From Christensenellaceae bacterium (lineage in GTDB: Bacteria; Bacillota; Clostridia; Christensenellales; Aristaeellaceae): a stretch of DNA of 24,000 nucleotides. The notes beneath the pieces were generated by a model that was given only the letters and a program-made list of their open reading frames with translations, was not told the origin of the DNA and did no database searches. The stretch covers positions 67,728 through 91,727 of the forward strand of contig JAHHSO010000003.1 in the NCBI GenBank assembly GCA_020025205.1, read 5' to 3'. Shown in pieces: positions 1-24,000 of the stretch. The stretch's first letter is position 1; each line of letters opens with the position of its first letter. A program made the translations under genes and the position numbers.

Positions 1-459
1 GGCACGCTCATGGAGATCCAGTTCATCCAGAAGCCAGCTTAGCTTGCTGCCGGAAAAATACGCATCCGGCACAAGACCTGTTGTCGCCTTGATATGCTTC
101 TCCAACCCCTCTTCCCGAAGCCGTGCAATGATCGGCGCTGTGCGGCGGCACTGCCAGACAATCGCATTATACAGCGGCCTGCCCGTCTTTCTGTCCCACA
201 GAAGCGTTGTCTCGCGCTGATTGGTGATGCCAATTGCAGCAATTGCCTCCAGCGGAATGCCGCTGATGCGCACCACTTCACGCAGTGCATCAATCTGTGT
301 ATTCAAAATCGCCGCCGGATCATGCTCAACCCAGCCCGGCTGAGGATAAATCTGCTCAAACTCGTAGCTTTTCATGGCAACAACGCGCGCTTTTTCATCG
401 AAAATGACAGCGCGTGAGCTGGTCGTTCCCTGATCCAGTGCAATGATATACGTATGCAC
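1..459 (-). CDS. glpK: Glycerol kinase, N-terminal 153 codons (rest lies beyond the window start)
   Basis: Absent from the ORF track because it has a GTG start and runs off the edge. My translation from 459 downward: (M)[51 protein letters not shown]...[33 protein letters not shown]. This carries FGGY/GlpK N-terminal signatures ([23 protein letters not shown]). GGAGG lies 7 nt upstream of the GTG. Confidence 0.9.
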
Positions 460-480
460 AGCTTTTCCTCCCTCTTATCC

Positions 481-512
481 GAGAAAACGCGCCGCCGGAA
501 CTCCGACAGCGC
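481..512 (-). terminator. Rho-independent terminator-like hairpin after the PQQ-propeller gene, 22 nt upstream of the glpK start
   Basis: The - strand reads GCGCUGUCGG-AGUU-CCGGCGGCGC (10 bp including two G.U pairs) followed by GUUUUCUC. Confidence 0.6.
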
Positions 513-522
513 GACAAGTATT

Positions 523-2781
523 TTATTTCAGTTCCACGAAGTAAAGCAGACCGCCGGTCGTGCCAACGACAATCTGATTGCCGTATGCAGCCGGAGAAGC
601 CTTGATCGGGCTTCCCAAATTCACAGTGCTGATCGTAACACCAGAGAAACCGTCCATCAAGCGAAGGGTTCCATTGTCATCACCCATAACGATGTAACTC
701 TTTCCGTCCGTCTGATACAGACCAATCGGGGACGATACGGATTCTACGTCAAGCGGCTGGTTCCATACCTCTGCGCCCGTCTTCTTATCCAAGGCGAACA
801 CAACAGCGCTGAGGTTGTTCTTGTCCAGCTCAAGACGGTTGACGTTGAAAACCACCAGATCGCTGATCTCGCCTTCGCCAATCAACGCAGAAGCCATCAG
901 GCCAGCATACATGCCTTCCTGGGCGGATTTGCTGGAATATTTTCCCTTCATTTCGGTCTGATATTCCCAGCGGATTTCGCCCGTGAGCGCATCCATCTTG
1001 ACAAGACGCACCTGATTGCTGCGCTCATTCTTGGCGATTGCAGTGCCCGTATACAGGCTGACGCTGCCATCTGCTTCGCACTCAATGGATGGCGTAGCAA
1101 TGACGCTGTCCCCCAGATCGACTGCCCAAACTGTCTTGAGCGTCGTCATGTCAACGCACTGAACCATACCCGCCATATCTCCAAAGTACGCATAATCGCC
1201 ATACGCTGCCGGGCTGCCAACAATTCCAGGCTTTCCGTTGCGGATATTGGTTTCATACGCATAGGCAGCCGCCTTTGGATCAATGGAAATCTCCGCGTTT
1301 TCCAGATCAAACTGGGTATTCATGTCTACCGTATAGAGCATTCCGTTCTGAGAAGTATACACGAGGGTATCAGAATCGGACTCTACCAGTGCCGAAGAAG
1401 TAATCTGGCTGTTTTTAGACTGTGCTTCCAGCTCCTTGCTGGTTTTAAATCCGATGAGCTTCTGATTAATCAAATTGTAGATACGCATGCCAATGACGCC
1501 TTCATAATCGGCAGCTTCGTCTCCTGTCTGACCAACATACAGAAGCGGATAGCCATATGGATTGACACTTGCAGTCACATCCATCGGCAGACCAATGTCA
1601 ATTGGCGGACGAGAAGGCGCCTGCGTATCCAAATCGTAGAAGTAAATTTTGCCGTCAGCAGAAGGAGCGATGACTTCCTTCATGGCTTTCGTATCGCGGG
1701 ACTCCGGATTGATGTTCATCATCTCGCGAATATTCTTATACCACTTCACAATCAGCGGCTGGCTGCCGTAACCGAAACCAGTATACTGATTATCCAGCTT
1801 CGTTGTACGGACTCCGCGAACCACGCTGAGGGTTTCATCCTGCACCTCAACCGTGCCATATGCCGCATTCTGACGCAGCGGACCGCCTCTGAATGTCAGA
1901 ACACCGCCCTGATCAGTATACTTTTCCGGATCACCCATGGAAACCTTTTCGCTTCCCGTCCATTCCGTCTTCTCGCCATCTGCAAGAACGTAACTGCCAG
2001 TAATCAGCGTTTCCGGCAAAGTTTCTTCAACTGCCGCGGCGCGTTCTGCGCGATAAGGAACCGGGGTCGGGCTGGGTGTCGGGGTTGGTACCGGCGTTGG
2101 GCTCGGAGTAGGCGTAGGAACCGGCGTTGGGCTTGGAGTCGGCGTGGGCACCGGCGTCGGACTCGGAGTCGGGCTTGGAGTCGGCGTGGGCACCGGACTC
2201 GGAGTCGGCACTTGTGTCGGCGTAGGCGTCGGCTTAGGTGTCGCTGTCGGAGACGGTGTCGGCACCGGCGTCGGCACATCTGTTGGTTTGGGCGTTGGGG
2301 TCGGCACCGGCGTTGGAACCAGAGTCGCTGTGGGCTCCGGCGTCGGTACAGCCGTTGGTGCAGCCGTCGGCGTTACAGTCGGAGCAGGCGTTGAAATTAT
2401 GCCAATCTGCCTGAAGAGTTCCTCACGCTCCTGCGGAAAAACTACCCAGCCCAAGACCAGAAGGATGATGATGAGAACAAGCACCGAAATGAGAACAGTC
2501 AGGCCGCCGCTGCCGCCTTTTTTGCGTTTTTTTCTGATCTGAGGCATTTCATCCTCGTCATCATTAAACTCGTCTTTCCAAAGCGTTTCCTCTTCAAATT
2601 CGGGAACAGCCTTTCTGACCTCGCTGTGCGGCGGTTCAGGATGAACCGGAGAAGCAGGCTGATTAAAATTCTCTGTTTGCTGAGATTGCTCGAACGCCTC
2701 AAAAGCCTTTTGTTGTGCCTCTGCACGTCTGCGCCTTTTAGGCATCGGCTCACCGTTTTTCTGTTCGTCCAAAGTGTACAC
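523..2781 (-). CDS. Single-pass membrane protein with a charged cytoplasmic N-terminus, a TM helix, a ~113 aa Pro/Thr-rich linker and an extracellular PQQ-like (BamB-type) beta-propeller
   Basis: 752 aa ORF. TM helix [24 protein letters not shown] linker at aa 130-242. The C-terminal ~500 aa carries repeated hydrophobic-G-(S/T/D)xDGxhY(a/v)hD units typical of PQQ-like propeller blades. The start is uncertain: GTG at 2781 abuts GAGGTG, while the in-frame TTG at 2772 has 6 nt spacing. Confidence 0.85.
2056..2394 (-). repeat. Pro/Thr(Ser/Val) low-complexity linker with tandem decapeptide repeats ([10 protein letters not shown] x3-4)
   Basis: The 30-nt units at 2060-2089, 2090-2119 and 2120-2149 encode the identical peptide [10 protein letters not shown] and differ mainly at codon third positions. 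The adjacent 2150-2179 unit is a near-copy. This tract also creates the spurious Arg-rich and Gly/Val-rich + strand ORFs. Confidence 0.9.
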
Positions 2782-2811
2782 CTCATTTCAGGGAGTCTGT
2801 GATTTGTGTTC

Positions 2812-2840
2812 ATTATACATGATTTTTTATCTTTTCTCAA
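2812..2840 (-). promoter_or_regulatory. Sigma-A-type promoter for the PQQ-propeller gene
   Basis: The - strand reads TTGAGA (2840-2835), a 17 nt spacer, then TATAAT (2817-2812), about 30 nt upstream of the start codon. Confidence 0.6.
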
Positions 2841-2942
2841 TCCCAATTTCTCAAAAAGCTGGAACAGAAGTCTTTTTTTCCCTGCCAAAGTTTGCGAATC
2901 AGCATAGAATGGGAATAGAAGATCCGAAAGGAGCGACCCTTC

Positions 2943-3248
2943 ATGCTCGAATCCATTTCTCCCTATATGCTTTTAAAGCTCAGCAAACCGAAAGAGCCTG
3001 ACGTCATCGTCACTGAATACGACCGTTACAGCGCGATGCAGAACGCTTCAAATGTTTCCTCCCCAACTTTTCAGCCTCCCGCCGTCTCTGAACCAGAAGA
3101 ACCCGCCAAAGTCCCGGAGTCTCCCATGCCGCCCTTCTATCCGCCTCTCAAACGCACACATTATATCAAGGATATTGGCGCTCGCCATGAAACAGCGTTA
3201 AAGAGCGGTGTCCGATTTATTCAGCCCAGCCAGCGCCCTGATACATAA
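2943..3248 (+). CDS. Hypothetical small Pro-rich protein (101 aa)
   Basis: AAAGGAG lies 9 nt upstream of the ATG. I recognise no family. Its 3' end overlaps the convergent ORF 3221-3697 by 28 nt. Confidence 0.3.
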   Translation: MLESISPYMLLKLSKPKEPDVIVTEYDRYSAMQNASNVSSPTFQPPAVSEPEEPAKVPESPMPPFYPPLKRTHYIKDIGARHETALKSGVRFIQPSQRPDT

Positions 3249-3697
3249 CGCGCCGCAGGCATGCAGGGCGGCGGCGGCCACCTGCGCTCCGGCCATCCAC
3301 GTTCTTCCGTCTGCCTTTTTTTCTCTTCTGCCCGGTATATCGTCTTTTCTTGCTCCTGATTTTTTGTTTTGCCCGCCGGCCGCTCCGTCGGGCATTCTCT
3401 TTTTTCCATCTCAAAAGCTCTTTTTGCCGCTTCATCTGTATACAGACGAAGCACGCCGTTTTCCGTTACATATGCAGCGGCAATCTTTGTTCCGTCATCC
3501 GGATGTTCATTTTCTTCTGCCGTCCACGCACCTTCCCACACGGTCTTCCTGTTGTCGGCCCGAATAATCGTCATTCTTGCTTTATCCATTGCTCCCCCCT
3601 TAAATCGCACTACCCCCTGCCCCTGAATGAGATAGCCTTCCGGCTTCCCTGTAGCGCCTTTTAATACAAAACTCCTGCCCACGATAAACACCTCCAT
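3221..3697 (-). CDS. Hypothetical protein with a K/E/R-rich low-complexity C-terminal tail
   Basis: 158 aa ORF. The first ~100 aa look globular (GYLIQGQGVVRFKGG, VLRLYTDEAAKRAF). GTG at 3682 is the more likely start because the ATG at 3697 lies inside GGAGGTG, which is 6 nt from that GTG. I recognise no family. Confidence 0.5.
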   Translation of the reverse strand: MEVFIVGRSFVLKGATGKPEGYLIQGQGVVRFKGGAMDKARMTIIRADNRKTVWEGAWTAEENEHPDDGTKIAAAYVTENGVLRLYTDEAAKRAFEMEKRECPTERPAGKTKNQEQEKTIYRAEEKKRQTEERGWPERRWPPPPCMPAARYVSGRWLG

Positions 3698-3720
3698 AAA
3701 AAACTATGCCGAATTGCCGC

Positions 3721-3749
3721 TTGCCTTGTCAGGAATTTGGCTGTATAAT
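3721..3749 (+). promoter_or_regulatory. Sigma-A-type promoter for the SH3b/VanW gene
   Basis: TTGCCT (3721-3726), a 17 nt spacer, then TATAAT (3744-3749). GGAGG lies 7 nt before the GTG at 3785. Confidence 0.6.
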
Positions 3750-3784
3750 GAATCAATGATTTATGCCTAGGTGGAGGTCATCCT

Positions 3785-4852
3785 GTGCAATATAAGATTC
3801 CAATGTTATTTCTCTGTTTGCTTCTTTTCTTCTCTGCCGCCTTCGCAGACGAAGGAACCACGGTCTGTTTTGAAGATTTCATGGCGAATGCTGAAAATGG
3901 CGTCCCCATGATTCGCTACACTGGCCGAACTAAAATCTCCATGAACATGCGCAGCGCCGCTGACAAGGAAAGTGAATCACTGGGGATTTTAAAAGAAGGC
4001 GACACCGTAAAGATTTTCGGTTTCGATCAGGTCTGGCTGTTTTGCTGGGATGAGACCGTCGGTATTTATTACATCGGTCGGCATAATGTAGATGATATTC
4101 AGCCGGTTTCTCCTGATATTCCTCCTTACGGAGTCATTCCAAACCGCTTTGTGGCTTCTACTGCCGTTGAAACCCCTCTCCTTTCCGCACCAGACACCAA
4201 CGCGGAAATATTGGCTTCTTACCCCGCTGATACGCGCATAAGTTTCTGGCATATCGTCGATGGATGGGCTGTCGTTCCATACAAACGGGTGGTCGGTTAC
4301 ATGTACATGGGGGACATGAAAGACTTGACGCCGGTTTCTCCCAGTGTGGAATATGCACAGGCCGGCGACATTCTGTCTGCCTTCACCACTTTCTATTCTA
4401 TCAAACAGACGGAATTGAACATTGGACGTATGGAAAATCTTCGCGTTGGCTCCGACTATATCAGCAAAGTTTATCAGCCAGGCGAATCCTTTTCCTTCAA
4501 CCAGGTTGCAGGCCCTTATCGCAAGAGCCGCGGCTATATGGATTCCCCTGTTCTGATCAACGGCGAATCTGTCGCCGGTTCCGGCGGCGGCACTTGCCAA
4601 GTTTCTACAACATTGTACAACGCTCTTTTGCAGCTGCCAGACGGGATCACCATTCTCTATCGCCATGCACACGGTCCGAGCGGAGCAGCTTATGCGCCTC
4701 ATGGCGTTGATGCAGCGGTAGGCCGTGATTTAGGCGGCGGCAACAGCATTGAATTGGATCTCCGTTTCAGAAATGACTACGATTTTCCCATCGCTCTGGA
4801 CTGCTCTGTGCAAAACGGAGCGTTGTGCATCTGCATTCGCAAAGCAGGATAA
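3785..4852 (+). CDS. Secreted VanW-domain protein with N-terminal SH3b-like domains
   Basis: Signal peptide MQYKIPMLFLCLLLFFSAAFA-DEG. Two SH3b-like segments (GILKEGDTVKIFG..., DGWAVVPYKRVVGYMYMGD). The C-terminal VanW core carries GGGTCQVSTTLYNA. Confidence 0.85.
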   Translation: MQYKIPMLFLCLLLFFSAAFADEGTTVCFEDFMANAENGVPMIRYTGRTKISMNMRSAADKESESLGILKEGDTVKIFGFDQVWLFCWDETVGIYYIGRHNVDDIQPVSPDIPPYGVIPNRFVASTAVETPLLSAPDTNAEILASYPADTRISFWHIVDGWAVVPYKRVVGYMYMGDMKDLTPVSPSVEYAQAGDILSAFTTFYSIKQTELNIGRMENLRVGSDYISKVYQPGESFSFNQVAGPYRKSRGYMDSPVLINGESVAGSGGGTCQVSTTLYNALLQLPDGITILYRHAHGPSGAAYAPHGVDAAVGRDLGGGNSIELDLRFRNDYDFPIALDCSVQNGALCICIRKAG

Positions 4853-4877
4853 TTCAACATAAAAACGCATCAAATAA

Positions 4878-4921
4878 ATTCCAGCAGGAAGTCAAGGTGT
4901 GTCCTTGGTTCCTGCTGGAAT
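4878..4921. terminator. Bidirectional intrinsic terminator between the convergent VanW gene and recN
   Basis: ATTCCAGCAGGAA (4878-4890) pairs with TTCCTGCTGGAAT (4909-4921), with an inner CAAGG/CCTTG stem. An A-run lies on the 5' side and a T-run on the 3' side, so it can act for both strands. Confidence 0.8.
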
Positions 4922-4975
4922 TTTAACTTTATGCATTTGGAATTTTTGAGAAGGAGACTTTTCGTACAACCCTTT

Positions 4976-6739
4976 TTATCCTTTATAACCGGCACTATGC
5001 TCTCGATTGGCTTCTCGAAGTACAGTTTTTCGCTTTCGCGCCTGTTCCAGCATATTGTGGGCATGGCTGACGCTGCTTTCACTCTCGCACCCAGCGCCTC
5101 CCACCATTCTTGCAATTTCCAGCGCACGCTGGTCATCGTCCAAATGCATGACCATGGTTCTTGTTGTACCATTTTCATCGTATTTGCGCACAAGAAACTG
5201 CTCGTCTGCCATGGCGGCAATCTGCGGCAGATGCGTCACACAAATGACCTGATGATGGTCACCAATTTGCGTCATCTTTTCAGCGACCACCTGTGCCATG
5301 TGACCGCTGATGCCTGTGTCAATTTCATCGAAAACCATGCTGCGCGGAATCCCCGGTTTCTGTGCCGAAAGATTTTTAAGAGCCAGCATGATACGGGATA
5401 ATTCACCACCAGATGCAACGCGCGCCAATGGTTTAAGCGGCTGCCCCAAATTCGCACAAAACATCATCTCAATCCGATCAACACCCTGTGCGCTAAATCG
5501 ATCCAACAGCTTTTCCCCTTCTTTCAGAGGTTCAAAAGCAACGGATAAGCGTGCATTTTTCATCCCAAGATCTCGAAGCTGACCTTCCATGCTTTTTTCA
5601 AATCGCCTGGCTGCTTCTTCGCGCTTTCTGGTTAAGCAAATCGAAATTTCTTCCAGTTCATGCGTGAGATTCCGATATTCCTTTTCAAGGCGTTCCGCCG
5701 CCTCATCTGAACATTCCAATTCGTCCAGCTCAGATTCAATCTTATTGCGATAACAGATCATGTCCTGCGTTGTCGCGCCATATTTTCGGTTTAAACGTTT
5801 TAGAAGATCCAGCCGGCTTTCAACTCGCTCCGCTTCTTCTTCGTCATATTCCATTTCTCCGCGAAGATCACACAAATCTCGTGCCGCGTCTTCCACTTCG
5901 TAACAAAGACCATCCAAGCGTTCATAAAGCGTTTCATAGCGAGAATCCAACGAAGCCACCGGCATCAGCGCATTGACACCTTCGCGGAGCAGTTCGACTG
6001 CTGACGAGCCTCCGTCAACGCCATTGTTCAACAGCGCGCAGGACTCATCAAACGCCGAAATAATCTTTCCTGAATTGCGGAAAAATACCTTCTGCCTTTC
6101 CAGCTCTTCCTCTTCGCCTTCTATCAAATGTGCATTTTGAAGCTCTTCCAGCTGAAAACGAAGCATGTCAATGCGCTGTTCTCTTTCCGCGACATTGCGG
6201 CGAAGACGCGAAAGCTTCTGCGAACAGTTGCGCCACTTGGCATATGCCTTTTCATTTTCTGCCAGCAGCGGGCCAATTTCATCTGCCGCATATTCATCCA
6301 GATATGCAATATGGTTCCTGCTGTCCAGAAGAAGCTGATGTTCATGCTGGCCATGTATATCCAGAAGCTGGGCTGAAACATGCCGGAGCGTTTGAAGCGG
6401 CACAACATTCCCGTTTACACGGCAGATATTGCGGCCGGAACTGGTCAGCTCACGGGAAATAGAGACGGTATCCTCATCGTTCATCATTTCAAGCTCTTCA
6501 AGAACCGCCTGCACTTTCTCATTTCCAGCGATATCAAAAACAGCTTCCACGCGTGCCTTCGCCTCGCCATTTGCAATCAGGTCTCTGTCTGCGCGCTCTC
6601 CAAGCACCAGATTAACCGCATCCACAACGATGGACTTTCCCGCTCCGGTTTCGCCTGTCATCACATTCATGCCCGGTGCAAAATCTATCGTCATTTCATC
6701 AATCAACGCCAGATGATGAATGCTGAGCTGCAAAAGCAT
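4976..6739 (-). CDS. recN: DNA repair protein RecN
   Basis: 587 aa. N-terminal Walker A (MTGETGAGKSIVVDA), a long coiled-coil middle region, and a C-terminal SMC signature and Walker B (SGGELSRIMLALK, MVFDEIDTGISG). Confidence 0.95.
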   Translation of the reverse strand: MLLQLSIHHLALIDEMTIDFAPGMNVMTGETGAGKSIVVDAVNLVLGERADRDLIANGEAKARVEAVFDIAGNEKVQAVLEELEMMNDEDTVSISRELTSSGRNICRVNGNVVPLQTLRHVSAQLLDIHGQHEHQLLLDSRNHIAYLDEYAADEIGPLLAENEKAYAKWRNCSQKLSRLRRNVAEREQRIDMLRFQLEELQNAHLIEGEEEELERQKVFFRNSGKIISAFDESCALLNNGVDGGSSAVELLREGVNALMPVASLDSRYETLYERLDGLCYEVEDAARDLCDLRGEMEYDEEEAERVESRLDLLKRLNRKYGATTQDMICYRNKIESELDELECSDEAAERLEKEYRNLTHELEEISICLTRKREEAARRFEKSMEGQLRDLGMKNARLSVAFEPLKEGEKLLDRFSAQGVDRIEMMFCANLGQPLKPLARVASGGELSRIMLALKNLSAQKPGIPRSMVFDEIDTGISGHMAQVVAEKMTQIGDHHQVICVTHLPQIAAMADEQFLVRKYDENGTTRTMVMHLDDDQRALEIARMVGGAGCESESSVSHAHNMLEQARKRKTVLREANREHSAGYKG

Positions 6740-6754
6740 AGCGCCCCTCCTGAA

Positions 6755-7204
6755 TTACCTGTTCAAATTGCGAAAACGGTGTACGACCGCTTCCGCTTCC
6801 TCGGTGTCGTGTACAATAACAAGAATTGTATTGTCCCCTGCAATGGTGCCCAGCACCTCCGGCCAATGCAGGTTGTCCACAGCTTCTGCGGCCACATGCG
6901 CACTGCCTGCAATGGTGTGAACGACAACCAAGTTGTTGGAACTCATTGCCTCGACCACGGAATCTTCCAGCATCCGCTGAAGCCTGTCACCAACCTTCTG
7001 ATCGCCTCTGTCCATGGTGGCATAGCGATAGCTTCCATCTTCAGAAAGCACTTTAATCAGGTGCATTTCCCTGATATCGCGGGAAACGGTAGCCTGCGTG
7101 ACCACCATTCCGTGCTCACGCAGCGCTTCTGCCAGTTCTTCCTGTGTCTGTATATTCTGTTCTTCGACAATCTGGCGAATCAGCGCCTGACGTTTAGATT
7201 TCAT
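6755..7204 (-). CDS. argR: Arginine repressor ArgR/AhrC
   Basis: 149 aa. Winged-helix N-terminus (RQALIRQIVEEQNIQTQEELAEALREHGMVVTQATVSRDI) and a C-terminal oligomerisation domain (GTIAGDNTILVI). Confidence 0.93.
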   Translation of the reverse strand: MKSKRQALIRQIVEEQNIQTQEELAEALREHGMVVTQATVSRDIREMHLIKVLSEDGSYRYATMDRGDQKVGDRLQRMLEDSVVEAMSSNNLVVVHTIAGSAHVAAEAVDNLHWPEVLGTIAGDNTILVIVHDTEEAEAVVHRFRNLNR

Positions 7205-7222
7205 GGCTCATTCCTCCTTGTA

Positions 7223-8101
7223 TCACAAACTCCACTGGGATAACTTGTCCTTGAGCAGAGAAAAGAAATTCCGCTCTTTGGGAAAACGAATCAGCAATGC
7301 ATCATGGCCGGAGCGCCTGATGCTGACCTGTTCTTGGTTGAGCATCTGACAGACCGCCTGCCCGTCAATTGAAAGCTGAATGCCTTCACGCATTTCTTTC
7401 ATATTTAAACGCAAAACAACGCGCTCTCCCGCAGAAAGGACGATTGGTCTGGACTGCAATGAATGCGGACAGATCGGAGTAAGCACAAAACACGGCACAT
7501 CCGGACTGACTATTGGGCCGCCTGCCGAAAGCGAATAGGCCGTGGAACCCGTCGGGCTTGCGATAACCACACCATCGGCAATATAATGATCAACCAGCGT
7601 ATCGCCGACAAAGACATCCATCGCTATCATTCTTTGACAAAGGCCGCGGGATATGCTGACTTCATTGGTTGCAAACGTACTAACCGCATGTCCATCTAAA
7701 TCCGCTTCAACACAGAGCATCATGCGACGTTCAATTTCATACTCTCCCCGCACAAGCGCATCCAGCGCCTGTGCCAGTTCATCAACCTGTGTTTCCAGAA
7801 GAAACCCCAGCCGTCCCATGTTGATCCCCAATATCGGAATGTCACATTTCACATATAAATCCAGTGCACGAAGCATGGTTCCGTCGCCGCCAAACACAAA
7901 GAGCATATCCATCTTTTCCTGATCTGGCGCATTCAGAAAAACGGCATCCTTCGGAAATTCCGAAATGTGTTCGTATAAATCTGCGCGGTCATCTTCAAAA
8001 AAGACCGGTTCCATACCGTGCTTGCGACACATCGTCACACAAAGTGCCACTGTTTCATAAATCGACGGTTTATTTTTATTCAGGTAAAACATCGGCGTCA
8101 T
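7223..8101 (-). CDS. nadK: NAD+ kinase
   Basis: 292 aa with the GGDGTML motif (FVFGGDGTMLRAL) and ASPTGSTAYSLSAGGPI. Confidence 0.93.
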   Translation of the reverse strand: MTPMFYLNKNKPSIYETVALCVTMCRKHGMEPVFFEDDRADLYEHISEFPKDAVFLNAPDQEKMDMLFVFGGDGTMLRALDLYVKCDIPILGINMGRLGFLLETQVDELAQALDALVRGEYEIERRMMLCVEADLDGHAVSTFATNEVSISRGLCQRMIAMDVFVGDTLVDHYIADGVVIASPTGSTAYSLSAGGPIVSPDVPCFVLTPICPHSLQSRPIVLSAGERVVLRLNMKEMREGIQLSIDGQAVCQMLNQEQVSIRRSGHDALLIRFPKERNFFSLLKDKLSQWSL

Positions 8102-8112
8102 GTGCCGTCACC

Positions 8113-8928
8113 TCATCGCTCCAGCTGTTCATGCGCCGCCTTGACGACAGCGTTCACATCGTCTTGCGTAACGCGGCGAACTGCTCTGTTTGCCGGCAGA
8201 ATGTGAACCAGAAACTCAATGTTTCCTTCCGGGCCTTTGATTGGCGAATATGACAGATCCTGCGCTATCCAGCCCATATCATTTTCAATAAAATGCAGAA
8301 TCTCAAGAATCACATCATGATGCACCTGTGCATCACGAACCACGCCCTTCTTGCCCACGCGCTCACGTCCCGCTTCAAACTGCGGTTTAATAAGCGAAAT
8401 GAACTCGCCGTCCTCGCCCATGATGGCCGCAGCCGCCGGCAAAATTTTCGTTATGGAAATAAACGATACATCCATTACGCCCAGCGTTGGCTTTCTGTCC
8501 AGATCTTCAGCTGTCAGATACCTTGCATTGACCCTTTCCATCACAGTAACACGCGGGTCATTGCGCAATTTCCAATCCAGCTGGCCATAGCCCACATCAA
8601 TGGAATAGACATGTTCCGCGCCATTCTGCAAAAGCACATCTGTAAACCCGCCGGTTGATGCGCCCAAATCCATGGCCACAACACCAGTCGGATCGACATG
8701 GAACACCTTGAGTCCTTTTTCCAGTTTCAAAGCACCGCGGCTGACATAGCCGGTTCCCGTCTGCCGGACAGACAGCTCGTCTTCGTCCTTCACCTGCATT
8801 GAAGCTTTGTCTACTTTATTCTCTCCAATATAGACCACTCCAGACATGACAAGTGCCTGTGCCTTTTCCCGGCTTGATGCCAACCCGCGCTCCACAAGCG
8901 CGACATCCACTCTCTTCTTATCGGGCAT
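8113..8928 (-). CDS. tlyA: TlyA-family rRNA 2'-O-methyltransferase (S4 domain plus FtsJ-like methyltransferase)
   Basis: 271 aa. S4-like N-terminus (RVDVALVERGLASSREKAQALVMSGVV), a SAM motif (DLGASTGGFTDVLLQNGA) and DVSFISI. Confidence 0.9.
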   Translation of the reverse strand: MPDKKRVDVALVERGLASSREKAQALVMSGVVYIGENKVDKASMQVKDEDELSVRQTGTGYVSRGALKLEKGLKVFHVDPTGVVAMDLGASTGGFTDVLLQNGAEHVYSIDVGYGQLDWKLRNDPRVTVMERVNARYLTAEDLDRKPTLGVMDVSFISITKILPAAAAIMGEDGEFISLIKPQFEAGRERVGKKGVVRDAQVHHDVILEILHFIENDMGWIAQDLSYSPIKGPEGNIEFLVHILPANRAVRRVTQDDVNAVVKAAHEQLER

Positions 8929-10795
8929 GATTGCTCTCCTGATTGATTTCCTTGATTCGCTCAGCCAGCTGTTCTGGCATCAGTCCGCATTCCTCAAGCA
9001 GTTGTGCTACTGAGCCGTGTGCCACAAATCGATTTTCTATACCAATGATTGCAGCAGGTTCCGGCACTTTTTCATTTACGCAGATCCGTGCAATCTCGCT
9101 GCCGAATCCGCCGATTTTTTCGCCTTCTTCAATTGTAATCAGTTTCGCCCCGCGTGCAAACAGCTCTCTTAGACAATCCATATCCAGCGGTTTAAGTGTG
9201 CAGCAATCAATCACGCCGACGTGAATGCCTTCCTTTTCGAGCAGCTGCGATGCCTGAAGCGCATGAAGCGTCATTCGGCCATAGGTCAAAATGACCAGAT
9301 CTCCGCCTGAAACAAGCGTCTGCCATTTGCCGATTTTAAATGGTTCTCCCTCTGCAAACGGTTCAATTCCTTCCTTTGGATACTGAACCACGCACGGCCC
9401 ATTCAGCTCAAGCGTTGCACGCACGGCCTGACGAATCTGCTGAGTATCCCGCGGCGCCAGCAATGTGAGGTTGGGAATGCTCATCAGCATTGGTACGCTG
9501 AGCACCCCATGATGCGTCTTTCCGTCATCACCAACAAGCCCGATATGGTCGGACAAAATGCACACCGGTAAATTCTGAAGACAGACATCATGGACAATCT
9601 GATCATATGCACGCTGAAGAAACGTCGAATATACCGCAAAATATGGCCTGTATCCGCCGCGTGCCAGGCCTGCACACATGCTGACGGCATGTTGCTCGGC
9701 AATGCCGACATCAAAAAAGCGTTTAGGATAGTATCCTGCAAATTCGGCCAGCCCTGTTCCGTCCACCATCGCCGCTGTCACAGCAACAACACGCGGATCT
9801 TCTGCCGCCATCGCAACAAGCGCCTTGCCGCCTGCCTGCGCCGCGCTTTCCTTGCTGCTCTGCTTTCGCTTCATGCCGTTTTCCACCCAGAAAGGTGCAA
9901 TGCCATGAAACTTTTCCGGCTGACGTTCTGCCAAATCGTATCCATATCCCTTTTTCGTGATGACATGAATCAGAAGCGGCGTATCATCCACCTGTTTGGC
10001 TTCTTCGAATACATGGGTCATTTCTTCAATGTTGTGACCATCGAACGGGCCAAGATAGCGAAAGCCCAGCGCTTCGAACATCTCGCCTCCGGTCGTAACG
10101 GATTTGACCATGTTTTTTACGCTCTCAATTGCATGAGCCAGCGGCACGCCGACAAGCGGGATCTTCTCCATGCGGCTGCGGATGCGTTTTTTCCCTCCAT
10201 ACCAGGACGCACTCGCACGCAGATGCTTGAAATAATTCGACAATGCGCCCACATTTTTAGAGATGGACATGGCGTTGTCATTCAGAATGACGATCAGGCG
10301 AGTATGCCCATTTCCAGCGTCGTTCATAGCTTCATAGCACATGCCGCCCGTGAGCGCGCCGTCGCCCACAACGGCAACCACGTGATAATTTTCCCCCGCC
10401 AGATCGCGTGCACGCGCCATACCCAATGCCATAGAAATCGACGTTGAAGAATGGCCCGTGTCAAACAAATCATGTTCACTTTCTTCGTGGCAGGGAAATC
10501 CGCTCATGCCATGATAGGATCGCAGCGTTTCAAACTGCTTCTGTCTGCCGGTCAGCAGTTTATGGGCATAGATCTGATGCCCTACATCGAATATAAGTTT
10601 ATCTGTCGGGCTGGAAAATGCCCTGTGCAATGCAATTGTTAAATCGACATCTCCCAAATTCGATGCCAGATGGCCGCCCTGACGAGAAACCGTATCCACA
10701 ATAGTCTGTCTGATTTCCTTTGCAAGCGTTCTGCACTCCTCCGCAGACAACTTTTTTACGTCCTCTGGGCCTTTCACTTCGGGCAGAATACCCAT
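8918..10795 (-). CDS. dxs: 1-deoxy-D-xylulose-5-phosphate synthase
   Basis: 625 aa with GHLASNLG, GHSSTSISMALGMA and the TPP motif VVGDGALTGGMCYEAMN. It overlaps tlyA by 11 nt. Confidence 0.97.
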   Translation of the reverse strand: MGILPEVKGPEDVKKLSAEECRTLAKEIRQTIVDTVSRQGGHLASNLGDVDLTIALHRAFSSPTDKLIFDVGHQIYAHKLLTGRQKQFETLRSYHGMSGFPCHEESEHDLFDTGHSSTSISMALGMARARDLAGENYHVVAVVGDGALTGGMCYEAMNDAGNGHTRLIVILNDNAMSISKNVGALSNYFKHLRASASWYGGKKRIRSRMEKIPLVGVPLAHAIESVKNMVKSVTTGGEMFEALGFRYLGPFDGHNIEEMTHVFEEAKQVDDTPLLIHVITKKGYGYDLAERQPEKFHGIAPFWVENGMKRKQSSKESAAQAGGKALVAMAAEDPRVVAVTAAMVDGTGLAEFAGYYPKRFFDVGIAEQHAVSMCAGLARGGYRPYFAVYSTFLQRAYDQIVHDVCLQNLPVCILSDHIGLVGDDGKTHHGVLSVPMLMSIPNLTLLAPRDTQQIRQAVRATLELNGPCVVQYPKEGIEPFAEGEPFKIGKWQTLVSGGDLVILTYGRMTLHALQASQLLEKEGIHVGVIDCCTLKPLDMDCLRELFARGAKLITIEEGEKIGGFGSEIARICVNEKVPEPAAIIGIENRFVAHGSVAQLLEECGLMPEQLAERIKEINQESNHAR

Positions 10796-10807
10796 TTGTC
10801 TGCCTCC

Positions 10808-11365
10808 TTACGCTTTCTTCTTAACCTGTTTCTTTTCAAAAAAGGCCATTGCACGGCCCACCATCAGAACAATCTTGCCGCTCTTCTCAATGGCAATGCC
10901 CTTTGCATACGCCTTGCCGCCGATCATAAATGCAGAAATAAACGCCGTCATTAAAACAGAGGCCAACGCACCTGGCACACCCAATGTCACAAGGGACAGC
11001 GCAATCACCGAACCAGCCGAACCGGAAACAATGCCGACAATATCACCTACGACATCGTTCAAGACACTTGAAACGCGCTCTGCTTTACGAATGAGACGCA
11101 GTGCCTGTTTAGCTCCCGTGATCCGCTTGGAAGCCATCGCAATAAATGGCTGATCTTCCGCAGAGGTAACAGCCGTTCCAATCATATCTGTGATAATACC
11201 CACAAGTACCAGCACAATCAGCGCCACCAGCGCCACAAAAAGACCAGCAGATTCAGTAAACACGCGGGTTAAAAGGGACATTGCCACTGACAGCGCAAAA
11301 GACAGACAGACAACCGTGATAACCCATCGCTGTTTTCCCTGCTTGGACTTTTCTTTTTTATTCAT
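10808..11365 (-). CDS. oapA: Small 4-TM membrane protein immediately downstream of the large RNA; candidate OLE-associated protein A
   Basis: 185 aa (~20 kDa), basic at both ends, with four hydrophobic helices (about aa 14-35, 41-62, 105-128, 131-150) and a DxxxD motif (D104-VVG-D108). The call rests on position (large RNA, this gene, then dxs) plus topology, not on a database match. Confidence 0.7.
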   Translation of the reverse strand: MNKKEKSKQGKQRWVITVVCLSFALSVAMSLLTRVFTESAGLFVALVALIVLVLVGIITDMIGTAVTSAEDQPFIAMASKRITGAKQALRLIRKAERVSSVLNDVVGDIVGIVSGSAGSVIALSLVTLGVPGALASVLMTAFISAFMIGGKAYAKGIAIEKSGKIVLMVGRAMAFFEKKQVKKKA

Positions 11366-11409
11366 GATCTTTCAGCGTCCTTTATGTCCGCAACTTTCTG
11401 ACAATTTCT

Positions 11410-11436
11410 AAAAAAGCCCACGTCCAAGCCGTGGGC
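11410..11436 (-). terminator. Intrinsic terminator-like hairpin at the 3' end of the RNA
   Basis: The - strand reads GCCCACG-GCUUGGA-CGUGGGC followed by UUUUUU. It ends 44 nt upstream of the oapA start. Confidence 0.75.
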
Positions 11437-12011
11437 AAACATTCAAAGGAAAGGTGGTAATACGACAAATAAACCTTGCGGCTTAGGTTCGGTAGGATTT
11501 CCCCACTCATTACTTCCTGTCGCCATAGAAGCGGTTTCCCTTGAAAACGAGTGCCGCGCCGTTTCCGAACGCGGGACCGAATTACCACTGAGTCCACACT
11601 GTAATCTCTGTCATATCCTCACGACAGTCTAGGAGCTTTCCTCGGCAGCCTCGGTTTCTTCCTAGCCTCTTTTGCAATCGTGGTTTCACACAGCGATCGC
11701 CCCGGTTTCCGTGAGCCTTTGGTCACCGTGCGTTGTTCCATGATCCGCCACAATCACTCAAGGCAGGCTACACTGCAGGCAGCTTTTGTACCACCATGCA
11801 GGTTTTCATGACGCAAAGCCGTCATGCCTCCACGAAAAATGGGTCGAACTCCGACATGCCATTGCCGGCCGCCCATAATTCTTACTCCCAGTGCCGACCC
11901 CCGACTGGGCGTCAGCAGCCGCCACCAGAAACTTCATCGATATGCCCTTTAACGGATTTTTAGCCCCGTCTTGAGAAGAAACTTTGCTGACTAGAATACT
12001 GCACCACCTGT
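11410..12011 (-). ncRNA. ole: ~600 nt highly structured non-coding RNA, called as OLE (ornate, large, extremophilic) RNA
   Basis: A 707 nt coding gap in an operon that is otherwise nearly gap-free. It has its own consensus promoter and a terminal hairpin with a U6 tract. The termini pair (AGGUGGU 12009-12003 with ACCACCU 11458-11452) and there are many internal helices (see findings). Size and position between ispA and a 4-TM protein plus dxs match what is published for OLE. The 5' end is estimated from the -10 box. Confidence 0.8.
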
Positions 12012-12017
12012 TTTTTA

Positions 12018-12046
12018 ATTATACCATAGCTGTCCGGCATTTTCAA
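12018..12046 (-). promoter_or_regulatory. Near-consensus sigma-A promoter driving the large RNA
   Basis: The - strand reads TTGAAA (12046-12041), a 17 nt spacer, then TATAAT (12023-12018). The -10 is preceded by TGg, an extended -10 element. Confidence 0.75.
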
Positions 12047-12072
12047 CAGCTTCTCAAAGAAATGAAAATCGA

Positions 12073-12519
12073 TCAGGAGAGCAGTATCCCCACAAAAATG
12101 CCCAGCAGTGCGCCAGCAAGCACCTGAATGGGCGTATGTCCAACAAGTTCTTTAAGTCTTTCCTCGCTCATGGTGAAGCCATTTCCGGCCAGCCCATCCA
12201 GCAGGTGGTTCAAAACTGCGGCATTCTGTCCGGTTGATCGGCGAACGCCCGCCGCATCATACATCACAATGCCCGCAAAACAAAATCCAAGTGCAAAAAT
12301 GGGGGACGAAAATCCTTCTTTAAATCCAATCGTCGTCACCATCGCACAAGCCAGCGCAGAATGCGAACTGGGCATACCGCCCGAACCAAACACCCGGGTC
12401 GAGTCAAAACGCCTGCTGATAGCAAACGTCAGCGCTACTTTCAGCCCCTGCGCAATTGCCCAGGCAAGAACTGCCGCCCGAATGACCTGATTGCTAAAGA
12501 TTTCTCGAAAAACCCACAC
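12073..12519 (-). CDS. Divergent PAP2 / DUF212 family membrane protein (acid phosphatase / vanadium-haloperoxidase-related)
   Basis: 148 aa, polytopic, with the family-typical FGSGGMPSSHSA motif and C-terminal GHTPIQVLAGALLG. Confidence 0.85.
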   Translation of the reverse strand: MWVFREIFSNQVIRAAVLAWAIAQGLKVALTFAISRRFDSTRVFGSGGMPSSHSALACAMVTTIGFKEGFSSPIFALGFCFAGIVMYDAAGVRRSTGQNAAVLNHLLDGLAGNGFTMSEERLKELVGHTPIQVLAGALLGIFVGILLS

Positions 12520-12534
12520 GAGTATTTCCTCCCG

Positions 12535-13446
12535 TCACTTTTTCCTCTTGGCCAGTGCATCGGCAAACGCCTGAAGGAACCTCGCGTCCTCACCGAAGCA
12601 ATCAAGTGCTTCTTTGGCCTGCTGCCACAACAAATTAGATCGCGCCTTTGCCGCCTCTATGCCCACAAGCGCCGGCCACGTCATCTTGCCGTGCTGAGCA
12701 TCCATACCCGTTGCCTTGCCCATTTCCCCTGCATTGCCTTCTACATCGAGCAAATCGTCGTCAATCTGGAAGGCTACGCCGACACAGGCACCAAACCGCT
12801 CAAGCGCTGTTCTCTGCTGCTCTGTCGCGCCGGCAATATAGGATGCCGCCATCAGCGGAGCGGTCAGAAGATCCGCCGTCTTATGCGTGTGAATATAGAA
12901 AAGCGTATCCGCATCCGGATCATGGTGTTCGCTGAGCAAATCAACGCACTGTCCGGCAATCATGCCGCTGACGCCTGCACGCTTTGCCACCGCTTCTGCC
13001 GCACGAATATGCCCTTCCAGATGATCTTTAAAGCGCAACGCATTTGAAAGCATGCACTCATATGCATAATTCAGCAGACCATCGCCCGCCAGAATAGCAA
13101 ACCCTTCTCCAAACACCTTATGATTTGTCAATCTGCCGCGGCGATAGTCATCGTTGTCCATGCCTGGAAGATCATCATGAATAAGCGAATAAGTATGAAT
13201 CATTTCCAGCGCAGCAGCCGGAACAAGCGCTTCCTCTATATTGCCTTTGAGCATGTCGCAAACCGCCAGCAGAAGAACCGGCCTCACGCGTTTTCCGCCT
13301 GCCAGAAGGCTGTACCGCATGGCTTCACTCAGCTTTCCGGGCATTTCGCCTTCGGGTGGACAAAGCATCTTCCCTTCCGGCAATATGGTATTCAGAGTTG
13401 CTTCAATCAGAGCCGCATACCGCTGATACTGCTCAATATACTCCAT
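12535..13446 (-). CDS. ispA: Polyprenyl (farnesyl/geranylgeranyl) diphosphate synthase
   Basis: Both Asp-rich motifs are present: LIHDDLPGMDNDDYRRG and FQIDDDLLD. The start is reassigned to the ATG at 13446 (MEYIEQYQRY...), preceded by GAGGAGG. The track start at 13533 would overlap xseB by 100 nt. Confidence 0.93.
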   Translation of the reverse strand: MEYIEQYQRYAALIEATLNTILPEGKMLCPPEGEMPGKLSEAMRYSLLAGGKRVRPVLLLAVCDMLKGNIEEALVPAAALEMIHTYSLIHDDLPGMDNDDYRRGRLTNHKVFGEGFAILAGDGLLNYAYECMLSNALRFKDHLEGHIRAAEAVAKRAGVSGMIAGQCVDLLSEHHDPDADTLFYIHTHKTADLLTAPLMAASYIAGATEQQRTALERFGACVGVAFQIDDDLLDVEGNAGEMGKATGMDAQHGKMTWPALVGIEAAKARSNLLWQQAKEALDCFGEDARFLQAFADALAKRKK

Positions 13447-13660
13447 GTTCTTCCTCCTCAAATGGTGTAATTTCTGCTGTATAAGGATCAATTTGCTCGA
13501 TCCTCTTCCTATACTTTGCCAGCTCTTTTTCAAGCTGGTCTGCCAGTTTCACACCCTCTTCGTAGGCTTTCATCGTCTCATCAAGGGTCAGCTCACCGCC
13601 GCTGAGCCGTTCAGTCAATGCTTCCAGCTGCTGCATCCCCTCTTCAAAAGATGTTTTCAT
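13433..13660 (-). CDS. xseB: Exodeoxyribonuclease VII small subunit
   Basis: 75 aa: FEEGMQQLEALTERLSGGELTLDETMKAYEEGVKLADQLEKEL. Confidence 0.9.
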   Translation of the reverse strand: MKTSFEEGMQQLEALTERLSGGELTLDETMKAYEEGVKLADQLEKELAKYRKRIEQIDPYTAEITPFEEEEHGVY

Positions 13661-14859
13661 TTCTTTCCCTCCGCAATGAGCGCCTGTACGCTTCCATCCG
13701 CAAAGCGAAGCGTAACCACATCTCCTTTACAGAGTGCGGACGCATCAGCTATCGCCGATTCTCCCTTCTGCACGATGGCATAACCACGTGCCAGTACGCG
13801 GTACGGGTTCAAAAGCGACAATTCCTTCTTTTTCTGCTCCAATTTCCGTTCCCGGCTATCCGCAGCCATCAGCATTGCTGCATGCAGCTTTTCCATTTGC
13901 TGCGTCAGCCGCGCCGCTAAAACATCCAGCTCTCTATTCGGCTGGCAGTTGGATAATCTGGAACGAGCCAGCTTCAATTCCGCTTCACGTTTTGAAATCA
14001 TGCGTTCTGCCGCATCCTTGAGCTGACTGCGCAACCCATGGAGCGCATCTTCAACTTCAGCGCGAATGGGCATCACGCATTCCGCCGCTGCGGAAGGCGT
14101 TGGCACGCGCAGATCTGCCGCAAGATCGCAAAGCGTTACATCCGTCTCGTGCCCAACAGCAGAGACGATCGGCTTGGAACACTCGGCCACCGCCCGCACC
14201 ACACATTCTTCGTTAAACGCCCAGAGATCTTCAATTGAGCCACCGCCGCGTGCCACAACAATCACACTGATATGCTCCAATTGATCTAAGATTTGAATCG
14301 CCTGTGCAATCTCTTGTGCCGCACCCATTCCCTGTACACGCACTGGACAAAGCAGAATTCTGCCCTGTGGATTGCGGCGCAAAGAAACGTTTAAAATATC
14401 ATGAATCACCGCCCCTGTCGGGGAGGAAACCACGCCCACCGTATTCACAAATGCGGGAATCGGTTTTTTACGCGCGGAATCAAATAAACCTTCCTCTTTG
14501 AGTTTTCCTTTAAGTGCCAGAAGCCTTTCGTAAAGAACACCAACGCCCTGAGCCTGGATATGTTTAGCGACAAACTGATACTGTCCGCCGCGCGCATACA
14601 ACCCTGAGCTCCCTTTTAAAAGGGCACGCATCCCTTCAAACGGTACTGTCTGAAGCTCCATTGTATCGTCAGGATACATCACACAGGAAACAGCCGCCTG
14701 CTCATCCTTGAGCGTAAAAAAGAGCATCCTGTTCTGGTGAAATTTCAGATTGCTGATTTCGCCTTTTAACTCAATGTTCAGAAGCATCGGGTCCATCTGG
14801 AACATCCTGCGCACATACTCATTGAGTTGGGAAACCGTCAGCGTCAGTTTAGAAGCCAT
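13657..14859 (-). CDS. xseA: Exodeoxyribonuclease VII large subunit
   Basis: N-terminal OB fold (LTVSQLNEYVRRMF...LKGEISNLKFH) and a catalytic core (VARGGGSIEDLWAFNEE, SAVGHETD). The start is most likely the ATG at 14859 (MASKLTL...). The track start at 14901 overlaps folD by 53 nt. Confidence 0.93.
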   Translation of the reverse strand: MASKLTLTVSQLNEYVRRMFQMDPMLLNIELKGEISNLKFHQNRMLFFTLKDEQAAVSCVMYPDDTMELQTVPFEGMRALLKGSSGLYARGGQYQFVAKHIQAQGVGVLYERLLALKGKLKEEGLFDSARKKPIPAFVNTVGVVSSPTGAVIHDILNVSLRRNPQGRILLCPVRVQGMGAAQEIAQAIQILDQLEHISVIVVARGGGSIEDLWAFNEECVVRAVAECSKPIVSAVGHETDVTLCDLAADLRVPTPSAAAECVMPIRAEVEDALHGLRSQLKDAAERMISKREAELKLARSRLSNCQPNRELDVLAARLTQQMEKLHAAMLMAADSRERKLEQKKKELSLLNPYRVLARGYAIVQKGESAIADASALCKGDVVTLRFADGSVQALIAEGKK

Positions 14860-15691
14860 ATTGTTCTGCTGCATCCATGGTGTTGGACAACAGCATGGCA
14901 ATCGTCATCTGTCCAACGCCGCCCGGAACAGGTGTCAAATACCCTGCTGTCTGCGAAACTTCTTCGGCATTCACATCGCCCACCAGTTTTCCGTTCAGGC
15001 GATTGGTGCCCACGTCAATCACGACAGCGCCCGGTTTCACCATGTCTGCCGTCACAAAATTCGCCCGGCCGACCGCAGCAACCAGTATATCTGCCTGACG
15101 AGTAATTTCTTTGAGATTCTCCGTTTTCGAATGGCAGATCGTCACCGTTGCATCCGCAGCCAGGAGCAGCATGGCTAAAGGTTTTCCAACGATGTTGCTT
15201 CTTCCGATAATGACAGCGCGCCGCCCTCTTATAGGAATATCATACGCTTCAAGGAGCTTCATCACGCCAATCGCAGTACACGGCACAAACCCCTTCTGTC
15301 CGCATGCCAGTTTGCCGGCGTTGACTGCATGGAAACCATCCACATCTTTTTTCGGATCAATGATATCTATAACGCGCTGTTCACTCAAATGTCCCGGCAG
15401 CGGCAGCTGAACCAAAATGCCATGAACAGCCTCATCCTCATTCAGCTCTTTTACAACACTTTCCAATTCTTCCTGTGTACAGTCTGCGTCAAGGCGAATC
15501 ACACTGGACAAAATTCCAGCCTTTTCACAAGCCTTCTCCTTATTGCGCACATAAATCTGGCTTCCCGGGTCATCTCCAACCAGCACAACCGCCAAATGCG
15601 GCACAATTCCGCGCGCTCGGCAAGCTTTCGCCCTATTCGCTGCATCTGCTTTCCAGCGTTCTGCAACGCTTCGACCTTCCATAACTGGCAT
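14849..15691 (-). CDS. folD: Bifunctional methylenetetrahydrofolate dehydrogenase / methenyl-THF cyclohydrolase
   Basis: 280 aa with LAVVLVGDDPGSQIYVRNKEKAC, GILVQLPLP, IGRSNIVGKPLA and TPVPGGVGQMT. Confidence 0.95.
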   Translation of the reverse strand: MPVMEGRSVAERWKADAANRAKACRARGIVPHLAVVLVGDDPGSQIYVRNKEKACEKAGILSSVIRLDADCTQEELESVVKELNEDEAVHGILVQLPLPGHLSEQRVIDIIDPKKDVDGFHAVNAGKLACGQKGFVPCTAIGVMKLLEAYDIPIRGRRAVIIGRSNIVGKPLAMLLLAADATVTICHSKTENLKEITRQADILVAAVGRANFVTADMVKPGAVVIDVGTNRLNGKLVGDVNAEEVSQTAGYLTPVPGGVGQMTIAMLLSNTMDAAEQYGF

Positions 15692-15707
15692 AAGACCCCT
15701 CCTTTAA

Positions 15708-16655
15708 TCATCCTTCTCTGCGATAAGCTTCCGCTCCAAGAAGTGCCACACCTACCGCATTGTCACCAGACAGTTCCGGATGCGCAAAGCAAAGCCGGCA
15801 ATGAAGTCCGCGCTTTTTTGCACGCTCAAGCAGCATCCTTTTCAGCAGTGCAGACGATGCCACACCACCGGCAAGCAGAGCATGATGCACACCCGTCTGT
15901 TCCTGAGCTGCTTCAATCATCCTGATGATTGTGCGGCTCAAAAAATCAAACACTTCTGCGGCGATCTGTTCAGGCGGCATTTTCCCTTCTTCCAGCCATC
16001 GGACGATCTTATTCTCTGCCCCTGCCAGATTGCAGTTCACCCCTTTGACAGATACACCAATAAGCGCCTGTGCTTTTCCTTTCATCGCCAGCTTTTCAAG
16101 CTCCGGTCCTGCAGGAAACGGCATCTTCAACCGAACGCCCGTCCTGTCCACCAGCTGACCCGCATGCAGATCAAGACTGCCGCCCAGAAGCGTCAATTGA
16201 CCCGCATTGCACAAAAGCAGCTCAGTTGTGCCGCCGGAAAGATGAAGAGCCAGAAAAGGCGTACTTTCATCAATTCCAGAATCCAGCATCGCCGCACGAA
16301 CATGCCCTTCCTGATGACTGACAGGATAAAAAGGCACGCGCAACAATGTTGCAGCTGCGCGCGCCTGACTTTCTCCCGCACGAAACACGGGCATATATGA
16401 CTCTTCCACCGGCCGCGGGCGCACGCTTGCACACACTGCACAAATCTCCGCTTCCGGTGCTTCGCCTCTCACATTTTCAAGCATCTGCGGCAGATTTTTT
16501 ACATGCTGAAACAGTCCTTGCGACTGCATCAGTCCACGGCCTCCCTCCTGCACCGTCAAAAGACGGCGGGATGACGCAATCAGCTCTCCTTCTGGAGTCA
16601 CCAGCGCGCAAGAAGTCGTGTAGCAGCTTGTGTCAATTCCCAGAATCGCTCTCAT
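15708..16655 (-). CDS. TsaD/Kae1-like ASKHA-fold protein (peptidase M22 / glycoprotease family paralogue)
   Basis: 315 aa with GIDTSCYTTS, HQEGH (an HxxxH metal motif), LHLSGGTTELL, LAGGVASSALLK and LSGDNAVGVA. These are collinear with TsaD but divergent. Its start overlaps the nusB stop (ATGA). Confidence 0.8.
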   Translation of the reverse strand: MRAILGIDTSCYTTSCALVTPEGELIASSRRLLTVQEGGRGLMQSQGLFQHVKNLPQMLENVRGEAPEAEICAVCASVRPRPVEESYMPVFRAGESQARAAATLLRVPFYPVSHQEGHVRAAMLDSGIDESTPFLALHLSGGTTELLLCNAGQLTLLGGSLDLHAGQLVDRTGVRLKMPFPAGPELEKLAMKGKAQALIGVSVKGVNCNLAGAENKIVRWLEEGKMPPEQIAAEVFDFLSRTIIRMIEAAQEQTGVHHALLAGGVASSALLKRMLLERAKKRGLHCRLCFAHPELSGDNAVGVALLGAEAYRREG

Positions 16656-17050
16656 AACTTTGCTTTCCTGCTAATGGTTCCAAGAACACCATTGACAAAC
16701 GAGCAGGAGGTTTCGTTGGAGTACTTGCGGGTCAGTTCAACCGCTTCATTGATTGCTACCGCTGCCGCAAGTTCCATATACTGCATTTCAAATACAGCCA
16801 AACGCAGAATTGCAAGATCCACGCGGGACAGACGCTCAATCGTCCAGCCGCGCAGGCAAGACGCGATTTCCGCATCAATTTCAGCGGCATGTTCCTTTAC
16901 TCCGGAAACAACAGTATTTATGTATTCTTTGTCGCTTTCGTTAGGAGTATAGTCAATCAGATCAACCAGCGTCTCCGCTGTGCCCGCTCCTCCGAAAAGT
17001 TGTTCAAAAATGAGCTGCATTGCAGCTTCGCGCGCAAAAGGACGTGCCAT
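16652..17050 (-). CDS. nusB: Transcription antitermination factor NusB
   Basis: 132 aa: AREAAMQLIFEQLF...RLSRVDLAILRLAVFEM...AAVAINEAVELTRKYS. Confidence 0.93.
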   Translation of the reverse strand: MARPFAREAAMQLIFEQLFGGAGTAETLVDLIDYTPNESDKEYINTVVSGVKEHAAEIDAEIASCLRGWTIERLSRVDLAILRLAVFEMQYMELAAAVAINEAVELTRKYSNETSCSFVNGVLGTISRKAKL

Positions 17051-17132
17051 TCTTCATTTGCTCCGTTCCGTATTTCTTAGTCCATGCCATGCATGGCGTA
17101 AATGGGCATTATTCTGCCGCCCTGACAGGATG

Positions 17133-17163
17133 AAAAGGCGCGGCGGAACTCGCCGCCCGCGCC
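17133..17163 (-). terminator. Intrinsic terminator after the asp23-amaP-DUF2273 unit
   Basis: The - strand reads GGCGCGG(G)CGG-CGAGUU-CCGCCGCGCC followed by UUUU. It starts 7 nt after the DUF2273 stop. Confidence 0.75.
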
Positions 17164-17169
17164 TTCCAA

Positions 17170-17415
17170 TCATTCATAACGATCCGTGTGGTCATTATGA
17201 AAAAAATTGACCAAATTGCGGATAAACGCCTTCTTGTCCTTCACCTTGCCAAAGAAACCGCCAATGAGGCAGAACACGCCAATCAGCAGCGCTTTGGCAA
17301 CGCCAATCGTCAGACAAAGCACTGCAAAGATCAACCCTAAAACGACCCCGAAAATCATGCAGGGTGTTGTCCCCGGGATGAACATTTCCTTTACAAACGT
17401 CTTCCAATCTTTCAT
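17170..17415 (-). CDS. Small integral membrane protein, DUF2273-like (third gene of Asp23 modules)
   Basis: 81 aa from the ATG at 17415 (MKDWKTFVKEMF...), with two hydrophobic helices. Its start overlaps the amaP stop (ATGA). The track start at 17457 is an in-frame extension inside amaP. Confidence 0.7.
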   Translation of the reverse strand: MKDWKTFVKEMFIPGTTPCMIFGVVLGLIFAVLCLTIGVAKALLIGVFCLIGGFFGKVKDKKAFIRNLVNFFHNDHTDRYE

Positions 17416-18191
17416 GCCTGTTCCTCCGGAAGTTCCTCTTTCTGTTCTTCGCTGCATACGTCAGAATCCTCTGCTGCTGCAGGTTCAGCGTCAGAAAGTT
17501 CAGCTTCGGAAACTGCGGTTTCAAGTTCATCAGCCTCAACTGCTGCTTCAACCGCCGTTTCCCCTTCTTTCGGTTCTTGCAGCTGATTATCTGTGGACAA
17601 GCCCAGAAAATCAGCCGGAATAGCATACGGGGACTTGGTTGTTTCTTCGTCAGAAGGAATGGTGCTGTCTACAAAAATGCGCACTTCCTGCACCATGACG
17701 CCCGAACAGGCTTCCAGATACTTCTTGATCTGCTTTTGAAGCGCCGAAATTGCCAGCGGCATACTGATGTCAGACTGAAGCGCGATGTGTACATCCACAC
17801 GAATACTCTCTTCGTCGCTGAACAAGGACGAATTCACGACTTTCAGTTCCGCATGTTCATCCAAGCACTTCTTCACAAGTGCATCCAGCGCCTTGAGAGA
17901 AATGCGAACCATGCCATTCTCATTGCGCTGAATCGCATAATTGCTGGAACGCTTTTTCCCCGCCGGCAAAGTCATGCCGATAAGCAGCAGGAAAAGCGCA
18001 GCAAACACAGCGCCAACAAGTACGATAATCGCTTTTGTCAGCAGGCTTGCCATATTGATCTGCGCAGCCGCCGCGGCAATTGTATCTACAGAAATCCGCC
18101 CCATCAGAAGCATCACCGAGCCCGCCGCGCCGCAAAGCGCCGCCAGCGCGCACAGCAGAATCAGTATTCTATCTCCAACAGGATGTTTCAC
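17412..18191 (-). CDS. amaP: Alkaline-shock-response membrane anchor protein AmaP-like, with a long acidic C-terminal tail
   Basis: 259 aa from a GTG start with GGAGG 9 nt upstream. It has two N-terminal TM helices and then an Asp23-like fold segment (VRISLKALDALVKKCL...IRVDVHIAL...VQEVRIFV). The last ~60 aa are rich in E, D and A. Confidence 0.75.
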   Translation of the reverse strand: MKHPVGDRILILLCALAALCGAAGSVMLLMGRISVDTIAAAAAQINMASLLTKAIIVLVGAVFAALFLLLIGMTLPAGKKRSSNYAIQRNENGMVRISLKALDALVKKCLDEHAELKVVNSSLFSDEESIRVDVHIALQSDISMPLAISALQKQIKKYLEACSGVMVQEVRIFVDSTIPSDEETTKSPYAIPADFLGLSTDNQLQEPKEGETAVEAAVEADELETAVSEAELSDAEPAAAEDSDVCSEEQKEELPEEQA

Positions 18192-18219
18192 AACGTATTT
18201 CCTCCTTCATGGCCTTTGA

Positions 18220-18735
18220 TTACTCTTCTGTCGCTTCCGTTTCCAGCTCGTCTTCCTTCTGGAGCTCGTTCTCTTCAATAATCTCAACCGTGCTCTCTTC
18301 CAGCGCGTGCTGTTCTTCCTCTGCTTCGATGCTCAGAGCCAGCTTCTGACTCTGCTGCAATTCTTCATTCTCTTTTTCAAAGCTGACGCCAACTACATGC
18401 AGATCCACTTTTTCCACATGCAGTCCCGTCATGGATTCAATGGACTTCCGGACGTTTTCCTGTGCATTGCGGCCAACTTTCTGAATTGGCATGCCGTAAT
18501 CCACTGTCACGCTGACATCAACACTGACATCTTTTCCATCCATCTCTACGCGCACGCCGCGGGGCGCTTTGTTCTTTGCAAGCAGGCCGCTGATGCTGCC
18601 CGCACCTGCAATGCCCGAAATGCCGTCCACCTCGTTGGTAGCCACACTGACAATGGTAGAAATGACCTCATTGGCGTATGTGATCTGACCGTTATCCTGA
18701 TCTCTTTCCATATCAATGGTCACATTTTCGTTCAT
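18220..18735 (-). CDS. asp23: Asp23/Gls24-family envelope stress protein
   Basis: 171 aa: GQITYANEVISTIVSVATNEVDGISGI...VRVEMDGKDVSVDVSVTVDYG...VEKVDLHVVGV, followed by an acidic tail. Confidence 0.9.
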   Translation of the reverse strand: MNENVTIDMERDQDNGQITYANEVISTIVSVATNEVDGISGIAGAGSISGLLAKNKAPRGVRVEMDGKDVSVDVSVTVDYGMPIQKVGRNAQENVRKSIESMTGLHVEKVDLHVVGVSFEKENEELQQSQKLALSIEAEEEQHALEESTVEIIEENELQKEDELETEATEE

Positions 18736-18765
18736 TTCAAAAACACCTCCCTATGGATATTCATT

Positions 18766-18794
18766 AGTATAGCAGATTTTTGTCTTTTACACAA
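18766..18794 (-). promoter_or_regulatory. Sigma-A-type promoter for asp23-amaP-DUF2273
   Basis: The - strand reads TTGTGT (18794-18789), a 17 nt spacer, then TATACT (18771-18766). GGGAGG lies 9 nt before the asp23 ATG. Confidence 0.55.
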
Positions 18795-18804
18795 TTCCAA
18801 ATGT

Positions 18805-19263
18805 TCATTTTTTTGCGAGAATGATTTTTATATCTTCCCCGGACACGCCAAGCAGTCCCGAAACCGCTCCCGTCATGCGCGTTCTTTTCTTTTCGCTGTC
18901 TGCATTTTTTTCTGTTGTCACAATCGTTACTCCCCCCTCTGCGCATAGGACGGATGTATTTTCAAATCCCATTTCACAAAGCATTTTTTCTGCCTGTTTC
19001 TCCATATCCAGCCGCTTTGCAATCTTCACTTTTTCAGCAAGCGCGCCGTCTTTTGTCTCTCTGGAAGCTGTCGGATCATTGATCACGCTGTCAAGAAGCT
19101 CAATCGCCTGATCCTCTTCTTCGTAAACAACCGTCACCGGTACGCTGACCGCTGTATCTGCCCGATATGCACCCGCATACCCGCATACTGCCAGCAATGC
19201 CAGCAGCGCCGCCCCGCAAACCATGTGAAAGACATTCTCCTTATTGACAATCTGCCCTTTCAT
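18805..19263 (-). CDS. spoIIIAH: Stage III sporulation protein AH
   Basis: Start taken at the ATG at 19263 (MKGQIVNKENV...), with GGAGGAG 7 nt upstream. One TM helix, then the SpoIIIAH-like C-terminus (MEKQAEKMLCEMGFENTSVLCAEGGVTIVT...VSGLLGVSGEDIKII). It is the last gene of the spoIIIA operon. Confidence 0.8.
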   Translation of the reverse strand: MKGQIVNKENVFHMVCGAALLALLAVCGYAGAYRADTAVSVPVTVVYEEEDQAIELLDSVINDPTASRETKDGALAEKVKIAKRLDMEKQAEKMLCEMGFENTSVLCAEGGVTIVTTEKNADSEKKRTRMTGAVSGLLGVSGEDIKIILAKK

Positions 19264-19280
19264 CAATTCTCTCCTCCTGC

Positions 19281-19625
19281 TCATTTTCCTGCTGCAACCA
19301 CGCTGACAGCTGACGATGGAAGTCCTAAAAGTGTACAAAGCGCCTGTGTCAGCTGGATATTGACCAGCGGATCATCGGCCCCCTGTGCCACAGCCACCGC
19401 CCCGCAGGGCACTTCTTCCTCTGCGCCGCCCCATGCGCCTGCTCTTTTTGCTGTCATCACCACAACATCCACCTTTCCCGCCCCTTCCATCTTGGAAAGC
19501 ACACGTCCGGCGCGTGCTTCCAGTTCCGTCCCTTCCTTTGGAAAAAAGAGAGCGCATGCCAGGAGCAATGCTGCAAACAACGCAACTGTCTGCGGTGTCA
19601 GCACCGCTCGAAGCCGTTCAAACAT
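19281..19625 (-). CDS. spoIIIAG: Stage III sporulation protein AG, unusually short (114 aa)
   Basis: AAGGAG lies 7 nt upstream of the ATG. An N-terminal TM helix (VALFAALLLACALFF) is followed by AG-type motifs: LSKMEGAGKVDVVVM ... GAVAVAQGADDPLVNIQLTQALCTLLGLPSSAVSV. It sits seventh in the operon. Confidence 0.7.
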   Translation of the reverse strand: MFERLRAVLTPQTVALFAALLLACALFFPKEGTELEARAGRVLSKMEGAGKVDVVVMTAKRAGAWGGAEEEVPCGAVAVAQGADDPLVNIQLTQALCTLLGLPSSAVSVVAAGK

Positions 19626-19642
19626 CTGCTCTCTCCTTTCCG

Positions 19643-19852
19643 TCAGCCGATGAGGCTCTGAAGCATGTCTGCAAAACTCTGCGCGGATATAACGCCGTCA
19701 AGAATCTCCCTCGCGCCATGAAGCGTTAAATGAAGCATCAGGAGCCCGCCAATCATCCGTATGCTGCCGCGCATCTCATTTTCCCCCAGTGCCATTTCCA
19801 GCAGCGCACTGACCGCGCACAACGCGCACAGCCGACCAATAAGCGTCATCAT
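19643..19852 (-). CDS. spoIIIAF: Stage III sporulation protein AF, membrane segment only (69 aa)
   Basis: Start taken at the ATG at 19852, with GGAGG 7 nt upstream; the track TTG start at 19858 abuts the RBS. Two hydrophobic helices carry an AF-like motif (LLEMALGENEMRGSIRMIGGLLML). It sits sixth in the operon. Confidence 0.6.
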   Translation of the reverse strand: MMTLIGRLCALCAVSALLEMALGENEMRGSIRMIGGLLMLHLTLHGAREILDGVISAQSFADMLQSLIG

Positions 19853-19863
19853 CCGCAAGCCTC

Positions 19864-21003
19864 CTATCTGAGCATTACCGTTAAATTGCCCACCAGAAGC
19901 ACCTGAACAATCAGCAGAAAATACATCGTTCCCACGCAGAGCATTGTGATGAAAAACAACACAATCGTCCTGGAAAAATCACCGATCGCACCAATGACCT
20001 CCGCATCTGCCACCGGCTCCAGAAGTGCCGCGCTGAGCTTCAAAATGAACACGACAGCAAGCGTGCGCATCATCGGCCCCAGAAGCACCGCTGCCAGCAC
20101 GAGCACCGCTGCTACACCCAACGCATTTTTGACAATCAGCGTGCATCCAACCAGCGTGTCCATCGTATCTGAAAACATGCCGCCGACAACCGGCACAAAG
20201 TTGTCCACCGCATATTTTGCCGCGCGAATCGCCACCCCATCCACAGATGCCCGAACGACTCCCTGAAGCGACATCGCGCCAAGAAATACTGTAAAGCTTA
20301 TACCCAGCAGCCAGCAGACAGCGCTGCGCAGCAGCTGCGCCATGCGCGTCAAATGCGCCCTGTCCGACAGGTGATTCACCGTCGTCACTGCACAGGTACA
20401 CATCACCAGACGCAAAATCACCTCCCGCGCCAGAAACACCATGCTGCCCGATGCCGCCGCAACCATCGGATGAAGAAACACAGAAGAAGCGCTTCCCCCA
20501 AGAGCCGTTAAAAGCGTCAGAAGCATGGGCAGCATCTGTTCCATTCGTTGTGTCATGCTCATGATGGTTTTCCTTGCGTGTTCCAGTTCGCCCATCACAA
20601 GGAGAACAACAGGAGTTATAATCAGAACAAAGCATGCACTCCTGCTCAGCGCTGTCAGCGCATCTTTCTGTGCCGCAAGCGTATGTGCCAGCAGGCTGGA
20701 CAAGAGCACCGGGAGCATGATGGCAAGCATCACCCTGCCCGTCCCGTTTAATGCATCAAAAAAAGCCCTGAACACAGCGGTGAGTGCGTCCTCCGGCGTC
20801 ATTGTCTCCCCGGATGCAATCGCGCGCACAGTCTCCTTCACCGATCGTCCGCCAATTTCGATGCCTTCCATCGGCGCAAAATCCAATCCATCCAGAACCT
20901 CGCTGGTCGCCTTGTCCATTTTTTCCCGTGTGTCTTCATCTGCCTTGACAGGAACAACAAAAGCCAGCATCACAAGAAAAATCAAGAGCAGACAACGCTT
21001 CAT
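19864..21003 (-). CDS. spoIIIAE: Stage III sporulation protein AE
   Basis: 379 aa with a signal peptide and a polytopic membrane domain. It sits fifth in the operon and overlaps spoIIIAD by ATGA. Confidence 0.9.
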   Translation of the reverse strand: MKRCLLLIFLVMLAFVVPVKADEDTREKMDKATSEVLDGLDFAPMEGIEIGGRSVKETVRAIASGETMTPEDALTAVFRAFFDALNGTGRVMLAIMLPVLLSSLLAHTLAAQKDALTALSRSACFVLIITPVVLLVMGELEHARKTIMSMTQRMEQMLPMLLTLLTALGGSASSVFLHPMVAAASGSMVFLAREVILRLVMCTCAVTTVNHLSDRAHLTRMAQLLRSAVCWLLGISFTVFLGAMSLQGVVRASVDGVAIRAAKYAVDNFVPVVGGMFSDTMDTLVGCTLIVKNALGVAAVLVLAAVLLGPMMRTLAVVFILKLSAALLEPVADAEVIGAIGDFSRTIVLFFITMLCVGTMYFLLIVQVLLVGNLTVMLR

Positions 21004-21386
21004 TTCAGCGCCTCCACAGCCATCTGCGTCAGCGATAGAAAGATGGGCATTGCCACGCCAAGCAGCGCCAGCCGCCCGCAGAATTCTGTTCGCCGTGCAA
21101 TGGATGGTGCATCCATATCACGACAAATTTGTGAAGCCAGCTGTGTCACAAGGACAATCCCCATCGCGCGAAGCATCACCTTCATGTACTGTTCGTCCAT
21201 CGCAAGGGATTCAAAAAAACGTTGAATCTGTGCAACATATTCACTTACAGGCTTCAAAAGCATGCCCACCACAAGAATACTGAATGCTGCACACAAAAGC
21301 GCTGCCGCCTGAGGATTCACCTGTCTGAGCACCATCACCATCGCCGCCGCCAGCAGGCACAGGCCGCAAAGCTGCACAAGCGTCAT
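21000..21386 (-). CDS. spoIIIAD: Stage III sporulation protein AD
   Basis: 128 aa, 4 TM, collinear with B. subtilis SpoIIIAD as I recall it (...MGIVLVTQLASQICRDMD...GRLALLGVAMPIF). Confidence 0.9.
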   Translation of the reverse strand: MTLVQLCGLCLLAAAMVMVLRQVNPQAAALLCAAFSILVVGMLLKPVSEYVAQIQRFFESLAMDEQYMKVMLRAMGIVLVTQLASQICRDMDAPSIARRTEFCGRLALLGVAMPIFLSLTQMAVEALK

Positions 21387-21401
21387 TTTTTCTGCCCCCT
21401 G

Positions 21402-21605
21402 TCAGTAAAGACCAAATATGCTCTTTACATTATTGAGCAGCTGGGCAACCAGATCAATCACAAGAAAAAGCACTACCACCAGGCCCGCAACGGATGCCAA
21501 TACTGCAATATCATCCCTTCCAGCCTTTTGAAGCACCTGATTGACCGCAAAAACCAATATGCCAACGCCTGCAATCTGAAACAAGAGGTCGATGTTCATG
21601 CCCAT
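21402..21605 (-). CDS. spoIIIAC: Stage III sporulation protein AC
   Basis: 67 aa: MGMNIDLLFQIAGVGILV..., close to the SpoIIIAC N-terminus (MGVDVNVIFQIAGVGI). The start is ambiguous: the first ATG abuts AAGGAGG, whereas the ATG at 21599 has 6 nt spacing. Confidence 0.9.
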   Translation of the reverse strand: MGMNIDLLFQIAGVGILVFAVNQVLQKAGRDDIAVLASVAGLVVVLFLVIDLVAQLLNNVKSIFGLY

Positions 21606-21612
21606 CCTCCTT

Positions 21613-22131
21613 TTAAATCAGCAAAAGAAATATTGCCGCGCCTCCGGTTAATCCCAGCGCACGAATCAGCTGTGCACGTCTTCCAGACTCCCTTCGGAGC
21701 GTCTCCTCCCTTGCACGAAGTCGCTCATCCGCTGCATCAATCAGCCGAAGCTGCTCGTCCAGCCCTGTATGACCCAAATCAGAAAGAACACACTCAAACG
21801 CCTGCCGGTCTTCCGCGCTCAGAATACCATAGCCAGCTGTTCCCGCGCTCTCTCCCGAAAAAACCGTAACCAATTGCGGGGTGCTGCTCACCGCCATTCG
21901 ATGGGCGCAAATATGCAGAAGTTTCGTCAATTCGCGTTCTTCACGCGTTGCGCTCAAATCCATTTTTTCCAGAAGTTCAATCAGGCTTGGCCGCTCATAG
22001 CGAATAGCATTGTAAAACCGGACAAGGCAGCGGCGCATCGCCTGAATCCATCTCACGCGCCGCACCTCACCATCCGCAATGAGAAATCCCATTGTGCTCA
22101 CAATCACCATTGCCACAATTGCATTTTCCAT
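21613..22131 (-). CDS. spoIIIAB: Stage III sporulation protein AB
   Basis: Start reassigned to the ATG at 22131 (MENAIVAMVIV...), with GAGGAGG 6 nt upstream. This gives 172 aa with TM helices at the N- and C-termini, as in SpoIIIAB. Confidence 0.85.
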   Translation of the reverse strand: MENAIVAMVIVSTMGFLIADGEVRRVRWIQAMRRCLVRFYNAIRYERPSLIELLEKMDLSATREERELTKLLHICAHRMAVSSTPQLVTVFSGESAGTAGYGILSAEDRQAFECVLSDLGHTGLDEQLRLIDAADERLRAREETLRRESGRRAQLIRALGLTGGAAIFLLLI

Positions 22132-23008
22132 GCTCCGCCTCCTCATCAAGCAGCTGCCCATCTGCATCATACGCCCGATTCAAACATCCATGATGCCCAA
22201 GAAATACATATCCGTCAAATGTTCCTGCGTCAAGCAGGGCCTTTAAAACAGGCCGATTTTCAACATCCTGCCAGCACTCCGCATGTGCTGAGGCCAGCAG
22301 CCTTGTTCCGCATCGCGCCGCGTCCTCAAGCGCTTTCACATCCGCTTCGTCACCCACCTCGTCTGTGACAATGACTTGCGGCCCCATAGCGCGCAGCAGC
22401 ATCTGTACAGCTTCTGCTTTTCCAGCCCCTTGCATCACGTCTATCTTTTTGCCGGGTTTTATGCCAGAAAATAACTCTTCGCGTTCATCTGCCACTGCCA
22501 CATGCAGCCCGCATTCATCCGACAGCCATCGTGCCGCGTCCCTAAGCACAGTTGTCTTGCCGCATCCCGGCGGGCCAAGAATCAAAAGCCTTTTTCTTTT
22601 TTTAATATATGCTCTGATAGGCAGGCTGGCCCCTGGAATGTCCTTTGACATACGTATACATACCGATGTTACATCGCGCAAGCGCTTTCTTCCGTCTTCT
22701 GTATGAATCAGTTTCCCGCAGACCCCGGCACGATGTCCTCCAGGCAGCGGGATGTACCCCTGCGCCATCTGCGTTTCAAATGCATACCGCGCCAAGCCGC
22801 ACAGCACCGTCACAAGCGCATCCATCTGCGTGCCGTCCAATGCGATCGGCATATCTAACTTCCCATCGGCAAACACAAATTCCACAGGCAGGTCACGCCT
22901 GAAGCGCATTTCCTCCAATGTGCTCAGCTGTTTTGCTGACAGCCCGTGAACAAGCATCGATACCTCCGGCGTCAGCTTTAAATCCTCCGCAAATCCGATT
23001 GCTATCAC
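22067..23008 (-). CDS. spoIIIAA: Stage III sporulation protein AA (AAA+/secretion-ATPase-like)
   Basis: Contains LEEMRFRRDLP, Walker A (ILGPPGCGKTT) and Walker B (VIVTDEVG). The start is uncertain: GTG at 23008 has a weak RBS, while the ATG at 22957 has GGAGG 5 nt upstream. The 3' end overlaps spoIIIAB by 65 nt. Confidence 0.9.
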   Translation of the reverse strand: MIAIGFAEDLKLTPEVSMLVHGLSAKQLSTLEEMRFRRDLPVEFVFADGKLDMPIALDGTQMDALVTVLCGLARYAFETQMAQGYIPLPGGHRAGVCGKLIHTEDGRKRLRDVTSVCIRMSKDIPGASLPIRAYIKKRKRLLILGPPGCGKTTVLRDAARWLSDECGLHVAVADEREELFSGIKPGKKIDVMQGAGKAEAVQMLLRAMGPQVIVTDEVGDEADVKALEDAARCGTRLLASAHAECWQDVENRPVLKALLDAGTFDGYVFLGHHGCLNRAYDADGQLLDEEAEHGKCNCGNGDCEHNGISHCGW

Positions 23009-23049
23009 CTGCTTTATTGATATCAGCGTTTGCCGCCAGCCATTCAGGC

Positions 23050-23081
23050 AAAAAGAAAACGCAGAGCGGCGTACTCTGCGT
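23050..23081 (-). terminator. Intrinsic terminator after thiI
   Basis: The - strand reads ACGCAGAG-UACGCCG-CUCUGCGU followed by UUUUCUUUUU. Confidence 0.8.
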
Positions 23082-23106
23082 TCATCTTATGATCTTGTAT
23101 GCTGTT

Positions 23107-24000
23107 TTAGCCCACTTCGACGATTTCGGTCTGTTCAATCGCCGCGGCAATCAGCTTGTCACTATCCAGAACCTCTTCTGCCTTGCGGATCAGTTCTTTC
23201 TTGGGATGCGTTGTCGGATGTTTGGGCGTAAAGACTGTACAGCAGTCTTCATACGGCAGTGAAGATGTCTCGAATGTACCAATTTTCTTCGCGCGCTCGA
23301 TTATCTCGCTCTTATCCATGCCAATCATCGGACGGAATATGGGCATGGAAACCACCTCGTCCGTGCAGCCCAACGCTTCCATTGTCTGGCTGGCAACCTG
23401 ACCGACAGACTCGCCTGTAATCAGCGCCTGTGCCCCGTCTTGATTAGCCAGTATTTCGGCAATGCGCATCATATAGCGGCGCATAATCAACGTTGTGTAG
23501 TTGTCCGGGCATTTCTGATGAATCTGCATCTGAATTTCTGTGAACGGCACAACATACACGCGCATCTTGCCGCAGTATTCACTCAACTGACGCGCCAATT
23601 CCAGCACTTTTTCTCTTGCACGTTCGCTGGTATATGGAAACGAATGGTAGTGCACGCAGCACAGCTCAACGCCGCGCTTGGCAATCATGAAACCGGCAAC
23701 CGGGCTGTCAATGCCGCCGGAAAGCAGCAGGCAGGCCTTGCCGTTGGTTCCCATGGGCATGCCTTCGACGGCGGGAATGCGCTCAACAGACAAATATGCT
23801 TTTTCGCGAATTTCAATCATCATCACATGATCGGGATTGTTTACATCAACCTTGAGCTGGGGCAGATGGGACAATATGCAGCCGCCAGCTTGACGCATGA
23901 TTTCCGGCGAATTGAGCGGATATTTTTTGTCCGAGCGGCGCGCCAGCACCTTAAACGTTCCGGATAGCGGGCGCATCATTTCAACTGCTTCCGCGCAGAT
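23107..24000 (-). CDS. thiI: tRNA 4-thiouridine(8) synthase ThiI (N-terminus beyond the window end)
   Basis: PP-loop motif LLSGGIDSPVAGFM, then HYHSFPYTS and ITGESVGQVASQT. The frame stays open upstream of the track ATG (ICAEAVE-MMRPLSG) to position 24000, so the ferredoxin-like/THUMP N-terminus is cut off. Confidence 0.9.
   Translation of the reverse strand: MCAEAVEMMRPLSGTFKVLARRSDKKYPLNSPEIMRQAGGCILSHLPQLKVDVNNPDHVMMIEIREKAYLSVERIPAVEGMPMGTNGKACLLLSGGIDSPVAGFMIAKRGVELCCVHYHSFPYTSERAREKVLELARQLSEYCGKMRVYVVPFTEIQMQIHQKCPDNYTTLIMRRYMMRIAEILANQDGAQALITGESVGQVASQTMEALGCTDEVVSMPIFRPMIGMDKSEIIERAKKIGTFETSSLPYEDCCTVFTPKHPTTHPKKELIRKAEEVLDSDKLIAAAIEQTEIVEVG

Follow-up and report, generated by a model that had tools for sequence, protein, structure and literature searches.

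An OapA orthologue encoded beside OLE RNA in the genome of a Christensenellaceae bacterium

The ole-oapA locus and its neighbourhood

The window, by which we mean the whole 24,000-nucleotide stretch that was analysed (Christensenellaceae bacterium, GCA_020025205.1 JAHHSO010000003.1:67728-91727), carries an open reading frame of 185 amino acids that an earlier note on this DNA had put forward as a candidate oapA, the gene for the membrane protein partner of OLE RNA. The ORF proved to be real, with the anatomy first described for it; it starts with ATG, and no longer in-frame start was found. The locus is made up of the following features, all of them on the minus strand:

8918..10795 (-), dxs (Pfam DXP_synthase_N, 380 bits)
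10808..11365 (-), oapA, 185-aa orthologue of OLE-associated protein A; the coordinates include the stop codon
11410..11436 (-), terminator-like hairpin between ole and oapA (GCCCACG-GCTTGGA-CGTGGGC followed by T6)
11438..12023 (-), OLE RNA gene, full length (Rfam RF01071, 478.2 bits, E 1.2e-137, model positions 1-616)
12018..12046 (-), promoter-like site TTGAAA-17-TATAAT with TG before TATAAT (sigma-70-type, 11 of 12 consensus matches)
12073..12519 (-), DUF212 (divergent PAP2) gene, between ispA and ole (Pfam PF02681, 163 bits)
12535..13533 (-), ispA-type polyprenyl synthetase gene (Pfam PF00348, 194 bits)

As is typical of oapA genes, the ORF lies on the same strand as ole and immediately downstream of it, with 72 nt between the 3' end of the Rfam OLE match and the oapA ATG. 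At its other end, a spacer of 12 nt, the length given in the earlier note, separates it from the dxs ATG (10795); this spacer contains GGAGG, and dxs is probably co-transcribed with oapA. The gene order in the window (spoIIIA..nusB-folD-xseAB-ispA-[DUF212]-ole-oapA-dxs-tlyA-nadK-argR-recN) is the canonical OLE neighbourhood, and the isoprenoid setting that had been ascribed to the RNA and the protein (ispA, a PAP2-like gene and dxs) is borne out by matches to PF00348, PF02681 and DXP_synthase_N. The OapB and OapC genes had been stated to lie outside the window, and the Pfam scan of the window ORFs indeed returned no KOW or L7Ae domain; oapB (ybzG) and oapC (ybxF) are reported to be encoded elsewhere, and to be missing from some OLE-bearing clades (PMC11332333).

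A C. botulinum assembly has the order Asp23-nusB-xseA-xseB-ispA-OLE-oapA-dxs-FtsJ/TlyA-nadK-argR, with oapA beginning 60 nt after a 564-bit OLE match. This order is shared with the window, where recN comes after argR. The window differs in having DUF2273, a TsaD-like gene and folD as well in the interval from Asp23 to xseA, a DUF212 gene separating ispA from ole, and the spoIIIA operon further upstream. The flanking genes form a widely conserved Bacillota cluster, and ole-oapA is inserted between the ispA and dxs genes of that cluster.

The promoter-like site at 12018..12046 lies directly upstream of the OLE 5' end and overlaps it. Its -10 box falls exactly on positions 1-6 of the Rfam OLE model, so that the 5' end of the model probably takes in promoter sequence instead of RNA. 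In H. halodurans, a promoter close to ole has been shown by experiment to be active (PMC3413148), and by analogy the site in the window could well act as the ole promoter, in which case ole would be transcribed from a strong promoter of its own.

The hairpin found just past the Rfam OLE 3' end (11438) has a 7-bp stem with 6 G-C pairs and a loop of 7. The earlier note had the ORF starting 44 nt after the terminal hairpin of the RNA; this figure is explained if the 11436..11410 hairpin is meant, since the interval from its T-tract to the oapA ATG is exactly 44 nt, but the hairpin itself is terminator-like and falls outside the OLE consensus. The presence of such an element between ole and oapA suggests that OLE is here a discrete transcription unit and that oapA-dxs is expressed by read-through of the hairpin; transcripts of the upstream operon could also supply oapA-dxs expression. 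In the three closest relatives (L001-L003) the stem is identical and the loops are different. The hairpin is a lineage-specific feature and not a general one of ole/oapA loci, a comparable element being present in just 17 of 74 loci.

Anatomy of the predicted protein

The predicted product has a mass of 19.4 kDa, slightly smaller than the approximately 21 kDa given for OapA in the earlier note, and a pI of 10.3. Its AlphaFold2 model (pLDDT 92.9, pTM 0.83) has long helices at residues 3-39, 42-68, 95-127 and 132-160, short helices at 71-79 and 85-93, and a C-terminal helix at 162-184. Kyte-Doolittle analysis gives hydrophobic stretches peaking at 15-33, 40-58, 109-127 and 120-138. The main features of the protein map to the window as follows:

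11267..11323 (-), N-terminal hydrophobic helix, residues 15-33 (Kyte-Doolittle peak 2.29; part of AlphaFold2 helix 3-39)
11186..11188 (-), codon of invariant D60, in helix 42-68 (100-sequence alignment and 78 of 78 RNA-selected loci)
11084..11161 (-), basic loop, residues 69-94, with two short helices (sequence; AlphaFold2 helices 71-79 and 85-93)
11042..11056 (-), codons of D104-V-V-G-D108, the DxxxD signature (sequence)
10901..10915 (-), codons K151..K155, with the invariant lysines of helix 132-160 (100-sequence alignment)

The four hydrophobic helices described earlier are thus recovered both as hydropathy peaks and as AlphaFold2 helices. The Lys-rich termini hold up equally well, with K or R at 6 of the first 15 and 6 of the last 15 residues. 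DVVGD (104-108), the sole DxxxD in the protein, sits in the first third of the third long helix (95-127), in agreement with its placement at the start of helix 3.

Positively charged residues are unevenly distributed along the chain, with 6 K/R in the N-terminus, 1 in the loop 34-41, 7 in the loop 69-96 (6 within residues 69-94, plus the adjacent R96), none in the loop 128-131 and 8 in the C-terminus. Since this distribution fits the positive-inside rule, a topology with both termini in the cytoplasm and four membrane-spanning helices (15-33, 42-68, 95-127 and 132-160) seems likely. Hydropathy, K/R distribution and predicted helices accordingly agree on the four transmembrane helices and conserved basic cytoplasmic-face cluster that are predicted for OapA. 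The C-terminal helix (162-184) would be an amphipathic belt helix. Helix 15-33 is either a signal anchor or a signal sequence; in the literature the N-terminal helix of OapA is treated as a signal sequence (PMC12265935).

Homologues and conserved residues

Searches of Pfam and NCBIfam at normal thresholds assigned no family to the 185-aa ORF and returned no OapA model. When 1.84 billion cluster representatives (50% identity) were searched exhaustively with HMMER, on the other hand, 1001 relatives came up at E<=1e-3, of which 724 reached E<=1e-10, and nearly all of these relatives are between 170 and 260 aa long. A search seeded with a family member from Clostridium oceanicum reached 5203 clusters, including proteins of C. 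botulinum and C. tetani, two species named as bearers of OLE and its associated protein (PMC3413148). The window protein is 42% identical to C. botulinum OapA (P0275; CLB_RS09010) over 168 residues (E 2e-25) and 40% identical to the C. tetani homologue (P0307; E 1e-34). Lack of detectable similarity to OapA sequences would have spoken against the proposed identity, and this similarity, along with the linkage to OLE, upholds it. Orthology was judged on these two clostridial proteins, the link to H. halodurans BH2780 being indirect, via the family.

The best database match to the window protein is 97% identical, and the nearest named relatives, at 75-76% identity, come from Candidatus Ventricola and Spyradocola metagenome-assembled genomes (MAGs). 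The host lineage therefore appears to belong to the uncultured Clostridia.

Conservation was assessed in an alignment of 100 diverse family members which, except for three close ones, are 33-46% identical to the window protein. Five columns are invariant (D60, D104, G115, K151 and K155), and a further set (G63, A65, F74, V98, G107, D108, G111, S114, G150, A152 and I165) is at least 90% conserved, the consensus around the DxxxD motif being CNDVVGDICGIxSG. Of the two aspartates strictly conserved in OapA proteins, D104 is thus invariant and D108 at least 90% conserved in this alignment.

Known OapA proteins (H. halodurans BH2780 and C. botulinum CLB_RS09010) are likewise about 185-190 aa long, with four hydrophobic helices and basic cytoplasmic segments. 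They share the invariant DxxxD aspartates (D104/D108 in the window, D100/D104 in H. halodurans), the position of the gene immediately downstream of ole, and a CNNM-like fold with sub-threshold similarity to PF01595. There is no substantial difference between them and the window protein, the DUF212 gene and the hairpin of the window recurring in subsets of other OLE loci.

Co-occurrence with OLE RNA

To examine how closely the protein family follows OLE RNA, two sets of loci were assembled, one selected by the protein and the other by the RNA. For the protein-selected set, a scan of one genome per species found a relative in at least 594 genomes, and the best 80 loci, representing the closest relatives, were used with flanks of about 4 kb, in which OLE was sought by nhmmer with the window OLE sequence. 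OLE was found upstream and on the same strand in 79/80 of them. Among the weak cases, an Rfam check showed three (L046, L054 and L066) to have shortened OLE RNAs that score above threshold and one (L022) to have an OLE cut by the contig end. Motif presence in these loci (L001-L080) was not counted, as it would be circular, the scan pattern having contained D[VI][VI]GD.

The RNA-selected set comprised 120 metagenomic loci chosen by a 24-base OLE pattern alone. An OapA-family protein (family HMM, E<=1e-5) was encoded downstream and on the same strand in all 78 of those with at least 1300 nt of downstream sequence. Their identity to the window protein ranges from 30 to 72%, with a median of 37%, and D60, D104, G107 and D108 are kept in 78/78, K151 in 76/78 and K155 in 77/78.

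Near-exclusive co-occurrence with OLE, as expected of OapA, is therefore seen from both directions (79/80 and 78/78). The test across genomes that the earlier note had called for comes out in its favour, and the finding that would have told against it, a family widespread in genomes lacking the RNA, was not made among the protein-selected loci. Its statement that OapA is found only next to OLE is nearly correct; the departures from it are a locus without OLE within 4 kb (L041) and one in which a gene lies between the two partners (L066).

The first of these, in an uncultured Bacilli MAG (CAKPCH010000006.1, L041 3980..4513, plus strand), is an OapA-family ORF 42% identical to the window protein, with DVVGD and a PF01595 score of 20 bits. 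No OLE was detected within 4 kb on either side, even at an Rfam E-value of <=1; the contig is 132 kb long and may carry OLE elsewhere. The neighbouring genes are unrelated to those of the window, coding for a hybrid histidine kinase, a polysaccharide deacetylase, a pilin-like Ig protein and a CBS-DHH protein. In the second, from an Erysipelotrichaceae MAG (L066 1518..4522, plus strand), the gene for a 409-aa PDZ-domain protein separates a shortened OLE (252 bits) from oapA, and a gene for a YgjP-like metallopeptidase takes the place of dxs after oapA. The two other shortened OLE variants (L046 and L054) score 223-227 bits.

Predicted fold and relationship to CNNM proteins

When the AlphaFold2 model was compared with the PDB by Foldseek, the top six matches were all CorB/CorC membrane domains (7M1T, 7M1U, 7CFF and 7CFG), with probabilities of 0.98-1.00 and TM-scores of 0.50-0.57, and CNNM/CorB/CorC membrane domains were the only fold matches. 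Sequence searches of the PDB with the window protein and with the family profile gave no relevant match and failed to detect CorB/CorC. In Pfam, the sole meaningful match at relaxed thresholds was PF01595 (CNNM/DUF21), at 12.2 bits and with an alignment starting at residue 49; close homologues reach 20-27 bits. The gathering cut-off of this family is 28.4 bits, and the window protein matched it neither at that threshold nor at E<=0.01. As sequence profiles miss CorB/CorC in the PDB, support for a relationship to CNNM comes from the predicted fold and the sub-threshold Pfam similarity. The same combination, sub-threshold similarity to CNNM/DUF21 and a structure closest to CorB (7M1U), is a mark of OapA, and in a published PF01595 search OapA formed the next-best cluster below the true CNNM/MpfA proteins (PMC11332333).

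The CorB membrane domain consists of TM1, two short intracellular helices, TM2, TM3 and a belt-like juxtamembrane helix (PMC8242095). In the model, the helices between residues 42 and 184 would match this order one-to-one, the predicted structure having three transmembrane helices, two short helices and a juxtamembrane helix, and in both proteins conserved polar or charged residues are found within the helices. The window protein differs in several respects. It has an additional N-terminal helix (3-39), and it ends at residue 185, after the belt helix, whereas CNNM/CorB/CorC proteins go on to a CBS-pair and a CorC domain; no match to either was found in it by Pfam. The third transmembrane helix of CNNM proteins contains an invariant Glu-Ile-x-Pro that forms a pi-helical turn coordinating Mg2+ (PMC8242095). 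This motif is absent from helix 132-160 of the window protein, which reads GALASVLMTAFISAFMIGGKAYAKGIAIE, and the conserved CNNM proline has been reported missing from OapA (PMC11332333). Instead of Glu-Ile-x-Pro, OapA has DxxxD and two invariant lysines (PMC8242095, PMC11332333).

The two families also differ in their genomic associations, OapA being obligatorily linked to an RNA gene. MpfA has been reported as anticorrelated with OLE (PMC11332333). A search of the 202 loci collected here for a CNNM protein, by the motif GE[ILVM]xPK, found none. Since it lacks the CBS and CorC domains and Glu-Ile-x-Pro and possesses DxxxD and the lysines, the window protein is not filed here as a CNNM member; on the predicted structure, it is a CNNM-like fold with an N-terminal helix added, outside the CNNM family proper.

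Function and alternative explanations

The window protein is an orthologue of OapA, as judged from its sequence, its motif, its predicted fold, the position of its gene and its association with OLE, and we hold it very probable that the ORF at 10808..11365 (-) encodes the integral-membrane partner of OLE RNA. The experimental properties of this partner come from H. halodurans, where the binding of OapA to OLE RNA is cooperative, with a ratio of at least 2:1, and where the protein is required for tolerance of ethanol, cold, poor carbon sources and Mg2+ above 2 mM (PMC12265935, PMC9723947, PMC7936274). Two points made in the earlier note can be traced to the literature: the membrane localisation of OLE does depend on OapA (PMC12265935), and the dominant-negative DxxxD mutant is OapA PM1, which carries D100A and D104A in the H. 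halodurans protein (PMC9723947, PMC7936274). PM1 is suppressed by mutations that block the binding of OapB or OapC to OLE (PMC12265935, PMC9723947, PMC7936274).

By analogy with these proteins, the window OapA would be the membrane anchor of the OLE particle and, probably, its ion-handling module. Under the published working model, which seems the most likely, a dimeric CNNM-like OapA module tethers OLE RNA at the membrane, where it probably handles or senses divalent cations. That the RNA stands in for the missing cytosolic regulatory domains is a published hypothesis (Fernando and Breaker 2024), and OLE could substitute for these domains here in the same way. The Lys/Arg-rich N-terminus, the 69-96 loop and the C-terminus are likely to face the cytoplasm and could form an RNA-docking surface. 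Judging from the helix boundaries alone, D60, D104, D108, K151 and K155 would be located in the cytoplasmic half of TM1-3. These invariant residues may border a polar, inward-facing cavity comparable to the ion cavity of CorB, whose Mg2+ site comprises S21, S25, S71, G110 and E111.

The fold itself raises the question of whether the protein could be a stand-alone, minimal CNNM/CorB-type Mg2+/Co2+ transporter that works independently of the RNA and lies beside OLE through conserved gene order alone. Besides the exclusive match of the predicted fold to CorB/CorC membrane domains and the weak PF01595 similarity, this reading could draw on the names of some UniRef homologues ('Mg2+ and Co2+ transporter CorB', 'CNNM domain-containing protein') and on the Bacilli homologue with no OLE within 4 kb. 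We nevertheless reject it as very unlikely. The PF01595 score (12.2 bits) is well short of the 28.4-bit cut-off, no CBS-pair or CorC domain is present in a protein of 185 aa in total, and Glu-Ile-x-Pro is replaced by an invariant DxxxD not found in CNNM domains (PMC8242095, PMC11332333). Furthermore, the linkage to OLE (79/80 and 78/78) is tighter than that to dxs (72/80), and published RNA binding and common knockout phenotypes join OLE and OapA. Ion handling as part of OapA function is compatible with all of these observations, and it is independence from the RNA alone that is disfavoured.

Gene order could also be taken to mean that the protein belongs, as a membrane component, to isoprenoid or polyprenyl-phosphate metabolism, is co-expressed with ispA, the phosphatase-like DUF212 gene and dxs, and lies next to the RNA only incidentally. 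oapA does have ispA/DUF212 on one side and dxs on the other; the spacer before dxs is only 12 nt long, the ribosome-binding context there looks shared, and dxs is the next gene in 72 of the 80 protein-selected loci. The family nonetheless follows OLE, not dxs: 8 of the 80 loci are without a dxs match, and the Erysipelotrichaceae locus has both OLE and the protein in the absence of dxs. In addition, the protein has no similarity to isoprenoid enzyme families in Pfam or NCBIfam, and the ispA..dxs cluster occurs without oapA in Bacillota that lack OLE, such as B. subtilis. The published deletion phenotypes of ole and oapA in H. halodurans are identical. We therefore reject this reading too, and regard it as extremely unlikely. 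As for the ORF being a chance one with no real gene behind it, which the lack of any Pfam or NCBIfam match at threshold might have suggested, the likelihood is negligible; the idea is refuted by the conservation data, with more than 1000 cluster representatives matching the protein (5203 clusters with a related query) and residues that are invariant across sequences 30-40% identical, and the structure prediction is confident.

The OapA reading is left as the explanation of the locus. The OLE-OapA system is already known, having been catalogued in more than 700 species (PMC12265935), and the window holds a typical copy of oapA, so that its recognition is a rediscovery. The locus adds an ordinary example from an uncultured, gut-type Clostridia lineage. 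Its value is that of a positive control, as both partners were correctly recognised from raw sequence, and several published claims have been independently reproduced along the way (near-absolute co-occurrence, the invariant DxxxD, the CorB-like fold and the sub-threshold CNNM scores). The particle itself, in which an RNA of about 600 nt, proposed to be membrane-spanning, is combined with a CNNM-like protein, is among the most puzzling of bacterial ribonucleoproteins. It resembles SRP RNA with Ffh/FtsY in that a structured noncoding RNA is carried to the membrane by a protein partner, but the SRP proteins, which are GTPases of soluble or peripheral type, are not homologous to OapA, an integral membrane protein encoded beside its RNA.

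Among the papers that could be searched, none pairs OLE RNA with DUF212, PAP2 or yuiD. It is conceivable, if rather unlikely, that the DUF212 protein is an unrecognised accessory of OLE-OapA, one that would tie the particle to polyprenyl-phosphate or lipid-phosphate turnover at the membrane.

Other genes of the neighbourhood

A DUF212 gene is found between ispA and ole in 25 of the 93 loci that hold both ispA and oapA, with identities of 42-78%. The DUF212-ole arrangement was seen in 12 of the protein-selected loci (L001-L003, L006, L029, L031, L033, L038, L043, L068, L075 and L080) and in 22 metagenome loci, and the lineages concerned are as far apart as Alkaliphilus, Petromonas and Anaerosolibacter.

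Upstream of the OLE cluster, between 14849 and 23008 on the minus strand, the window carries a Bacillus-like spoIIIAA-AB-AC-AD-AE ... AH series along with Asp23, DUF2273, nusB, a TsaD-like gene and folD, and downstream of the cluster are a tlyA-like gene, nadK, argR and recN. Two further genes, at the far end of the window, are apparently unrelated to the OLE cluster. One (523..2781, minus strand) encodes a protein of 752 aa that carries PQQ/beta-propeller repeats in its C-terminal region, and the other (3785..4852, plus strand) a VanW-like protein with an SH3 domain.

Follow-up and report, generated by a model that had tools for sequence, protein, structure and literature searches.

The minus-strand gap between a DUF212 gene and the oapA gene in the studied window (the whole 24-kb stretch of DNA that was analyzed) holds, judged by its sequence, a typical full-length OLE RNA, that is, a member of a known family and not a new kind of element. 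OLE is a membrane-associated bacterial noncoding RNA of about 600 nt; the family was described in 2006 and has been much studied since. Taken as a whole, the reading of this locus as ole from an uncultured spore-forming, Clostridia-like member of the Bacillota, with the role of the OLE ribonucleoprotein (RNP) transferred from other species, is very probably correct.

Identification of the RNA

The whole window was scanned with Rfam 15, and OLE (RF01071) was the sole family reaching the threshold anywhere in it. The match scores 478.2 bits, the gathering score being 50 (E-value 1.2e-137), and spans positions 1–616 of the 616-position model without truncation. When the Rfam consensus structure was projected onto the window, 146 of the 150 model pairs were present, 133 of these 146 being canonical. 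The folding energy of the predicted 614-nt transcript is −228 kcal/mol, compared to −203 ± 8 kcal/mol for dinucleotide shuffles (z = −2.9). The first-pass annotation had called the element an OLE RNA from its size, structure and synteny; the significant full-length covariance-model match, together with the covariation across the family, bears this call out. OLE can thus be recognized in raw sequence by its size, its synteny and a small number of helices.

Gene order and the non-coding gap

The gene string around the RNA reads nusB, a TsaD-like gene, folD, xseA, xseB, ispA, DUF212, ole, the 185-aa ORF (oapA), dxs, tlyA, nadK, argR and recN. It includes the order nusB-folD-xseAB-ispA / ole-oapA-dxs-tlyA-nadK-argR-recN, given earlier as the typical OLE setting, and an equivalent order around OLE recurs in other genomes. 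The length and position of the gap were as first described, and all sequence strings quoted for it were found in their places. The remaining junctions from nusB to recN are indeed tight, with gaps of about 18 nt or less unless the genes overlap. The coordinates of the studied features are given in Table 1.

In the window the DUF212 (divergent PAP2) gene separates ispA from ole, as it does in 13 other listed loci from several genera; no link between DUF212 and OLE was found in the literature. The spoIIIA genes as well as homologues of Asp23 and AmaP are encoded within the 24-kb window. The genes oapB (ybzG) and oapC (ybxF) are absent from the 24-kb window, and they are not expected in the neighbourhood of ole (PMC9723947).

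Table 1. Features of the ole locus in window coordinates (all on the minus strand).
Feature	Position	Strand	Description
DUF212 gene	12073-12519	-	5' of the non-coding gap
Non-coding gap	11366-12072	-	707 nt, from the DUF212 gene to the 185-aa ORF
ole promoter, sigma-A-type	12018-12046	-	-35 box TTGAAA (12046-12041), 17-nt spacer, extended -10 box TGgTATAAT (12026-12018)
OLE RNA (RF01071 match)	11438-12023	-	structured core from P1 5' (12009) to P1 3' (11452)
P1, terminal helix	11452-12009	-	AGGUGGU (12009-12003) / ACCACCU (11458-11452); closes the whole RNA
P2	11625-12001	-	CAGU (12001-11998) and CUAG (11994-11991) with CUAG-ACUG (11632-11625)
P3.1	11646-11989	-	CAGC (11989-11986) / GCUG (11649-11646)
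P3		-	GUUUCUUCU (11982-11974) / GGAAGAAAC (11662-11654)
P4a hairpin	11951-11970	-	GACGGGG-CUAAAAAU-CCGUU; 98.1% of alignment cells pair
P5 hairpin and flanking kink-turn core	11880-11940	-	hairpin 11931-11885
P6	11834-11881	-	holds AUGGG/CCCAU and CCGGCA/UGUCGG; 87.9% and 98.7% of alignment cells pair
P7, short hairpin	11807-11826	-	CAUGACG-GCUUUG-CGUCAUG
P8 hairpin	11773-11801	-	RF01071 match and covariation
P9, long arm	11665-11764	-	tip AAAGGCUCA, GGCU at 11717-11714
3' domain (domain 2)	11459-11617	-	long-range GAUAUGACAGA/UUUGUCGUAUU, UGUGG/CCGCA, P12.2 UUCGGU/ACCGAA
P13	11574-11554	-	CCGCG-U-UCG-GAAA-CGGCGCGG; GAAA tetraloop, bulged U
P14/P14.1	11553-11504	-	second GNRA loop, GCGA, at 11523-11520
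Intrinsic terminator	11410-11436	-	GCCCACG-GCUUGGA-CGUGGGC, then U6
oapA	10808-11365	-	185-aa predicted membrane protein directly 3' of ole

Covariation of the fold

Relatives were collected by scanning contigs, one genome per species, for the conserved OLE core motif, which yielded at least 120 loci. A real OLE was confirmed in 109 of the 120 listed loci using nhmmer with the window RNA as the query. The window copy and 78 full-length OLE copies were then aligned with MAFFT, giving 79 sequences. Covariation was counted on this alignment, where the variable P7 and distal P9 are under-aligned, with 35–62% of cells pairing.

For the Rfam structure supplemented with the terminal helix, 87.3% of alignment cells pair (71.5% in shuffles), and compensatory changes, with both sides changed, were observed in 123 of 153 pairs. 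The covariation score equals 0.479 versus 0.200 for shuffles, and none of 500 shuffles reached the observed value. In controls where pairing partners were moved by 1–3 columns the score was 0.11–0.14. The fold is thus supported on 79 sequences.

The terminal helix P1 is missing from the Rfam structure line. The end-to-end pairing AGGUGGU/ACCACCU proposed from the single sequence is this helix, and covariation supports it: compensatory change is seen in six of its seven pairs, and pairing is kept in 90.8% of cells. The outer helices P2, P3.1 and P3, also absent from the Rfam structure line, were derived from the window sequence and then tested in the same way. Together they pair in 93.5% of cells, with compensatory changes in 15 of 21 pairs and a score of 0.522 versus 0.232 for shuffles. 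In P2 all cells pair (100%), and double changes, to CGGU/ACCG and UGUU/AACA, are rare; the helix carries the CUAG palindrome, and the CUAG/CUAG pairing is invariant. In P3.1 and P3 compensatory changes affect 12 of 13 pairs. The 5' strand of P3/P3.1 is 16 nt long in the window and in 62 of the 79 family members (range 14–17 nt), so the sequence of this helix covaries while its length is nearly fixed. It is the helix that has been proposed to span the membrane (PMC12265935).

The name P4a was assigned from the J4a/5 junction that follows the hairpin, as described in the text of PMC9723947. In the P5 hairpin, GCCCA is the invariant loop and CUGGGAG is the 3' strand. Helices of the 3' domain pair in 84–99.6% of cells, with compensatory change in nearly all pairs. 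In P7, the window has 3 nt where the model has 27 positions, and the P7 region is 20 nt long compared to the family median of 46 nt (range 11–68 nt).

Nine helices had been quoted in the first-pass annotation, and six of them (P1, the two helices of P6, P7, P13 and the terminator stem) are in the conserved fold. Both AUGGG/CCCAU and CCGGCA/UGUCGG fall within P6, CAUGACG/CGUCAUG belongs to the fold as a short P7, and the GNRA hairpin capped by GAAA is P13. The other three, CCCAGU/ACUGGG, CUAGGA/UCCUAG and CUGUCGU/AUGACAG, were left unsupported: their joint score is 0.107 versus 0.106 for shuffles, and 232 of 500 shuffles scored as high. We consider them chance complementarity; they compete with the well-supported pairings of P5, P2/P3 and P10, respectively. 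Of the bases in CUAGGA/UCCUAG, AGGA starts the 3' strand of P3 and CCUAG pairs with the 5' CUAG in P2. The segment AUGACAG is the 5' strand of a long-range helix (P10) whose partner, UUUGUCGUAU, is located near the 3' end.

The closest relative of the window among the matches listed is locus L095 from a Clostridiales MAG. The RNA cores of the two loci are 91.2% identical, whereas their flanking proteins are 54–83% identical. Of the 49 RNA differences, 37 are at paired positions, and many of these are double compensatory changes. Given this high identity and the predominance of paired and compensatory differences, the RNA structure is under selection in the lineage of the window too.

Promoter, terminator and transcript

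The promoter reported earlier was recovered by a consensus scan, with 11 of 12 matches to the consensus and a TG two bases ahead of the −10 hexamer. Between the end of this hexamer and P1 there are 8 nt, and the start of transcription is predicted at approximately 12012-12010, 1–3 nt before P1. A promoter-like site ending within 25 nt of P1 was found in 59 of 77 listed OLE loci (77%), compared to a background rate of 2.6% in random windows of the same loci; usually these P1-proximal sites have an extended −10 box (TGnTATAAT). This excess over the background indicates that a dedicated promoter is a trait of the OLE family. In Halalkalibacterium (Bacillus) halodurans, the proximal promoter of OLE increases expression over 100-fold, with 5' ends located near the start of P1 (PMC3413148).

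The terminator, likewise upheld, has a stem of seven pairs, six of them G-C (11436-11416), followed by T6 up to position 11410, with a folding energy of −13.2 kcal/mol. The same stem sequence is present in L095, located further downstream. A lenient scan detected terminator-like sites within 150 nt after OLE in 33 of 78 listed loci versus 11.6% in the background. Many of these sites fall inside oapA, and therefore we restrict the claim to the minority of loci, about a dozen of 78, with a strong terminator immediately after OLE. The predicted transcript of about 600 nt, from approximately 12011 to 11410, with its own promoter agrees with the experiments on the H. halodurans OLE (PMC3413148).

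The same arrangement could be read as a cis-acting leader (5' UTR) controlling oapA-dxs, where the terminator would serve as the expression platform of attenuation and no stand-alone RNA would be made. Indeed, ole is directly upstream of oapA-dxs on the same strand with the terminator in between. The consensus scan recognized no promoter-like site after the window terminator, and for this reason oapA-dxs probably depends on read-through. An alternative pairing, CUGUCGU/AUGACAG, would compete with P10. However, no alternative pairing covaries, and the conserved RNA does not extend over the terminator, a strong version of which directly follows OLE in about a dozen of the 78 listed loci only. 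Moreover, oapA comes after OLE in the listed loci, but dxs does so in only part of them, and the H. halodurans OLE is a single, abundant and very stable RNA species acting with the OapA protein (PMC3413148). We therefore regard control in cis as very unlikely and retain the reading of a stand-alone OLE RNA.

Protein-binding elements and the dimer contact

Binding of OapB requires the GNRA tetraloop of P13, a single-nucleotide bulge on its 5' side and the adjoining P12.2 (PMC7936274). These elements all appear intact in the window sequence: the GAAA loop and the bulged U of P13, and P12.2 as UUCGGU/ACCGAA, a helix with 99.6% of cells pairing in the family alignment. OapC binds the kink-turn formed by the junctions flanking P5, where a C-G pair is essential (PMC9723947). 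The predicted OapC/YbxF kink-turn of the window has UCGAUGAAG (11940-11932) as its 5' part and GUAAGA (11885-11880) as its 3' part. The former is the commonest form of the core, found in 68 of 79 sequences. The essential C-G pair, found in 77 of 79 family members, also occurs in the window. Next to it the window has U-A; of the 79 aligned sequences, 49 carry U-G at this place and 23 carry U-A. Palindromes within or close to P2 and P4a have been mapped as partial OapA sites, their sequence not being given (PMC12265935). The CUAG palindrome in P2 of the window may correspond to the partial OapA site of P2.

The dimer of OLE is held by a kissing loop at the symmetric tip of P9 (PMC12265935). Most OLEs with a full P9 keep a Watson–Crick palindrome at the tip: GGCC, GGGCCC, GGAUCC, GGCGCC or GAGCUC. 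The palindrome covaries, and distal P9 is absent in 13 of 79 OLEs. In the window and in L095 the tip is GGCU, which pairs with itself only through two G-U wobbles, and distal P9 of the window has six non-canonical pairs against the model. Given the GGCU tip and these six pairs, the P9 dimer contact may be weaker in the window.

The shortened P7, the degraded tip palindrome and the non-canonical pairs of distal P9 are also what could be expected from a decaying, non-functional OLE relic. Yet the window RNA matches the model at full length with 478 bits, among the highest possible scores, and all mapped protein-binding elements, the promoter and oapA are intact. Differences between the window and L095 are concentrated in stems and are largely compensatory. 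P7 and P8 vary, being dispensable or absent in some working OLEs (PMC12265935), in line with the 11–68 nt range of P7 in our alignment. Decay is thus highly improbable. Still less credible, at a nearly negligible level, is that the gap encodes a small protein: ORFs of 71 aa (11382-11597, minus strand) and 76 aa (11733-11963, plus strand) do exist, but neither has a Pfam match at E-values up to 5, only 2 and 8 of 78 relatives, respectively, keep the frame open when it is read from the equivalent position, and the substitution pattern is that of base-pair compensation. A conserved ORF is excluded, in agreement with the earlier remark that the gap contains no plausible ORF.

The oapA gene

The 185-aa protein encoded directly 3' of ole has no match in Pfam or NCBIfam at default thresholds; its similarity to CNNM (PF01595) is weak and below the threshold (E-value 0.15). 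A homologue is encoded directly 3' of OLE in 92 of 109 listed loci, including those of Bacillaceae. Four hydrophobic segments and a KRITGAKQALRLIRKAER stretch were read by eye from its sequence, which also has a basic cluster at approximately residues 79–97 and a DxxxD motif at D104–D108. In 11 OLE-adjacent proteins, from the window and ten genomes including Bacillaceae, residues D104, V105, G107 and D108 (D104-V-V-G-D108) are invariant. The hallmarks of OapA are about four transmembrane helices, a cytoplasmic basic cluster, DxxxD and weak similarity to CNNM (PMC11332333, PMC12265935), the DxxxD motif being distinctive of this protein (PMC11332333). Synteny and the DxxxD motif settle the identity of the gene, which, as read from the protein sequence, is oapA.

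Comparison with known systems

The window locus shares with ole of H. halodurans its length, the P1–P15 helix set, conserved junction sequences, the P1-proximal promoter, oapA as the next gene, the setting among the nusB...recN genes, the OapB site and the kink-turn for OapC. In contrast to H. halodurans, the window has a short P7, the GGCU tip of P9, a DUF212 gene separating ispA from ole, and a strong terminator in the ole-oapA gap. The hosts differ as well, H. halodurans being an alkaliphilic Bacillus and the host of the window an uncultured, Clostridia-like bacterium.

With OLE from Clostridium acetobutylicum and C. botulinum the window RNA shares helices P3–P9 of domain 1 and the 16-nt 5' strand of P3/P3.1. 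Cryo-EM structures of these two RNAs are homodimers with the kink-turn pre-formed (PMC12286853; PDB 9LCR cited in PMC12265935). In these dimers the two P9 tips meet in a symmetric kissing loop, whereas the window tip, known from sequence, has only the two G-U wobbles for self-pairing. GOLLD, ROOL, the raiA motif and SRP RNA are likewise large, highly structured noncoding RNAs, with no relationship in sequence or structure to the window RNA. SRP RNA, too, contacts the membrane in the form of a ribonucleoprotein (PMC3413148).

Proposed role and significance

OLE RNA forms homodimers (PMC12286853), and OLE helps cells to withstand alcohol, cold, Mg2+ and growth on poor carbon sources (PMC3413148, PMC10898510). 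By analogy with the OLEs of H. halodurans and Clostridium, the window RNA would be abundant and very stable and would homodimerize. OapA, a CNNM-like membrane protein with four helices, would tether it to the membrane, OapB would bind the site formed by P12.2 and the GNRA loop with the bulge in P13, and OapC the kink-turn beside P5. With the resulting RNP, the cell would better withstand short-chain alcohols, cold, an excess of Mg2+ and poor carbon sources. Most likely, OLE would act as a regulatory or sensing partner of CNNM/MpfA-like divalent-ion transport by OapA, replacing the CBS and CorC domains that OapA lacks. On our reading of PMC11332333 and PMC12265935, the partnership with OapA would most likely concern divalent-ion homeostasis and stress signalling.

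As an element the RNA is not novel, because none of its features falls outside the known OLE family; the locus is a routine, easily annotated family member and has little weight as a discovery. The counts over the listed family, namely the P1-proximal promoter, the length of P3/P3.1 and the tip of P9, bear on the hypotheses of a dimeric, possibly membrane-spanning OLE. They extend published observations on OLE and overturn none.

The window and the MAG W0P39.006 could carry a mild variant of the OLE particle, with the GGCU tip of P9, a reduced P7, a terminator insulating ole from oapA and an inserted PAP2-like DUF212 membrane protein, although we consider such a variant unlikely. If the DUF212 protein is a polyprenyl-phosphate phosphatase working with the OLE RNP, it would offer a concrete lead on the association of OLE with isoprenoid genes, which has long been noted.

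Gene context of ole

By sequence, the gene context around the OLE RNA gene (ole) is that of a spore-former. The 315-aa TsaD/Kae1-like protein scored 127 bits, far under the TsaD equivalog cut-off of 296, and therefore it is probably a divergent paralogue and not TsaD itself. Of the two long ORFs overlapping on opposite strands, only the 752-aa one matched a family; the 646-aa ORF had no family match and is probably spurious. Likewise, no family match was found for a 143-aa ORF (17195–17626) or a 158-aa ORF (3221–3697).

The ispA-DUF212-ole arrangement is not confined to the window: among the matches listed, 13 further OLE loci, belonging to different genera, share it. The literature search found no published link between DUF212 and OLE.

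Full-length OLE was also observed in two MAGs labelled Desulfovibrionaceae and Deltaproteobacteria (L023 and L049), in both cases with Bacillota-typical synteny, xseA-xseB-ispA-ole-oapA-dxs. For these two, an occurrence of OLE outside Bacillota is a less likely explanation than mis-binning or a wrong label.

Features of the window and loci sharing the DUF212 arrangement
Feature	Position in window	Strand	Remarks
752-aa ORF	523–2781	−	PQQ/beta-propeller repeats at C-terminus
646-aa ORF	454–2394	+	overlaps 752-aa ORF on opposite strand
Interval with strong intrinsic terminator	11366–11436	−	between ole and oapA; stem and U-run at 11436–11410
P3.1 and P3	11989–11974 and 11662–11646	−	alignment columns 39–55 and 522–541
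P9 apical loop	11714–11717	−	AAAGGCUCA (GGCU)
DUF212/divergent PAP2-family membrane protein gene	12073–12519	−	between ispA and ole
TsaD/Kae1-like protein, 315 aa	15708–16655	−	between nusB and folD
Asp23-like and AmaP-like genes, spoIIIA operon (AA, AC/AD, AE, AH)	17195–19338 and 19864–23008	−	upstream of nusB
Other loci with DUF212 between ispA and ole			L005, L009, L038, L043, L049, L059, L064, L068, L080, L083, L095, L110, L115

Terminator between ole and oapA

Scanning of the ole-oapA interval revealed no promoter-like site 3' of the strong terminator, and thus expression of oapA-dxs would require read-through. Among the other 78 loci, only roughly a dozen show a comparable terminator immediately 3' of OLE. 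In L095, a Clostridiales MAG and the closest relative among the matches listed, the same stem sequence lies approximately 100 nt further downstream.

OLE helices

The P9 tip of OLE is a kissing-loop site for dimerization (PMC12265935). Most OLEs with a full P9 carry a Watson-Crick palindrome there (GGCC, GGGCCC, GGAUCC, GGCGCC or GAGCUC), whereas the window, as well as the homologous position of L095, has GGCU, which can pair with itself only via two G-U wobbles. In the alignment to the RF01071 model, the distal P9 of the window contains six non-canonical pairs.

The MAFFT alignment of the window OLE with 78 full-length copies from other genomes showed covariation in 12 of 13 pairs of P3.1 and P3. 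Their combined 5' strand is nearly constant in length (16 nt in 62 of the 79 OLEs, range 14–17), in contrast to P7 (11–68 nt) and P9 (54–114 nt), which vary widely in the same set. Given this difference, the sequence data fit a length-critical P3.1/P3 helix, such as the proposed membrane-spanning stem.
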